Source: a virus (Duplodnaviria > Heunggongvirae > Uroviricota > Caudoviricetes). Taken from it: DNA of 64,000 bases. Below the pieces are notes generated by a model, which searched no databases, was not told the DNA's origin, and saw nothing but the letters and a program-made list of their open reading frames with translations. The translations under genes and the position numbers were made by a program. Location: the IMG/VR virus record IMGVR_UViG_3300025466_001444; one strand, written 5' to 3'. This document shows positions 1 to 64,000 of the stretch, in pieces. The first letter of the stretch is position 1. Every line of letters begins with the position of its first letter.

Positions 1-559
1 TAATTCCAGAAGCATAACTCAAAGAAGGTTCAATGTCAAGAACTTGTTTCTTAGAAAAGATACTTCTTTCTTCACCAATCCTCCAATATATTTCTTCACA
101 ACTTTTCTTTGCTGCTTCGAAATATTCTTCGTTTTTATAGAAATGAAGAATGCCTTTCTTTTTCAAATCAAATTGAATTTTCTCTTCTTCCACAATCCTA
201 TTATAAAGCCAACGAGCCTGTAAACCTATCTCTGCAGTCTTGATAGTATTTTCAACTGCATTTCCAGTAAATGATTGCATAATAAATTTAGCAATCCAAT
301 TGTACTTAGCAATGGAAGGAGAAGGATTCATAAGAAGCGGTGCATCTTTAGTAAATGCCCACTTCATACCTTTAATCAAATTAGGAACTGTAGTCCACAC
401 ATCACTATTACTAACTGATAACTGACCACCATTAGCATATGAAGTTTTCATAGCAGGATAGTTTTCTTCATCAATTACTGTAACATCAACGCCACGTTTC
501 GCTAGACTATATGCAGTCGTTATTCCTGTAATACCAGCACCAATAACAAGAACTTTCAT
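1..559 (-). CDS. FAD-dependent oxidoreductase (DadA/glycine oxidase-like), N-terminal part; truncated by window edge
   Basis: Reverse-complement of 559..1 reads MKVLVIGAGITGITTAYSLAKRGVDV... (GxGxxG Rossmann motif), with GAGG 8 nt upstream of the ATG. Absent from the ORF track because it runs off the window. Confidence 0.6.
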   Translation of the reverse strand, partial: MKVLVIGAGITGITTAYSLAKRGVDVTVIDEENYPAMKTSYANGGQLSVSNSDVWTTVPNLIKGMKWAFTKDAPLLMNPSPSIAKYNWIAKFIMQSFTGNAVENTIKTAEIGLQARWLYNRIVEEEKIQFDLKKKGILHFYKNEEYFEAAKKSCEEIYWRIGEERSIFSKKQVLDIEPSLSYASGI

Positions 560-578
560 ATTTTCCTCATGATTAAAA

Positions 579-652
579 TGGCACCAGTGGAAGGAGTCGA
601 ACCCTCGCCCTCAGTTTTGGAGACCGATGTGCTACCGTAACACTTCACTGAT
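579..652 (-). tRNA. tRNA-Trp (anticodon CCA), CCA encoded
   Basis: Cloverleaf found by hand. T-arm GAGGG-TTCGACT-CCTTC, anticodon loop CTCCAAA, acceptor ATCAGTG/CACTGGT. Confidence 0.55.
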
Positions 653-661
653 ATTAATTAT

Positions 662-1267
662 TTATATATTTTTTCTACCTTTAATCCAACCATCAGGTAT
701 ATGATTGTCGGATACTTTTTTATTATTAAATCCGTCCGTTATCCAATAACTACCATACTGTGAATTTGTTATTCCTATATTTTTAAATTTTCTAGAATCT
801 CTCATTTTTTGTTTTGTTTCTTCTGTATGTTTTTTTCCTAGAAAAGCTTTGTTATTTTTTTTAATAATTGATATTTTTTGTTTTGTTTCTTCTGTATGTT
901 TTTTTCCACCAAAAGTTCCTTGTGGATGTAATTTAGCCGCAGCTTTTCCACCTAAACTAGCTTGATTATGTAAATTACTTAAACCTGTTCGATTTATATA
1001 CCCAAACCCACCATGTCCACCATCACAAAGATTATAACTCATTTCATTTATAACAACAAGTTCTTTTTCTTTGTTCTTCATATCTTCTTCATTATCAAAC
1101 ACATGAAGTATTTCTTTGGTAAAATTTTCAATACTATATTTTTGTATAGCTTTTTTAATAAGCTTACCAGAACCCATATATCCGTCATCAAGATTTTTTG
1201 TCTGATGCATTCCAATATAGTATTTGTTATTAATATTGTTTGTAATTTTATAAACTGTATAAAACAA
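662..1267 (-). CDS. GIY-YIG homing endonuclease (seg-like) with NUMOD3 repeats; TTG start
   Basis: N-terminus YKITNNINNKYYIGMH...GYMGSGK is a GIY-YIG motif. C-terminal FLGKKHTEETKQKM repeats are NUMOD3-like. Confidence 0.8.
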   Translation of the reverse strand: MFYTVYKITNNINNKYYIGMHQTKNLDDGYMGSGKLIKKAIQKYSIENFTKEILHVFDNEEDMKNKEKELVVINEMSYNLCDGGHGGFGYINRTGLSNLHNQASLGGKAAAKLHPQGTFGGKKHTEETKQKISIIKKNNKAFLGKKHTEETKQKMRDSRKFKNIGITNSQYGSYWITDGFNNKKVSDNHIPDGWIKGRKNI

Positions 1268-1269
1268 TG

Positions 1270-1330
1270 CTGCCCCCGTTTGTATAATAGACTTATTTCT
1301 AATGCTATTTATACAAACGGGGCGCTTATG
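1270..1330. repeat. 61-bp element identical to 3011..3071, forming a 13-bp perfect stem hairpin immediately upstream of the endonuclease start
   Basis: tgcccccgtttgtataatagacttatttctaatgctatttatacaaacggggcgcttatg occurs twice. The stem ccccgtttgtata pairs with tatacaaacgggg, and the G-run 4-8 nt before the start codon lies inside the stem. Confidence 0.85.
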
Positions 1331-1418
1331 TGGAAAGTGTGGGATTCGAACCCACGGAACCAGTCAAGGTTCGCACATTTAGCAAACGTGTGCTTTAGAC
1401 CACTCAATTATTTTTCCG
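1331..1418 (-). tRNA. tRNA-like gene with long variable arm (type II-like); identity uncertain, possibly degenerate
   Basis: Clear T-arm GTGGG-TTCGAAT-CCCAC and a variable-arm hairpin GAACC/GGTTC. The acceptor and anticodon arms pair poorly, and CCA is not encoded. Confidence 0.4.
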
Positions 1419-2303
1419 TTTAAACAATTCACTCAAATATACACTAAGGCACATATCTACTAAATTATATCTACATTCTAAATAATCAGATTTTTCTAAA
1501 TTATTTGGTATCAACGATGAAATAGGATCGCCTATTCTTCCGTTAGTTTCAATAACTTTAAAATTTATACCAGTAACATCTTTCATTACTTCAATAACTT
1601 GACGGCATGAAGTTGCATAACCAGAACCAATACATTCATACTGTGTATTTTTTGGTTTGTCAATTGCTTTAACAATAGCTTCTGTCAAATCCAATATATG
1701 AATATAATCTCTTAAACATGTTCCATCTTTAGTATCATAATTAGTACCAAATAAATGCATATATGGTCTAGTACCTACCGCAGTTTCTGCAGCAATTCTA
1801 ATTAAGTGGGTTGCTTTACCAATTTGACCAAACGTTCCATTATTGCCAGCAACATTGAAGAATCGAAAGATTGTGTATTCTGTTTCTTTTTCTTTTGCAT
1901 GTTCTTTAATAATACTTTCTGCTATGAGTTTTGATTGAGCATAAGGGGAAGAAAATGGATCAAATGCAGCTGCAGTAGATGCAAAGATAAAATTATCTGT
2001 AGGTGCATATTTTAAGATATTTTTTACACCGATTAAATTTGTTTTAACTTGATCCCATGGTTTGTAAATAGATTCTGATACATCTATTAAACCAGCAAGA
2101 TGCACAACTGCATCATAACTTCCCAAATAATTATCAGTTCTAATATCACCAAAAATATTTTTTCTGACATATGGTAATATATCATTAGATGAGGGTTTAA
2201 TGTCAAGTGAATCGACTACATATCCACATTCGGCTAATCTCTTAATCGTATGTGAACCAATATAGCCATATCCACCTGTCACTAATACTTTTTTCATCAT
2301 CAA
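1404..2303 (-). CDS. NAD-dependent epimerase/dehydratase (UDP-glucose 4-epimerase GalE-like)
   Basis: N-terminal VLVTGGYGYIGSH Rossmann motif and a YAQSK catalytic YxxxK. 299 aa. Confidence 0.75.
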   Translation of the reverse strand: MMMKKVLVTGGYGYIGSHTIKRLAECGYVVDSLDIKPSSNDILPYVRKNIFGDIRTDNYLGSYDAVVHLAGLIDVSESIYKPWDQVKTNLIGVKNILKYAPTDNFIFASTAAAFDPFSSPYAQSKLIAESIIKEHAKEKETEYTIFRFFNVAGNNGTFGQIGKATHLIRIAAETAVGTRPYMHLFGTNYDTKDGTCLRDYIHILDLTEAIVKAIDKPKNTQYECIGSGYATSCRQVIEVMKDVTGINFKVIETNGRIGDPISSLIPNNLEKSDYLECRYNLVDMCLSVYLSELFKRKNN

Positions 2304-3007
2304 ACTTTTTTCATTTTTTGTTTTGCCTCTTCAGAATGTGTTTTTCCTAAAAAAGATGGCGGTGGTTTCATTAATCTACCTTTAATATAACCTAAAATAA
2401 TAAATTTGTCGAGTTCATCTTTATGAATTTTTTTATCTTCATTTCCATTAGTAATCCAACAAGTACCATATTGAGAATTTTTTGATCCTATTAAATTTTT
2501 AGATTTTTTAGAATTTCTCATTTTTTGTTTTGTCTCTTCAGAATGTTTTTTTCCTAAAAAAGATGGAGGAGGTTTCATTAACCCTTTTTCATGTCTTAAT
2601 TTTGTTTTCTCACTTAGTTTAATTTTTACGAAATCTATTTGCGAAGAATTTGATACTCCATATTTTTCTTTAAGTGCAATATTAGTAGCAATTCTACCTT
2701 TTAATACCCAATCTTTTTTTTCAGGTTGTTTATTGATATAACTAAATCCACCATGTCCACCATCACAAAGATTATAACTCATTTCATTTATGACAACAAG
2801 TTCTTTTTCTTTGTTCTTCATATCTTTTTCATTATCAAATATGTGAAGAATATCTTTGGTAAAGTTTTCAATACCATATTTTTTTATAGCTCTTTTAATA
2901 AGTTTACCAGAACCCATATATCCATCTTCTAAATTAGATGTTTTGTGCATTCCGATATAATATTTTTGATTTATATTATTTGTAATTTTATATATTGTAT
3001 AGAACAT
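2300..3007 (-). CDS. GIY-YIG homing endonuclease (paralog of 662..1267) with NUMOD3 repeats
   Basis: MFYTIYKITNNINQKYYIGMH...GYMGSGK motif. Repeated GKKHSEETKQKM and PPPSFLGK segments. Confidence 0.8.
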   Translation of the reverse strand: MFYTIYKITNNINQKYYIGMHKTSNLEDGYMGSGKLIKRAIKKYGIENFTKDILHIFDNEKDMKNKEKELVVINEMSYNLCDGGHGGFSYINKQPEKKDWVLKGRIATNIALKEKYGVSNSSQIDFVKIKLSEKTKLRHEKGLMKPPPSFLGKKHSEETKQKMRNSKKSKNLIGSKNSQYGTCWITNGNEDKKIHKDELDKFIILGYIKGRLMKPPPSFLGKTHSEEAKQKMKKV

Positions 3008-3010
3008 ATA

Positions 3011-3071
3011 CTGCCCCCGTTTGTATAATAGACTTATTTCTAATGCTATTTATACAAACGGGGCGCTTATG
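3011..3071. repeat. Second copy of the 61-bp hairpin element upstream of a GIY-YIG gene start
   Basis: Identical to 1270..1330. Ends 3 nt before the ATG at 3005..3007. Confidence 0.85.
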
Positions 3072-3143
3072 AGCGGATGACTGGATTCGAACCAGCGACC
3101 AACAGTTTGGAAGACTGTGACTCTACCCCTGAGTTACACCCGC
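3072..3143 (-). tRNA. tRNA-Gly (anticodon UCC), CCA not encoded
   Basis: Acceptor GCGGGTG/CATCCGC, D-arm ACTC-AGGGGTA-GAGT, anticodon loop CTTCCAA, T-arm GCTGG-TTCGAAT-CCAGT. Confidence 0.7.
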
Positions 3144-3160
3144 ATATTCATTATATAGTA

Positions 3161-4387
3161 TTACTTGTTGATACGAATAACTCCATCCTTATCAACCTTG
3201 TTTGCAAACTTTCCAGCATCTTCATTCTTGACGCCCTTAAGCTTCAAACCAGAAACAACTCCCTGATCTTTTTTTCCTTCATGAAGTCCAGCCTGTGCAT
3301 GACGATCAAATGTATTATCATCATTATCGCCACCAACAACAGGGAAACGCTTTCCAGTCTTCACATCTTCAACATGAGTTGGATGAGGTACATTCTTTCC
3401 ACGTTGATAAACCATTGCTACAACATGACCCTTGTGAAGTGCAGCTGCTGCTTCCTTATCATTTGACTCTTCATGGTTGGCACCAGTATGAGAAAGAGAA
3501 AGATGATAATTCTCAGGAAGATTAGGATGACCTACTCTGTTGTGCATTTTAGTATAATCATAAAACTGTGCAGTAGGATGACGCTTGAACAACTGTGGAG
3601 CATGTTTTTCCCATGCAATATCAGAAGTTACATTCAAACGAACGCCGGGCTTATAACCTGCTTTTGTTGCTGCCTTAACATGTCTACCAACTTCATGATC
3701 AAGAATACGAGCAGCATGTTCTGGATGTGCAGCAAGAAAATGTGTACGAAGAACTTTTGATGAAAGAGAATTATCAGGGTACTGTCTATTACCACCAGCT
3801 TCTGTTCCAAGACAATTCTTACGACATTCTTTAGAAGCTCTTGGGCATACGTCAAAATCCTTCAAACCATTAGTAGCATGAGGTGCAAGAGCAAGACCTT
3901 TAGTATGAACACCTTCACCAGTTGACTTCATTGTCTTGCCATTTTCACCTAGAAGTTCAGGACGAGTTTTGAACCCACGATCCTTGGCAAATTGATGCAA
4001 AACAGCATGTGATTCCTTAAGCTTTGCTTTGCTTTGGGCTGGTGTTTCTTTATCCATTTCACCAAAAGCTTTATGGAAACCTGCACCAATCTTCTTATGA
4101 AGATTTTCGTTTTCACCAAGACCTTCTTCCTTAGACTTGTTAATAATAGCACTTGTCTTAGGAAGATTCATTGACTTATGTGCAAGTTCGCCCGGCTTAT
4201 CACCACGATTAATGTCAAAAAGAGTTGCCTCATCTAGATCATTATCTTCATTAAGACCCTTCTTACTTTTTCCAGTGGGATCACATGGACCACTCAAATG
4301 AAAAAGAAAATCATGGAGAACTTTAGGTACACCCGGCAAGTCACTCTCTGACATTGATTCTGTAAGAAACGAACTAAATGATAGCAT
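3161..4387 (-). CDS. hypothetical His/Cys-rich protein (408 aa)
   Basis: Long ORF with many HP/HxxH motifs and conserved Cys. Local GC is noticeably higher than in neighbouring genes. Confidence 0.5.
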   Translation of the reverse strand: MLSFSSFLTESMSESDLPGVPKVLHDFLFHLSGPCDPTGKSKKGLNEDNDLDEATLFDINRGDKPGELAHKSMNLPKTSAIINKSKEEGLGENENLHKKIGAGFHKAFGEMDKETPAQSKAKLKESHAVLHQFAKDRGFKTRPELLGENGKTMKSTGEGVHTKGLALAPHATNGLKDFDVCPRASKECRKNCLGTEAGGNRQYPDNSLSSKVLRTHFLAAHPEHAARILDHEVGRHVKAATKAGYKPGVRLNVTSDIAWEKHAPQLFKRHPTAQFYDYTKMHNRVGHPNLPENYHLSLSHTGANHEESNDKEAAAALHKGHVVAMVYQRGKNVPHPTHVEDVKTGKRFPVVGGDNDDNTFDRHAQAGLHEGKKDQGVVSGLKLKGVKNEDAGKFANKVDKDGVIRINK

Positions 4388-4437
4388 GTGATAAATCCTT
4401 TGAAAAATAAATTAATATCATATATTTATACAAAATA

Positions 4438-4992
4438 TTATTTTGGGTTTCTTGCATGGAAAACAGGAGCTTGTTTAGTACCACCAATAACATTAACATC
4501 AGAAAATCTTTTCTTCAATTCATCATGAACATCTGTGTGCTTAAGATCAGACTTACGTGGACTCATTGGATAATTTCCAACAAATTGACCACCGGGAAGT
4601 GTTGCCTTATGAATTTGGTCAAGAGTTTTACCAAGCATTTCCTGTCCACTTTGAACATTAAGAACATTAGAAGCATAAACTGTGTGGTACTGTTTATCTA
4701 ATGCCTTGGGATCATGTATACCTTCTTTTTGGTTTGAACCAAACTCATGAGCAGTAACATTGAACCCCTTTTCACGCAATCCTTTTGCATGAACAGCATC
4801 TTTTCCAGCACCAAAATCTAAAATATGATCATTTTTAGCAGCAACAGTCTCTACATGACGAGGAACCAAAGCTTTTCCAGAAACAGCTCCACCAGACCTA
4901 GAAGTTTTGTTTGCAACAGAAACTTCATCATCATTGAACTTTTCATTCAACTTTTCGACAAATTCCCTGAAAGATACGATATTCTTAGACAT
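4438..4992 (-). CDS. small class I SAM-dependent methyltransferase
   Basis: ILDFGAGKD (motif I), followed by VTAHE and VYASNVLNV-like motifs. 184 aa. Confidence 0.55.
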   Translation of the reverse strand: MSKNIVSFREFVEKLNEKFNDDEVSVANKTSRSGGAVSGKALVPRHVETVAAKNDHILDFGAGKDAVHAKGLREKGFNVTAHEFGSNQKEGIHDPKALDKQYHTVYASNVLNVQSGQEMLGKTLDQIHKATLPGGQFVGNYPMSPRKSDLKHTDVHDELKKRFSDVNVIGGTKQAPVFHARNPK

Positions 4993-5027
4993 TGTTAGTA
5001 TATCCTTTTTTATAAGAAGTATTATAT

Positions 5028-5501
5028 TTATGCAACAAGCAATTCTTTCATACGATCAGCTGCAATCGAAGCAGCAAACGCATTAGGCTTGACCATTGGA
5101 ATGACATTACACATGCCCTTGATATATCCAATAGCTTCATTAAGAACACACGATGAACCATGCAATTCATCAGGATTGATGTCTAGATGAACTTCAACAT
5201 AACGATCTTCAAGAACTTCTGCCAATTGTAAATATAATTCTGCAACCTTATAAACTTCAGTCATCAAACGCATACGGGGACGATCTTTCCTTGCATTATC
5301 ATAATCCCGTTCACGGTGGACTGAACCAAAAACTTTACATCCATTATTGCCATTAATATGAACAACAACTGCTAGAGTGTAATCTGCATACCAAATTCCT
5401 TTAACATTAAGTTTTTCAGAATCAGCACCAATATAAATTTTTGTTTCTGGTGATTGATTCTTAATAAACTCAATAACATTTTCGATATTCATATTTTGCA
5501 T
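5028..5501 (-). CDS. hypothetical protein (157 aa); possibly RNase H-like fold
   Basis: ORF only. The fold assignment is a weak guess. Confidence 0.4.
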   Translation of the reverse strand: MQNMNIENVIEFIKNQSPETKIYIGADSEKLNVKGIWYADYTLAVVVHINGNNGCKVFGSVHRERDYDNARKDRPRMRLMTEVYKVAELYLQLAEVLEDRYVEVHLDINPDELHGSSCVLNEAIGYIKGMCNVIPMVKPNAFAASIAADRMKELLVA

Positions 5502-5663
5502 TTTACACCTCTATGTTAAGAGCTGAGACTCACGTACATATAAAAATAAGTAAGGAACTTATTCTATATATTTGTCTCAAATTTTGTCTGGCATTGCGAC
5601 TAGGGGTTACGGTAATTACGCACGACTTTATCACGTATCCTAGTATCCAGATCAAATTTTATT

Positions 5664-5879
5664 TTACTTCAAATAAGAATCCTTGACTATATCAAGATGA
5701 TCAAAATAGTATCCAGCTGCCTTTAAAAATGTTTCAAATTGACCAACCACAACACCAAGAGGAGCATCAGTACCATCAAATGATAATGTTGTTAATGAGT
5801 TTCTTGGATGATCAATCAAATCAACATTTTCGTGCTCTACAGTAAAATTATAAGTTACTTTATATGGATCGTTTTTCAT
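5664..5879 (-). CDS. hypothetical protein (71 aa)
   Basis: ORF sits in a gap, in the same orientation as its neighbours. Confidence 0.4.
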   Translation of the reverse strand: MKNDPYKVTYNFTVEHENVDLIDHPRNSLTTLSFDGTDAPLGVVVGQFETFLKAAGYYFDHLDIVKDSYLK

Positions 5880-5899
5880 AATATATCTCCTTGTTTTTT

Positions 5900-5973
5900 T
5901 GGTGCCCTTATCAAGAGTTGAACTCGATTCTCTGGGTTACAAAACCAGTGCATCACCGCTAATGCTTTAAGGG
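5900..5973 (-). tRNA. tRNA-Thr (anticodon UGU), CCA encoded; 31:39 mismatch
   Basis: Acceptor GCCCTTA/TAAGGGC, D-arm GCAT/ATGC, anticodon loop TTTGTAA, T-arm TCGAG-TTCAACT-CTTGA. Confidence 0.55.
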
Positions 5974-6497
5974 CTATTCTTTATTAACTTTATAACTAAC
6001 ACAACTCTAATATCATCAGCTTCTCTAGATATAGAGTCTGGTTTATGTGGTGTGCTTGCTTCATAAGAAACAATTCTACCTGCTTTATAAGATACAGATG
6101 CTATACAATCATCTCTTTCTTTATTATAAAAAGATGTTCCGCCATCCCATTCTATTTTCCAATTTGGATTAGTATAATATAATATAGTAAACTCTCCAAA
6201 ATCATTATGAAGAGGGCAATCATTACCAATACCACTACAATTTATATAAACAGAATTAAAAGTATATTCATCAGATATTTCTAAAGCATTTTTAATTTTT
6301 TGCCATGTATTATTAATACTTGGTAAAGTATGATATATATTTTTACTAGAATCATTTTTATTAAATATCGTACCAGTCCAAAATTTCCATTTTGGATTGC
6401 TTCTGGCACTCCAAATACAAGGAATAGATAAACATTCTCTATGCGTTCTTTCTATTTCTTCTTTAGTAAAGACATCATCTATAACTGTTATTGACAT
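5967..6497 (-). CDS. 2OG-Fe(II) oxygenase superfamily protein
   Basis: HNDFGE...H motif inside a jelly-roll-like C-terminal region. 176 aa. Confidence 0.5.
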   Translation of the reverse strand: MSITVIDDVFTKEEIERTHRECLSIPCIWSARSNPKWKFWTGTIFNKNDSSKNIYHTLPSINNTWQKIKNALEISDEYTFNSVYINCSGIGNDCPLHNDFGEFTILYYTNPNWKIEWDGGTSFYNKERDDCIASVSYKAGRIVSYEASTPHKPDSISREADDIRVVLVIKLIKNSP

Positions 6498-6569
6498 TTT
6501 TTACCTTCAAAAAACTGTGGGTTAACCGTAGACCCACACGAGTCTATTTATAGCGACCAACCTATATAA

Positions 6570-6645
6570 TGGCTTCCCCGGTTCGGCTCGAACGAACGAC
6601 CCTGTGATTAACAGTCACATGCTCTACCAACTGAGCTACAAGGAA
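6570..6645 (-). tRNA. tRNA-Asn (anticodon GUU), CCA encoded
   Basis: D-arm TAGCTCAGTTGGTAGAGCA, anticodon arm TGTGA-CTGTTAA-TCACA, T-arm GTTCG-TTCGAGC-CGAAC. Confidence 0.7.
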
Positions 6646-6655
6646 ATATTTTTAT

Positions 6656-6886
6656 TTACCTACAGACTACATGTTCTCTATAATTTCTATCCCATATTTT
6701 ATAACAATTACCGTAACGACGAGGTGGGATAGGAATATAACGCTCTTCAACATATACAGGAGTTGGTTGTGTCAATAAACTACCAACAACAACTCCAGCA
6801 GCACCAGCTGTCAAAACTTGTTGTTCTCTAACTGTACATCCAGCTAATGATACAGCAATAAGTGAAATAGTCAAGAGCTTAATCAT
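6656..6886 (-). CDS. small lipoprotein with glycine-zipper segment
   Basis: N-terminus MIKLLTISLIAVSLAGC carries a lipobox, followed by the glycine zipper AGAAGVVVGSL. Confidence 0.6.
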   Translation of the reverse strand: MIKLLTISLIAVSLAGCTVREQQVLTAGAAGVVVGSLLTQPTPVYVEERYIPIPPRRYGNCYKIWDRNYREHVVCR

Positions 6887-7080
6887 TATAGGTTTACCTT
6901 ATCTACGACTACAAGATCAAGGCCAATAGCACGAAGCCATGTATTGATGTTTTCCTTGATTTCTTCAATTGGTCGATTTTCCCAATTCATGTTAACACAA
7001 ACAATATCGTCATGTGTATTAGCATCACGAAGAGTATAGCCTACATTGTAGCTGTCTTTTGTCTTGTTTACCTTTGCCAT
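6886..7080 (-). CDS. hypothetical protein (64 aa)
   Basis: Start ATG overlaps the stop of the upstream gene (ATGA). Confidence 0.45.
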   Translation of the reverse strand: MAKVNKTKDSYNVGYTLRDANTHDDIVCVNMNWENRPIEEIKENINTWLRAIGLDLVVVDKVNL

Positions 7081-7094
7081 TTTAAAACTCCATT

Positions 7095-7661
7095 TTATTT
7101 ATTCAGTTTAATCTGAATAGTTTCACTTATAGGAACTTGACGAACATACTCGCCATCAGATTTACGATTTGCCCAAGGTTTCAAAGGATACTCTAAAATC
7201 TTGCGACTGTCAATAAGAACTGCTCTAGTACATTCTTTATTTAATTGAACATATGATATTTGATATTTAGGATGAAGATTGAAAGGAATTTTCTTTGTAA
7301 AACTTTCTTCCCGTCTCCATTGATGATCTTTGCGCTCAATACAATTAATTTCACGGAAAGGGAAATTTTTATCTCCTTGCCAATTTCCATGGCGAACTTC
7401 AATTTCCCAACAATGAACGACTTGTTCTTTATTATCTAAAGTTAAAAGATCAATACCATGAACATTAGGATTATCAATGGTGCGAAATTCTTCAAATTTT
7501 TTGTTGAGAAATTCTTTCATGGCATCACGCCCAAGTTGGTCATACTGAATGTGATCGGCACGATCAAATTTTTTGATGACCCCAATCATTCCACGCCGTT
7601 CTGCTTCACCCATTTGCACCTCCATTTTATCTTTTATATCACATGTCAAAGGTAATTGCAA
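7095..7661 (-). CDS. hypothetical protein (188 aa; start may be internal Met)
   Basis: ORF only. A possible D...EIEVR nuclease-like motif is a weak call. Confidence 0.45.
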   Translation of the reverse strand: MQLPLTCDIKDKMEVQMGEAERRGMIGVIKKFDRADHIQYDQLGRDAMKEFLNKKFEEFRTIDNPNVHGIDLLTLDNKEQVVHCWEIEVRHGNWQGDKNFPFREINCIERKDHQWRREESFTKKIPFNLHPKYQISYVQLNKECTRAVLIDSRKILEYPLKPWANRKSDGEYVRQVPISETIQIKLNK

Positions 7662-8470
7662 TACTCAAATGCGTTTTTAAATGACTCATTTTCCATTAAA
7701 TTAACTGCTTGTGTCATCAAATGGTTATATTCTGTCACATGTTCTTTATTTGTTAAAAGATAATGCAGTCCACGTTTTTTTTGTTTTTCAACCTCTGTTA
7801 CAAGTGGTCCAAATTGTCTAATTCTTTTATATGTAGAAGGATTCCACGGAGAATATTTGTATTTTAATGTAAAAATACTATCAGATTTTAATACGCCGGT
7901 ATTATCATTTATCATATGTCTTCCCGGTTGATAATTACCATTATGTTGATTATGGTAATATCTTCCATACAAAATATCATATTGATTATTTTGTAATCCA
8001 TTAATCAAATCTGTTGCAGTATAATTAGAAATCATACCATGATGTTTTTGTTCAAACAAAGTTTTATTATAATTAGGCAAAATTTCTGGTTCTAAATCAA
8101 CCATACACACGCCATATGTCTTAAGATATCTATAACCGGCAAGAGATGCATTTACATCTTCAAGAGACATAGGAGTAAAGAAAAATTCAGTTAATGTAAG
8201 AGCTATTTTAAATCCTTCTACGGATTGTTCATATTCTATAACTTCTCTATCTACTGATTCTGTTTCATAATATTGATTTTTGCTATCAACAATTAACCAA
8301 TTAGGAGGACAAAGTTCTTTACATATTTCAACAGAACGATCAGTCGAATGATAGTTTATCATTATACCGTTATCAAATAATTTTGAATGATGTTTAATCC
8401 ACCAAGGAAGAAAATATTCTTCATTATAAAAATGTGTGATAACTGTATTCATTAAACTAATCCTAGACAA
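7646..8470 (-). CDS. putative glycosyltransferase (GT-A/GT2- or GT92-like), tandem paralog 1
   Basis: THFYNEEYFLPWWIKHH...INYHSTDRS motif shared with the next two ORFs. Confidence 0.55.
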   Translation of the reverse strand: MSRISLMNTVITHFYNEEYFLPWWIKHHSKLFDNGIMINYHSTDRSVEICKELCPPNWLIVDSKNQYYETESVDREVIEYEQSVEGFKIALTLTEFFFTPMSLEDVNASLAGYRYLKTYGVCMVDLEPEILPNYNKTLFEQKHHGMISNYTATDLINGLQNNQYDILYGRYYHNQHNGNYQPGRHMINDNTGVLKSDSIFTLKYKYSPWNPSTYKRIRQFGPLVTEVEKQKKRGLHYLLTNKEHVTEYNHLMTQAVNLMENESFKNAFEYCNYL

Positions 8471-9258
8471 TAATCATATGCGTTCAAAAATGATGTATCT
8501 GATCTTAAATCATATGCCGTCATTAAAAAATGATTATATAATATTTGATGTTGAAGTTCTGGTTTTTTGTGTAAAGAAGAAATATCATTTGGCAATTTAG
8601 AACCAAACTGTTGTACTCGTTTTATTGTTGTTTCGTTCCATGGCGAATATTTATATTTTAAAGTAAATACATTTGATGCACCACATTCTGTTCCTTCTAA
8701 AATACGATGTCTACCAGTTCCATATTTTCCAAATGGTTGATTATGGTAATACCTGCCGTACATAACATTATATGGGTCCATTCCCCATGGAGAATTTGGA
8801 ATTGCATAACCAGAAATCATTCCATGACATTTTTGTACAAATAAAGGAGCAGCATGAGTTGGCAAATTATATGGATCAACATCAACCATACACACGCCCC
8901 ATAACTTAACATAATCAACATTTCTATATAAAAGAAATTTGTTAAGTTCGCTTAAAGGTTTTGGAGTCAATAAAAATTCTGTTGTTGTAAGAGTCAATTT
9001 AAACCCTTCTACGGAATTTTCATAATATTTAATTTCTTGATCCAAAGGGTCTGGGGAAAAATCATCATTAACTGTGTTAACAATTTTCCAATGTTTAGGA
9101 CAAAGTTCTTTACATATTTCAACAGAACGATCAGTCGAATGATAGTTTATCATTATACCGTTATCAAAAAGTTTTGAATGATGATCAATCCACCAAGGAA
9201 GAAGATATTCTTCATTGTGAAAATGGGTAAGAACTGTGTTCAAACTAAACTCATACAA
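8452..9258 (-). CDS. putative glycosyltransferase, tandem paralog 2
   Basis: Similar over its full length to paralogs 1 and 3. Confidence 0.55.
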   Translation of the reverse strand: MYEFSLNTVLTHFHNEEYLLPWWIDHHSKLFDNGIMINYHSTDRSVEICKELCPKHWKIVNTVNDDFSPDPLDQEIKYYENSVEGFKLTLTTTEFLLTPKPLSELNKFLLYRNVDYVKLWGVCMVDVDPYNLPTHAAPLFVQKCHGMISGYAIPNSPWGMDPYNVMYGRYYHNQPFGKYGTGRHRILEGTECGASNVFTLKYKYSPWNETTIKRVQQFGSKLPNDISSLHKKPELQHQILYNHFLMTAYDLRSDTSFLNAYDYCLGLV

Positions 9259-10046
9259 TAATTATATGCATTCAAAAATGATGTATCTGATCTTAAATCA
9301 TATGCAGTTGATAAAAAATGATTATAAACATTTGTATGTTCATCTTCTGATTGCATATGAGGAAGACCTTTATTAGAATTCAAATCATTTTGTGGTATTT
9401 TATTTTTAAATTGCTGTACTCGCTTTATTGTTGTGTCGTTCCATGGCGAATATTTGTATTTTAAAGTAAATACATTTGATACACCAGCTTGATTCATACT
9501 ATGAACTGTATGTCTACCAGAACCATATTTACCAAATGGTTGATTATGATAATATCTACCATATAACCCTTTATAATAATCAAGGTGTGGATCAAAAGAA
9601 GGACCAACATAATCTTTAATCATTCCATGATATTTTTGTGCAAACAAGGGCATATCATGTGTCGGTATATTTTCTGGATCAATATCTACCATACACACAC
9701 CCCATGTTTTTAAATACTCAACATTTCTTTGTAAAAAATATTTGTTAAGATCATTTAAAGGAGATGGGGCAAATAAAAATTCTGTTGTTGTAAGAGTCAA
9801 TTTAAACCCTTCTACAGAATTTTCATAATATTTAATTTCTAAATCTACATAATCAGCTGAGAAATCATCATTAACTGTATTGACAATTTTCCAGTGCTTA
9901 GGGCAAAGTTCTTTACAAATTTCTAATGATCTATCTGTAGAATGATAATTGATCATGATACCATTATCAAACAGTTTTTTGTGATGGTCAATCCACCATG
10001 GCAACATATATTCTTCATTATAAAAATGGGTAAGAACTGTGTTCAT
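9240..10046 (-). CDS. putative glycosyltransferase, tandem paralog 3
   Basis: Similar over its full length to paralogs 1 and 2. Confidence 0.55.
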   Translation of the reverse strand: MNTVLTHFYNEEYMLPWWIDHHKKLFDNGIMINYHSTDRSLEICKELCPKHWKIVNTVNDDFSADYVDLEIKYYENSVEGFKLTLTTTEFLFAPSPLNDLNKYFLQRNVEYLKTWGVCMVDIDPENIPTHDMPLFAQKYHGMIKDYVGPSFDPHLDYYKGLYGRYYHNQPFGKYGSGRHTVHSMNQAGVSNVFTLKYKYSPWNDTTIKRVQQFKNKIPQNDLNSNKGLPHMQSEDEHTNVYNHFLSTAYDLRSDTSFLNAYNYCMSLV

Positions 10047-10223
10047 AACAAACTCCGATACGTTTCATATCGGTATTTATAATTATTATTCCCACCGTTA
10101 ACTACTGCTCGCTCGTCACATATAGTTATCAGCTTTTTTTACATCGATTGTGCCAAGGTGGGAACAACGGTCGATGACTTTCTGGAACCGTTTATTTCGA
10201 AAACCACGGAACTCAGATCGTAA

Positions 10224-10300
10224 TGGTGAACGGGGTGGGGTTCGAACCCACGACTTATGGTTTAAAAGACCATTATTCTACCTACTGAATTACCCGTTCA
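10224..10300 (-). tRNA. tRNA-Lys (anticodon UUU), CCA encoded
   Basis: Anticodon arm TGGT-CTTTTAA-ACCA, T-arm GTGGG-TTCGAAC-CCCAC. Confidence 0.65.
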
Positions 10301-10401
10301 AATGTTGAAGGATTTCTTCAACAAATTTTTTTTTATCTGACAACTTTTTATATTCTGACCATCTAACTCTAATTATGGTCCATCCAAGTTCTTCTCTATA
10401 A

Positions 10402-10480
10402 TGGTCAGTCTAGCTGGATTTGGACCAGCGATCTCATCCTTCCAAGGGATGCGGGGACGGCCAGACTCCCCTATAGACTG
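10402..10480 (-). tRNA. tRNA-Pro (anticodon UGG), CCA encoded
   Basis: Acceptor CAGTCTA/TAGACTG, D-arm GGGG/CCCC, anticodon arm CATCC-CTTGGAA-GGATG, T-arm GCTGG-TCCAAAT-CCAGC. Confidence 0.65.
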
Positions 10481-10489
10481 AAAATCTTA

Positions 10490-10925
10490 TTAGGTGTGAT
10501 GTTATGTTATGGATATGGATAGACCGCCATACCGTTCGCTTTAATCTGTACCCTTATGCAGTAGGAGCGACCCCACCTTTTAGTTACAACTCAGTATTGG
10601 CCGTGCCAGCTGGACAGAGGAACCCATTGACTGTGCGCTATGCAGGAACACTGCAATTTTCCATAACACCACACCTAATAAGATGTTTCTTCAAAGACGT
10701 ACCGGCTATCTAACTGCTATAACCACCGATCATTATGGCCAATTAATCGGATTGAGCAGCCTAGTCGGCTTTCCGGTAGCCATCGCTCCGATACGCCCGT
10801 GAAGAAACATCGTTACACCCACGATGAGGTAAGAATTCTTACTACAAGAGCAAAAATCCCCGATGTTCTTTATTCCAACAATGTCAAACAGCGTATAACG
10901 TATATTACCACAATTCCTATCCATG
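10490..10925. other. GC-enriched, ORF-poor island beside the tRNA cluster; candidate structured RNA or acquired remnant
   Basis: Local GC near 45% against about 33% in flanking sequence. Only short overlapping ORFs on both strands. Contains the palindromic hairpin gtaagaattcttac. Confidence 0.3.
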
Positions 10926-11543
10926 TCAACTACTATTTTTAGGATAGGGCATTATCTTATATTTCAAACTCTGTAACAATTCTTTCTTTCTCTTTCCCTT
11001 CGCATTCACAAACACATACCTGTGTTTTCTTGGTCTAGGCTTGAGAGAGAACTTATCGCCATAAAGTTCTTTTAATTCCTTTGAGGTGTATTTATCTGCA
11101 ATTGTCTGACAATGCCTATCAATACCTTCAACAACCCAGTTCGTTCTTTTAGCAGATAGTCCCGTATAATACCAGTTTGTTGCCTGATATACAATACCTA
11201 AATGTCCTTGTTCTATCTCAGCATATGATACAACAATCTCCTTACCACATTGTTTTATTGTATTCCCTATCAAGAAACTTTCACCATTCCTTGGTACTGA
11301 ATCACAAACCCATAACCTAGTAAGCTCTACTACATTGTTTACATTTTCATCACCAGCAATTCCTCTCCTTAGAGGTGCAGATGATGGTGTACCATATATA
11401 ACAACACCTTTGCATTCATCATCCAAAAATAATCCAAATGCAATACTACAAGGTGCTTTTCTATGAAGATAATGCTTCTCAACAATTATCTTCATAGCAG
11501 TTTGATAATCAATTCTCTTGATGAGATAGTTCTCAAGAGCCAT
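10926..11543 (-). CDS. hypothetical protein (205 aa)
   Basis: ORF. Conserved HYLHRKAP motif of unknown family. Confidence 0.5.
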   Translation of the reverse strand: MALENYLIKRIDYQTAMKIIVEKHYLHRKAPCSIAFGLFLDDECKGVVIYGTPSSAPLRRGIAGDENVNNVVELTRLWVCDSVPRNGESFLIGNTIKQCGKEIVVSYAEIEQGHLGIVYQATNWYYTGLSAKRTNWVVEGIDRHCQTIADKYTSKELKELYGDKFSLKPRPRKHRYVFVNAKGKRKKELLQSLKYKIMPYPKNSS

Positions 11544-11907
11544 TTTTATTCAAAACAAATAATCTTGAAACGTGTATTGTCAATCCAATATCCAACAACC
11601 CACTTACCCAATTCTACACTATAAGTCTTGATAATCTTGTTCATTTTGTCACTCCATTAATACAACAAAGTTTCTTTCCTGAGATACTCAGGTGTTGATT
11701 CTCTAACATATTCTTGGATATCTTGCAAGATATCTTCTTCATCTTCTGGGATTAATACCGATACAAGGGTATTAAAATCTTCATCATCATAGGAAAAAGT
11801 ATTCTTATCGATCATATTTATATCCTTTCATTAAGACATCCGTAGTATACACTCATAAAAAACCTTGTCAAGTAAAAAATCCCACTTTTTGAGTGGGATT
11901 TCTGTTT

Positions 11908-13290
11908 TTATTTACCAAGAAGACCCTTGATCTTTTGCTTTTTTTCCTCATCAAGTCCACCGAACTTTGATTTGGAGAAAACCGGTTTGTCATCCGCAAT
12001 ATCGTCCTGCGCTGACTGTTCAACGTCATACAATCTCATTTTAGCTCTGTCAACACCCACAACAAACTTTTTATGGATTGTAGGATCATTGTAGCGGTTC
12101 TTGAGTTGCTTGATCATAATTTGATTAAGAGATTCAAGCTGTTCAGAACTTATTAAAGCAAACATGAAATCTGCAGTTGCGGGCAAACCAAATGATTCAG
12201 AAGTATCAGTTAGCTCAACATCTGAGTTGCCATACCCAGAACGTGTTGTTTGAGTTGCAGAAACAATAGGAACAGCAAACTCTACAGCCAATCCACGCAA
12301 TTCTTCTGCAATAGATTTAATCAAGGTATAAGAATTTACATTTGACCCTGACTTGATACGTGAAGAACAACAGATATTCAGATAATCGATATAGATAATA
12401 TCTGGAATAAAGTTCCGTTTGATACGAAGCTCATTGATCAAATGTCTGAAATGTGCTGCACCAGCCGATGCTGTTGGGTATTCTTTGATAATCAACTTTC
12501 CAGTAGTTTTTTCCTTAACACGATTGATTTTCTTATCATACACATCCTTGGGTAGAAGAGCCAATTCGTCAATGGTGACGTTGAGTAGATTGGCATCAAT
12601 TCGTTCAGCAATCTTCTCTTCTGCCATTTCCATGGTAATATAAAGAACATTCTTTCCTTGCGCTAAATTATTTGTGGCGCAATGACACATGAACAATGAT
12701 TTGCCAACGCCAGTACCAGCAAGAGCAATATTTAAGCTCTTTTTGATAAGACCTCCCTTGGTAATTTTATTCATATAATCTAGATCAAATGGAATACGCT
12801 CCTTTTTCTCATGATAAAATTCAAAACGATCATCTGAATTATCTAGATAATCATGACCAATAGACACATCAAACGAAACTCCCAAAGCTTCTGAAAGAAG
12901 ATTGGGAATTGCGCCTTTACTTTGTGACTCTTTCTTATCATCAAGAATTTTAATGGATGCCATGATAGCATTATAGATTGCTTTATCTTGACAAAACTTT
13001 TCAGTTGAATCAAGAAGCCATTCTATTTTAGTATCTTCTTTCGTCATATCATCAATCAAAGATTTTGCATCCTTGAAGATGTTCTCAGAAATTCCATCCT
13101 TGTTATCCAATTCAAGATAAAGCACTTCCTTTGTAGGAAGTGCATTATACTTTTCTACATATTCCTTTATTAAATTATAGATAGTTTTGTCTGAAAGTGT
13201 ATGAAAATAATCATCCTTAATAAAAGGAAGAACCTTACGTGAGTAAGGTTCATTGTAGATCAGATGAGATAGAATGGTTTTTTCAATCAT
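11908..13290 (-). CDS. 41: DnaB-like replicative helicase (T4 gp41-like)
   Basis: Walker A LAGTGVGKS in a RecA-like C-terminal domain. 460 aa. Synteny with uvsX. Confidence 0.85.
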   Translation of the reverse strand: MIEKTILSHLIYNEPYSRKVLPFIKDDYFHTLSDKTIYNLIKEYVEKYNALPTKEVLYLELDNKDGISENIFKDAKSLIDDMTKEDTKIEWLLDSTEKFCQDKAIYNAIMASIKILDDKKESQSKGAIPNLLSEALGVSFDVSIGHDYLDNSDDRFEFYHEKKERIPFDLDYMNKITKGGLIKKSLNIALAGTGVGKSLFMCHCATNNLAQGKNVLYITMEMAEEKIAERIDANLLNVTIDELALLPKDVYDKKINRVKEKTTGKLIIKEYPTASAGAAHFRHLINELRIKRNFIPDIIYIDYLNICCSSRIKSGSNVNSYTLIKSIAEELRGLAVEFAVPIVSATQTTRSGYGNSDVELTDTSESFGLPATADFMFALISSEQLESLNQIMIKQLKNRYNDPTIHKKFVVGVDRAKMRLYDVEQSAQDDIADDKPVFSKSKFGGLDEEKKQKIKGLLGK

Positions 13291-13551
13291 TTACTTCTTT
13301 CTTTTAAAGATACTGTCGAATGATGCGATGATAATTGCAAATAAAATAGCAACAACAGATGCAAACAAAATAACACCAAAGAACAATGCAAAGCCAACCC
13401 ACAAAGGGGAAAGAACCCAAATCCAATCCCAATCAATATATCCAGTAAGCTTAAGCCCAATAAACAAGATTGTCAACAGACCGGGGAATCCAACCCCAGT
13501 GTAATTAACTTCTATTTTCTCACTCATCCTCATCACCTTCATCATCATCAT
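13291..13551 (-). CDS. small membrane protein (gp40-position)
   Basis: Two predicted transmembrane segments. Lies between the gp41 and uvsX genes. Confidence 0.5.
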   Translation of the reverse strand: MMMMKVMRMSEKIEVNYTGVGFPGLLTILFIGLKLTGYIDWDWIWVLSPLWVGFALFFGVILFASVVAILFAIIIASFDSIFKRKK

Positions 13552-14608
13552 GAACCAAAGAACCAGAAACAGTAGTGTACTTATTCTTCAACCAATCTGC
13601 AAAGTCAGTTTCATCAAACAGCTTCTTCCAGAAAGAACTATTGTTTTCGATATCAGCCATTCGCATCTTGTCACCAACAAATTCACCAGTGCTGCTATCG
13701 AACCTTTGATACCATCCCATAGAAGGCTTGACAACATACTTGCCTTCTTCTGCAAGGTCAACAAGACCAGACCACTTATTGATGCCACCTTCGTATGTGA
13801 CGTTAATAGGAATCTTGCTCTTTTCCTTTACATAACGTGACTTCTCAACATTGATGATGAAGCTATAACCATCAATTTCTTTTGTCTTGGTATCCTTATC
13901 TTGCTGACGACCAAGAATCCAGATTGTATCAGCAGAATAATAGATACCAGTACCACCAGAAACAACATCCTTGCTATACATTTCAAGAGTCTTGTAGGTA
14001 TGGTTGACTGCAATCAAAGGAATATCCTTGAGTGTCAAATGAGGTGTAATCATACGGAACAAAGACTTCAATGCCTTTGCACGAGACATATCAGCTACAT
14101 TCTTTCCATCCAAAGCATCATCAACTTCCTTACGTGAAGCAAGATTACCAACAGAGTCAATAACAATAACAACCTTATCATCACGAGTGATAGTGCTATC
14201 AGACTTGCTTTCTTCCTTCACAGTCAAATGACTCATCAAGTCAACCTTCAACTGTTCAACATCTGTGATAGGGATATGAATAACACGATCCATATCAATA
14301 TCGAAAGATTTAAAATAACCTTCTGGCGTACCAAATTCAGAATCATAAAAAAGCATCACAGCTTCTGGATACTTCTTCATATAGGCAGATGCCATAAGCA
14401 AAGAGAATGCAGACTTGAAATGCTTTGAAGGACCAGCAAGAACAGTAAGCCCCGGTGTCAATCCACCATCAATATTTCCAGACAATGCAACATTCAACAT
14501 AGGAATGCTTGTTGGAATCATATCCTTCTTGCCATAAATTTTGCTCTCAGAGAGAACAGAGACTTGCTTGATTTTTGAATTCTTCATAATGCGATCTACT
14601 AGCGACAT
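13520..14608 (-). CDS. uvsX: UvsX RecA-like recombinase
   Basis: GLTVLAGPSKHFKS Walker A and RecA-fold motifs. 362 aa with an acidic C-terminus. Confidence 0.85.
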   Translation of the reverse strand: MSLVDRIMKNSKIKQVSVLSESKIYGKKDMIPTSIPMLNVALSGNIDGGLTPGLTVLAGPSKHFKSAFSLLMASAYMKKYPEAVMLFYDSEFGTPEGYFKSFDIDMDRVIHIPITDVEQLKVDLMSHLTVKEESKSDSTITRDDKVVIVIDSVGNLASRKEVDDALDGKNVADMSRAKALKSLFRMITPHLTLKDIPLIAVNHTYKTLEMYSKDVVSGGTGIYYSADTIWILGRQQDKDTKTKEIDGYSFIINVEKSRYVKEKSKIPINVTYEGGINKWSGLVDLAEEGKYVVKPSMGWYQRFDSSTGEFVGDKMRMADIENNSSFWKKLFDETDFADWLKNKYTTVSGSLVHDDDEGDEDE

Positions 14609-14617
14609 ATTATTTCC

Positions 14618-14866
14618 TTAACTTTCTAGAATTGAATTAAGTTTTTTAATAAACTCATTGATTTTATCCTCACGATCAGGCCAATTGATTGTTGGCTTGT
14701 CTGGATTCTTTTTTAAATTATTTAAGAGTGGCATGATCATGCTATGCATTTCACTACACTTGCTCTTCCATTTCATAACATCTGACGCCTTTGCAGTCAA
14801 GTCTGCTTGAAACTTTTTAGAACTTTCTTCTGGACTATCAGAAAATGTAAAACCAAAATCATCCAT
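14618..14866 (-). CDS. hypothetical protein (82 aa)
   Basis: ORF between uvsX and the polymerase. Confidence 0.45.
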   Translation of the reverse strand: MDDFGFTFSDSPEESSKKFQADLTAKASDVMKWKSKCSEMHSMIMPLLNNLKKNPDKPTINWPDREDKINEFIKKLNSILES

Positions 14867-14871
14867 TTATT

Positions 14872-15981
14872 TTACTCCCAAAATTGATCTAATGTATTTC
14901 GTTTTTCAACTTGCCAACCAATCGCATCTAAAATGGTTTTAATAGGCTCAACGAATGACTTAGAATACTGTAGCTCATAATCAATGTACTTGTCAAGGTC
15001 CAATTGACGAGGAAGATTATGATGACATGCAATAACATTTTCTTTGATTGGATTTGGCATTTTCATATAACAGAACTTGATCTTATCACCATCTTGGATA
15101 AAGGGATAACGATTCCCCAGATTTTCATTCCTTAGAAGATTATTATATACAAGTGCTGCACGAACATGCATTGGTGTCCCTGACTTATATATATCTTGCT
15201 TGTTGGACCACTTAGAAAGATTCTTACAACCACGAGGAAATGCAACTTCTTCAAACGAAAGCTTCTTGAATTCCTGACGAAAATCAGCAATAAATTTAAT
15301 CATATCATCTTCTGTCTTGGACATGATTACGCCCATAGCTTTTTTAATATTATCTCGACAAGCTTGTGGTGTGGATGAACGAACAGCTTCGATGCCCATC
15401 ATTTTCAACTTAGGTTCGCTGTATTGAACACCTTCGTTATTCCATACATTCAAGATATAACGTTTCTTTGCAGTCCAAATTCCCTTACTAGCAATTGATT
15501 CACGCTTCATCTGCATCTTCTGTGCATACGCATTCATCATTACTGCTAGTTCTTGATAACATTTGTCAATGAATGGCTGAACCTTTTGTTCGCAGAAAGC
15601 ATCAACAGCACCAACAATAAATGGCGCATCGTCAGTGTTGAGAAGCTTTACCATCTCAGCCATCTTCACATAGATAGAATCAGTATCAGATGCAATTACA
15701 TAATCAACTTCCTTTGTCTTGCATACCTTATTCATAAACTCATTCATCTTCTTTTCAATCCACTTGATTGAAAGCTGACCAGAAAGAGTGATCGAAGTAG
15801 CAAGATTGTCGTCATACCAACGAAAATATTCGTTAGACAACGCACCATATGCTGAGTTGAGTTGAATTTTCTTTGCAAGTTGAAGATTGTGGGATTGAGA
15901 TATTTTTTTAATTAAATTTTCTCTATGCTCTATCAACTCCTGATCCGTCATCTTTTCTATGTCTAGCTTTTGCAGCATCAC
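14872..15981 (-). CDS. 43: DNA polymerase (family B, gp43-like) C-terminal fragment (palm motif B/C, thumb)
   Basis: KIQLNSAYGALSN (motif B, KxxxNSxYG) and a YVIASDTDS-like motif C. The N-terminus overlaps the HNH ORF. Confidence 0.85.
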   Translation of the reverse strand: MMLQKLDIEKMTDQELIEHRENLIKKISQSHNLQLAKKIQLNSAYGALSNEYFRWYDDNLATSITLSGQLSIKWIEKKMNEFMNKVCKTKEVDYVIASDTDSIYVKMAEMVKLLNTDDAPFIVGAVDAFCEQKVQPFIDKCYQELAVMMNAYAQKMQMKRESIASKGIWTAKKRYILNVWNNEGVQYSEPKLKMMGIEAVRSSTPQACRDNIKKAMGVIMSKTEDDMIKFIADFRQEFKKLSFEEVAFPRGCKNLSKWSNKQDIYKSGTPMHVRAALVYNNLLRNENLGNRYPFIQDGDKIKFCYMKMPNPIKENVIACHHNLPRQLDLDKYIDYELQYSKSFVEPIKTILDAIGWQVEKRNTLDQFWE

Positions 15982-16432
15982 TCAACTTCCTTTTCCATTC
16001 ATCAGTAAATACTCTACCCTTACGTCCAACTTTAGCATTATGTTCTGGACTATGCAACTTTCCTTTCAATGCAGAAGAAATATTATTAATATGATCTTCT
16101 GATAATTTTTTCCCTGTCTGTGCTTTTCTATTATTTTCTACATGAGTAATAGAATGTTTTTTTCCTTTTTTAGCATCACTCATTTTTTTTCTGGTTTCTG
16201 AACTTCTAACTTTTCCAGTATTTGCTTTTCTAACTGCTTCACGTTGAACTTCTTCACTTGGTATTCTTCCACTCAATCCTTTCCAAGCAATTTCATCCTG
16301 CCAACGACCATATTTTTCAAACAATAATTTATGTGCTTCTGCATGTTGTTCAACAGTCAAATATTGAATATTTGAAGGATCATTTGTTCCTCCAACGTGT
16401 TTTGGTATTATATGATGTTTGTGTAATAACAT
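15923..16432 (-). CDS. HNH homing endonuclease with NUMOD-like repeats, inserted inside the polymerase gene
   Basis: HHIIPKHVGGTNDPSNIQYLTVEQHAEAH is an HNH motif. Lys-rich repeats of the form GKK..S..H. Confidence 0.75.
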   Translation of the reverse strand: MLLHKHHIIPKHVGGTNDPSNIQYLTVEQHAEAHKLLFEKYGRWQDEIAWKGLSGRIPSEEVQREAVRKANTGKVRSSETRKKMSDAKKGKKHSITHVENNRKAQTGKKLSEDHINNISSALKGKLHSPEHNAKVGRKGRVFTDEWKRKLSDAAKARHRKDDGSGVDRA

Positions 16433-16462
16433 AAAGGGCTCCCATTGTTAGCTACCTGCATG

Positions 16463-17941
16463 TTATTTATATAACATTTTCCTCTTTTTCATTTCAGATT
16501 CAATTATTTCCAAATCTTTTTTGGCTTCAATCATGCGCTCCTTAAATACGACACGATCATTGTACATCTTCTCCATCAGAGTAGGAAGGAAGCCTTGCTT
16601 ATCCTTACGATAGATAGCACCATTAGCAGCAATAGCATGTTCACAATTATGAGACCATTCACTATTAATCAATTCATCAACAGATGAGAATTTAGGCAAT
16701 ATAGCCACAAAAGTTTCAGGACTTACATTATATTGCATAATAAGATGAGGATATAGAGAATTCAAATCGAATGATACAACCCAATCATGCATTCCAAGAA
16801 TTGGGTCTTTTACATATGCGCCAACAATCTGTTCATCCTTATGCGTCTTCTTATTCTGAGGAATAACAATGCGCTGATTAATAAGATAGTTGTGAATGAT
16901 TACATCCCAGAGACGCACAGAAGTAAACGCATCAGAGAAGTTGACCTTCGCATCATACGCAATAGCAAATACTTGTTCGATCAGTTTCAGCTTGTCATCA
17001 AGGCGACCAACAAGATCAACGTCCTTGATATTGTACTCAATGAAAAGCTGATAATTCTTCTTATACAAATCGAACAGAGATTCATATTCAGAATAATCAA
17101 GTTTGCGTTCGCCAAGTTCAATGTGGGCGATGTGATCCAGACGATAGGATTCCTGATTAGTGAATGTGAACTTCCTGTAGAGTTGTAGATAATCAAGTAC
17201 TGTGATGCCAACAGGAATATACGATTTCTGTTCAACACCATATTTCTCTACAGAACGTTCCTCAATGATGCCCCAAGGTGAAATCTTCTTAGCCATTTCA
17301 TTTCCAAGAAGCCTACGGACACGATTGATGATATACGGAATATCAAAGTACTCCACATTCCAACCAGTCACAACATCAGGCTGAAACCACTTCATACGCC
17401 ATAGGTCAAGGAATTTGATGAGCAAAGATTCTTCATCTTTACACTTGAAGTACTTCACATTTTCATTGGTGTTTACGAACTCCCCACACCCAAGAACAAC
17501 GTAGATGTCATCCTTCTTCATTGTGATGGCAGTTATTTCTTTTTCAGCAGTTTCAATATCGGGAAACCCTTCATCAGCTGCAACCTCAATATCGATATTA
17601 ACGATAGAAATTTGCTTAGGGTCATAATCAATTTCGCCGGGATAATAATCATTGATGAATGGGTAGACGAACTGTGTCATCCCATAGATATCAAAGTTGG
17701 AAACATCGCCATATTGCTTCACATAATCACGAGCATCCTTTGGAGAATCAAAGTCGATACGCTTGACAGGATCGCCCTTTAGGTTCCTGAATTCAATCTC
17801 ATCCACATTGTTTGGATTATTGTTGTGGACAAAGAGGTACGGCTTGCAAGGCAGCTTTTCGAATACACGTTTACCACCATCATAGCCACGAAGCAGAATG
17901 GTATCGAAGTGAAGATGTGCATGGGTGTAAAATTTGCTCAT
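16463..17941 (-). CDS. 43: DNA polymerase (family B, gp43-like) N-terminal fragment (N-terminal, exonuclease and motif A region)
   Basis: Exo motifs (FDIE-like IDIEV) and an SFDLNSLYPH-like motif A (VVSFDLNSLYPHLI). The ORF ends in a stop before motif B. Confidence 0.85.
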   Translation of the reverse strand: MSKFYTHAHLHFDTILLRGYDGGKRVFEKLPCKPYLFVHNNNPNNVDEIEFRNLKGDPVKRIDFDSPKDARDYVKQYGDVSNFDIYGMTQFVYPFINDYYPGEIDYDPKQISIVNIDIEVAADEGFPDIETAEKEITAITMKKDDIYVVLGCGEFVNTNENVKYFKCKDEESLLIKFLDLWRMKWFQPDVVTGWNVEYFDIPYIINRVRRLLGNEMAKKISPWGIIEERSVEKYGVEQKSYIPVGITVLDYLQLYRKFTFTNQESYRLDHIAHIELGERKLDYSEYESLFDLYKKNYQLFIEYNIKDVDLVGRLDDKLKLIEQVFAIAYDAKVNFSDAFTSVRLWDVIIHNYLINQRIVIPQNKKTHKDEQIVGAYVKDPILGMHDWVVSFDLNSLYPHLIMQYNVSPETFVAILPKFSSVDELINSEWSHNCEHAIAANGAIYRKDKQGFLPTLMEKMYNDRVVFKERMIEAKKDLEIIESEMKKRKMLYK

Positions 17942-17977
17942 ACAAATACCTTATACCAAAGTGAGCCAAGATGCAAG

Positions 17978-18012
17978 CAAAAAATAGGGGGCAATGACCC
18001 CCTATTAAGTTT
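17978..18012. terminator. intrinsic terminator hairpin (tagggggcaatgaccccctat) flanked by A/T runs
   Basis: G/C stem with an A-run upstream and a T-rich run downstream, so it can act bidirectionally. Confidence 0.55.
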
Positions 18013-18220
18013 ATTTCCTGCAATTTTGTATTGCTAAGTTCAAGATATCACCACGGCAAATGCCGATATCAGAAAGTTCTCTATCAGACAATTTTGATAG
18101 TTCCTTGATGATATTGTAATACCTTGTAGTGGCTGAAAATTCTTTCTGCCAGTAGTCCATCCATTCATGTATCATTTTTTTATTCTGCGATAAATTGTTT
18201 CGTTGACTTTTTTGTGGCAA
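18011..18220 (-). CDS. hypothetical protein (69 aa)
   Basis: ORF. Confidence 0.4.
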   Translation of the reverse strand: MPQKSQRNNLSQNKKMIHEWMDYWQKEFSATTRYYNIIKELSKLSDRELSDIGICRGDILNLAIQNCRK

Positions 18221-18704
18221 CTTCTGTTGTCACATCGTCGGTGATATCAATCTTTTTAGGTTTCTTACTTTCAGGAATAATATGTTCAAGCCAAATCTTG
18301 AGAATACCATTTACCATGGAAGCATTGTTTACAACGACATTATCATTAAGAGCAAAAGTACGAGTAAAAGCACGATCTGCAATTCCCTTATGAAGATATT
18401 GTACATCAACACCATCAGAAGTAAGGGTGTCCAAAGTTGTTTGGCCCTTGACGACAAGCTTGTTTTCTTCAAGAGTCAATTCAATATCTTGCTTACCAAA
18501 TCCAGCAACAGCAAGTTCGACAACATATACATTTTCGTCTGTCTTCTTTAGGTTAAATGGGGGATACCCATTGCCAGCTGTCTTCTGAATGTGTTCGTAA
18601 GTTTCATTCATCTTCTGAGCAATCTTGTCTGCTCCAACAAAAAACTTGTCAAACTTGGCAAGATCAGAAAATGTATGATCGAATCTATAAGGTGTATTAG
18701 TCAT
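18180..18704 (-). CDS. small heat shock protein (Hsp20/alpha-crystallin family)
   Basis: GYPPFNL...YVVELAVAGFGKQDIELT...GILKIWLE is the alpha-crystallin domain pattern. Confidence 0.75.
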   Translation of the reverse strand: MTNTPYRFDHTFSDLAKFDKFFVGADKIAQKMNETYEHIQKTAGNGYPPFNLKKTDENVYVVELAVAGFGKQDIELTLEENKLVVKGQTTLDTLTSDGVDVQYLHKGIADRAFTRTFALNDNVVVNNASMVNGILKIWLEHIIPESKKPKKIDITDDVTTEVATKKSTKQFIAE

Positions 18705-18815
18705 CTCATCGTTCTCCTATGTTAGCGAGATTCATAAATATGCCGTCCAACTATGCAACGACATAAATATATTTAGGTTGGATTTATCAATTTTCAAGAG
18801 TGAGGAATAAAAAAA

Positions 18816-19277
18816 ATGGCTGACGAATCAAAAGCACCAAGTGAAGATTTTGTTACTTCGAAATGGAGACCCTTTATGGGTTGGACATATATGGCTATAT
18901 GTTCCTTTGATTTTATTTTTGGACCAATTATGAATGTAGTATTTTCCGTCATAACAAAAACACAATTAGTCCCATGGAAGTCACTCACACTTGATAATGG
19001 TGGTTTATTTCATCTTTCAATGGGTGCAGTTCTAGGTGTAGCTGCATATGGAAGAACACAAGAAAAAATTTCAAAGATTGATAATGGAATTCCATTACCG
19101 GGAACAGGAATGGCTTCATCTCCAATAGTATCTGAAACTACGATAACTGATACTTCAGTCAATGTAACTCCAATTCCATCTGCTCCCACACCAGTTTCCA
19201 CAGTAGTTGCTACTCCAGCACCTCAACCAGTTTCTACCCCAGTTGCTGTTTCATCAACACGTAAAAGATTTATTTAA
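18816..19277 (+). CDS. membrane protein with Pro/Thr/Val-rich C-terminal tail
   Basis: Two transmembrane segments, then PIPSAPTPVSTVVATPAPQPVSTPVAV. RBS GAGGAA upstream. A terminator follows. Confidence 0.55.
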   Translation: MADESKAPSEDFVTSKWRPFMGWTYMAICSFDFIFGPIMNVVFSVITKTQLVPWKSLTLDNGGLFHLSMGAVLGVAAYGRTQEKISKIDNGIPLPGTGMASSPIVSETTITDTSVNVTPIPSAPTPVSTVVATPAPQPVSTPVAVSSTRKRFI

Positions 19278-19283
19278 AATAAA

Positions 19284-19312
19284 TTGGGGCGGTTTATGCC
19301 GCCCCTTTTATA
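19284..19312. terminator. intrinsic terminator ggggcggtttatgccgcccc + T-run
   Basis: Perfect 7-bp G/C stem followed by ttttat. Confidence 0.65.
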
Positions 19313-19560
19313 TTGAAGTGTGAAAATACATTATCTTTATCAAAAGACTGAACGTCACGTACCCAATTCAGTGCATCTTTCTCAGTTGCAAAATGCAACC
19401 TATCTCTAATGGTTAGACCGTTTAAAGTTCCTTTGTTGAGTAACTTATCGAATTCAACAACATATCCGAAAGTCTTTTCTTTTAGGTCAGCCATTTTGCA
19501 GTCTCCATGTTTACGTAGTGTATTTATCAAAAAAGATGGTAGGGGATGTAGGACTCTCAC
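19294..19560 (-). CDS. hypothetical protein (88 aa)
   Basis: ORF. Confidence 0.4.
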   Translation of the reverse strand: MRVLHPLPSFLINTLRKHGDCKMADLKEKTFGYVVEFDKLLNKGTLNGLTIRDRLHFATEKDALNWVRDVQSFDKDNVFSHFNIKGAA

Positions 19561-19796
19561 CTACTTTAGCGCCGTTATGAGCGGCGAGCGTCGTTTACTT
19601 TCGCCTATCCCCCAAACTCTTTCTTTTTCCTCCACAACCTATTTAGAACGGAACAATAAAGTCTTCTCCAACTGAAATCAATCTCTCTAAATTATTTATT
19701 TCAGTCTTCAATCTTTCTACGTCTTCATCATTCCATTCTGCTTCACTCAACTCTTTTCGTTTGGCTTTGAGTACATCGTATGTACGGGGAAAAGGT

Positions 19797-20027
19797 TCAT
19801 TCATCTTCTGGCTCCGTATACTGAATCAAAGTTGCATTGCGTATTCTGTATCCACGATCATGCCAATCTTGAATCTTTCTTGAGATATCTGGGTCGTCAT
19901 ATGTGCTTTGACAATGACGAACCCATGCTTCCATAGCAGTAAGACCAAAGGTTTGATAGCTCATTCCCCACCATGCAGCTTTGCTTACTGGAGGTTTGAT
20001 CACAAACCCATAGGTCTCTTTTTTCAT
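19797..20027 (-). CDS. hypothetical protein (76 aa)
   Basis: ORF. Confidence 0.45.
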   Translation of the reverse strand: MKKETYGFVIKPPVSKAAWWGMSYQTFGLTAMEAWVRHCQSTYDDPDISRKIQDWHDRGYRIRNATLIQYTEPEDE

Positions 20028-20266
20028 TATACCATACCAATTGACTGCATATAAAGATCAAGAAGTGTCTCTTCTTCCTGACGCTGTTCCTTTGTCTTAC
20101 GACGAATTGAAATGATCTTACGGACAATCTTTGTTTCATAGCCAGCAGACTTCACTTCAGTGTAAATCTCTTTAATATCTTCAGAGATGGCTCGCTTGTC
20201 TTCATCTAGTCGCTCGATACGATCAATGTATGCAAGCAACTGATCCTTATTCCCATTGTCACTCAT
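20027..20266 (-). CDS. gapR: GapR/DUF2312-family nucleoid-associated protein homolog (start taken at internal Met; track ORF extends to 20356)
   Basis: LLAYIDRIERLDEDKRAISEDIKEIYTEVKSAGYETKIVRKIISIRRKTKEQRQEEETLLDLYMQSIG aligns along its length with Caulobacter GapR. Confidence 0.75.
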   Translation of the reverse strand: MSDNGNKDQLLAYIDRIERLDEDKRAISEDIKEIYTEVKSAGYETKIVRKIISIRRKTKEQRQEEETLLDLYMQSIGMV

Positions 20267-20324
20267 AATCAATATCCTTTTATTAAGAGAAAGTAGTGGG
20301 GGAGATTTCTCTCCCCCGTTTTTG

Positions 20325-21263
20325 TTAGGCGTCAGCAAACTCAACTGCCTTTTCAAGAGCTAGAACCTTGCGATTCCGATTAGGACCATACCATGCAGAC
20401 TGCAAACGAGTCTCAGGATTATGACCAAGAACATGGTCAGTGGTATAGGTTACGGCATTAAAAGCTTGCCACCATGAACCCTTACCAAATTCTGCTCCCG
20501 GTTGAGTATCCAAAACTTCCATGACCTGTGTAGCAGGACGAGAAAGAATCTTCTTATTCTCCTTAGACATAACAGGAAAAATGGTCTGAAGATACTCAGT
20601 AAGGTTTTCCTCATTGTACTGGCGAGAAGAAAGAAACTCAGCGGTTTCCTTATAGGTATCCATCTTGTTATGAGCGATGCCCAAAGTACGCCTTACCATA
20701 TCGGGATCAAAAGCACGACGATGGTTGAGCTTAACCATAAGGTCACTAGAAGTACCAAGAGCAAGAGTAAGAGTATTATTACAGACGACACGAATCGGAG
20801 TAAAGCGGATATCAATAGACTTGCCATACTCATGAGGATTACTAAACAGAAGATAAGAGTCAACACGGTCGCCTCCAAGAATCTCAAAGCTATCCTTCAC
20901 CTTCGCAAGAGCCCAAACGTTCTTGCCTTCACGAAGAGAACCAGCGGTATGCATTTCCATATCACCAGCCATCACGAAGTCATTGAAGAACTCAAAAGCC
21001 TCATGATTCTGAACAGGCTTCCAGTCAGAAGAAACCATAGTCAAAATCTTGTCGTCAGAAGAACGAACCAGAGCTTGAGTATCTGTTACAATCTTCTTGC
21101 CCTTACGGGTGATAAAAGTTGGAACTTTTTCGACTTCCCAGTCCAAACCAGCTTCCTTGAGCATCTGGTCTGGAGTCAGATCATGATGAACGCTTTTGCC
21201 AAGACCATGCCAAGGAGTTTCACCAGCGTATGCCATTGTTTCGACGATGTGTGCCATAATCAA
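20325..21263 (-). CDS. DUF932 (phage/plasmid-related TIGR03299-like) protein
   Basis: N-terminus MAHIVETMAYAGETPWHGLG is characteristic of DUF932. Confidence 0.65.
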   Translation of the reverse strand: MIMAHIVETMAYAGETPWHGLGKSVHHDLTPDQMLKEAGLDWEVEKVPTFITRKGKKIVTDTQALVRSSDDKILTMVSSDWKPVQNHEAFEFFNDFVMAGDMEMHTAGSLREGKNVWALAKVKDSFEILGGDRVDSYLLFSNPHEYGKSIDIRFTPIRVVCNNTLTLALGTSSDLMVKLNHRRAFDPDMVRRTLGIAHNKMDTYKETAEFLSSRQYNEENLTEYLQTIFPVMSKENKKILSRPATQVMEVLDTQPGAEFGKGSWWQAFNAVTYTTDHVLGHNPETRLQSAWYGPNRNRKVLALEKAVEFADA

Positions 21264-21355
21264 GTTCCTTTCAGCTCATGAGTCCATCGACTCAACATAA
21301 TCATATTACTCTAGGAGGATTGTGGAGTCAAGCGTTTTTTTAAATATTTTTACTC

Positions 21356-21937
21356 TCAACTGCCATCATCATCTTCTTTTTCTTCCTGATACGCCTCAAT
21401 ATGCATTTCATAATCATCTTCTAGGTTAAATTGCTCAATAAGGTGATCAGGAATATCATCACGCCAATCATCATCTTCAAAATCAACATTGTAACAATTA
21501 TCTCCATCTTCGCTGGTATATTCACCGACAAAAGATAAACCTTCTTCACGATACTGAAGCTCGACAATAAAACCAAGTTCTGTGAGTGCTTCCATGGCTG
21601 TCACAGGCGGCGACCATGCGGATTGGAACCATCCTGTAGCGGATTTGGTCTCAGGATCATATTCCAGTTCGCCATCCGCAATTTCCCACTTTGTCCCCCA
21701 ATTTTCGATGCGCCATGAGTACCAACTTGCATGACCAAACTTTTCGATGTTCGCAGCTTCCTGAGCTTCACGGCGAGAATTAAACCCATCGCCAATAGAA
21801 ACTTCAACAAGAAGTTCTGGAGGACAAGGAACAAACTCATTCAAGAAATTTCCATCCTTAAATGCCTTATCAAGACGCTCCATCATTGCAGAGTCTTCAT
21901 GTGAAATAGAAATTGAATTATCGCACCAGTTAGGCAT
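21356..21937 (-). CDS. hypothetical acidic protein with N-terminal MPNWC motif (DUF1281-like)
   Basis: MPNWCDNSISI start and an acidic C-terminus. Confidence 0.45.
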   Translation of the reverse strand: MPNWCDNSISISHEDSAMMERLDKAFKDGNFLNEFVPCPPELLVEVSIGDGFNSRREAQEAANIEKFGHASWYSWRIENWGTKWEIADGELEYDPETKSATGWFQSAWSPPVTAMEALTELGFIVELQYREEGLSFVGEYTSEDGDNCYNVDFEDDDWRDDIPDHLIEQFNLEDDYEMHIEAYQEEKEDDDGS

Positions 21938-21948
21938 AGTTTCTCTCC

Positions 21949-22182
21949 TCAGTTGGTATATTTGAAGTAACAGTCAACAATATCCTTGATCTGTTGATCT
22001 GCATCAGTGTAGTATTCTTCGTCCATAATTGCAAGAAGAATTTCTTCATAATCATCTGTCGAAAGATGATTCTTCAAGACCTTTAGATACTTTTCCCCTG
22101 TATCTGTACGTTTCACTTCTTCTTCAAGTGGATCGACAGAAAATTCTACAATCTTTGGAAATGTAATAACATTGTTCATCAT
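21949..22182 (-). CDS. hypothetical protein (77 aa)
   Basis: ORF. Confidence 0.4.
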   Translation of the reverse strand: MMNNVITFPKIVEFSVDPLEEEVKRTDTGEKYLKVLKNHLSTDDYEEILLAIMDEEYYTDADQQIKDIVDCYFKYTN

Positions 22183-22649
22183 TCAGCTCCTGATTCACGA
22201 TAAACATATTCGATTGTTGGTATGTACGGAAACTCGATGTAAACTCGACTATCTCTGCTAGTGTAATGGGATTTATGTTGTACGCCATCTCCGTCAGTAT
22301 ACCAATCCCAAAATACTTTACCTTCACCATCATATGCTCGACCATCAGCATCTTTGAACACATGACCGCAGCGTTTATTCTGATACTTCATATCACCATT
22401 ATAATCAAGTTCATTCCATTCCCAATCTTCACCAGTCAACGGAACGATTGGCTTGTACATCGCAAGCTTGCTGAACATATCAATTGTGTATGGAGCGGTT
22501 GTACCAGAATGTCCTTCATTATCGAATACCTTCAGTAGATCAAGGACGTGATTGCAAATCATTTCCTGCATTTCATCATTGAACTTACCGTTCTCGTCAA
22601 CCCATCCAGCTGCACGAAACTCTGTCATTGCGTGTGTAGCATAACTCAT
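22179..22649 (-). CDS. hypothetical protein (156 aa)
   Basis: ORF overlapping its neighbours by ATGA. Confidence 0.45.
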   Translation of the reverse strand: MSYATHAMTEFRAAGWVDENGKFNDEMQEMICNHVLDLLKVFDNEGHSGTTAPYTIDMFSKLAMYKPIVPLTGEDWEWNELDYNGDMKYQNKRCGHVFKDADGRAYDGEGKVFWDWYTDGDGVQHKSHYTSRDSRVYIEFPYIPTIEYVYRESGAE

Positions 22650-22855
22650 TGCTCAAACTCCAGATTAAAGTGTTTAGCCAATTTGGCGTAACCGTTTCGG
22701 CTTGAACCAACAACATCCATACATTCTTGTATGATCAACTCAGCAAAATCTTGAAGCTCAACATCAATTGAATCAAAAGCATCAGGTGAGAAAACCTTAT
22801 CATTTTCAACAAGAAAGTAAGCTTCTTTGGCAAGCTCTTTGATTCTTTCGTTCAT
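22646..22855 (-). CDS. MNER-family small protein, paralog 1
   Basis: MNERIKELAKEA...FAELIIQECMDV shared with three other ORFs. Conserved upstream DNA. Confidence 0.55.
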   Translation of the reverse strand: MNERIKELAKEAYFLVENDKVFSPDAFDSIDVELQDFAELIIQECMDVVGSSRNGYAKLAKHFNLEFEQ

Positions 22856-22970
22856 ACTTCAACTCCTGATTCACGATAAACATATTCTCGATTTGGGGTG
22901 TAGGGAAAATCGATAAAGAACACAAAGGCAATGGTAAGTATAAGGTTCACAGTCAGTCTGATGAAGTATC

Positions 22971-23198
22971 TCATAGTTCAATCCCAAATCGTTCCTTGAT
23001 TATACGGATAGACTCGTCATCATTAGCACAACGCATTTTACCATTTGAAGTATCATGTGTTTGTTCACAAACATCGATACATTCTCTGATGATCAATGCA
23101 GCAAACTCTACAGTTTGTCTAGTCGGCATATCACAACCACAACTACACATTTCCAATCCAGCCTGTTTAGTAAGCTCTTTGAACCGCTCGTTCATCAC
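22971..23198 (-). CDS. MNER-family small protein, paralog 2
   Basis: MNERFKELTKQAGL...FAALIIRECIDV. Confidence 0.55.
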   Translation of the reverse strand: MMNERFKELTKQAGLEMCSCGCDMPTRQTVEFAALIIRECIDVCEQTHDTSNGKMRCANDDESIRIIKERFGIEL

Positions 23199-23417
23199 TC
23201 AACTCCAACGATTGATCTTAAACTTGCCAAGATGCTTATTGTATCTGGCACAGGCGACAAAATTTCCAAACTTAAAAACGAAGCCTACCTGATTGCTGCC
23301 CTTGGGATAGAAATTAAATCCTGTTTGGACACCTTCACCCTCTTCTCTAATGTGTATCATTACTCTGTTTCCTCTAAAATAGCATAGACGATAGGAATAA
23401 TTTTGAGATACTTCCAT
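23199..23417 (-). CDS. hypothetical protein (72 aa)
   Basis: Fills the gap between the paralogs. Confidence 0.35.
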   Translation of the reverse strand: MEVSQNYSYRLCYFRGNRVMIHIREEGEGVQTGFNFYPKGSNQVGFVFKFGNFVACARYNKHLGKFKINRWS

Positions 23418-23496
23418 CGAAGTGGTTCTTCAAAAAGAATGACAGGAGGTGCCCATTCATCATCATCTTCTTTATAACAAATCCAAGCAAGCTTCA

Positions 23497-23739
23497 TCAT
23501 TCAACTCCAAAGTGATATTTGATAGCGTCATCAGCAAAATCAGCTGCTTCGCCATCATTCCCATACTCGTAGTAACCAACAAGACCGATGCATTCCTCAA
23601 GGATCAACTTAGCAAACTTTTCCAAGTCTTCCTTGATGAATGGCTTATCAGGAGTCATGATATAAGCCAAACCAGCTTCTTTAGCGAAGTTTTCCAAACG
23701 CTCGTTCATCACACCACCTTGTATCCATGTTTGTTGCAT
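23497..23739 (-). CDS. MNER-family small protein, paralog 3
   Basis: MNERLENFAKEAGL...FAKLILEECIGLV. Confidence 0.55.
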   Translation of the reverse strand: MQQTWIQGGVMNERLENFAKEAGLAYIMTPDKPFIKEDLEKFAKLILEECIGLVGYYEYGNDGEAADFADDAIKYHFGVE

Positions 23740-23930
23740 TTAGGACAAACAACTGTTTGCTGTGGAGGATACGAAGTAAGCATCACATGCGGATTATCCA
23801 GGTACATTTCAGTATCGCAATCGTCACACTTTACGCCAGCAGAAAATCGCTGAGGTGGCGTACCATAACCATTGTAGGCAAATACCAGACTATGCTCTTT
23901 GTTGTGTTCACTCAGTTTCTTCATCACCAA
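23709..23930 (-). CDS. zinc-ribbon protein (CxxC...CxxC)
   Basis: CDDCDTEMY...CPKCNKHGY. Confidence 0.45.
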   Translation of the reverse strand: MVMKKLSEHNKEHSLVFAYNGYGTPPQRFSAGVKCDDCDTEMYLDNPHVMLTSYPPQQTVVCPKCNKHGYKVV

Positions 23931-23997
23931 CTCCTCATCATTTAAGTATTATAACCTACTTCTGATAAGAAGTCAAGCTATCACATACTTCATCATA

Positions 23998-24072
23998 ACA
24001 AAAACCTTTCAATTAACGACAAACTGTTTCCCACAGCTTTGTCAGCAAGCTCTTTGATTCGCTCGTTCATCA
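23998..24072 (-). pseudogene. truncated MNER-family paralog (about 25 codons)
   Basis: Reverse-complement reads MNERIKELADKAVGNSLSLIERFLL* and then stops. Confidence 0.45.
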
Positions 24073-24279
24073 TTCAACTCTAAAATATTGTTTAATATTC
24101 CTAGCAATAATAGCACCCATATCATCATCACGATGGCTATTCTTTAAAGATACTTGCTCACATTCCTTAATGATCAATTTGGCGAACTTCTCAACTGGAT
24201 GAGGAGACTGAGTGATGAATGAGCGTATTCGAGAACTTGCTGAACAGGCTGGTCTACATTTAGACGAGAATGGCGACAT
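24070..24279 (-). pseudogene. MNER-family paralog with rearranged N-terminus (C-terminal half conserved)
   Basis: C-terminal VEKFAKLIIKECEQV...KQYFRVE matches the family. The N-terminus is unrelated, and a plus-strand fragment MNERIRELAEQAGL at 24215..24313 indicates a local inversion. Confidence 0.45.
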
Positions 24280-24442
24280 TATCTGGAGTAAAACCAGATA
24301 TAACGGCGAATAGGATAGTGTTTGTCTTCATACGCAAAGATCAGATCGACCAGTTTGGTAAGGACGGTTGCGGCGGGTCCTTCAGCAGAATCGAAGATCA
24401 GATCCACGCATTCTAAGAGGACTTTATAGGTTGCTTCGTCCA

Positions 24443-24634
24443 TCACTTTGCCTTGGGTTCGAGTTTAGCAACGGTACGGATGAGGAAGTTGGCAGCCTTG
24501 GAGTCAACAAGCGCCACACTCAGTAGTGTATCAGCACTAACATGGACCCTGCGGCTAATCTCGTCCAATACGCAGATGAGCGTGTAGCCATCAACAGCAG
24601 GATGCTTACCTAAAAACTGGGCGACCTTTGACAT
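24443..24634 (-). CDS. hypothetical protein (63 aa)
   Basis: ORF. Confidence 0.35.
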   Translation of the reverse strand: MSKVAQFLGKHPAVDGYTLICVLDEISRRVHVSADTLLSVALVDSKAANFLIRTVAKLEPKAK

Positions 24635-24689
24635 CGTATACCTCGTTTGCTAGTGTCTATAATACATAATAGCACATCACAGTGGATTG

Positions 24690-24902
24690 TCAAGTCTGCT
24701 TCTTAGCCAGTTTCAACATGTCGATATGGACTGCGATAGCCTCTGCGCTCTGGCTTCCGTAGAGCCATTCTGTACCATCACAGATAGCGTATTCTTTAGT
24801 ACCGTTCTCTTGGGTAACGACATAGCAGCGGATATCTGGAAACCCTTTGCGTTTAGCATAGGTTTCAATAGTGCGGCACATATCGGTCTTAGCGTATTCC
24901 AT
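24690..24902 (-). CDS. hypothetical protein (70 aa)
   Basis: ORF. Confidence 0.4.
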   Translation of the reverse strand: MEYAKTDMCRTIETYAKRKGFPDIRCYVVTQENGTKEYAICDGTEWLYGSQSAEAIAVHIDMLKLAKKQT

Positions 24903-25177
24903 TACGCAACCTCCTTATCACGGAAGTTAACACGGAACTTCATCATCTTCAAGTTATCTTCTGTGCCGCAAATCTCGACACGCTTGTAGGCATACATGTC
25001 CATGTACTGGATCGTGACCCAAGGAACGATGGTGTTAGCAGCATTGAGCGCCAGACGCATATCAACAATCTCACCACGGATCAGACCAGCTGCGCTGGTG
25101 TAGCGAACACGATCACCAAGCTTCACGCCACCAACCTTGTCCACGTTGTAAGAATTCGTATCCATGACTCTCTCCAT
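24902..25177 (-). CDS. hypothetical protein (91 aa)
   Basis: ORF preceded by the conserved upstream element. Confidence 0.45.
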   Translation of the reverse strand: MERVMDTNSYNVDKVGGVKLGDRVRYTSAAGLIRGEIVDMRLALNAANTIVPWVTIQYMDMYAYKRVEICGTEDNLKMMKFRVNFRDKEVA

Positions 25178-25214
25178 CAGTTGATGATTGATATTAGCAT
25201 ATCCTCAGAGGGTG

Positions 25215-25541
25215 TCAAGCGGCTTTTTTAGCCGCTTCCTCAGAAAGTTGCTTCCAGTACTTCACGATACGGGCGGTTCCACGAACATCCTTGCGGAGCC
25301 ACTGGTTAACTTGCCATTCCAGCAGGGTGCCATTCTTGATGAAATATTTGGCGGTGATAGAACCCTGACGAGCATCAGCCTGAGTGAAACCACGGTTATT
25401 GCTCTCAACAGCGGCATTCATAGCCTTTTCATCCTCAGTTTGGCGACGAAAGAGGGCAACACAAGCCCTCCCAACGATACGAGCCAGCTTTTCCTGATCA
25501 GCGGTGTCGATCATGGTGACAAGAGAGGACTTGGTGAGCAT
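25215..25541 (-). CDS. hypothetical protein (108 aa)
   Basis: ORF preceded by the conserved upstream element. Confidence 0.45.
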   Translation of the reverse strand: MLTKSSLVTMIDTADQEKLARIVGRACVALFRRQTEDEKAMNAAVESNNRGFTQADARQGSITAKYFIKNGTLLEWQVNQWLRKDVRGTARIVKYWKQLSEEAAKKAA

Positions 25542-25579
25542 GTGGTGTCTCCATCAGTTGATGATTGATATTAGGCAAT

Positions 25580-25852
25580 CTAGCAGTAGATGTCAACTGT
25601 TTTTGGCTTAGAAACGAAATTATTTTCACATTCTTTGGGAAATTTCACCCACATTTCTCTGAGCATGATCTGAATGGTATCCGCAGCACCGGGAACCTCA
25701 AGGATTTCAGCGAGATAGATCAGTTCGTTGATGTAGTCAAAGATTTTCCAATGATTACGCATGTTTCTCTCTCCCTCAGATGTAGTAGAAAGTGCTGCCA
25801 GCCTTGAGAATGCGGCTGTAAGCAAAGCGAACCTCACGCTCAAACTCCTCAT
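25580..25852 (-). CDS. hypothetical protein (90 aa)
   Basis: ORF. Confidence 0.4.
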   Translation of the reverse strand: MRSLSVRFALLTAAFSRLAALSTTSEGERNMRNHWKIFDYINELIYLAEILEVPGAADTIQIMLREMWVKFPKECENNFVSKPKTVDIYC

Positions 25853-26008
25853 TCGTACATTCAGAGAAGTCTATAACCATACGTTCGTAAACCTTAAACG
25901 CCATGTCTTCATCACAACCCAGAACTTTTTCGATTTCGCTAATCCAAAGCATGTCCATATCTCCGTTGTTGATGACCCTTTATAGGACATCTGAAACAAC
26001 GTGTCAAC

Positions 26009-26045
26009 AAAAAAATAGCCCCCGAAGGAGCTATTTTAAATAATT
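26009..26045. terminator. intrinsic terminator downstream of regA (atagcccccgaaggagctat with flanking A/T runs)
   Basis: Imperfect G/C hairpin with A-runs on both sides. Confidence 0.5.
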
Positions 26046-26051
26046 TTTTTA

Positions 26052-26456
26052 TTAATATTTGTTACCAATTGTGTATTTTGTAACCAAATTCCATTTATTT
26101 TTTTCTTTAAAAGGAATGATCTTGATCTGGTTGAGAGGAGACTGCAAATTATCAACCTTATCTGGATCAACAATATCAAGCAATTCCCATTCTTCTAAAA
26201 GTGTAACAATCCTATTGCGTCTGGCAATATCACCTTCTGCCAAAGTAGAATCTTTTCCATCTAATAAAAATAATTCTTTAAAATGGACTATGTAATATTT
26301 GCCCTGTTTATGAAGAATGTGGCAAGATTGATATAAAGTATTTTCTTTTTTTGATGCTAGACCAATACGAGAAAGTGTTTCTTTAATTTTTAAGAAATCT
26401 TCTGGATTTTTTAATCTAATTTCCACCAATTGATTGAGATTGAACATTATTGCCAC
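26052..26456 (-). CDS. regA: RegA translational repressor
   Basis: LKNPEDFLKIKETLSRIG matches the T4 RegA N-terminus. Directly upstream of gene 62 as in T4. Confidence 0.8.
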   Translation of the reverse strand: MAIMFNLNQLVEIRLKNPEDFLKIKETLSRIGLASKKENTLYQSCHILHKQGKYYIVHFKELFLLDGKDSTLAEGDIARRNRIVTLLEEWELLDIVDPDKVDNLQSPLNQIKIIPFKEKNKWNLVTKYTIGNKY

Positions 26457-26835
26457 CTTTTATTAATTTTATTTTTATAAGGGTCAGTTGCTCATCAGTC
26501 AATATATTATTAATCTCACGAGCCCTTGCATAGTTTACATTATAATATTCCATGATGGCTTCAATCTTGTCGTCTTCTTCTTTTTTATGCCACTTAGAAT
26601 ACCTTTTTCCTTTTCGTATACTATTTAGGTAATAATCATTTTGAAGTTTGTTATCGATATTGGAATACATATTAATTTCATTAGCATACATAACAGTATC
26701 TTTAAAATAAGAAAAAGCCTTATTAATTGGATAAGGCTTATAAAAGGTTTCGGCTAGATCGGGATTTTCAGAATCCCTGATCAAGTCTTGTTTGGTGGTA
26801 TTGATTGCGTTTACAAATTCAAAAGGACTCATCAT
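26416..26835 (-). CDS. 62: clamp loader small subunit (gp62-like)
   Basis: Position between gp44 and regA. 139 aa. Confidence 0.65.
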   Translation of the reverse strand: MMSPFEFVNAINTTKQDLIRDSENPDLAETFYKPYPINKAFSYFKDTVMYANEINMYSNIDNKLQNDYYLNSIRKGKRYSKWHKKEEDDKIEAIMEYYNVNYARAREINNILTDEQLTLIKIKLIKGGNNVQSQSIGGN

Positions 26836-27770
26836 TCAAACTCAATATCAATCATAATACGTGTAAATGCAGCAACCAAATTAATCTCAGCATCCGCCAC
26901 AAATGCAGCTTTATACTGATACTCAGCTAAGATCAATACCAACTCTGGAATTGAATTTGATTTTACTACATCATTTGCCATATCATAAAGCTTACGAAAA
27001 ATTGTAGTCGTATCAGTATCAGAATTCTCTGCTACCCACTTACGCATTTCCGCAAAGTTTTTATTCTTTAAATGATCAATTAAATTTTTAAAATTAGATT
27101 TGTCGAGATTGACAAAAATACCAGTATCAACAGACCCATTGACCGAATACCTCTGAAGTTCATTGATGACTCGTCGCCAATCAGGTACATGCTTAGAGAT
27201 AAGTTCAGCAACAACAGACTTGTCAAAAGAAATTCGTTCAGAATTAAGAACATTAATAATCCTTTTCATAAATTGAGAAGCAAGTTTTGGAAGATCATCC
27301 TTCGTGATCTTAAACTCTATGACAGAGCACCTAGAATGCAGCGGTTCAATAATTCTGTTTTTAAAGTTACAGGTGAGAATGAAACCACAATTTCTGGAGA
27401 ACTCTTCCATAAAATTTCGTAAGGCTGGCTGGGTGGAATTTGCATTGAGGTAATCCGCCTCGTCAAGAATGACGTACTTGCGTCTACCTGTGAAAGAGAC
27501 TGCCGATGCAAAATTGAGAATTTCAGTTCGGAGAGTATCGATGTTTCCATTCATTGATCCATTAATTACAATATAGTCAGCATCAATCTGATCAAGCATA
27601 GCACGAGCAACCGTTGTTTTACCAACGCCTGCAGAGCCAGACAAAATTAGATTAGGTATATCATTTTGTGCGACGAAAGACCTGAAAGTCTCTTTGAGAC
27701 CTTCAGGCAAAATGCATTCATCGATAGTCTTGGGACGATAACGCTCTACCCAGAGAAATTCATCAAGCAT
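26832..27770 (-). CDS. 44: clamp loader large subunit (gp44, AAA+)
   Basis: Walker A LILSGSAGVGKTT and Walker B ILDEAD. 312 aa. Confidence 0.85.
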   Translation of the reverse strand: MLDEFLWVERYRPKTIDECILPEGLKETFRSFVAQNDIPNLILSGSAGVGKTTVARAMLDQIDADYIVINGSMNGNIDTLRTEILNFASAVSFTGRRKYVILDEADYLNANSTQPALRNFMEEFSRNCGFILTCNFKNRIIEPLHSRCSVIEFKITKDDLPKLASQFMKRIINVLNSERISFDKSVVAELISKHVPDWRRVINELQRYSVNGSVDTGIFVNLDKSNFKNLIDHLKNKNFAEMRKWVAENSDTDTTTIFRKLYDMANDVVKSNSIPELVLILAEYQYKAAFVADAEINLVAAFTRIMIDIEFE

Positions 27771-27782
27771 TTGTTTTTCCTA

Positions 27783-28448
27783 TCAAGAGTTAAACTTAGA
27801 TTCCGCTTCAGTCATAATAAAATATTCAATGTTATTGTCAGTGAATGAAGAGATGCCTTTTGAATTAATCTTGATATTATAGCTCAATGGAAACAACTTA
27901 ACAAGATATTCAACACGAAATACCATATTAAAAATCTTATCTGTTGTACCAACTTCAATACTAAATGTATCAGATGTTGGGTTCCTTGAATTGATAGCAG
28001 AAACTTTTATAACATTACCATCGCCAAAAACTGCAATATTAGGAACCTGAAGAATCGAAGCAGCCTTCAAAACCTTATGAAAATCATAATGATTTATCAA
28101 AAATTCAATTTCAGCCGGATCAACCACAATCTTTTTATCTTCTGGTGGTGCAATAATTGCAGAAATATCTGCATATGTATAATTTACAACCTGATTTCCA
28201 GATGTAATTGATAATTGATGTTCACCAAAATTGATATCATGATCTTGGAAAAGAGACAAGACACCAAGAAACTTAGGCAATTCATAGATTGCAAACTGTT
28301 GAGGAAAATCCTCCTCAACAATAGCAGTTGCATAAATTGACCTTTGAGTGCCAACAGTTTTTAGAACATTTCCCGGTCGCACCAAAATAGAACCATTGAT
28401 ATTGGAAAAATTCTTCAGGATATTGATAGTTTTCTCACTAATTTTCAT
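27783..28448 (-). CDS. 45: sliding clamp (gp45-like)
   Basis: 221 aa ORF immediately downstream of the gp44 gene. Confidence 0.7.
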   Translation of the reverse strand: MKISEKTINILKNFSNINGSILVRPGNVLKTVGTQRSIYATAIVEEDFPQQFAIYELPKFLGVLSLFQDHDINFGEHQLSITSGNQVVNYTYADISAIIAPPEDKKIVVDPAEIEFLINHYDFHKVLKAASILQVPNIAVFGDGNVIKVSAINSRNPTSDTFSIEVGTTDKIFNMVFRVEYLVKLFPLSYNIKINSKGISSFTDNNIEYFIMTEAESKFNS

Positions 28449-28472
28449 AATAAAGTATCCTTTTTCACGGGG

Positions 28473-29417
28473 TTAGATAGGCTTAAACTTCTTCAAAAGT
28501 TCTGGACTAACAGTACTAACTGGAATAGGCGCAGGAGCAGATGGTGCTATAGGCTTTGGATTTCTCTGACTCCTCAAAAGTTCTGCATCAGCTGTAGCAG
28601 ATGCACCAATAGAAGCAAGCGCAGCAAGTTTACCAGCAAAAACATATGTACCAGCATGTTGTAGATGCATCCATGGACACAACCAAACCTTAGCACCCAT
28701 ATTACGAACATTCTGGCAAAACATATAATCTTCTGAAAGATAACGCTTTGATTCAGGATCAATAATACAATCAAAGTATGCATGGATTTCACGAGAACCA
28801 TCGAACTCTGCAGTACGAACATGATCAGGCTTATATGAGTACTGAGGATAGTTTTCCTTATACTTTTCAAAAGTTGGACGACGAATCATCATAAATCCAG
28901 TACCAGTCTCTAATACTTCAGCTGGTTCGTCAAGTCTAATTGTCTTACTGGATTCACCTTTATCCATTGCAGGATTGAAAACAAAGTCACCGACAAAATC
29001 TTCAAGATTTGATGGATTCCCATCTGCAGCACCCTTATTAACTGCTTGCAAAATCTTTTCCCATGTAATGCACTTCTTGGGATAAGGTCCAGCAATAACA
29101 TCATAAGGAGAATCTTCATCCTGTAATGCCATCAATGCGATGATATCCTTTGGATCAAACCCAATATCAGCATCAATAAACATAAGATGATGAGCATCAG
29201 AACGCAAAAATTCATCTACACAATAATTTCTTGCACGAGTAATCAATGATTCATTAAAAAGGAAATAAGAACGAAGTTCAATCCCATACTTAACACATAG
29301 TGCAGTCAAGTCGCACAAAGACCTAGTATAAATTCCACTAGCATTACCACCATACATTGGTGTCGCAACAAATAACTTTCTATTCCTTAGCTTTTCAATA
29401 TCGATTTTGATTTCCAT
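28473..29417 (-). CDS. putative glycosyltransferase (GT2-like, ARN...FIDADIGF motif) with Pro/Ala-rich tail
   Basis: LITRARNYCVDEFL...HLMFIDADIGFDP resembles the GT-A DxD region. Confidence 0.45.
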   Translation of the reverse strand: MEIKIDIEKLRNRKLFVATPMYGGNASGIYTRSLCDLTALCVKYGIELRSYFLFNESLITRARNYCVDEFLRSDAHHLMFIDADIGFDPKDIIALMALQDEDSPYDVIAGPYPKKCITWEKILQAVNKGAADGNPSNLEDFVGDFVFNPAMDKGESSKTIRLDEPAEVLETGTGFMMIRRPTFEKYKENYPQYSYKPDHVRTAEFDGSREIHAYFDCIIDPESKRYLSEDYMFCQNVRNMGAKVWLCPWMHLQHAGTYVFAGKLAALASIGASATADAELLRSQRNPKPIAPSAPAPIPVSTVSPELLKKFKPI

Positions 29418-29812
29418 TATTTCATTCCTTTATAATGATCAACATAAAGGCACATCATAACATAATGAAGTGCTTTCATCAAGTCTGCTTTATTATTTCC
29501 GTTCTTTTTTCCATAACGCCAGAGATACTTAAGTGCTGTGTTTCTGAATGTTGGGGTAGAGTCACCAAGAGCAATCCACGCATCAAAGCATTCGACTGAT
29601 TCTTCTTCAGTCTTGTAATGCTGAGAATAGGTTGCGTCGATATAATCCTTGAAATCACTGATAATATCATCCTCTGCATACTTATAATAAAAATTAGATG
29701 TATCTTCTCGTGTAGGGATATACTTATCTTCAAAAGTAAATGTTACTTCAGGGTTTGGCATATTTTCATATGCATCTTCTACTTGCTTATATGCTTCATC
29801 TTTCTTTACCAT
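29417..29812 (-). CDS. DUF3310-like phage protein
   Basis: ALKYLWRYGKKNGNNKADLMKALHYVMMCL fits the A.KYLWR.G.K...DL.KA..Y pattern. Confidence 0.5.
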   Translation of the reverse strand: MVKKDEAYKQVEDAYENMPNPEVTFTFEDKYIPTREDTSNFYYKYAEDDIISDFKDYIDATYSQHYKTEEESVECFDAWIALGDSTPTFRNTALKYLWRYGKKNGNNKADLMKALHYVMMCLYVDHYKGMK

Positions 29813-29825
29813 AATATAGTTCCTT

Positions 29826-30209
29826 TCACAAAGTTATAGAGTCTTTTAAAATTCTTTCAACATCAGGAGGCGTCCAACCTTCTGGCTTCTTAATCTTGCC
29901 ATCTTCACGACGAATTACCTTGCCGTCTACAAGCTTCGCCATATTACTTCTATGAACTTCAGCAAAAATGTCGTCAAGAGGAATGCCATAAGAAACGGCA
30001 GTACCACAAGCGATGTAAATAATATCAGCGAGTGCATCAACGACTTCAACAAGATCATTCTTATATTCCGCTACAATATATTCTGAATACTCTTCTGCGA
30101 GAAGCTTTTTACGAAGATCACGTTCTTCCTTAGAAGGAAATTCTGGCTTCTCACCAATACGTTGGCCAAATGCCTGATGAAAATCACGAACGTCTGTAAA
30201 ATAACTCAC
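29826..30209 (-). CDS. mazG: MazG-like nucleoside triphosphate pyrophosphohydrolase
   Basis: EEYSEY...EVVDALADIIYI is the MazG EExxE...D motif. 127 aa. Confidence 0.7.
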   Translation of the reverse strand: MSYFTDVRDFHQAFGQRIGEKPEFPSKEERDLRKKLLAEEYSEYIVAEYKNDLVEVVDALADIIYIACGTAVSYGIPLDDIFAEVHRSNMAKLVDGKVIRREDGKIKKPEGWTPPDVERILKDSITL

Positions 30210-30451
30210 TGCTGTTTAACTCCCATAAGACAAATTGCACTGCCTTGAGATTGAGGAATAAAAGAACCACCAGAAGAAGTGCATTTGTCCATTGATGCAT
30301 AATATTTTTCATTAGTATTAGTAGTACCAAAATAAATCGCACTAACGATACTCAAAGTCATAATAACTGCGGTTGTACAACCAATTAGCCATTCCCATTC
30401 AAATTTCATATCAAACTTCCTTTTCACTTTTGTCAAATTTAATGCCTTCAA
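30206..30451 (-). CDS. small membrane protein (81 aa)
   Basis: Transmembrane segment WLIGCTTAVIMTLSIVSAIYF. Confidence 0.45.
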   Translation of the reverse strand: MKALNLTKVKRKFDMKFEWEWLIGCTTAVIMTLSIVSAIYFGTTNTNEKYYASMDKCTSSGGSFIPQSQGSAICLMGVKQQ

Positions 30452-30686
30452 GAAGAAGGCGGTTTACTTCATCAGAAATCATTTTTTCAATTTGTGGAGT
30501 AAGTTCTGTTTCTTTCAACTTGTGTGCAGTTGTTTTATCTTCGTCAATCTTGTATATATCAGCTAAGATAAAAAGTCTACCAGTTTCTTCTTCTTCTTTG
30601 ATAAATTCATCTTCAGGAAAAGTTACAAAATAATTTCCTAATCTAAACCCCGGTCTTTCTTCTTTACTTAAATTTTTTCTTTCCAT
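30411..30686 (-). CDS. hypothetical protein (91 aa)
   Basis: ORF. Confidence 0.4.
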   Translation of the reverse strand: MERKNLSKEERPGFRLGNYFVTFPEDEFIKEEEETGRLFILADIYKIDEDKTTAHKLKETELTPQIEKMISDEVNRLLLEGIKFDKSEKEV

Positions 30687-31170
30687 TTAATTTCTCCAAC
30701 TTTTTGAATGCTTGTTCTTTGTGTATACGATTTGCTCTTTTATAAAATAAAATACCATTAAGATGATCAATTTCATGTTGAAAAACTCTAGCGGTCAAAC
30801 CATCAAATACTTTAGTTTCAACAAGACCAGATGGAGTTTGAAAACGTACACGAATAATTTTTGGTCTCTTTATTTTAATAATAAGATTAGGGAAAGAAAG
30901 ACAACCTTCTTCTAAAACAATCTGTTCTTCACTCATATGAACAATACGAGGGTTAAAACAAACAAAGTTTTCTGGATCACCACGCATTACAAATACACGG
31001 TATAGTTTACCAATTTGATTTGCTGCTAAACCAATACCATTATAATCATTCATAATCTGCATGAGTTCCATTGCAATATCAAATGGGTTCTCAGGCGGAT
31101 TTGTGAAATCAAATTCTTCCATAGTAGAAGTAAGAATTGGAGTTTCGCCCTTAATAATATCTGCCATCAT
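30664..31170 (-). CDS. def: peptide deformylase
   Basis: GIGLAANQIG, EGCLSFP and QHEIDHLNG, the three PDF motifs. Confidence 0.85.
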   Translation of the reverse strand: MMADIIKGETPILTSTMEEFDFTNPPENPFDIAMELMQIMNDYNGIGLAANQIGKLYRVFVMRGDPENFVCFNPRIVHMSEEQIVLEEGCLSFPNLIIKIKRPKIIRVRFQTPSGLVETKVFDGLTARVFQHEIDHLNGILFYKRANRIHKEQAFKKLEKLNGKKKFK

Positions 31171-32876
31171 ACGATCCTTGAAAAATTTTGACTCTTTTCA
31201 AACTTAATCACTTGATTGAATTTATCAAACAATTGGTCAGTCTTATGGCTAATAATAAACGTATTTGTATCACTTGTCAACCCCAAAAGTATCTTTAGGA
31301 ATTCATTTGTTCCATTAACATCAAGAGAACTGTCCATCACCTCATCCATTATAAGAATATTTGTGCTGGCACTGTTACGCATTTTTGCAACTGCTCGCCA
31401 TGTGAAAAGAATAGCTAAATTGATACGCATTTTTTCACCTTCAGAGAATGAAGCATAAGAAAACTCATCACGAAATCTCGACTTTATCTTTTCGTTGAAT
31501 GTCTCGTCTAATTCAAATTGAACAAAGAAATCCATAGCAGAAAGATATTTATTTATAAGTTTATTAATTACAGGAACATATTGCTTGATGATACGTGACT
31601 TGATGCCACTATCTTTTAAGATAAGAGAAGCAACTTGTAAGCAATCCTTACTAGTTGCATATTCTCTTTTTTCATTTATATAATTTTCTAAATCATTTTC
31701 AAGTTGATTCATTTTATCATCAGAAACATGTTCAACAGTTTTCTTATTAAGTTCTTCGATATTTCTATTAAGTTTAGCAATATATGCCTTATAGCCATTT
31801 ACATTATTATTATAAGAAGCTTGTTCAATCTTCAAATTGGTAATTTCTTTTTTGATAGAATCAATTTGTTTGATTTCATCATTTAGGTTGAACAATTCTT
31901 CTTTTAATTGTGTAATTCCATCTTCTACTTCTTCAATGTTTTTTGTCTTATCATCTACTGTCTCACACTTAAAATCATTCTGAATAACTTGCTTGCAAGT
32001 AGGACAATTGTCATTAATTTCAAAAAATGATATATCAGCCTTCAATTTTTTAATTTTATCAACCAACTGTTGTTCAAGAATAAGAAATTTTTGATTTTTA
32101 TTACGAAGTTTTGCTTCATCTTGAATACTATCAATAAGACCATTTATTTTCTTATCGTAAGAAATTACTTTAAATATTTCTATTTCCATAGATGCATCAG
32201 TATCAATAATTTCTTTTTTAATTTTTTCTATCTGTTCTGCGGTATTATCACGCATCTTAGATGCGAGTAAATTTTCCATCCTAATTTTTTCAGACGTAAG
32301 ATTGTAGTTATATTCTGCTTGTTGAAGAGCTTTACTATTTTCAGTAATATCTTCTTTCAGCAAAGAATTCATCGTAGAGAAAATTTGAATATCCAAAAGG
32401 TCTTCGATAACTTCTCTACGAGCTTGTGCTGTTAATTGCATAAAAGGAGTAAAAGATGCAGAACCTAGTACAACTACCTGACAAAAAGATTTATGATTCA
32501 ACTTAAGAATCTGAGTCTCAAGAATTTCTTGATAGTCTTTTGATTCGGCATTTTGATTTAATAAATTGTCATTTTGATATACTTCAAACACATTAGGCTT
32601 GATACCACGAACAATTTTATAAGAAATAGAACCAATAGAAAATTCTACCTCTACAACAAGTTCTTTCTTGTTTATAGAGTTGAGCAACTGTGGTTTATTA
32701 ATTTTACGGAATGGTTTATTATATAAGGCAAACGAAAGTGCATCAAGCATTGTAGATTTGCCTGATCCATTCTCACCGATAATCAATGTTGTATTTGACT
32801 TATCAAGTTGAATTTCGGAAAAAACATTGCCCGTGGAAATAAAATTTTTCCACTTCAAATTACGAAATACTATCAC
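31167..32876 (-). CDS. 46: gp46 Rad50/SbcC-like recombination ATPase
   Basis: Walker A GENGSGKST, a coiled-coil middle region, and signature/D-loop motifs at the C-terminus. Confidence 0.85.
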   Translation of the reverse strand: MIVFRNLKWKNFISTGNVFSEIQLDKSNTTLIIGENGSGKSTMLDALSFALYNKPFRKINKPQLLNSINKKELVVEVEFSIGSISYKIVRGIKPNVFEVYQNDNLLNQNAESKDYQEILETQILKLNHKSFCQVVVLGSASFTPFMQLTAQARREVIEDLLDIQIFSTMNSLLKEDITENSKALQQAEYNYNLTSEKIRMENLLASKMRDNTAEQIEKIKKEIIDTDASMEIEIFKVISYDKKINGLIDSIQDEAKLRNKNQKFLILEQQLVDKIKKLKADISFFEINDNCPTCKQVIQNDFKCETVDDKTKNIEEVEDGITQLKEELFNLNDEIKQIDSIKKEITNLKIEQASYNNNVNGYKAYIAKLNRNIEELNKKTVEHVSDDKMNQLENDLENYINEKREYATSKDCLQVASLILKDSGIKSRIIKQYVPVINKLINKYLSAMDFFVQFELDETFNEKIKSRFRDEFSYASFSEGEKMRINLAILFTWRAVAKMRNSASTNILIMDEVMDSSLDVNGTNEFLKILLGLTSDTNTFIISHKTDQLFDKFNQVIKFEKSQNFSRIV

Positions 32877-32883
32877 GGAAACC

Positions 32884-33894
32884 TCACTCTATAGTTTGGG
32901 CTTTCATATAAAGGTCACTAACTATTTTTTCTACTCTGTCTTTCATATCTGTATTTGCACTCATGCTAGTAAGATACTTTCTAAGAATAGTCATTGTGTC
33001 TTCTGCTTCGTTTATTATATCAGAATCTTCTTCTAGATACAAATTTAAATGGTCTTCAACTACCTGCAAGTCATGAACCCCACGCTTTTCAAGTTGATTA
33101 ATGAACATATCAAACTTATAAGGATCAATTCTGTTTTTAATAATAACTTTGATATGCCTTCCTGCATAAAAATCAAGATCAATTTTTTCTGGTTCATTTC
33201 CAAGAGTTATATCATCATACCAAATTTTTTGAAACATTGTATATGAGTTTTCAATAAATTCTAGTTCTCTCGTTTCTGTGTCAAATACATGAAAACCTTT
33301 TTTATCATTGTAGTCTGCCCAAGTAAATTCACACGGCGAACCAAGATAATGAATATTTCCTCTGCTACTACGATGATGGTAATGCCCACTACATACAGTA
33401 TCAAAACGATTGAAGATATTAGGGTCGTCACCATGAGACGGAGGAGCACCAACAAACATTGGGAAACCTGCAAGTTCCAAATGGCCAAAAAGAATTGGGC
33501 AACGTGTTTCATTAATAATCCTTAATGATTCTTCACGGTTCTCATCACAAATCCATGGTGTCAATAAAATATTAGTATTATTGAATGACCATGATACTGG
33601 TGTGTTATCCCACACTTTAAATGAAGGATATTGATGCACTACAAGTTCTTTCAATGAATTCACATTGTTCGTATTCTTATAGTAAGTATCATGATTGCCA
33701 GCAATGATATGAAAGTCTAAATCCCTTGAAGCAATTTTTTCAAGGAAATCTTCTCTCAATCTCTTAGCAGTGGCAATATTAATATATTTGCGGCGATCAA
33801 CAAGATCACCAAGATGGACAATAGATTTGATAGAGTGTCTATCAATATACGGAAAAAAGATTTCATCAAGAAAATCCTTCATGTTGTTAAGCAT
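32884..33894 (-). CDS. 47: gp47 Mre11/SbcD-like nuclease
   Basis: Metallophosphatase motifs VHLGDLVDRR, GNHD and GHLE/GH.H. Confidence 0.85.
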   Translation of the reverse strand: MLNNMKDFLDEIFFPYIDRHSIKSIVHLGDLVDRRKYINIATAKRLREDFLEKIASRDLDFHIIAGNHDTYYKNTNNVNSLKELVVHQYPSFKVWDNTPVSWSFNNTNILLTPWICDENREESLRIINETRCPILFGHLELAGFPMFVGAPPSHGDDPNIFNRFDTVCSGHYHHRSSRGNIHYLGSPCEFTWADYNDKKGFHVFDTETRELEFIENSYTMFQKIWYDDITLGNEPEKIDLDFYAGRHIKVIIKNRIDPYKFDMFINQLEKRGVHDLQVVEDHLNLYLEEDSDIINEAEDTMTILRKYLTSMSANTDMKDRVEKIVSDLYMKAQTIE

Positions 33895-34218
33895 AACAGG
33901 GGAGTCATTTTTAACTCCAAAAGTGGGTATCAGTTATAAGAGCAATACGTGTCACACTGAGTCTCCTTTCATTTTATATAACTAATGATTCATACGTTGT
34001 TTCTACCAATTCGTGAATAATTTGTTTTAGGACGGGTATCTTTAAAAACATTATTCTTTTGAGTATTACTATTATGCTTATTGATTGATGAGATACAATA
34101 GTCACGAATGGTCTCAAGCCTTACGAGATAATTCATTTTCTCATTTGGATGAGCGATAGGCGAATTAATTTTTTCAACAATATCTACCACACTTGGTGGA
34201 ACCATATGTATATTATCA

Positions 34219-34815
34219 TTATTCATAAAACTTCTCCACTCCAATTTTTTTATCTTTACGCTTTGTTGCTTTCTCTGATTGTTTTTTATCGTATGACTTG
34301 ACAAGATTTTTCATATAATCATTATCCAAATTGACAGTCACATTTTTTTCATCACCTATAGATTGTTCAGCCAGCATACCTTCAAAGTAAAAATTCTCCA
34401 AAGTCTTCTGTTTGATATACAGATGTTTCTTCTCTTTGTCAATACGCCTTAAGAAAGCATACCAAATAATCTGCGTAAAATATGCAAATGGATTTGTTGA
34501 TTTTTCAGGATTAAAATTATTTAAATAATTAACACAGTTCTCTAGTCCATCTGAAATCATTTCATCACGATACGTATAACTGATGAAGTTTGGTTTTAGA
34601 GAAAGACGAGTTGCAATTTTATAAAGACATTCGCCAATATAAGGAGGAATCCTTGGATGTTCTTCACCCTTTTCATCAGCTTCTGCACAATCACTTTTAT
34701 ATTGAATAATAGCTGTATAAAATTTCTTATTATCAATATAATGAATACTTACTTTTTTAACTTTTTCTTTACGAATTTCTTTTGCTAATTCTGGTACTTC
34801 TGGTACTTCTGTCAT
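34219..34815 (-). CDS. 55: late sigma factor gp55
   Basis: FAYFTQIIWYAFLRRIDKEKK region conserved with T4 gp55. 198 aa. Confidence 0.65.
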   Translation of the reverse strand: MTEVPEVPELAKEIRKEKVKKVSIHYIDNKKFYTAIIQYKSDCAEADEKGEEHPRIPPYIGECLYKIATRLSLKPNFISYTYRDEMISDGLENCVNYLNNFNPEKSTNPFAYFTQIIWYAFLRRIDKEKKHLYIKQKTLENFYFEGMLAEQSIGDEKNVTVNLDNDYMKNLVKSYDKKQSEKATKRKDKKIGVEKFYE

Positions 34816-34817
34816 TT

Positions 34818-36269
34818 TTAAATACTCGCATTGTAAATTTTGTAATCAAAACTTTCACTATTGTATATATTTAGACGTTCCATAAAATGTAATAATGTAA
34901 AATTCATTTTTGTTTTATGTTTTAAATCATCTGCAATATCATATACTACTACAGATGATTTTTCTGTTCCTATACGTAGTCCACGACCAATTGATTGTAA
35001 TGTTCTCACACGAGATTTGGTCGGAGAACTAAACACAACATTATGAAGATTGCGTATGTTAACACCAGTTGAGAATGTGCCGTAACTGGCAACAATGATA
35101 GCATTAGTTTCTTTTTCAACGATATGCCGTATTGCTTCACGTTCTTCTCCATCAATTCCTCCATGAATAAAAAATATAGGTCTATCTGGCTGTTTATCCT
35201 TCAACATATCAAATAACATCTTACCATGTTTTTCAACAAATTGAAAGAGAATAAGTGAGTTTCCTTCCAAAGAAAGTGACAAATTACGTAAAAATTTGTT
35301 TCTTGCTTGATGCCTTACAATAAAATCTACTTCATCTTGATATGACATGCTCTTGACGAGTTTTCTTTCCTCATCACTATATCCAAGAACAATTGCTTTA
35401 ATTTTAAGATCAGCAACATGATTTTTTTCCATCAATTCAGCAGTCGTTGTTACTTTATATACAGGACCAAACAATCCTTCTAAAACCATTTTGTTTGTTT
35501 GCGAACCATCTAAAGTACCAGTAAACCCAAAACGATATTTACAATTGCCCATCTTCTCCATAATTGATGTAAGAGATTTGGCTTTGAATAAATGTGCCTC
35601 GTCTCCTATGGCCACATCAAACTGTTCGAAATAGCTTTTAGGCAACTTGTATATAGATTGCCATGTTGAGATGGTAATTGGTTTATCTGTCTGTTTATCT
35701 TGACCCTCATAAATTCTATGGACGAACTTATCGGATATAAAACCATAATCAGCAAAGTCAGAGGCAAGTTGACTAACCAAAGAAGTAGTTGGAACAATAA
35801 TAAGAGTACGTGCATTATAATACCTCGTTAATAGATAGATAATTAATGATTTGCCGGAAGCAGTTGGTGATAAAAAAACGCCTCTGTCATACTTTATTGC
35901 ATGACGAAAGGCGTTTATTTGATAATCACGAGGAGTCAATGTTAACTCACAGTCGTTTAAAAATTCTTTTACCTCTGAATCATTGAATGTAGTTAAGTTT
36001 GGTTTACAGTTATCATCATATTCAACATCATAATTTCTAGAAGATGCAAATTCTGATACTTCTTTAATTAAGCCAAAATATAACAAAGCAGTCATTGTAT
36101 TATAAAGTTTTATTTTTCCATCCCAAAATTTATTGCGAACCGCAGGAATAAATTTAGCACCGGGTACTGTAAATGTAAAATTATCACAAAGTTCCTGTGC
36201 AACAGATGGTTCACATGTCACTCTAGCATAAACTTCATTTACTTTTGTAACGTATAACTTGTCACGCAC
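34818..36269 (-). CDS. uvsW: UvsW SF2 DNA helicase
   Basis: Helicase motif I PTASGKS, motif II DEAH, and a C-terminal helicase domain. Confidence 0.8.
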   Translation of the reverse strand: MRDKLYVTKVNEVYARVTCEPSVAQELCDNFTFTVPGAKFIPAVRNKFWDGKIKLYNTMTALLYFGLIKEVSEFASSRNYDVEYDDNCKPNLTTFNDSEVKEFLNDCELTLTPRDYQINAFRHAIKYDRGVFLSPTASGKSLIIYLLTRYYNARTLIIVPTTSLVSQLASDFADYGFISDKFVHRIYEGQDKQTDKPITISTWQSIYKLPKSYFEQFDVAIGDEAHLFKAKSLTSIMEKMGNCKYRFGFTGTLDGSQTNKMVLEGLFGPVYKVTTTAELMEKNHVADLKIKAIVLGYSDEERKLVKSMSYQDEVDFIVRHQARNKFLRNLSLSLEGNSLILFQFVEKHGKMLFDMLKDKQPDRPIFFIHGGIDGEEREAIRHIVEKETNAIIVASYGTFSTGVNIRNLHNVVFSSPTKSRVRTLQSIGRGLRIGTEKSSVVVYDIADDLKHKTKMNFTLLHFMERLNIYNSESFDYKIYNASI

Positions 36270-36696
36270 CTACTTTAAATTTTTCAAATTCAATTGCATT
36301 TTTAATTTGAAATCCTCTATCTTTAATTGATTTAATAATTGATTCAAGTACATCTACTTTTTCTTGCTGCATAGCAATTCTCAAATTAATATTAATAATA
36401 TCTTGATCAGCTTCTATATGCATAGGAACATCCGATTTCAATACATTTAATTGAAATGGTTGCCATCCATGTTCTTTTAAATCTTCTGGAGGCATTATAC
36501 CACGATAATAATCATATTTCAACTTAATAAATTGTTTACGATCTTGTTCTAGTTTCTTCAAAAGCATATTTTCATCTGAGAAAATACGAAGATACTTGCT
36601 ATGCATTTTAGGAAGCTTTAAACTTTCATTACCAAGTTCAGTACGATCAATATTACAATCTTCGTCCCACATATCATGAATATCATCAAGCTTCAT
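36262..36696 (-). CDS. uvsY: UvsY-like recombination mediator (by position and size)
   Basis: 144 aa ORF adjacent to uvsW as in T4. Confidence 0.45.
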   Translation of the reverse strand: MKLDDIHDMWDEDCNIDRTELGNESLKLPKMHSKYLRIFSDENMLLKKLEQDRKQFIKLKYDYYRGIMPPEDLKEHGWQPFQLNVLKSDVPMHIEADQDIININLRIAMQQEKVDVLESIIKSIKDRGFQIKNAIEFEKFKVGA

Positions 36697-36706
36697 AATA
36701 AAAATC

Positions 36707-37228
36707 CTATATTTTTGCTACCCTAAAAATTTTATATTTAAAACTAACTGTGTTGGTAACATAGTTCACATCCGAATCAGTTGAAGTGAAATTTATATCA
36801 CTTAATGAAACCGGAAACAAGTCTTCAAATGAAACTATGATATTTGGATTCATATTACTATTTAAAATAGTAAGAGTGGCATCAGAGTATAACCCATCTT
36901 TTGAACCGGGACTTACAGATTGAAGAGTTTTATATTGACCAAAATTTTCTGGAAATCCAAGACCAACTAACCAATTATAAACTTCCAAATAATTTTGAAA
37001 ATCTTCGTCTACTTTAAATGTAACTTGAAGATCGCCATAGTCTAATCTATTTCCGGCTATTTCAAGAACTTTAAATGGCGTTGGCGATTGGATAAATCCA
37101 AGTGCTAAGGAAGGAATATTAACGTCAGTGACAAAGAAATCCAAATTTGGAGCCCGTGCCAAAGTAAATTTAAATCCTAATGGAGAAAGAAAATTTATGT
37201 TATTTGGTTGAGTTGTTAAAAGAGGCAT
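36707..37228 (-). CDS. hypothetical protein (173 aa; baseplate gp25-position)
   Basis: ORF. Confidence 0.4.
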   Translation of the reverse strand: MPLLTTQPNNINFLSPLGFKFTLARAPNLDFFVTDVNIPSLALGFIQSPTPFKVLEIAGNRLDYGDLQVTFKVDEDFQNYLEVYNWLVGLGFPENFGQYKTLQSVSPGSKDGLYSDATLTILNSNMNPNIIVSFEDLFPVSLSDINFTSTDSDVNYVTNTVSFKYKIFRVAKI

Positions 37229-37265
37229 AGCATATAATCCTTGTTTATATGCTATTTATCTTCAA

Positions 37266-37610
37266 TCAATCATCGAAATAATGACCTTTTCTATACCTAT
37301 TTTCTTTGATGAATTCGTCGGCATAAGGACGATACATATAATATTGAAGAACTCTTGCCAACGCATTTGAGGTTTCTTCATTATCATACACATCTTGATA
37401 TTCATAATCTTCAAGTGGACTTGACTTTGATACCAATCGAGCAATTTCTTCTTGACAAGAGATGTATGCCTTCTTCAAATCTTCAACAATAATCTTGCTT
37501 ACAAGCTCGTCATCAATTTCCAGATTCATCTTCAATCTCCTGTTTCCAATAGCGGCAATAAAAATGCTTTCCACAAGCATCGATTTCTTTTTGAGGATAT
37601 CCTTGTTCAA
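37266..37610 (-). CDS. hypothetical protein (114 aa)
   Basis: ORF. Confidence 0.4.
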   Translation of the reverse strand: MNKDILKKKSMLVESIFIAAIGNRRLKMNLEIDDELVSKIIVEDLKKAYISCQEEIARLVSKSSPLEDYEYQDVYDNEETSNALARVLQYYMYRPYADEFIKENRYRKGHYFDD

Positions 37611-37726
37611 CTAACCATTCAAGATTTCTGCCCTCTGCATCTTCTGTCAAAGGCTTAGGAAACCCATATTTCCAACCAGAAGGCGGGTCAATCATCATAA
37701 CTTCCTTCTTCATAACAAACCTTTCT

Positions 37727-37933
37727 TTACGATAAAACTTGCCATCCCTTATAAGTTTCCATCCATGCTACTATACACTCTTCTTCGAGAATGTCAAGTG
37801 GCTCTGTTCGATCTGGTTGTCTTTCAATCCATTGTTCCCAATAAATATCGAGAACATCAAACTCTGTAATTTGAATAGTAACTTCTTCATTGTTACCATC
37901 AATTTCTTTGAAACAGTACGACCTATAACTCAT
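37727..37933 (-). CDS. hypothetical protein (68 aa)
   Basis: ORF. Confidence 0.4.
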   Translation of the reverse strand: MSYRSYCFKEIDGNNEEVTIQITEFDVLDIYWEQWIERQPDRTEPLDILEEECIVAWMETYKGWQVLS

Positions 37934-37942
37934 TAGTAAACT

Positions 37943-38344
37943 TCATTCTGTTACGATCCTTTTCCATTCATCATTAATCTTCAACCAAAGATGTCCATCC
38001 TTGCCAACAGACATAGCAACCCTCGTTTCAGAGTCAAAGTTCATATCTGCTTCTACCTCCATGCCTTTACCAATAGTCAATTTGTTATTGAATTTATTGT
38101 CTAAAGATGATACGTAATGATTAACATATTCTTTTGGAATAGTGAATGATCCTCTTTCAAGAAGAGGCGCAAATGTAAATGGATCACGGGGCGTAACAAG
38201 CGGTGGAGTACTATGAGCAGTAAGTGTCATTAATGCTTTATCAGGAGCCATTGATGCTGGGGGAGCTTTTGCCATAGCCTCCGCAGCCATCAACATACCA
38301 ACTGGAGCAGCTGGTAAAAAAGAAAAAAACTTACGCCTATCCAT
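37943..38344 (-). CDS. secreted protein with twin-arginine (Tat) signal peptide
   Basis: MDRRKFFSFLPAAPVGMLMAAEAMAKAP contains the RRxFF motif, an h-region and an AxA cleavage site. Confidence 0.55.
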   Translation of the reverse strand: MDRRKFFSFLPAAPVGMLMAAEAMAKAPPASMAPDKALMTLTAHSTPPLVTPRDPFTFAPLLERGSFTIPKEYVNHYVSSLDNKFNNKLTIGKGMEVEADMNFDSETRVAMSVGKDGHLWLKINDEWKRIVTE

Positions 38345-38345
38345 T

Positions 38346-39530
38346 TTACTTTACCACAGTCTTTGGTACAAGATTAATAAGTGCATCAATCATACCGGGA
38401 GTTACAACAATTGGCAATCCCTTGTTAGCCAAACCAGCACCAAGACCATTTTGAACATTGAGTTGTGCAATTGACTCAAGAGTACTCATAATAGATGCAA
38501 GTTTTTCTGCTTCAAACTTACGATTAATTGCAACTTGAATTTCCTTATCGAAAGTAAAAGTATCAGCCCATCCGACAAAATTAATAGTGATTCCAAGCTT
38601 ACCAAAATAATCTTTAGCATTCTTCTCAATAGTATCCATCATTGGAATGTAGTCAGCATTGGCTTGATCGAATGTGCGACGACCAACTTCACCGCACACC
38701 ATAGTCTGAATCTTCTTACGACCAACATCATCCATAATATCAGTCAGGCTACGCCCATAGTAAACAGAAGTGAAGATGACAACAGGATCAATAGACTTTC
38801 CAGAAGGAGGAATTACACCAAAGTTATAAAGAAACTTTGCAGCATTATCTTCCGATACAGAAGCACCAATAGAAACACCAGCTGTAATATTCAAACCTTC
38901 TTTAGTCTGACAAGGAAAAGACTCATCCCTTGAAGATGTTCCACGATGTGTACCAGCAACCCATTCACGGCTATAAGGTGTACGATCAACAATATAGAGA
39001 CGACCAGTAGGAATATAGAAATCCCAACCAAGATATCCACCAGAGTTAGAAAGTTTCTGATGAGGAACTACGAAACGCTTCGATGCAATCTTGCGTTCAT
39101 TGTAGTAAGACTCACTTTCAAATTGAGCCTGACTTTCCTTGTTAGCACCAACATCTGGAACCCAGAAAGCTGACTGATTAGGAAGGATAGTATATGCCTC
39201 AGTCTTATCTGTCGTATCAGCATATGCCCATGCTTGATCAGGGTTAATAAGGAAAAGTGCGATAGCAAAAGTAGATGCCGCAATAATCCACTGCTTCATT
39301 GGCTTAAACCAGATGACGGCAAGAGTAAAGAAAAGAATAGGTCCAAGCATAAAATTTACCCCATCAAAAAGAAAAAAAATGTACATGGACTTTACATATG
39401 CCATGTCACTGTTTGCAAACTGATCACCAGCTGTGCTACCCAAAATCAATGTTGAAATTGGATTATACAACTTAGTAATGAAACCATACACTACAAGAGA
39501 TACGAATGTCAAGACAATACGAGCAATCAT
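38346..39530 (-). CDS. membrane protein with SPFH/band-7-like domain
   Basis: Multiple N-terminal transmembrane segments. The C-terminal domain has a prohibitin-like pattern. Confidence 0.45.
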   Translation of the reverse strand: MIARIVLTFVSLVVYGFITKLYNPISTLILGSTAGDQFANSDMAYVKSMYIFFLFDGVNFMLGPILFFTLAVIWFKPMKQWIIAASTFAIALFLINPDQAWAYADTTDKTEAYTILPNQSAFWVPDVGANKESQAQFESESYYNERKIASKRFVVPHQKLSNSGGYLGWDFYIPTGRLYIVDRTPYSREWVAGTHRGTSSRDESFPCQTKEGLNITAGVSIGASVSEDNAAKFLYNFGVIPPSGKSIDPVVIFTSVYYGRSLTDIMDDVGRKKIQTMVCGEVGRRTFDQANADYIPMMDTIEKNAKDYFGKLGITINFVGWADTFTFDKEIQVAINRKFEAEKLASIMSTLESIAQLNVQNGLGAGLANKGLPIVVTPGMIDALINLVPKTVVK

Positions 39531-39904
39531 TCTGTTTCTTCCTCAATTTCTAGTGGACCAGAAAACCATGTTTCTGTATCATCGCAAACCCAACCTTCAC
39601 CTTCAAGACCTTCATCATATTCTTCTTCATATGCTTCTTGAAGACGTTCTTGTTCTTCTTCATCCATGTCATCAGGAAATTCCCAATCAGACCAACAGCC
39701 ATCTTCTTGCTCTTGATCAATCACATCACCAAGTTCATAGATATTTACTTCTTCATCATCTTCATCAATCTCTGGCTTCTCAGCATAGCGAGCATATCCC
39801 CAACGCCAACCAATGCTATAGATAATGGTTTTGCCATCTTTTGTCCAGAACTGTTTTTCAGTGATAGACTTCTTATACTTTGTTGAAACTTTCCATGTTG
39901 TCAT
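39527..39904 (-). CDS. highly acidic protein (125 aa)
   Basis: Asp/Glu-rich C-terminal half. Confidence 0.45.
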   Translation of the reverse strand: MTTWKVSTKYKKSITEKQFWTKDGKTIIYSIGWRWGYARYAEKPEIDEDDEEVNIYELGDVIDQEQEDGCWSDWEFPDDMDEEEQERLQEAYEEEYDEGLEGEGWVCDDTETWFSGPLEIEEETE

Positions 39905-39921
39905 TTTAAACTCCTAGTTTA

Positions 39922-40515
39922 TCACGCTACTTCTTTTGTAATTTCATGTGTTTTTTTTCCTGTCGCAGAAAACCCATGTGTTTCTTCTAAAAATATTCTA
40001 TAATCAACTGCTTCTTCAAATGTATCAAAAAATTTCCAATAACATTTTTTATTAGTTATTAATTGGGCTCTCCATTTTTTTCGTCTTGAATCAAACCACA
40101 CACCAACAACACCACTTTTATTTTTTCTTGAAATAGAAATGTTTCTATTATTTTCAATTTGTGTTACTGATCTTAAATTTATAGGTCTATTATCTAAACC
40201 ATTTCCATTAATATGATCAATATATATTGGTTCATATCCATAATATATTTTAAAAATTACTCTATGTGAATAAATCATTTTGTTTTTAAACATAATAATG
40301 TGGTATTGTTTATTTGTACCATTTTTTTTAAAATTATCTTTGATAGACCCAGCTTTTTTATTAGCTAATTTTGCATTCCACGTTACATGCGCTTTATGAT
40401 TTGGAAAATATTTTCTATCACGTTCTTTCCAATAGAGAATGCCGTTTTCAATATCTAATATAAATAAATCATTTAAAATTTCAAGTGAAGGCAATTCATT
40501 TGGTTTAAATGGCAT
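39922..40515 (-). CDS. HNH homing endonuclease with AP2-like DNA-binding domain
   Basis: IDHINGNGLDNRPINLRSVTQIENN (HNH_3) and SGVVGVWFDSRRKKWRAQL (AP2-like). Confidence 0.7.
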   Translation of the reverse strand: MPFKPNELPSLEILNDLFILDIENGILYWKERDRKYFPNHKAHVTWNAKLANKKAGSIKDNFKKNGTNKQYHIIMFKNKMIYSHRVIFKIYYGYEPIYIDHINGNGLDNRPINLRSVTQIENNRNISISRKNKSGVVGVWFDSRRKKWRAQLITNKKCYWKFFDTFEEAVDYRIFLEETHGFSATGKKTHEITKEVA

Positions 40516-40516
40516 A

Positions 40517-40912
40517 TCAAAAAGTCTTCCACTCGTATTCTGAATTGCGAGTCCTGAACTTCATATAGTCCTCACGCTCTTCAAGAATCTCTAATACGGG
40601 GCTAGTCTGCCACCAGTCTTGTGAGTCATAGGTTCTCCCATAGAAAGAACCAACACGAATACCGCACCCAATACGGGGACGGTTCTCACCTTCGATAAAT
40701 TGATAATTTTCTGGATCAAGTATCTGGCACATGGGTCCAGAATCCCCAGCGCCATCATGCAAACGTACCAATGAATATCTCACATTACTCTCTCTACTTT
40801 CAGCTAGTAGTTTCTTTGACTTGTATCCTACCATCTTACCACTCTGGTCCTGTTGTTTTTTCTGTACGCTCATAGATATAGCTAAAGTCAACACCATATG
40901 CAGGAACAACAA
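40517..40912 (-). CDS. hypothetical protein (131 aa)
   Basis: ORF. Confidence 0.4.
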   Translation of the reverse strand: MLFLHMVLTLAISMSVQKKQQDQSGKMVGYKSKKLLAESRESNVRYSLVRLHDGAGDSGPMCQILDPENYQFIEGENRPRIGCGIRVGSFYGRTYDSQDWWQTSPVLEILEEREDYMKFRTRNSEYEWKTF

Positions 40913-41240
40913 GAAGCTTCTGAGGCATATTGTTTAAATCCCGTTCACCAAGAACCCCACTAATAAATAATGTATCAGGAAACTTATCTGGTGTCAAGTG
41001 ACGAAGAATGTTAGCTTGCATATCACATTTTTTTGTGAGACGTTCAATCTCATTTTCTCTATTAGCAATTGTCTGCTTCATTTCCATGATGCCAGCTTCA
41101 AGTCGCTTAATTGTATTCTTAGCAATTAACCAACGATCATAATACATATCTGCTTCATCATCAGTCATTCTTACCTCCCAGCCATCATCATCATTTGTAG
41201 ATAGCATACCTTGCGTTTGAATGTACGTTCCTTGTTCCAT
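40836..41240 (-). CDS. hypothetical coiled-coil protein (134 aa)
   Basis: ORF. Confidence 0.4.
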   Translation of the reverse strand: MEQGTYIQTQGMLSTNDDDGWEVRMTDDEADMYYDRWLIAKNTIKRLEAGIMEMKQTIANRENEIERLTKKCDMQANILRHLTPDKFPDTLFISGVLGERDLNNMPQKLLVVPAYGVDFSYIYERTEKTTGPEW

Positions 41241-41563
41241 TCATAGATGAGAAGCTTGGGACGTTCTTTATTTGTCTTTTCAAACTTGATTTCCAACTCT
41301 GGAGGAAGAAGAATGCCCAAGTGACGAAGTGTCCTATGAGCATTTAATTCCAAACCAGCCATAAGCTTCTTATCATACCAACATCTAGCCAATACAGCAC
41401 CAAGATAGTCCATAACCTTTTCTTTGATATTTTCTGCATCAATGATGGTTTCTACTGGTGGTTCACGATGAAAATCATCATTATGATAATTGTTTTGAAT
41501 TGGTTCAGCAGACCCATGAACTATCATGTTACGATTATAGACAAGTGCAGGAAGTTTAGTCAT
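41171..41563 (-). CDS. hypothetical protein (130 aa); weak NHase-alpha/NHLP-like segment
   Basis: ARCWYDKKLMAGLELNAHRTLRHLGI resembles the nitrile hydratase alpha N-terminal region. Weak call. Confidence 0.35.
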   Translation of the reverse strand: MTKLPALVYNRNMIVHGSAEPIQNNYHNDDFHREPPVETIIDAENIKEKVMDYLGAVLARCWYDKKLMAGLELNAHRTLRHLGILLPPELEIKFEKTNKERPKLLIYEWNKERTFKRKVCYLQMMMMAGR

Positions 41564-41564
41564 T

Positions 41565-42062
41565 TTATAGACCCTTCATGATATCTTCGATTGCGATAGG
41601 TGTGTAATCACGAACCTCAACACAACAATTTACATGTCGTTCTGTAGGAGATTTTTTTTGATGAATGTGCCCATGAAGATTGTATTTAACTTTAGTCATT
41701 CCACTTTCATGCATAGGAATATGAGTAAGAACGCAATCAAACTCAGGGAACCACCGCAGTAACATAACTTTTTGAAAATTTTTCGTGATATGATTGCTTT
41801 TAGGATTATCATGATTGCCTAACACCAATCTTTTACGACCCTTTAGAAAAGGCAAGACTTGATATCCTTTACCAAAGAACACATCACCTAGATGATAAAC
41901 AATATCATTATCTTTGACGGTCTTGTTCCAGTTGTCAATCATAAGTGCATCCATTTCGTCCACATCTGCAAATGAACGAACAACATTACGATGCTCGTCT
42001 GTGAAAGTCAAGATGTTTTCATGACCAAAATGAGTGTCACTAATGATAAAAATGTCTCTCAT
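41565..42062 (-). CDS. calcineurin-like metallophosphoesterase
   Basis: ISDTHFGH, GNHD and GHIH motifs. Confidence 0.75.
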   Translation of the reverse strand: MRDIFIISDTHFGHENILTFTDEHRNVVRSFADVDEMDALMIDNWNKTVKDNDIVYHLGDVFFGKGYQVLPFLKGRKRLVLGNHDNPKSNHITKNFQKVMLLRWFPEFDCVLTHIPMHESGMTKVKYNLHGHIHQKKSPTERHVNCCVEVRDYTPIAIEDIMKGL

Positions 42063-42361
42063 TCTCGTTTTTCTCCAAAGAAGTTTTCATACTCTTCGTC
42101 TTTCATCAGTTCATTGCAGAACATCCATAGATCACCGTCTTGATACAATCTCCATAGATTGTTATTGTTATCTGTGAGAGTTGCGTCATCCAATACATCA
42201 CTCCATGCATCCCAATATTCAGGATGATTTGGACCTTCCTTAACAATATCCAAGGCATCTGAATTTACCAGAAACCAATTATCCGCATATTTTTCTGCAA
42301 ATGTTTGAGGAATGAAAATACCCTGATTATCACCAATCAAAAGCAAGAGACCTTTAGACAT
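42059..42361 (-). CDS. hypothetical protein (100 aa)
   Basis: ORF. Confidence 0.4.
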   Translation of the reverse strand: MSKGLLLLIGDNQGIFIPQTFAEKYADNWFLVNSDALDIVKEGPNHPEYWDAWSDVLDDATLTDNNNNLWRLYQDGDLWMFCNELMKDEEYENFFGEKRE

Positions 42362-42464
42362 TGGTATTCTCCGTATAGTGAAGGAAAGCTAAACCGATTG
42401 CCATGCCAATAACCATACAAATCAACGGTCCAAAGATGATAAGGCAAGTAGTAGTGTCCATGAT

Positions 42465-42923
42465 TCAGACTCCTTCATAAAGCTTGTTGGGCGACTTGTC
42501 CAACGTGTTCCACATCTTCTTTGTATCAGAACTACCGTAGATGTCAACAAATTCTTTCAAGCGACCGTAAAAAATCTCCTTAAAAGCAATTTGATAGTCA
42601 TCTTCATTGATGCGTTCATATTCAACCTTAGATGCACGAATAATCAATTGGCTATTCGTAACGGCAGAAGTCAACTCGTAATGGTATTCCAAATCACTAT
42701 GAGCATCTATAGATGGTGTGAGATAGATATCACCCCCATTTTTCTTATTCGCTGCGACAAAAGCAGCTGAAAAGTCATCAGCCTCATATCTATCCAATCC
42801 CCATGAAATAGGAATTGCTTTGGTCAAGTACTCAGATGCACCTTCTGGGTATCCATCCCAATGTTTATAGACGGCAAAAGTGTTAAGATCGTCCTTAAAT
42901 GTGAAAACTGCACGAGTACCCAT
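42465..42923 (-). CDS. hypothetical protein (152 aa)
   Basis: ORF. Confidence 0.45.
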   Translation of the reverse strand: MGTRAVFTFKDDLNTFAVYKHWDGYPEGASEYLTKAIPISWGLDRYEADDFSAAFVAANKKNGGDIYLTPSIDAHSDLEYHYELTSAVTNSQLIIRASKVEYERINEDDYQIAFKEIFYGRLKEFVDIYGSSDTKKMWNTLDKSPNKLYEGV

Positions 42924-42937
42924 GATACATTCTCCTT

Positions 42938-43156
42938 TTAGATGAAGATTCCGTTTTCATAGCGTTCTTCGTCAGAAAACTTGTATTTTGCTTCCTTACG
43001 AAGGATTTCTAATGCCTCGATTTTATTTTTCTCGTTGTTTGTATCCAAAACATACATCATTTCGAGCATGTAGTCAACCACAGTCCAGCTGACACGCAAC
43101 ATCGCATCAAGGTAAAATTCCATATTAAGCATGGTATTCTCCCTCAAAGGTAACAA
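42938..43156 (-). CDS. hypothetical protein (72 aa)
   Basis: ORF. Confidence 0.4.
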   Translation of the reverse strand: MLPLRENTMLNMEFYLDAMLRVSWTVVDYMLEMMYVLDTNNEKNKIEALEILRKEAKYKFSDEERYENGIFI

Positions 43157-43425
43157 ACACGAGTGTTATCTGTGTTGTCAAATAATTCTTCATGTGTGGG
43201 TTGAAAATAATCGCTGTGATTAATTCCAGCTGTATGCCCAGCCGGAACTTCCTTTTCACTAAGGTATCGGAAACCTTTGTAGTTGCCAGTCTGCATAAGA
43301 ACGTCTTCAAGGATGACAATCATCGACTTGCGACCTTCTGGATTGATAACAGAGCCAGCAAGCATCTTGTTGATGGATTGTTTAAATTCTTCGACATTGA
43401 AGGTTTTGCGCTTGGACATGACCAT
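43144..43425 (-). CDS. hypothetical protein (93 aa)
   Basis: ORF preceded by the conserved upstream element. Confidence 0.45.
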   Translation of the reverse strand: MVMSKRKTFNVEEFKQSINKMLAGSVINPEGRKSMIVILEDVLMQTGNYKGFRYLSEKEVPAGHTAGINHSDYFQPTHEELFDNTDNTRVCYL

Positions 43426-43452
43426 CTCCGTTGTTGATGATTCATATTAGCA

Positions 43453-43482
43453 TAAAAAAAGGGGGCGTCAACCCCCTTTTTA
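43453..43482. terminator. intrinsic terminator gggggcgtcaaccccc flanked by A-run and T-run (bidirectional)
   Basis: Perfect 5-bp G/C stem with aaaaaaa upstream and ttttt downstream. Confidence 0.65.
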
Positions 43483-43492
43483 AATTATTTTA

Positions 43493-43759
43493 TTAGCCAG
43501 TCTGCTTCTGCATGGCCAGATACTGATAACCAGCAGCAATGACAGCACGAGAAGGCTTGCCAAGCTCATACTTGAGAGTAGTTCCCTTAGTGGTCTTATG
43601 CTTACGAAGATAAATTGGGAACCCCTTCATACGAAGGTCAGAGATTGTAGCACGGGGATTGGCAACTCCAAAACGAGCCTTGATCTGACGCTTGGTAAGC
43701 TGATCACCAGCCGTGAGAGCAATGATGACACGATCCATCTTGGTAATGTTGTAATTCAT
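43493..43759 (-). CDS. putative small DNA-binding protein (88 aa)
   Basis: Basic, HTH-like RQIKARFGVANPRATISDLRMKG. Confidence 0.4.
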   Translation of the reverse strand: MNYNITKMDRVIIALTAGDQLTKRQIKARFGVANPRATISDLRMKGFPIYLRKHKTTKGTTLKYELGKPSRAVIAAGYQYLAMQKQTG

Positions 43760-43864
43760 AATGTAACCCTTCTTTCACTGATTGCTACACACCTCATGTG
43801 TGTATGGAGGCATATTAGACCCATCAAAAAAGAATGTCAACACCTATTTTAAACTTTTTTTGGC

Positions 43865-43892
43865 TTGACATCATTTTTTTTATCTATATAAT
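43865..43892 (+). promoter_or_regulatory. sigma70-consensus promoter (TTGACA-16nt-TATAAT)
   Basis: ttgaca at 43865..43870 and tataat at 43887..43892. RBS GGAG before the ATG at 43925. Confidence 0.6.
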
Positions 43893-43924
43893 AGGTATTG
43901 TGATATTGAAATTGGAGATTACAT

Positions 43925-44278
43925 ATGGATATCAAAACCAAATATGACATTGGATATACCTATTGGGTTCCTCGTGTTCATAAGATTTTTGATCGTACAG
44001 AAACTCTTCGTCATGAAGGTGAAGAATGGACCCGTGATATATACGAAATGAAAGCTTTTGCCAAGAAAAAAGTTGTACGTTGTATGGATATTAAAGTTCA
44101 TCGTGACCATTCATATTCTGTTATGTATGGTGTAGAAAATGTTACCGATTCTGGTACAAGCATGTTTCAATATTATCCAGAAGCAAATATCCCAGATAGT
44201 TATGATGAAGAAACCGCTCAAGCTTTTGCTGAATCTTTTATGAAAGATAATCCAAACGAAGAATATTTTGGAAATTAG
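43925..44278 (+). CDS. hypothetical protein (117 aa)
   Basis: Plus-strand ORF with a promoter and RBS. Confidence 0.55.
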   Translation: MDIKTKYDIGYTYWVPRVHKIFDRTETLRHEGEEWTRDIYEMKAFAKKKVVRCMDIKVHRDHSYSVMYGVENVTDSGTSMFQYYPEANIPDSYDEETAQAFAESFMKDNPNEEYFGN

Positions 44279-44281
44279 TGC

Positions 44282-44310
44282 TTGACACCATATATTGGTA
44301 TGATATGGTC
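44282..44310 (+). promoter_or_regulatory. sigma70-like promoter (TTGACA-17nt-TATGGT)
   Basis: ttgaca at 44282..44287, then tatggt. RBS GGAGG before the ATG at 44335. Confidence 0.45.
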
Positions 44311-44334
44311 TTTATATGAACAACGGAGGTTCAC

Positions 44335-44583
44335 ATGGCTAGGTTGTATATCGATTTTCATGATGCTGTCATCAACCGTATGGTTGTTGCTTCTGACTTC
44401 AAACTGAATCAGTTCATCACATGGAATGGTGATAACTATTTTTGTGTATACGAATTTAGTAATAATCAACAAGTTTTTCAAGTGGATCGCTTCACCATTA
44501 AAAATGGTTGTCATCAGTATGATGCTATTGACCATGGTAAACAGTATTTTCATGATACTCATAACTTTCGGGTGTCAGCATGA
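44335..44583 (+). CDS. hypothetical protein (82 aa)
   Basis: Plus-strand ORF. Confidence 0.5.
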   Translation: MARLYIDFHDAVINRMVVASDFKLNQFITWNGDNYFCVYEFSNNQQVFQVDRFTIKNGCHQYDAIDHGKQYFHDTHNFRVSA

Positions 44584-44891
44584 TTACCAAATATAAAGTC
44601 GAATACGGCTATTGGTTTCTTGATAAATCTCAAACTTTGGATTTTGAAAAGAAGTTTGAGATTTTTTCTTCTATAAAAGAAGCAAAGAAATTTGTAGAGA
44701 AAATCTCTGCAAAGAAAAATCATGGAAGCAAAATTAATATAGTTGAAATATACGAAAATGATGTTCCTCCTCCTGTGAAAAAGGAAGAGGTCATTATTGA
44801 TATTCCCGTAACTCAATATAAAGAAATACGTAATCCCAATAGGTTTTTACATACTCATGTTCTGAGTGGTGATACCTTTTATATTATCTAA
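44580..44891 (+). CDS. hypothetical protein (103 aa)
   Basis: ATGA overlap with the upstream ORF. Confidence 0.5.
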   Translation: MITKYKVEYGYWFLDKSQTLDFEKKFEIFSSIKEAKKFVEKISAKKNHGSKINIVEIYENDVPPPVKKEEVIIDIPVTQYKEIRNPNRFLHTHVLSGDTFYII

Positions 44892-45330
44892 GGAGAATAG
44901 TTATATGGTTAAGAAACTTGTGATGTTGGAAGCACTTTCTCAATACCGGATGAGATATGTTTTTGAGGTAGAAGATGATATTGATCATGCGTGTGATGAA
45001 TATATAATGCAAGAAAGTGAAGCTAATTTGAAAGAATTTAGTCAACTTCATCTTGAGCCAACTATCATTTTGTCTCATCGTGAAATTACGAAGGAAGATT
45101 ATCTTCGTATGTTTGATGAAGATAATCATTATCTAAAGTCATGGGATGATGAAAATAAAATGACTTTTGTTAATGTTATTAATTATTCAAAGGATGTTGA
45201 TGAGGTTCCCCAACCTCTTGCGTCATACTATGGAGAAGGAGTAGAAGATGCTCTTTGGAGTATTTTAAAAAATGAATATGGGCCAATAACTGCAGACCAA
45301 CTTGATAAAATTATCAAGGATATGAAATAA
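44866..45330 (+). CDS. hypothetical protein (154 aa)
   Basis: Plus-strand ORF followed by terminators. Confidence 0.5.
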   Translation: MVIPFILSKENSYMVKKLVMLEALSQYRMRYVFEVEDDIDHACDEYIMQESEANLKEFSQLHLEPTIILSHREITKEDYLRMFDEDNHYLKSWDDENKMTFVNVINYSKDVDEVPQPLASYYGEGVEDALWSILKNEYGPITADQLDKIIKDMK

Positions 45331-45358
45331 AAAAAGGGGAGCATCTCTGCTCCCCTTA
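45329..45358 (-). terminator. intrinsic terminator (ggggagcatctctgctcccc) for minus-strand gp23 transcript
   Basis: On the minus strand the hairpin is followed by a 7-nt T-run. Confidence 0.55.
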
Positions 45359-45386
45359 AGTTTGCGGCTTGAAACCGTCTTGTATT

Positions 45387-45417
45387 GCCCCGCCTTTGAA
45401 TCAGCGGGGTTTTTATT
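45387..45417 (+). terminator. intrinsic terminator (ccccgcctttgaatcagcgggg + ttttta) for plus-strand cluster
   Basis: 6-bp G/C stem plus a T-run. Confidence 0.55.
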
Positions 45418-46768
45418 AGAGAATATTGTTGACAATAACTCTACGATAGTAACCATTTGAGTTGCTTATGATAGTTCCGTCTGAAAGATTAGGTGATCCA
45501 ACAACTGAACGGGCGAATGGGTTTGCGACCATTCCGTAACGAGTCTTGAATCCAATCTTTGGCTGGAATGTATCTTGACCAACTGCACGAACCATCTGTA
45601 GAGGAACGTATGGGCAATAGAAGATACCAGCGTCAAATGCATTTGCACCCTTATAACCGATAGTGGCATAGTTGCCAGTGGTATAAGGATCAATGTAAAC
45701 ACGGAAACGACCATTGAGAATACCAGCGAAAGTATTACCAGTGTCATCTACCTGTAGGTTATTTGAAGCAAGAGCAGGAGTGTAGTCAAGAACACCAGCC
45801 ATCTGAAGAGCTGAAGCAACGTCAGAAGAACAGATGATGATGTTACCCTTACCACGACGAGTGTCCTTGGCAATCTGGTTAGCTTCTCTTTCAATCTGGA
45901 ACATAAGACCCTTGAACTTTTCAACTGACCAACGACCGTTTGAGTCAGTATCAAGATCGAATACGCCGGGAGTTGTTGTGCCATACTGAGCGCCAGAAAC
46001 GCCAGAAAGGTTGATTGTACGAACTACTTCACGATTGATTTCAGCAAGAATTTCTGACTGAAGAATGTTAGCAAGTTCTGTTTCAGCATCTAGACCATGA
46101 ACTGCCTTCAAATCTTGAGAAAGTTCCATAGTGTATTCTGCCTTTAGCGCACGGCTACGAGCAGTTACAGAAACCTTATCAATGCTGAATGCCATTTCAG
46201 GGAATGTATAATTTGATCCAAGACCTTCTGACTGTGAAGTAGTCATGCCTTGAGCAAAGTTATAAGCATCAGCGCCTGAAGCACCAGCAAATGCACCTGA
46301 AGTACCAGTCTGTGCGTTGCCGATTGTATTTGCACCAGAAGCAATAGTTGAGTTGTTAGTTAGAACTTCATCATAGAATGTTTCGTTGCCCTTTGCAGTG
46401 CTGTTAGCATACTGTGAACGCATTGCGAAGATAAGTCCAGTAGGACCAGTCATTGGCTGAACGCCGCAGATATCATAAGCAATAAGGTTAGGAACAGAAC
46501 GACGAATAAGTGAGATAAGGATTGGGTCGTAACCAGCAACGCCAGCACCACCAGCTCCACCGTATCCACCAGTTCCGGCAGCATTGATGCCAGTTTCAGT
46601 TAGAAGTGACTGTGGGTTGAAAGCAGCCTGTTCACGGATAGCTCTTTCTGTATTTTCAAGAAGCTGTGCAGTTGTATTACGACGATGCATATCAGTGATC
46701 TTTGGAAGATCAGGATGTTCAAGAAGGGGCTTCCACTTAGCAATTAGTTCTTCATTTAGAGGGTTCAT
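45416..46768 (-). CDS. 23: major capsid protein gp23
   Basis: T4 gp23-like sequence over its length (e.g. ...GYKGANAFDAGIFYCPYVPL...). 450 aa. SD AAGGAG upstream. Confidence 0.9.
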   Translation of the reverse strand: MNPLNEELIAKWKPLLEHPDLPKITDMHRRNTTAQLLENTERAIREQAAFNPQSLLTETGINAAGTGGYGGAGGAGVAGYDPILISLIRRSVPNLIAYDICGVQPMTGPTGLIFAMRSQYANSTAKGNETFYDEVLTNNSTIASGANTIGNAQTGTSGAFAGASGADAYNFAQGMTTSQSEGLGSNYTFPEMAFSIDKVSVTARSRALKAEYTMELSQDLKAVHGLDAETELANILQSEILAEINREVVRTINLSGVSGAQYGTTTPGVFDLDTDSNGRWSVEKFKGLMFQIEREANQIAKDTRRGKGNIIICSSDVASALQMAGVLDYTPALASNNLQVDDTGNTFAGILNGRFRVYIDPYTTGNYATIGYKGANAFDAGIFYCPYVPLQMVRAVGQDTFQPKIGFKTRYGMVANPFARSVVGSPNLSDGTIISNSNGYYRRVIVNNIL

Positions 46769-46815
46769 TTAATTTCTCCTTTAGGAAAGTTATTTGTAAT
46801 ATTATTTATAATTTT

Positions 46816-47862
46816 TTACTTTTTAATTGTTTTAGAAAGATTAGAAACATACATCTGCATAGAAGAATCCATGTTTGAATTTGACTTGTTCATTTCTGGC
46901 TCTTCAACACTCTCACTAAGAAGACGATCTTCAACAACCTTGATATCGCTCTTTCCAGCAAAATATGTTTCCTTAATGACATTTGCCTTCTTACGGAATT
47001 CATTTGCATCAGAATAACTCACAGCTTCAGTAAGCTTAACAAACTTATCTTTTTGTACTGAAGTCATTCCTTCTGTTAGGCTATCAGAAATTTCTCTGAC
47101 TTCCTTTTCATTGACAAGCTTTGTAAGTTCAATATTATCTGCAGTGGTTTCGTTTACTAGAGTTTCTAGTTCTTCGATACGCATTGCCAATGATTCAACA
47201 ACATCAACCTTGTCTTCTGGAATTTCAACATAATGCTCTTCAAATAGACCCTTCAATCCGTTGATAAAAGATTCGGTTACTTGAGCACGAATATTGTTTT
47301 CGATAGCAAGTCTATTATCAGAAGCCCATTCTGCTACTGCATAATTTAGATATGCGTCAATATTTGACATCATATCTTCCTTAATTTCAATATATGATTC
47401 TTCAAGCTTTTCTTCAAATTCTTCTTCTAGACGAGCGTTTTCGATTCCAACTCTAGTTGAAACAGCAGCTTCAAATAGTGTTCCTACCTTAATACGAAAA
47501 TCTTCAGAAAGATCAGTTGAATCACCAAAAAGAAGATTTAGGTCTTCCTTTACTGACTGCATAGGATCGCCCTTAGCATTACTTGATCTAATAGTAGCCT
47601 TGTTTTTTGCAGACATATCGCCAGTTGCAAGATTTGTATTGTTGTTAAAAATTTCTTCTGGCTCAGGAATTCCCATCTTCTCAATTGCTTGAGAAAGGTC
47701 TTCTTTACCAAGTTGTGATGCATAAGCAACCATCTTTGAAATCAAATCAGAACGTGAAATTCCAGTTGGCTTCATAGCAATTGTTGCTTGATTTGATGCA
47801 GCAGCATCTTCTTCAAGAGTGATTTCTTCTACATCATCAATATTGTTTAGTTCGTCAGACAT
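46816..47862 (-). CDS. 22: prohead scaffold protein gp22-like (acidic coiled coil)
   Basis: Glu-rich coiled-coil protein between gp21 and gp23. Confidence 0.7.
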   Translation of the reverse strand: MSDELNNIDDVEEITLEEDAAASNQATIAMKPTGISRSDLISKMVAYASQLGKEDLSQAIEKMGIPEPEEIFNNNTNLATGDMSAKNKATIRSSNAKGDPMQSVKEDLNLLFGDSTDLSEDFRIKVGTLFEAAVSTRVGIENARLEEEFEEKLEESYIEIKEDMMSNIDAYLNYAVAEWASDNRLAIENNIRAQVTESFINGLKGLFEEHYVEIPEDKVDVVESLAMRIEELETLVNETTADNIELTKLVNEKEVREISDSLTEGMTSVQKDKFVKLTEAVSYSDANEFRKKANVIKETYFAGKSDIKVVEDRLLSESVEEPEMNKSNSNMDSSMQMYVSNLSKTIKK

Positions 47863-47907
47863 TAGATATTCTCCTTAAAAATTTTATATGTAAATTATTT
47901 ATACTTT

Positions 47908-48573
47908 TTATAAATTTGAAATTAAATGCTGAAATACTCTCAGCTTTGCTTCTTCAAGTTCTTTTTTAGAATGTGTAACTTTGGCAGCTACTTCATTAAT
48001 GTGCTTCTTAGCTGCTTCTACCTTCTGAGCCTTTATAATACCGTTGTCCCAAATCCACTCAACGCCTTCCATGATGCCATTTACAAAAGCATCAGGTGCG
48101 GAAGGATCAGCAACAATATCACCTGCTGTAGCAAGATAAAAATCGTCTTGAACAACATGAACTCCATTTTCTTCTACAATTGATCCCATACCTCTTGTAG
48201 AAACACCAAGTTGAACGCCACTTTCAATAAGATTGCGAGCAATATTTCCCATTGGAGTATTAAGAATCTTAGCTTTTCCCATAAAATTATTGCCTTCTTG
48301 TGTAAGGCTTGTAATGCAATGTGAAACTCTATCAAGATTCATAGAAGGACTATCTGGATGACCTAGTTCGCCCAAAGCTCTATTCTTATTGACATAATTT
48401 TCTACATAACGCTTAACTTCACGAGAAACTGATTCCATTCTATATATACGGTTATTTCTATTTTTTTGTTCAGTTTGAATAAAAGGACCGACAATATAAA
48501 GTGTCTTTTGCCCTTCTCTTCCTTCTTCCGTGATGCATTTTACATCTTCGTTTAATTCTGTGATAAGTTTCAT
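47908..48573 (-). CDS. 21: prohead core protease gp21
   Basis: GELGHPDSP...H...S pattern, 221 aa, in synteny. Confidence 0.8.
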   Translation of the reverse strand: MKLITELNEDVKCITEEGREGQKTLYIVGPFIQTEQKNRNNRIYRMESVSREVKRYVENYVNKNRALGELGHPDSPSMNLDRVSHCITSLTQEGNNFMGKAKILNTPMGNIARNLIESGVQLGVSTRGMGSIVEENGVHVVQDDFYLATAGDIVADPSAPDAFVNGIMEGVEWIWDNGIIKAQKVEAAKKHINEVAAKVTHSKKELEEAKLRVFQHLISNL

Positions 48574-48577
48574 TTTT

Positions 48578-48829
48578 TTAATTCCTATATGCTACTGAAA
48601 CGGCTTTTAAATTTACACCTGTAAGTAAATCAGTGGTAGATTTTTCTAATGTTATTACTTCATATGGTGTAAGTGTGACGTTAGCATAAGTAGCAGTTGT
48701 ATTAGCAACTGATAAAACAGTTAAAGTATTGTTTGCATTTGTTATTCTAACAAGTCTAGATAAAGAAACAGTATTTCCTGTTCCGTTTAATCCAATTTCT
48801 GTTCCTAAAAATTTATAAACAGCCGACAT
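48578..48829 (-). CDS. hypothetical head-module protein (83 aa)
   Basis: ORF. Confidence 0.4.
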   Translation of the reverse strand: MSAVYKFLGTEIGLNGTGNTVSLSRLVRITNANNTLTVLSVANTTATYANVTLTPYEVITLEKSTTDLLTGVNLKAVSVAYRN

Positions 48830-48831
48830 TT

Positions 48832-50169
48832 TTAAAATCCTTGTTCTTCTGCAAACTGAAATAACTGCATTATGCCTTCTTCAGTTTCTAATTTTTCTAT
48901 AAATTTTTCTTTATTTTCATCAGAAAGATTTTCATATAATCTATTTAGTTTTTCTTCAATCATATCATCTGATTCACCAATTTTAATTTGTTTTCTTGGT
49001 TTGTGACGTTTAAAAAGTTCCACTCTTCCTGCAGGTGAAATTCTTGTAGAAGTTATAATATCACGTTTATCTGATTGCATTGTTGTTGGGTCTGCATCTT
49101 CTGCAAATCTCGATTTACCACTTCTCAGTCTTGCAACAGCTTGCTTATGTTTATCTAATTGTCTAAGAAGATCGTCAGGAACTGCTTTGCCACTCTTCTT
49201 AAGACGAGAAATTGTTCCAGATAAATCTTCTAAAGCATCTTTATGAAAAAATATATCATCACGAGCTTCCGAAGTTACTTCAATTTCTTCATTTCTTGGT
49301 TGTGCTTGTGATGCAATACGACTTCTCATATAAGTTAATTGTTTAGTAAGAAAATTTTGTCTATGCCAATTTTCTGCTCTTTTCTTAAGATCAGGATCAA
49401 GATTTTTTCTTTTATTTGTATCTCTTGCTTTATCTAAAGCCGCTGAAGCTCTTTCTAAATCAGCTCTTTTAAATTCTGTTTCATCAAGAACTTCTTCTGA
49501 AACTTCTTTTTTCTTCATTGCGGCTTTAATTTTTAATTTTTCTAAAGCAGCATTAGCAAAATGTCTTCTCATTGCTTTTTCATCACCAATTCTTCCAGCA
49601 TCATAGCCCATTTCTGTATAATCTTTAGCCTTTTGCTGTGCAGCACGAGCAGAATCAACATCTTCCTTTACTGCTTTATCATAAGCAACATCTTTAGCAT
49701 TAGCATCGCTAGTTCCAACTTTTGCTTTTAAACGTTTGTATCCTTGATTAATTTTATCAAGAGCAAGAGTATGTCCTTTTGATCTTTTCATAAAAGTTTC
49801 ATGACCTTCTGAACCTTTTACCATTGCATTATCCATAGATTTTTCTGCTCTTTTTGCATAATTTAATGCAAGTTTGTCAGAAATTTCATCGATCTGTTCT
49901 ACTTCTTCATTTGTTTTTTTATTATAACCTTTTGGCCATTCACTTTTCATGAGTGCATCATAATCGGCAGCATGTTTCTTAGCTTTTTCAGCATGGCGCA
50001 TTGCTCTTTCTTTATCAGGAAATTTTGCATCCCAAAAATAATGAGCATTTTTTACATTAGAATTTGCCATTCTGCCATGTTCATCCCATGCAGAACCAGC
50101 TTGTGGTTTATCATTTGAAGAAGCAACTTTTTCTCTCTTGTATTGGTCGAAATTTGGTTTCTTATCCAT
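48832..50169 (-). CDS. Lys/Glu-rich prohead core/internal protein candidate (445 aa)
   Basis: Low-complexity charged protein in the head-assembly module. Confidence 0.45.
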   Translation of the reverse strand: MDKKPNFDQYKREKVASSNDKPQAGSAWDEHGRMANSNVKNAHYFWDAKFPDKERAMRHAEKAKKHAADYDALMKSEWPKGYNKKTNEEVEQIDEISDKLALNYAKRAEKSMDNAMVKGSEGHETFMKRSKGHTLALDKINQGYKRLKAKVGTSDANAKDVAYDKAVKEDVDSARAAQQKAKDYTEMGYDAGRIGDEKAMRRHFANAALEKLKIKAAMKKKEVSEEVLDETEFKRADLERASAALDKARDTNKRKNLDPDLKKRAENWHRQNFLTKQLTYMRSRIASQAQPRNEEIEVTSEARDDIFFHKDALEDLSGTISRLKKSGKAVPDDLLRQLDKHKQAVARLRSGKSRFAEDADPTTMQSDKRDIITSTRISPAGRVELFKRHKPRKQIKIGESDDMIEEKLNRLYENLSDENKEKFIEKLETEEGIMQLFQFAEEQGF

Positions 50170-50170
50170 A

Positions 50171-51895
50171 TTACTTCCCGTCCTTCTTCAACATACCACG
50201 TTTATTGATAGTAGCCCATGCAATCTGTTTTGCTACCTTTGGCGATTTTCCAGATTTAATTTCACTTGTTTCAATGTGTCTTTCCATACGATCAACTTCT
50301 GCGCCTTCTTCAACATGATTTACTACTTCTTCAGTAGCCTTTACCTTTGGCTCAGGATAACCAAATTTCTTATCACCCCACTTCTTAAGAAGAGCAAGAT
50401 CAATTCCTTTTTGTCTTTTTCCAGAAGTTTTTACATCATCACCATAATATGCACCACGAGTACTTGTTTTAGCTTTTTGAATATATCTAGAAGCAAGATC
50501 ACGAGAAATTTCATCAAGTGGTTCTACTTCTTCATTTACATTGCCATATACTATGTAATCATGAATACTACAGATAGAAGCTTTTGCCATTGCTACCTTT
50601 GCTTGAACCCATGGTTCTACATGCATCTGTGATGGCATCTTGCTAAGAAGTTCTGTAGCATCGTGGATCATTGACTTAAGTTCTGTTGTAACCATACTGA
50701 CTTCTTCTTTTGAATCATCATAGTTTTCATGCATTTTATTCAAAGTAAGTGCAAGACGTGCACGTTTTCCAGCTTTACCAGAATCATGCTTATGTTCTTG
50801 CTCATATTCTGATGTGGTTTCGCCAGCACGTTTTGCTGCAGCCTTTAGAGCACCAGGATGTTTGATAGCACCAGCAATCCAATTCTTTTCTTCAAGCTCT
50901 TCTGCTTCTTCCTTACGAAGCATTTCAAAGTCTTGCTTATCAAGATGACCATTATGATTCTTGTCAAGAACCTTCTGGTTTCCTTTTAACTTATTTGGCT
51001 TTTTTGTAAACTTTCCAGGAACATAACGAGCATACATAGCTTTTTCTACGTCAATTCTCTTTTCAGCTAAAGCAATTGCTTCTTCTTCTTCGATAGCTTC
51101 CTTGACAATAGTTCTTAAAATTGCTTTAGCAGTATCACACGCATCGTTATAATCTTCTGTAAAATACTCATCTTCATTTACTGGATTAATTACACAATAA
51201 ATATCTGATGATTCTTGTACTGAAATGCCATACTCACCGATAACGAATGTTTTAATAGTTGAGTATATTTCTTCTTCAATAGATTCAACTTCTTCAGAAA
51301 CTTCTTTCTTTCTTGTAAGAATTTCTTTCCAATCAGTTTTTTCTTTTGTTTTATCTGGATTTGGCTTCTTTTTTCCGCCTTTACCATAACGAGCATTGTA
51401 TTCAGTTTCACCCTTCATTTCTTCTTTGACTGGCTCAGAAACTTCTTTTTCACTACTTTTATTATTATACTTATTAAGAACTTTTTCCTTGTTCTTCATA
51501 TAAGAATTTTCTACTTCATCAGATGAACGCTTCTTTCCACCAGCGCCATAACGAGCATTATATTCATCTTCACCCTTCATAGCTTCTTCAACAGATTCAA
51601 CTTCTTCTTTAACCCCAACTTCTTTTTGGGGATAATAATTTTGTGTTACCTTTAAATTTTTATCATAAACATCTTTTGATGCATCATTTTCACCATTCTG
51701 ATATGATGCAGGAAGTTTATTATCTTTACGAGGATTACCATTAAAAATAAAATCTTGGTCAGTAATCCCAGGAATCATATCTCTATTTGTTGGCTTTGGT
51801 TCGCCATGAAGCGCCTTAAAATTAATTTCGCCCTGTGACAAAGGCTGTGCCACTTCCATAATGGAGTTGATGGTGTTACGTACTGACTTTTCCAT
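50171..51895 (-). CDS. Lys/Glu-rich prohead core protein candidate with internal repeats (574 aa; gp68 position)
   Basis: Repeats E.MKGE.EYNARYG.GGKK. Located between gp67 and gp21. Confidence 0.45.
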   Translation of the reverse strand: MEKSVRNTINSIMEVAQPLSQGEINFKALHGEPKPTNRDMIPGITDQDFIFNGNPRKDNKLPASYQNGENDASKDVYDKNLKVTQNYYPQKEVGVKEEVESVEEAMKGEDEYNARYGAGGKKRSSDEVENSYMKNKEKVLNKYNNKSSEKEVSEPVKEEMKGETEYNARYGKGGKKKPNPDKTKEKTDWKEILTRKKEVSEEVESIEEEIYSTIKTFVIGEYGISVQESSDIYCVINPVNEDEYFTEDYNDACDTAKAILRTIVKEAIEEEEAIALAEKRIDVEKAMYARYVPGKFTKKPNKLKGNQKVLDKNHNGHLDKQDFEMLRKEEAEELEEKNWIAGAIKHPGALKAAAKRAGETTSEYEQEHKHDSGKAGKRARLALTLNKMHENYDDSKEEVSMVTTELKSMIHDATELLSKMPSQMHVEPWVQAKVAMAKASICSIHDYIVYGNVNEEVEPLDEISRDLASRYIQKAKTSTRGAYYGDDVKTSGKRQKGIDLALLKKWGDKKFGYPEPKVKATEEVVNHVEEGAEVDRMERHIETSEIKSGKSPKVAKQIAWATINKRGMLKKDGK

Positions 51896-51901
51896 TTTTA
51901 A

Positions 51902-52090
51902 TTATCCTTCGTGATTCTCATCTGTTGTTGATAGTGATGGATTAAAAAGTCTAGCAGAAACATTAGCTACCATATCTTCGATATGATCAGAAACTCTGGC
52001 TTGCATTTCTGCATCCAAAGCTCCACGTAGATTTACTGCATCTTTATTCCATGCATGTACTAAAATATTTTCAAGATTCTCATTATCCAT
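51902..52090 (-). CDS. gp67-like prohead core protein (by position)
   Basis: 62 aa ORF directly downstream of the portal gene. Confidence 0.4.
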   Translation of the reverse strand: MDNENLENILVHAWNKDAVNLRGALDAEMQARVSDHIEDMVANVSARLFNPSLSTTDENHEG

Positions 52091-52132
52091 TATATTTCTC
52101 CAATAAAAAATCTGTTACTTTATTTATATTTT

Positions 52133-53740
52133 TTAATACGCAGAACCTTGACCTGGTATGCTCGAATTTGTTTTTGGAGCATTACCACCCGTATTCTGTA
52201 GTTTTGATTGTTGTTCCATAGATTTTAATCCCTGATTGACTTCATCTTCAGGAACCATAGTTTCTGGTGATGGTTGTTCTTCAGCCATCTGTTGCATCAT
52301 TTCAAGAATTTCTTCATCAGTTTGATGTAGAACATTTTTGCGAACCCATTCATCAGAATAATACTTACCAATATATGGTTGAATTTGATTTAAAATATTA
52401 ATTCTATTTGAAATAACTTCTGCTTCTTTAAATTCTTCAAAATGATTATCAATATGAAAATCAAAATTTAATTTATTAGAAATTTCGGGCCAATCTTCTT
52501 CAGAAACAACACCTTTTAATATTAATTGTTTTTCAAGTGCCTTGAGAAGCAATTGAGAAAAACGTCTACGAAGTCTTCCGACAAATTTTGTAAATTTAAC
52601 TTCATCTCTAGTAATTTCTGCAGAACGGCCAAGATTAAATCCTGACTGACCAGAGTTTAATCTTGAAATAGGAACATTCAATGAATCATATAATCTTTTT
52701 TGAAAATATAATACGTCATCCATTTCACCAAGATTTTGTCCAGCTGGAAGTGTAGTAATTTCAGTACCACGATTTCCTTCACGACGAGGTAGCCAATAAT
52801 CTTCAAGCATAGTCATGTACTTTCGATCATCACGAACTTCACCACTGGCAGCATCATAAACAAGACGATTCTTGTGTCGAACCATCATATCACGAAGATA
52901 CTGTTCTGCTTTAATTTTTGGAAGATTGCCAACATCAATATAAAAAATTCTTCTTTCAGGCGCACGAGAAATACGATAGATAACTGTTGCATCCTCAAGT
53001 GTTCTCAACTGATTAAGAGGTTTAATTGCTTTTTGAAGATACGAATATACAACAGAATTATTTTGATCCATCATGCCAGATGTAACATGAAGAATAGAAT
53101 CAGTTGATATTCTCAAACCAGATGTGTTTGTATCCATAGGAAGACCACCATTACCACCAGCTGGCAAAAATGTTCTATCATTATACACAAAATATTCATT
53201 TTTTGCATCAAAAACAGTAATTGGACCTTTTGGAGTTCTTTTTACTTCTCTAATTTTTCGAATTTTTCTAGGATCAAGGTATCTAAATTCTTTAATACCT
53301 TCTCTTGGTGATTTTTCATCAATAATAACATGATAGTACATACGACCATCAATATACCATCTTTTAAAAATTTCATAAGCTTCATTTTGAAAATTAAACA
53401 AATCTAGTATATTTTCAAATTCTTCTCTAAAAATATTTTTAACATTATCACTATATTCTAATTTATCTGTGTTGAGACTTACGATTTTTTCTGCGTCAAC
53501 ATCCATAGCCTCATTGACAATATCATCAATGGCTTGTTCTAATTCCGGCTGTAAAGAAATTTCTCTATATTTTGCAACTAATTCTGATTCGGTTCTAGCA
53601 GTACCAGCAAGATCAACGAATGTGCCATATGCACCACCAGCTGCAACAACAACAGCACCATCATCCTTTAACTCTGGTGCAAAGGACTCAAGTGGCTTTT
53701 CATTTTTTCTTTTTATTTCATATCCAAATAATTGAACCAT
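52133..53740 (-). CDS. 20: portal protein gp20
   Basis: 535 aa between the gp19 and gp67 positions. T4 gp20-like length and order. Confidence 0.8.
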   Translation of the reverse strand: MVQLFGYEIKRKNEKPLESFAPELKDDGAVVVAAGGAYGTFVDLAGTARTESELVAKYREISLQPELEQAIDDIVNEAMDVDAEKIVSLNTDKLEYSDNVKNIFREEFENILDLFNFQNEAYEIFKRWYIDGRMYYHVIIDEKSPREGIKEFRYLDPRKIRKIREVKRTPKGPITVFDAKNEYFVYNDRTFLPAGGNGGLPMDTNTSGLRISTDSILHVTSGMMDQNNSVVYSYLQKAIKPLNQLRTLEDATVIYRISRAPERRIFYIDVGNLPKIKAEQYLRDMMVRHKNRLVYDAASGEVRDDRKYMTMLEDYWLPRREGNRGTEITTLPAGQNLGEMDDVLYFQKRLYDSLNVPISRLNSGQSGFNLGRSAEITRDEVKFTKFVGRLRRRFSQLLLKALEKQLILKGVVSEEDWPEISNKLNFDFHIDNHFEEFKEAEVISNRINILNQIQPYIGKYYSDEWVRKNVLHQTDEEILEMMQQMAEEQPSPETMVPEDEVNQGLKSMEQQSKLQNTGGNAPKTNSSIPGQGSAY

Positions 53741-53806
53741 AATAATATTTTTCCTTAAGAAAAGAGAGCCGTTATACTCTATTTATAACGGCTCTCGATT
53801 ACTTAA

Positions 53807-54358
53807 TTAGGAACCACCAGCATTACCAGTAGGACCATTCAATATTTGAAATGTGTCATATTGGAATGTTACTTGGAATTCTTCAATCTCGTCAACAGTT
53901 GCCCATGCAAGATCAATTGTAGAAATTGATTCTGGATAAATTCCATTGAACTGATAAGTTCTTAGAACATCTCCAGATTTTCCAAACTGAGTCACAGTTG
54001 CCTGTGACTTATATTCAGATGGAGCACCTGTTGCAAGTGCAGTAACATTTTGCTGATAAAGATTGATGTAGTTGTTCCATTGTTCCATGGCGTTTCTTAC
54101 AGCAAAATCTTCATCATTGATAATTGTTACTGTCCATGGATCAAAACGACGATCACCAGCAATCTTAAGTCTTCTTCCAAAATAAGGAACCTCAATTAGA
54201 CCAAGTTGTGAACTTGGAATTTGAGCTACCTTACAAAGGAAAGGAACTTTAATATCAGCAACTGGATTAATTGGATTGCTGATAATTACTTGGAAGAGAG
54301 AATTTCTCGCACCGCCAAATTTTAGCTGTGATCTAATTTCATTGATATTAAATGCCAT
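53807..54358 (-). CDS. 19: tail tube protein gp19
   Basis: GDRRFDPWTVTIINDEDFAVRNAMEQW matches T4 gp19 (GDRTFDDWTVTVMNDEAHDARQKF). Confidence 0.85.
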   Translation of the reverse strand: MAFNINEIRSQLKFGGARNSLFQVIISNPINPVADIKVPFLCKVAQIPSSQLGLIEVPYFGRRLKIAGDRRFDPWTVTIINDEDFAVRNAMEQWNNYINLYQQNVTALATGAPSEYKSQATVTQFGKSGDVLRTYQFNGIYPESISTIDLAWATVDEIEEFQVTFQYDTFQILNGPTGNAGGS

Positions 54359-54372
54359 TTTATTTCTCCCTC

Positions 54373-56505
54373 TTAAAACTTGCCAACAATTTCAGTAAAC
54401 TCGACACCAGTGCGTACTGCAACGAAGTTGAGCTGAATGAAATTGATTGAACGTGCGGGCTTGATATAAATGTCACCTCTAAATTCGTTTGCATCAATAA
54501 CTTCAGGAGTGTTATTTGTAGTATCACAAATTACTCTGAAATCATAGATTCCACGACGACCCTGAATATCACGAAGATATGGTTCTACAAGATTGCGGAA
54601 TGAAGCTCTTGTAAAATCATCGTTGAATTCAAATAGAGTTGACTTAGCAGCAATCGCAATTGCCTTCTCAAGCACAATGAATAGTCTGCGTACATTGATA
54701 CGATCAAATGCAGATGGTCTTGCAAGCAAGGTCTTATCACCATATAGAACTGTTCCCTGACCGGGGAAATTGACTACAGGGTTTACACCATTACGATAAA
54801 GAACATCACGATTTGCCTTATCAGGATTGTATGCAAGCTTTACAACATTCTTGATAATGCCTCTGTTGAATCCAGCTGGAGACCACCATGCATCACGAAC
54901 ATTATCTGTACGAACACAAAGACCAGCAATATCACCATTAAGAGGAACCCAACGATATGTGTCATTATACTTATCATATTGATACTTATAACCAGAATCA
55001 AGAACTGCATATGAAGTTGAAGTCAATGCATTTCTAAAAGCTGTAACATTATCTAGCTCATGACCGGGAACATTTACTACTGCAGAAAGATCAGGTGAAA
55101 TAAATGCTACACAATCTTTCCTATATTCGCAGATATTATCGATGATGTAATTTGCGAGTACTTCACCAATATTTCCTCTTGCCTTACCACCAAGAATCAA
55201 AGAAACATCTACATCTTCTGATGACTTATACTTGTCATATGCAGTCATTAACTTTGATACAGCAATAGTAGATTCTGGATCACCATCTGCGCCACTAGCA
55301 AAATTCAAAGAAAGATTGTTAGTTAAAGATGGTGCAAGAAGAGTATCATCAGCATTGCGTGGAGTTGTTGATAGTATGTCCTTTGCAGACCATACATACT
55401 TTGAACTCATATTAAGAACGTCTCTATAGAAAATAGAACCGCCTTGTTCGCCCTTTGCATCAGTTGCAATTGAAAGATTTGGCCAAACTTCTAGAATTTC
55501 ACCGGGAATACCAGTAAACTTACCATTTTGATCTACAACAACGATATGGACTTGATCCATAACCATGTTGTTTGCATTTCTTGATGATACATATCCAGAT
55601 GTTCCTGGAGCCATATCAACAGCATTGTGAAATTCCCAATACTTATTGGCTAAAGTTGTGCCATAATAATTTCCAGTGATGCTATTTGCAGTACCAGAAA
55701 TTGTAATATCCATCTTCTGTCTATAAGTTTCATTAAACATTATCTGGAAGCTAGAATTAATTCCTGAACCAACACTAACACTAGTTGTTCCACCAACAGC
55801 ACTAACAGTTAAGTATTGTGTTCCAGTAGAAGTATTACCTACAAGAAACACATCACCGATGTTAATGTTATTCTTCATATCAACTGCCATAGAAGGAGCA
55901 AGATTTACGTCAGTGACACTTTGGAAAACTATATTAGCTTCCATTGATCCTACTGGAATATTGAATGAAAAATATGTATTAGAAATTTGAATTGCAACAT
56001 TTGACCCATTATAAGCCATAAGTTGACTTGCATAAGCAGTTTCTGTTGGGCAGATAGAAATTCTTATAGAATTGCCAACATCACCAGCATACTTAGCAAC
56101 AAAATAAACATTGCTATAAGCATTTGAACCACCAGCTTCATTTAATGTAGTATATTGTGCTTCAAAATCATGAAGATTTTTAATAACAACAGTATTTCCA
56201 CCTACACCTGTTGATCCAACATTAGCGACGGCATTATATGCGGAGGCTGAAGCTGCTCTTGATACATATAGCTGATTGCCATATGCCAAGAAATTTGCAG
56301 CTGTGAAGAAGGTTTCGTAATTATTTGCGTTTGGTTTTCCAAAAACTGATACTAACTCGTCCTCAGATGACACAAGTACTCTGTCTTCTATTGGACCCCA
56401 TTTGAATACTCCAGCAGTTGCTCCAAAAGTTGAAGAAACGGCAGGAACAATGGTTGTTAGATCAATTTCAGAAACGTTAACGCCGGGACTAACTTGAAAT
56501 GGCAT
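54373..56505 (-). CDS. 18: tail sheath protein gp18
   Basis: N-terminal SPGV...GVFKWGPIE matches T4 gp18 (SPGIE...GKFQWGP). 710 aa. Confidence 0.85.
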   Translation of the reverse strand: MPFQVSPGVNVSEIDLTTIVPAVSSTFGATAGVFKWGPIEDRVLVSSEDELVSVFGKPNANNYETFFTAANFLAYGNQLYVSRAASASAYNAVANVGSTGVGGNTVVIKNLHDFEAQYTTLNEAGGSNAYSNVYFVAKYAGDVGNSIRISICPTETAYASQLMAYNGSNVAIQISNTYFSFNIPVGSMEANIVFQSVTDVNLAPSMAVDMKNNINIGDVFLVGNTSTGTQYLTVSAVGGTTSVSVGSGINSSFQIMFNETYRQKMDITISGTANSITGNYYGTTLANKYWEFHNAVDMAPGTSGYVSSRNANNMVMDQVHIVVVDQNGKFTGIPGEILEVWPNLSIATDAKGEQGGSIFYRDVLNMSSKYVWSAKDILSTTPRNADDTLLAPSLTNNLSLNFASGADGDPESTIAVSKLMTAYDKYKSSEDVDVSLILGGKARGNIGEVLANYIIDNICEYRKDCVAFISPDLSAVVNVPGHELDNVTAFRNALTSTSYAVLDSGYKYQYDKYNDTYRWVPLNGDIAGLCVRTDNVRDAWWSPAGFNRGIIKNVVKLAYNPDKANRDVLYRNGVNPVVNFPGQGTVLYGDKTLLARPSAFDRINVRRLFIVLEKAIAIAAKSTLFEFNDDFTRASFRNLVEPYLRDIQGRRGIYDFRVICDTTNNTPEVIDANEFRGDIYIKPARSINFIQLNFVAVRTGVEFTEIVGKF

Positions 56506-56567
56506 TGTTTTCTCCTTTTTATAATAAAAATCACATATTATTTCGTATGATTATTTATAAAAACTCA

Positions 56568-57374
56568 ATTTAGTAAAAATTTTTCAAACTCGTTTTCACT
56601 CATTACTTTATCGTTAAATTCTTCTTCCCTGCCATCATGTATAATACCAAAAGGTGTGAAATCTTCTTCAACTTCTTCTTCAATTCGTCTACGGATATCT
56701 GTATTTGAAACATCTTTAAAATAATTTTGACTTGCCATCCAAGCAAAAAGAACCATGCACATTACCAAATCGTCATGATGTCCTTCTTCTGCATTGTAAG
56801 TATTTCTATCAACAGCATATGTGGACAGTTCATTTATAATATCATAATCATTTAAAATTATTTTATCAGATTCGATAAGAGTTTTTAAGTTAGCGCATCC
56901 TATTCTTTTAGTAACTTGAGTTGTTTTTATACCTAATCTATTTTGATTACCTGATATACCTATTGCTGTGCCTTTTTTACCACTCATTTTTGTCATAACA
57001 ATATTTTCATATTCTAAATCTTGATGTAGAATATTTACTACTTGTGATCCTATATTTATTTCAACCAATATAGCTGCTTCGTTATAATATTTTCCTATAT
57101 TAGAAAGTAATGTTGGTAACATTAATTGTGATATATTTGAATCTTTAAATGTAGCAACGACTTCATATGGAACAGTAGAACAATCGATTACTACGAGTGC
57201 AGATGAATCCATCCCTAAACCTTCGCTAACATCTACTGTTATGGAATAAATATGATCTTTGATTGGATGTTTATATATTTTTACTTCATGAGGATTGTCT
57301 ATTGGTCTCATGTATGCTAATCTAGAAAGAACTGAAGGATGGATAAGAGTGTTAGTAGAACCTAAGAATTCGCA
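56568..57374 (-). CDS. 17: terminase large subunit gp17, C-extein (nuclease domain) portion of fragment 56565..57698
   Basis: Begins with Cys (+1) right after ...SHN, then a RuvC/RNaseH-like nuclease region (VDVSEGLGMDSSALVV...D...HHDD). Confidence 0.8.
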
Positions 57375-57698
57375 ATTATGTGATAAAATATCATTTGCAT
57401 AAAACTGTTCATTTTCTACTCCAACAATATCAAAATATTCAAATTCTCCCTCTTTGTAATCTAGAAAAAATATCTTAGATTTTTCGTTTTTACATATGAT
57501 AATATCGTCGTTCTTAAGATCAATAGATTTCTTCCAACCATCTACAGTCATGATTCGGTGGGTAAGCGAACATTTTAATTGACTGCCGTTTTCTAAATGA
57601 ATTTCAATTTGACCATTTTTTTTAATTTTTTGTACACCTTTAAAAGGTAAATACCCTTCAGATGTTTCTATTAATGTATTATTATTTTTAAAGAACAT
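57375..57698 (-). mobile_element. split intein C-fragment (108 aa, blocks F/G: DIVGVENEQFYANDILSHN) fused upstream of TerL C-extein
   Basis: Own Met start. Ends with HN followed by Cys+1. Confidence 0.8.
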
Positions 57699-58257
57699 TT
57701 CGTTTTCCTGTAATTATATTATATAATTGTGATTCAGTTACGTTATATTCTTTATGAAATTCTTTAGAAAAAACTCTTTCATAAGTAATTTTTCTTCCAT
57801 TTTTTGATATATCACCTACACCATTTAAAGGAATTTTATTATTATATTTTTTCAAAATTAAACAACATTCATGATCAGTAATTTTAACTTTTCCAAATCT
57901 TTTACCTTTTCTGTTGTTTCTAACTTCTTCAGAAAAAGAATATTTTTTCCCTTTATTCCACGGAACTGTTCCTTTTGAAACTCCACCAATATTTGGTCTT
58001 TTCTTTCCTTTTTGTAAATTTGAAGAATAATCTGGACCAAATCCAATTCTTTTAGCAATTAATGCAGCTGCAAACCAATCTTCTTGCTGTAAATGAATAT
58101 CGAAATGTTCTCTTATTGTAACTAATTGTAAATTTTCTATGTTATTATTTTTATGATTACCATCTATATGATGTATTTCATAAGAAAACCCATTTTCATC
58201 AGTTGGTATTTTTCCGTGTGTATTTTCCCAAATTTTTCTATAATGCATATAATTCAA
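57688..58257 (-). CDS. free-standing HNH endonuclease inserted between the two TerL/intein halves
   Basis: EIHHIDGNHKNNNIENLQLVTIREH is an HNH motif. 189 aa. Confidence 0.8.
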   Translation of the reverse strand: MNYMHYRKIWENTHGKIPTDENGFSYEIHHIDGNHKNNNIENLQLVTIREHFDIHLQQEDWFAAALIAKRIGFGPDYSSNLQKGKKRPNIGGVSKGTVPWNKGKKYSFSEEVRNNRKGKRFGKVKITDHECCLILKKYNNKIPLNGVGDISKNGRKITYERVFSKEFHKEYNVTESQLYNIITGKRNVL

Positions 58258-58276
58258 TCCTATAAAATTGCATTCA

Positions 58277-58360
58277 TATTATATTTATAATTTCTTTGAT
58301 TGCAACTTTTTTGGAAATGTTATCTATTAAAATATTAATTTCTGTATCACCGTCTAAACA
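58277..58360 (-). mobile_element. split intein N-fragment (28 aa: CLDGDTEINILIDNISKKVAIKEIINII) at C-terminus of TerL N fragment
   Basis: Cys1 followed by the LDGDTEI Hint block A. Immediately follows extein ...RQEFE and ends in a stop. Confidence 0.8.
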
Positions 58361-59158
58361 TTCAAACTCTTGACGAAATTGATCAACAGAAGTATTTCGA
58401 ATAGTTTCTACTTTCCATGCTTCGTCTCTGCCGGGAACATCTGACCAATGAACATCAACACGGGCATAAGAATTTTCACTATTAACAGAGTCCATCCAAA
58501 TTTTATAAAATAAATTCATACCATTTGGTGTGGAAGTTATTAATAATTTAGAAGTGTTACCAGAAGAAATTGTTGGGAATACTGAAGCAAAAAATGTGTC
58601 TTGAATATTTCTGGGAACGAATGCAAACTCATCAAGATAAATTAGATTATAAGATTGACCACGAATAGCAGATGATGAAGTGGCAGCTGCAAGTATTTTA
58701 GAACCATTTTCCAATTCGATATTTCCTCTATTCCATTGAATAATGCCTTGCTGCATCCATTTGGGCAACCATTCATATGCAAGTTGAATTCGAGAAAGAA
58801 TTTCTTTTGATTGAATTTGTTTATTAGCCAAAACTGCAATATTATAATTTTCATTGAAAAGAATTTTATGAAGCATATACCCAACAACACCTGTTGTTTT
58901 CCCCACCTGACGAGGCATTTTACATATTGTAAAACGGTTGTCATCAAATACTTTAAACATTCTTTTTTGATATTGATAAGGACTAAAAGAAACGAGTCCT
59001 TTATCAATACTCACGATCTTAACATAATTCTCACAAAAATAATTTACATCATTGGCGCACTTTATATATTCTAAAATTTGTTCTTTTGAAAATTCTAGTT
59101 GGACACCTTTACGCTTTAAGTTTATATTACCAAGATATACTTCATTTGTACTATTCAT
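58361..59158 (-). CDS. 17: terminase large subunit gp17, N-extein (ATPase domain) portion of ORF 58274..59158
   Basis: Walker A KMPRQVGKTT and Walker B LIYLDE. Start overlaps the TerS stop as in T4 16/17. Confidence 0.85.
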
Positions 59159-59549
59159 TATAATCAGACCTAATCATCTTCAATAACTCAGAAGAAGAAC
59201 CAACAAATAAATTGTTGTTGACTGTTTTATTACCTTCATTGCTACTATCAGCTTTATTAATTTCTTTGTTCTTTTTTGCTAATTCCATAAGGTCTTTATT
59301 TGTTTCAGCCAAAGTTTTAATTAAATTGGTGACTACTTCATATGCTCTAGGAGATTCTGATTGTCTAGCAATATCTACAATATCTTCTAATGCAGATTGA
59401 CCTTTTTCTATGATATCATACATGTTCTGACGAGCATATTCATAGTCATTCTTTTCTTTTGACGGCAAGAATACAGGATTTGGTGGAGAAGGAATGGGTG
59501 GTATTCCTAATGAATTTGAAATTACATCTTTATTAACCATATGTTTCAC
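59151..59549 (-). CDS. 16: terminase small subunit gp16-like (by position)
   Basis: 132 aa ORF overlapping the TerL start. Coiled-coil-like. Confidence 0.55.
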   Translation of the reverse strand: MKHMVNKDVISNSLGIPPIPSPPNPVFLPSKEKNDYEYARQNMYDIIEKGQSALEDIVDIARQSESPRAYEVVTNLIKTLAETNKDLMELAKKNKEINKADSSNEGNKTVNNNLFVGSSSELLKMIRSDYNE

Positions 59550-60345
59550 TCACAGTTACAATAAATCCATATGTATCTGTCTCTTCTATTTGAGATAATG
59601 GTATAGATAAAGATGGATCAGAAGTTGGCATTCCATTAGCAGTTAGTCCCGGTCTAACATTTATATCAGCAACATCACTATTTGCAGTAAGATTAGGATA
59701 TATTCTAACATCAGAAATTTTAATAAGTTTAGATTCAGTTACAGGACCATAAAAATAACATTTCATAGTAAAATTTAATGTAAATATGAGTGCTCTTCTA
59801 GCAACAAAATCGCTTTCATATGAATCGCTGATGTCCATACCATCCATAATCAATGGAATATCTGTTATATTATCATAATCTGGTAAAAGTCTTGCGCTTA
59901 CAGTCCATTCTGGTGTAAAATAAGGAAGTATTTGCTCTACGATTCTTAAACCGTCTTCCATTGTCTTTACCATAATATCTAATTTAAATCCAAGATTATA
60001 AGGTACTGGATTAAATACTTTTTTATAAGTATTTTTTCCATTTAATTCTCTTTTTGAACCAATCTTGCCTACTGTTTGTAATTTTCTGCTTGGGTCATAA
60101 GTAACACCAGATATCTCAAAAGACATTCTTGGTAATCTTATAGCAGTTACTGCAGATGCATCTGGATTTTCTTCCACACGAGCAAGAAATTTTTCTCTTG
60201 GCCCATAAGCAATAGGAACCTTAAAAGTTTGTTCTAAAACACCAGAATCGCTAACACGTTCTATCATAATATTATTGAAAAGAGTTCCAAATATTACCAC
60301 ATATTTTTTAAAAAGAGAATTGTAAAAAGGAGAGCCACCAATCAT
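59533..60345 (-). CDS. 15: tail sheath stabilizer/tail terminator gp15
   Basis: FYNSLFKKYVVIFGTLFNNIMIER...VPIAYGPREKF matches the T4 gp15 N-terminus. Confidence 0.8.
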   Translation of the reverse strand: MIGGSPFYNSLFKKYVVIFGTLFNNIMIERVSDSGVLEQTFKVPIAYGPREKFLARVEENPDASAVTAIRLPRMSFEISGVTYDPSRKLQTVGKIGSKRELNGKNTYKKVFNPVPYNLGFKLDIMVKTMEDGLRIVEQILPYFTPEWTVSARLLPDYDNITDIPLIMDGMDISDSYESDFVARRALIFTLNFTMKCYFYGPVTESKLIKISDVRIYPNLTANSDVADINVRPGLTANGMPTSDPSLSIPLSQIEETDTYGFIVTVSETYG

Positions 60346-61073
60346 TATGCTCTCCTATCTGATTCACTAAATGGGTCTTTTGCACTGAAATCTAAAAATT
60401 CAATTCCTTGAGATTCAAAATAATCATTTTGTGAATTTGTGTCAATCATATTAAGATCGTATTGTTCTTCTATCAATTCAATTCCATTCTCATCAAATAA
60501 AGGAATACCATTTTCTGTAGTAATAACATAAGGATCAGTAGTTGTTAAAAGAGCATTATACATGTTGTCTATAGTATCAAATCCTGTATTGAATACTTCA
60601 TTAGAATATTCAAACAATTCACATACAACATCATACATTTGTATTGCGCCCATTTGATAAAAAATAGGTGTCTTGTTAACAAATTTAATATGATAAAGAT
60701 GTTGGTTCAACGGAAACCAAATAAGATCACCTTCTAATGGTCTATCTCTTCTTAAGATAGAACCAACTTCATTTTCAAAAATTCTTAAGGCAACAGAAAA
60801 TGTTAATTGATCTCTTACTTCTACACCAAATTTAGAAAGAAATTCTCCATCACCAGCAAATCCGTTGACGTTCTTTAAATACATTTCGACATTTACACCT
60901 TCACCATATTCAGTAACAAATTGTTCTCTGAAAGCATTATCTCTGGTGATAATTGTTCTGGGAACATAATAAGTATTAATACCATAAGCCTTTATAGACT
61001 CTATGACAAGATTCTCTATTAGGTTCTGTTCACTTGCAGAAGTAAAATTGTTAAAATATAATGATGTGGCCAT
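60345..61073 (-). CDS. neck protein (gp14/gp13-like)
   Basis: Position upstream of gp15. 242 aa. Confidence 0.5.
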   Translation of the reverse strand: MATSLYFNNFTSASEQNLIENLVIESIKAYGINTYYVPRTIITRDNAFREQFVTEYGEGVNVEMYLKNVNGFAGDGEFLSKFGVEVRDQLTFSVALRIFENEVGSILRRDRPLEGDLIWFPLNQHLYHIKFVNKTPIFYQMGAIQMYDVVCELFEYSNEVFNTGFDTIDNMYNALLTTTDPYVITTENGIPLFDENGIELIEEQYDLNMIDTNSQNDYFESQGIEFLDFSAKDPFSESDRRA

Positions 61074-61103
61074 TTATAGCTTTCTTTTGTTTTTATATAC
61101 TAT

Positions 61104-62996
61104 TTATAGCTCTTTACTTTTTCTTTTATTTGCTACTCTAAACTGTGCAAGACGTTGTTCTGCATCATTACGAACGAACATTGAAGATTTATCTGTTGAT
61201 GCTTTTAAAGCATGTTCCTCAGTTGCATTGGGATGATTTACTGCTTTTCTTCTTACAACGTCATCTGGATCATTTAATGCTTTAGAAATATGTTCTGCAT
61301 TTGCATTTGGATTAGATATTGCTGTTCTTCTTACAGCCTCATCTGGATCATTTAATGCTTTAGAAATATGTGCAGATGTTGCATTTGGATGAGCTACCGC
61401 TGATCTTTTTATACCATCTTCTTCATTTGGATCATTTAATACTTTAGAAATATGTTCTGCAGTTGCTTTAGGATTTTGAATAGCATGTGATCTGACAAAT
61501 GATTTATCATCATTTAATGCTTTTGTAATATGCTCTGTTGTTGCTTCTGGTCTTCTTACAGCAATTCCTCTTATTCTTGTGTCTACATCATTTAATGCTT
61601 TTGTTATATGTTCTGATGATAATTTAACATGAGGATTTTGAATAGCAGCTTGTCTGATATCAGAATGATTGTGAGCATCCAAAGCTTTATTAATATGATC
61701 TGGTGTTGCATTAGGATTAGATACTGCAAATGCTTTTTCAGGACCACTAGTACCATTTAAAACTTTAGTAATTTCTTTTGCTGGTAATTTTGGATGTTGT
61801 AATGCAGCAATTCTTACATTTCTATCTTCACCCCATTTATTATTTAATACATGGGTAAGATGTTCTGCTGTTGCATTTTTATTTTTTAATGCAGCTTTTC
61901 TTACATAATCATCACCATCATTATGCAATACATGTGTAATATGTTCTGCTGTTGCATTAGGATGTTGAATCGCAGCTGCTCTAATTCCAATATGATCAAT
62001 TCCTAAAGCTTTTGTGATATGCTCTGCCGTTGCATTTGGATGTTGAATAGCAGCAAGTTGTACTTGAGCTTGTTCATCATTTAATCCTTTTGTAATATGT
62101 TCATGTGACACATTACTATTATCAAAAGCTGCGGCTCTGGTATTAGGGTCTTTACTTTTTAATGAAGCATTAGGACTGGCAATCACATCTTTTTGATCAT
62201 CATTATATAATTTTTTATTTTTTCTGTATATTTTATCATCTTTAACAGGAAAATTTGTTTCAGCCCATTTTTTTACTGTATGTCCAAATGCATGATCAGA
62301 AGTTCCATATTGTGATTCTTCTGGTCTGAGAATGGTATCTTTTTTATCTTCCGATTGAAATGGTTTCAATGCTATTCTTGCAAGAGGTTGTTTAGCTTCT
62401 TTGTCATGTTCGTGTACAAGATAAGCAACGTGTGTTCCTTGTTGAACATCATGCTTTAGATAATGACTATTACTACCAGCACCAATACCTTTTTTAGCTC
62501 CTGTTGTACTCATACTCATACATGAACGCCAACCTCTGTCAGTAGACATTCCAGCAACATCATGTGGGTGACGAGAAATAACTACGCCTAGTTTACCAGA
62601 ATTGGAAGCAGCCCTTTTAGGATCGTTGTTAAATGTGCTAACTAATTCTTTTGAAGCACCTGTTGCAGCTAATGCTTTACCAATACGAATTTCTCTGTTA
62701 TACTTAGGCTCAATTGCTTTATTACCTTTATAATCAGTTATCTTATAGCCATGCTTTTCCAGATGCGCTTTAACATCTGGATGAGGTTCTACTGGCTTAT
62801 TGTCATCTGGATGTTCTAGAGGGATATATGTTCTATCTTGTCCTTCTGGAATTGCATCTTTAGAAATTTTCTTAGCCTTTGTGTTTTCACCCCATGAATC
62901 AACAACTTTTTTTTGAGCATCGTTCAATTCTTCGTTTAGAAGGGTATTATAACCTGTAATAGCATTTTCTTTGATAAACTGTTTAAACATTAACAT
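61104..62996 (-). CDS. 630-aa protein with N-terminal globular domain and about 14 tandem about-31-aa HEAT-like/PBS-lyase-like (or LRV) repeats
   Basis: Repeated ...NPNATAEHITKALND.D..VRR.A... units, which are also about-93-bp DNA tandem repeats. Confidence 0.6.
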   Translation of the reverse strand: MLMFKQFIKENAITGYNTLLNEELNDAQKKVVDSWGENTKAKKISKDAIPEGQDRTYIPLEHPDDNKPVEPHPDVKAHLEKHGYKITDYKGNKAIEPKYNREIRIGKALAATGASKELVSTFNNDPKRAASNSGKLGVVISRHPHDVAGMSTDRGWRSCMSMSTTGAKKGIGAGSNSHYLKHDVQQGTHVAYLVHEHDKEAKQPLARIALKPFQSEDKKDTILRPEESQYGTSDHAFGHTVKKWAETNFPVKDDKIYRKNKKLYNDDQKDVIASPNASLKSKDPNTRAAAFDNSNVSHEHITKGLNDEQAQVQLAAIQHPNATAEHITKALGIDHIGIRAAAIQHPNATAEHITHVLHNDGDDYVRKAALKNKNATAEHLTHVLNNKWGEDRNVRIAALQHPKLPAKEITKVLNGTSGPEKAFAVSNPNATPDHINKALDAHNHSDIRQAAIQNPHVKLSSEHITKALNDVDTRIRGIAVRRPEATTEHITKALNDDKSFVRSHAIQNPKATAEHISKVLNDPNEEDGIKRSAVAHPNATSAHISKALNDPDEAVRRTAISNPNANAEHISKALNDPDDVVRRKAVNHPNATEEHALKASTDKSSMFVRNDAEQRLAQFRVANKRKSKEL

Positions 62997-62997
62997 T

Positions 62998-63558
62998 TTA
63001 GTGATCCAACTCCGATAGCTTATGGCGTATAGCTGTAATAATTTTCATATGAGTCTTTGATAAAACTCTTTCCTTCTCTATATAGTTCATTATTCTAAGA
63101 GTTTCTTTTTTATATTTCTCACGCCATGCAGCATTCTTTGCTGACTTGATATCTTGTACATTATCCAATCTATCTGCCAACTTGATGACCAAAGCATAGC
63201 TAGACATTTTTTTCATCTTCTGAGATAAATATTCTGTCTTACCACCAGCTTTTTCAAGATCGTCTTTATCAGTAGTCAACTCTTGTACAAGAGAAGCAAC
63301 TAGACTACCAAACAATTTTTCTAAATCATCTTTAGTAGTATTAGTATCTTCAATAGTATCATGAAGATACGCAGCACTCATAAGAGCATCAATATTATGT
63401 GATTTTTTAAACTGCATAACACTCTTAGCAACTCTTTCAGGATGACGAATATAATCAGAACCATCTGATCTTGTCTGCCCAGCATGGGCTCTAGCAGCAT
63501 ATTTTAATGCTTGTTGCTGATCTTCATCTAATTGTATGAATAAATTAAATGGTAACAT
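62998..63558 (-). CDS. HD-domain (p)ppGpp hydrolase-like (SpoT/Mesh1-type small alarmone hydrolase)
   Basis: YIRHPERVA...AAYLHDTIEDT...LADRLDN motifs. Confidence 0.65.
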   Translation of the reverse strand: MLPFNLFIQLDEDQQQALKYAARAHAGQTRSDGSDYIRHPERVAKSVMQFKKSHNIDALMSAAYLHDTIEDTNTTKDDLEKLFGSLVASLVQELTTDKDDLEKAGGKTEYLSQKMKKMSSYALVIKLADRLDNVQDIKSAKNAAWREKYKKETLRIMNYIEKERVLSKTHMKIITAIRHKLSELDH

Positions 63559-64000
63559 TAAAGTATCTTTCTGTTACATTTATCGTTGTGATATCTAGCA
63601 ATATTGCCCATGTTTCCTTCAAAATCACAATGAACACATTTTATTTTACTACTATTTATTGTTTTAAAATGTGTAGTACTTTTAATTTTTTCTTTGTGTG
63701 TATCTGATAAAGGTCTGCCCGTATTGGCTTCTGTAGCCATTCTTCTAGCTTTTGAATTATCTTTACCTGTATTTTTTCCAATCATAGATACACGACGTTT
63801 TTCACAAACATTTGGATCAGATGATTTGTTATCTCTTGTTGCCAATCCAATAAGATAATTCTCACGAATTTCAGGACGAGCCATAGCTTCTTTGGTACGA
63901 ATAGATATTTTTTCAGATATTGTTTTTACTTTTTCTGGGTATGTTGACCAATGACCAGTAGCTTTAATATTTAAATTATAATATCTAGTTTTTAACTCAT
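63558..64000 (-). CDS. C-terminal part of a homing-endonuclease-like protein (NUMOD3 repeats + Cys/His zinc finger); N-terminus beyond window
   Basis: Frame open to the window end. SEKISIRTKEAMARPEIRE and GRPLSDTHKEKIKST are NUMOD3-like. CVHCDFEGN...HNDKC follows. Confidence 0.5.
   Translation of the reverse strand, partial: ELKTRYYNLNIKATGHWSTYPEKVKTISEKISIRTKEAMARPEIRENYLIGLATRDNKSSDPNVCEKRRVSMIGKNTGKDNSKARRMATEANTGRPLSDTHKEKIKSTTHFKTINSSKIKCVHCDFEGNMGNIARYHNDKCNRKIL

Follow-up and report, generated by a model that had tools for sequence, protein, structure and literature searches.

A T4-like N-terminal leader common to a candidate alarmone hydrolase and a predicted solenoid repeat protein encoded between the neck genes of a T4-like phage

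Two independent accessory genes are located between gp13 and gp14 of a T4-like phage represented by a 64,000-nucleotide stretch (the whole of which is referred to below as the window): one for a single-domain candidate alarmone hydrolase (HD protein) and one for a large repeat protein (REP). Both products begin with the same short leader, which also opens a third protein encoded far away in the window at 3161..4387, and this common leader is a new observation. [quoted passage not shown]

Locus layout and predicted late transcription

The locus consisted of the following features:

60345..61073, minus strand: gp14 neck protein (head closure); Pfam T4_neck-protein 1e-29, PHROG 'head closure Hc2'
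61101..61108, minus strand: TATAAATA, a late promoter motif of the T4 type that overlaps the stop codon of REP and lies immediately ahead of gp14
61104..62996, minus strand: REP gene, 630 aa (leader, linker, alpha/beta domain, 12 repeats and basic C-terminal helix)
62998..63558, minus strand: HD gene, 186 aa
63558..64000, minus strand: 3' part of a homing endonuclease gene (224 aa in full) continuing past the window end; PHROG 314 'homing endonuclease' 8e-14

The gp14 gene formed the downstream edge of an insertion hotspot, while at the other side the stop codon of the homing endonuclease gene, whose full ORF was present in contig L006, overlapped the HD start codon (TAATG). This gene was missing in the relatives L079, L080 and L081. 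The earlier note had placed REP at the gp13 position and had asked for a specific comparison with gp13, but REP showed no similarity to gp13. Upstream, L006, L078 and L079 carried an intact 246-aa gp13 immediately beyond the window end, and these included contigs 100% identical to the window over the shared stretch. Within the window, a tblastn search with gp13 of cyanophage S-RIM8 gave no match, and neither did REP when compared with the Pfam and PHROG neck-protein families. A replacement of gp13 by REP was rejected on these grounds.

The gene order was gp13-HD-gp14 in L080 and L081, which do not encode REP, and gp13-HD-REP-gp14 in L079, so that HD adjoined gp13 directly in the relatives, indicating that HD and REP were inserted at the hotspot independently. 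An obligatory functional pair was likewise rejected, since close relatives have HD alone and an HD neighbor is lacking for the majority of REP homologues.

The motif TATAAATA occurred 18 times in the window against 7.7 expected, with 17 of the 18 matches on the gene strand and mostly just upstream of structural genes; it also preceded the block of homing endonuclease, HD and REP genes in L006 (L006:3232). From these sites and from the adjoining late genes, HD and REP are predicted to be transcribed together with the late structural genes. In contrast to other small alarmone hydrolases, the HD gene in this clade keeps a stable position between gp13 and gp14, within a predicted late operon.

The candidate hydrolase and the repeat protein

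The HD protein matched Pfam HD_4 (PF13328; 1.6e-18, 67.4 bits at a cut-off of 27.2), PF01966 (34.1 bits at a cut-off of 22) and the NCBIfam spoT_relA subfamily (6e-26), the latter exclusively in its N-terminal hydrolase part (positions 1-142 of the 687-position model), and the synthetase, TGS and ACT domains were absent from this stand-alone protein. Its best relative of solved structure was human MESH1 (PDB 3nr1, 7.5e-19), with the Rel/SpoT hydrolase domains also among the best. The predicted catalytic residues were R30, H39, H66, D67, E70, D71, D129 and N133: R30 is the predicted substrate residue, while H39, H66-D67, E70-D71, D129 and N133 corresponded in the alignment, from which the MESH1 numbers were counted, to MESH1 H35, H61-D62, E65-D66, D122 and N126. 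All metal-binding and catalytic residues were intact, with the H / HD / ED / D..N motifs aligned. The SpoT/Mesh1-type motifs read from the letters in the earlier note are therefore genuine, the catalytic His and Asp, which it had singled out for checking, are all present, and the designation as a candidate alarmone hydrolase stands: its sequence places the HD protein among the single-domain small alarmone hydrolases of the Mesh1/SpoT type.

As such, it belongs to an already known kind of phage gene. Like metazoan Mesh1/HDDC3, bacterial small alarmone hydrolases and phage PaSpo, it consists of one HD_4 domain of about 180 aa, and its homologues were found in 280 cultured phage records, mostly in non-structural regions. 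PaSpo of the Salmonella phage SSU5 is a phage small alarmone hydrolase which neutralises toxic alarmone synthetases (PMC9712102). The candidate substrates of the HD protein include (p)ppGpp, (p)ppApp, tRNA 3'-pyrophosphate and NADPH, among which the sequence does not discriminate. Manipulation of the host stringent response, as proposed in the earlier note, is possible, and countering of toxic alarmone synthetases would be an equally good target.

REP was resolved downstream of its leader and linker into three parts:

62127..62930, minus strand: N-terminal alpha/beta domain, aa 23-290
61158..62120, minus strand: repeat array, aa 293-613, 12 helix-turn-helix units of 26-29 aa
61107..61157, minus strand: basic C-terminal tail, aa 614-630, pI 11.7, within a long terminal helix of aa 606-629

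The repeats, with a consensus of roughly NPNATAEHITKALNDPDxxVRRxAIx, matched Pfam HEAT (4e-13, 48.7 bits at a cut-off of 23.5) and LRV (5e-7, 30.1 bits at a cut-off of 21.6), and the AlphaFold model of the full-length protein (pLDDT 90.4) contained 25 short helices over aa 284-600. In this model the repeats form an LRV/HEAT-like alpha-solenoid, in agreement with the earlier description of an LRV/HEAT-like repeat protein behind an N-terminal domain. As in LRV (PF01816) and HEAT/PBS-lyase HEAT-like proteins, each unit is made of two short helices with a VR..A and NP/HP pattern. A period of 26-29 aa resembles that of LRV, canonical HEAT repeats having 37-47 aa. REP differs further from LRV/HEAT proteins in the phage-specific N-terminal domain to which its repeats are joined.

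The finer description had to be revised: instead of some 14 near-identical repeats of 31 aa and about 93 bp, the array contained the 12 shorter units with a mean identity of 42% in protein and 65% (maximum 87%) in DNA. The DNA periods were 78 and 81 bp, with only 3.3 and 1.9 copies at 80% match (Tandem Repeats Finder), and the longest exact DNA repeat was 33 bp. Such repeats are too diverged to make the suspected assembly collapse a serious risk. One IMG/VR contig spanned the whole REP gene with 100% identity over 4,167 bp, while another (L007/L078) ended within the repeat array, indicating no sign of collapse here, yet an ability of the array to break assemblies. The accompanying suspicion of repeat-number variation proved correct for comparison between relatives: a relative 81% identical in the REP N-terminal domain had 10 repeats and 579 aa, so that the copy number varies from one relative to another.

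The N-terminal domain (AlphaFold pLDDT 91.0) had no catalogued family match, the family being missing from Pfam, PHROGs, NCBIfam and PADLOC. Its conserved motifs were SRHPxDVAGMSTxRGWxSCM, GTHVAYL and ARIALKP, and the invariant residues included W156, S158, C159, G187, H189, D198 and R207. Many invariant polar residues are typical of an enzyme, and the invariant Cys, His and Asp suggest that the domain is probably catalytic. Two candidate identities were discarded, both with scores below the level needed for homology: a GNAT-fold acyltransferase (no sequence match and no acetyl-CoA-binding Q/RxxGxG/A motif on inspection) and a PcfJ-like protein (no sequence match). The domain was common to at least 3,333 clusters at 50% identity, within which the protein length ranged from about 350 to 2,000 aa and the repeat copy number from about 2 to more than 50. 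REP, whose size had been considered unexpected, is thus well inside the range of its family, which is very large, uncatalogued and worth its own family definition.

The common leader

The leader-bearing segments and the third protein were as follows:

63523..63558, minus strand: HD leader, aa 1-12, MLPFNLFIQLDE; F4, F7 and I8, ending in L-x-E (L10-D11-E12)
62967..62996, minus strand: REP leader, aa 1-10, MLMFKQFIKE; F4, F7 and I8-K9-E10
62931..62966, minus strand: REP linker, aa 11-22, ending in a second L-x-E site (L20-N21-E22)
3161..4387, minus strand: third leader protein, 408 aa, MLSFSSFLTE..., pI 9.0; Pfam GP88 4e-29, PHROG 1617

All three proteins are basic (pI about 9) and begin with ML-x-F-x-x-F-[I/L]. 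In the six frames of the window (127,996 codons) the pattern ML.F..F[IL] occurred four times, three of which were the exact N-termini of REP, the HD protein and the 3161..4387 protein. The chance of such a start is 2.6e-5 per protein, or about 0.003 per 100 proteins. The codons differed among the three genes, indicating conservation at the peptide level. By virtue of its leader, the 408-aa protein is a candidate for further cargo.

The leader was not restricted to the window. Against an internal-Met null of 1.6%, M..[FY]..[FYLIWM] was present in 72 of 192 REP homologues and in 82 of the 120 closest HD homologues; in the REP family the strict motif register was matched by 37%, while some of the others were shifted or truncated. 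Unrelated genes neighboring REP also carried it. In the locus L085 of a distant phage, M[KN]xFNxYLE was common to seven consecutive genes, including one whose 741-aa product has an alarmone hydrolase domain at its C-terminus and one for a REP-family protein of 684 aa, so that both protein types again occurred together in a single leader-bearing cluster. Some leader-bearing HD homologues were located among replication genes (L072), and the REP homologues of the jumbo phage Lu11 had a different N-terminus. A search for a cultured T4-like phage with a leader-bearing hydrolase returned the leaderless homologue of Vibrio phage pv27 and a hydrolase match in 'Campylobacter phage A11a', which was rejected because the match lies in an unverified record and belongs to a gmk-rpoZ-spoT segment of bacterial DNA.

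In both proteins the leader lies outside the recognizable domain. The HD alignment to MESH1 started at residue 16 and the leader preceded the first helix of the hydrolase core, which distinguishes the protein, with its 12-residue T4-type leader, from leaderless small alarmone hydrolases. In the REP model, pLDDT was 53 for aa 1-10, 45 for the rest of aa 1-20 and below 50 for aa 13-21; the linker was predicted to be disordered, and its length varied from 0 to 30 aa among homologues.

The counterpart in T4 is the leader of IPI, IPII, IPIII and Alt, with which the leaders described here share the aromatic positions 4 and 7 and the aliphatic position 8, together with Glu 10 in REP. The T4 ipI product starts with MKTFKEF and those of ipII and ipIII with MKTYQEFIAE, so that the REP leader coincides with the T4 leader at positions 4, 7, 8 and 10. 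A gp22-type scaffold is the structure bound by the capsid targeting sequence. In T4, residues 4 and 7 of this sequence direct targeting while residues 8 and 10 direct processing (PMC9026906), fusion to it packages any protein (PMC8442874), and the T4 protease cuts after Glu (PMC5694885). Like T4, this phage encodes both of the relevant head components:

46816..47862, minus strand: gp22-type scaffolding core protein, Pfam T4_CASP 2.6e-60
47908..48573, minus strand: gp21-type prohead protease, Pfam Peptidase_S77 1.9e-32; candidate leader-removing enzyme

The leader proteins further resemble the T4 internal head proteins in being basic, predicted to be late and highly variable between relatives. 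They differ from them in having no sequence similarity beyond the leader and in the nature of the candidate cargo: instead of small DNA-associated proteins, it would comprise a nucleotide-signalling enzyme and a solenoid protein. At 70 kDa, REP is much larger than the T4 internal proteins and similar in size to Alt.

Proposed packaging and alternative explanations

According to the proposed scheme, the leader would bind the HD protein and REP to the gp22 scaffolding core during prohead assembly, after which the gp21-type protease would remove it by cutting after the Glu of the I/L-x-E site. The mature proteins would then stay in the head with the DNA and be injected into the next host cell, like T4 IPI* and Alt. 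The T4-like leader on both proteins suggests probable injection with the DNA, that is, a delivery rather than only synthesis in the infected cell. An injected HD protein could act ahead of all phage gene expression, removing (p)ppGpp or (p)ppApp, or the 3' pyrophosphate put on tRNA by toxic alarmone synthetases. REP would be injected as another effector, with the length-variable LRV/HEAT-like solenoid probably binding the target. The packaging reading is based on the analogy with T4 and on a motif some 10 residues long, and we infer packaging, cleavage and injection as well as the substrates and the targets.

If the leaders work as in T4, the phage carries a nucleotide-signalling enzyme inside its head, which would explain how a late-transcribed alarmone hydrolase might act at the very start of infection, and the 'internal protein' strategy is not confined to small anti-restriction proteins such as those of the T-even phages. 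Being short, the leader is directly searchable, and injected effectors could be mined with it from the genomes of uncultured T4-like phages. A wider version of the proposal is held more tentatively, at somewhat less than an even chance: the clade may package an alarmone hydrolase and a REP effector which disarm alarmone signalling or toxic-synthetase defence before phage gene expression, and the leader may mark a large unrecognised set of injected enzymes, including the REP family and the phosphatase-like proteins adjacent to REP.

The strongest alternative is that HD and REP are ordinary cytoplasmic accessory genes whose products are never packaged, the HD protein keeping the host cell productive by lowering its (p)ppGpp and the leader serving folding, stability or translation efficiency, or reflecting a habit of the lineage. 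The wide occurrence of phage small alarmone hydrolases outside structural regions fits such a role, as do the leaderless homologues, and a literature search for a packaged alarmone hydrolase found no report. The HD leader itself is ambiguous: it has Leu rather than Glu at position 10, with the protease-site register shifted by two residues relative to T4, and its L-D-E aligns with L-L-E of human MESH1, which also precedes helix 1 there, so that these residues may belong to helix 1 of the enzyme. In short REP homologues, similarly, the conserved EEL..QK helix follows directly on the leader, which might be no more than the domain's first helix. Several observations argue against this account. 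A hydrolase made only late would come too late for early host responses, and one leader on three unrelated proteins of the window is hardly expected by chance; seven consecutive genes of L085 also share one. Moreover, the leader is conserved as a peptide and not as nucleotides, and it coincides with the functionally mapped targeting positions of T4. A purely cytoplasmic role is considered clearly less likely than packaging, yet its probability is well short of negligible. If it is correct and packaging is wrong, the locus is an ordinary one, with a known hydrolase type and a repeat protein at a hotspot which also holds a homing endonuclease gene.

Much less probable is that REP is an external part of the virion (neck, collar, capsid decoration or adhesin) which assembles with gp13 and gp14. 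Its position between these genes in a predicted late operon is suggestive, the solenoid repeats can make extended binding surfaces, and in several T4-like contigs REP homologues are encoded beside neck genes, a tail-tube-like gene or baseplate genes. On the other hand, L080 and L081 have the same neck genes and no REP, and the position of the homologues is not conserved across genomes: they were found after gp15, after the small terminase, between gp23 and uvsY and, in the case of jumbo phages, as tandem arrays. Neither the dissimilarity to gp13 and gp14 nor the enzyme-like invariant polar residues of the N-terminal domain fit a structural component, and the leader is typical of internal proteins. 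[quoted passage not shown]

Finally, REP as an assembly artefact or as a stand-in for a missing gp13, which the contig stopping inside the array and the lack of gp13 within the window might suggest, is extremely improbable and was rejected, in view of the identical spanning contig, the diverged repeats, the intact ORF with its confident model, the 81%-identical orthologue and thousands of homologues of the same architecture, and the gp13 gene beyond the window end.

Phosphatase-like proteins are encoded beside REP. The REP homologues of the jumbo phages Lu11 and Atu_ph07 are all annotated as 'hypothetical'.

Genes at the gp13-gp14 junction

The phage is a T4-like myophage of about 30% G+C, and its structural module, all on the minus strand, takes up the end of the window; the nearest cultured relatives of the phage by DNA, at about 66% identity and in short stretches only, are cyanophages. 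Transcription runs from a gene truncated at the window end through the alarmone hydrolase gene (HD), the LRV/HEAT-like repeat gene (REP), gp14, gp15 and the small and large terminase genes to sheath, tube and portal, followed by the gp21 protease, the gp22 scaffold and gp23. The HD and REP ORFs are present as the earlier note gave them.

63558-64000 (complete at L006:3272-3946), minus, 224-aa homing endonuclease between gp13 and HD (PHROG 314, 8e-14)
62998-63558, minus, HD, 186 aa
61104-62996, minus, REP, 630 aa
60345-61073, minus, gp14 neck protein
47908-48573, minus, gp21 protease
46816-47862, minus, gp22 scaffold

A tblastn search with a cyanophage gp13 query found no gp13 in the window, while an intact 246-aa gp13 lies past coordinate 64000 in two IMG/VR contigs, L006 and L007/L078, both 100% identical to the window across the overlap. 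The proposed location of REP at the gp13 position was thus not borne out, and replacement of gp13 by REP is excluded for practical purposes by the real gene upstream. L006:23-2152, which lies beyond the window and two genes before gp13, encodes a probable fibre or whisker protein of 709 aa with long runs of collagen-like G-x-x repeats (GSxGxxGS...).

The "108-aa ORF" at 63558-63884 is the C-terminal part of the homing endonuclease, whose stop codon shares bases with the HD start codon and whose N-terminus (GFVYIWFD...RFYIGS) looks GIY-YIG-like by eye. This gene is not present in the three closest related lineages, in which HD directly abuts gp13. HD is the stable occupant of the junction in this clade, with REP and the endonuclease inserted later; the four-lineage series also demonstrates that HD and REP are independent genes and that the repeat number varies among relatives, as had been anticipated.

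Table. Gene order at the gp13-gp14 junction in four lineages (lineage; HD identity to window HD; order; REP)
L081/L071; 78%; gp13-HD-gp14; none
L080; 84%; gp13-HD-gp14; none
L079/L008; 88%; gp13-HD-REP-gp14; 579 aa, 10 repeats
Window; 100% (reference); gp13-endonuclease-HD-REP-gp14; 630 aa, 12 repeats

The hydrolase and the repeat protein

HD matched Pfam HD_4 at 1.6e-18, and its nearest solved structure was human MESH1 (7.5e-19), with Drosophila Mesh1 and the Rel/SpoT hydrolase domains also close. Residues R30, H39, H66-D67, E70-D71, D129 and N133 are all kept in the MESH1 alignment, so the alarmone hydrolase assignment survived the check for lost catalytic His/Asp. Phage hydrolases such as PaSpo neutralise toxic alarmone synthetases (PMC9712102), and HD is a further example of an already known sort of gene. 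A match in GenBank MG065691 ("UNVERIFIED: Campylobacter phage A11a") was rejected as a phage alarmone hydrolase: it is a complete bacterial spoT with gmk and rpoZ as neighbours, and the record appears to hold bacterial DNA.

The LRV/HEAT-like nature of the REP repeats was upheld (Pfam HEAT 4e-13, LRV 5e-7), but not the description as about 14 near-identical 31-aa units. The array consists of 12 units of 26-29 aa (aa 293-613) with mean pairwise identities of 42% in protein and 65% in DNA and a longest exact DNA repeat of 33 bp; Tandem Repeats Finder detected short runs only, of 78- and 81-bp period at 80% match. The full-length AlphaFold model (pLDDT 90.4) has 25 short helices at aa 284-600 and closes with a long, basic helix at the C-terminus. 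Since L006 covers the entire gene with zero differences across 4,167 bp, the array is real and an assembly artefact is excluded for practical purposes. The repeats are too diverged for the suspected collapse to be a serious risk. Contig L007/L078 (IMGVR_UViG_3300006117_000375) nevertheless stops within the array, at about window position 61925 in the 81-bp-period stretch, which means that diverged repeats can still break short-read assemblies.

Searches of Pfam, PHROGs, NCBIfam, PADLOC and PDB sequences turned up nothing that matched the N-terminal ~270 aa of REP. A profile built from this N-terminal domain retrieved 3,333 cluster representatives (50% identity) at E<=1e-3, 1,640 of them reaching E<=1e-30, and REP is a member of a very large, so far undescribed family. 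Its proteins range from about 350 to 2,000 aa, with a HEAT/LRV C-terminal part in every case that could be classified, and REP, whose large size had seemed unexpected at the gp13 position, is therefore typical at 630 aa. The domain model (pLDDT 91) resembled known structures weakly: Foldseek gave no significant match in the PDB, and among viral models the significant matches were uncharacterised phage proteins only, with PcfJ-like proteins recurring below significance. Polar residues such as S158, C159, H189, D198 and R207 are invariant, which suggests that the domain has a site for catalysis or for binding a ligand.

Many uncultured T4-like phages have homologues, placed variously after gp15, after the small terminase or between gp23 and uvsY, and jumbo phages (such as Lu11, Dickeya JA and Erwinia phages) have two or three tandem paralogues. 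The three of Pseudomonas phage Lu11 (gp213-gp215; 627, 887 and 899 aa) have a common N-terminus of their own, M[RK]IQLA.AAV..., unlike the leader described below, which might be a lineage-specific propeptide.

A leader resembling the T4 capsid targeting sequence

What makes the locus worth an experiment is the T4-like leader common to HD (MLPFNLFIQLDE) and REP (MLMFKQFIKE). It is also found on an unrelated 408-aa protein (3161-4387, minus; Pfam GP88, PHROG 1617; MLSFSSFLTE), a candidate third head-cargo protein. All three proteins are basic (pI ~9). The pattern ML.F..F[IL], with a chance of 2.6e-5 per protein, has four matches only in six reading frames of the window, three being these N-termini. 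The fourth starts a 38-codon hydrophobic ORF (MLPFFYFISLIILS...; 45231-45344, minus) just downstream of gp23; this match may be fortuitous, or the ORF may encode a small membrane peptide. The leader codons differ among the three genes, so the conservation is of the peptide rather than of the DNA.

The leader appears to lie outside the folded parts of REP and HD, judging from the low model confidence for REP residues 1-22 (followed by a linker of 0 to ~30 aa among homologues), the start of the MESH1 alignment at HD residue 16, and the absence of the leader from the HD homologue of Vibrio phage pv27. In short REP homologues it merges into the first conserved helix.

In T4, the internal proteins begin with MKTFKEF... 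(IPI) or MKTYQEFIAE (IPII and IPIII). This 10-residue capsid targeting sequence binds the scaffolding core (PMC9026906, PMC8442874, PMC5694885), is removed by the gp21 protease cutting after Glu (PMC5694885) and alone suffices for foreign proteins to be packaged in T4 heads (PMC8442874); residues 4 and 7 govern targeting, 8 and 10 processing (PMC9026906). The REP leader matches at all four positions, while HD agrees at 4, 7 and 8, its L-D-E coming two residues further on, off the T4 register. The pattern M..[FY]..[FYLIWM] begins 72 of 192 REP-family proteins and 82 of the 120 closest HD homologues, against a null rate of 1.6% measured at internal methionines.

The leader also occurs on unrelated genes adjoining REP in other T4-like contigs. 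In six of them (L010:5886-6551, L011, L014, L015, L017, L020) the REP homologue is directly followed by a gene for a ~215-aa phosphatase-like protein that bears a DxDxT motif (FDMDETLF), matches PHROG "polynucleotide kinase" and starts with the capsid-targeting-like leader MLNFKEYLIE. In the distant contig L085 (7303-13402) seven consecutive genes have M[KN]xFNxYLE in common at their N-termini. One encodes a 741-aa protein that ends in an alarmone hydrolase domain, another a 684-aa member of the REP family whose repeats are 24 aa long and of the IKNPSE type.

Predicted late expression and possible packaging

The window has more copies of the T4 late-promoter motif TATAAATA than expected (18 observed, 7.7 expected); 17 of them share the strand of the genes, and most of these stand directly before structural genes. 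The copy in front of gp14 overlaps the stop codon of REP, and a further one, in L006, lies just past gp13 and precedes the endonuclease-HD-REP block. Such predicted late synthesis would fit the need of a head-cargo protein.

From sequence and by analogy with T4, HD and REP are somewhat likely to be capsid-targeting-tagged cargo. They would be packaged via the gp22 core, trimmed of their leaders by the gp21-type protease and injected along with the DNA. Injected HD would meet the host alarmones at once, or could just as well encounter what toxic alarmone synthetases produce. REP would be another effector delivered in this way, with the variable-length solenoid as its target-binding part. The main rival, that both proteins act in the cytoplasm only and the common N-terminus serves another role, is possible but rather doubtful, and late synthesis would be odd timing for an enzyme acting on early host responses. 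That REP is an external structural component is very improbable, given that close relatives lack the gene and that its position in the genome is not stable.

Within the same module, the large terminase gene (56565-59158, minus) is split:

58274-59158, minus, N-terminal ORF, ending shortly past an intein-like CLDGDTEI junction
57688-58257, minus, HNH endonuclease ORF between the two halves
56565-57698, minus, C-terminal ORF, in a frame different from that of the N-terminal ORF

Either a decayed intein or the insertion of a free-standing endonuclease could account for the interruption.
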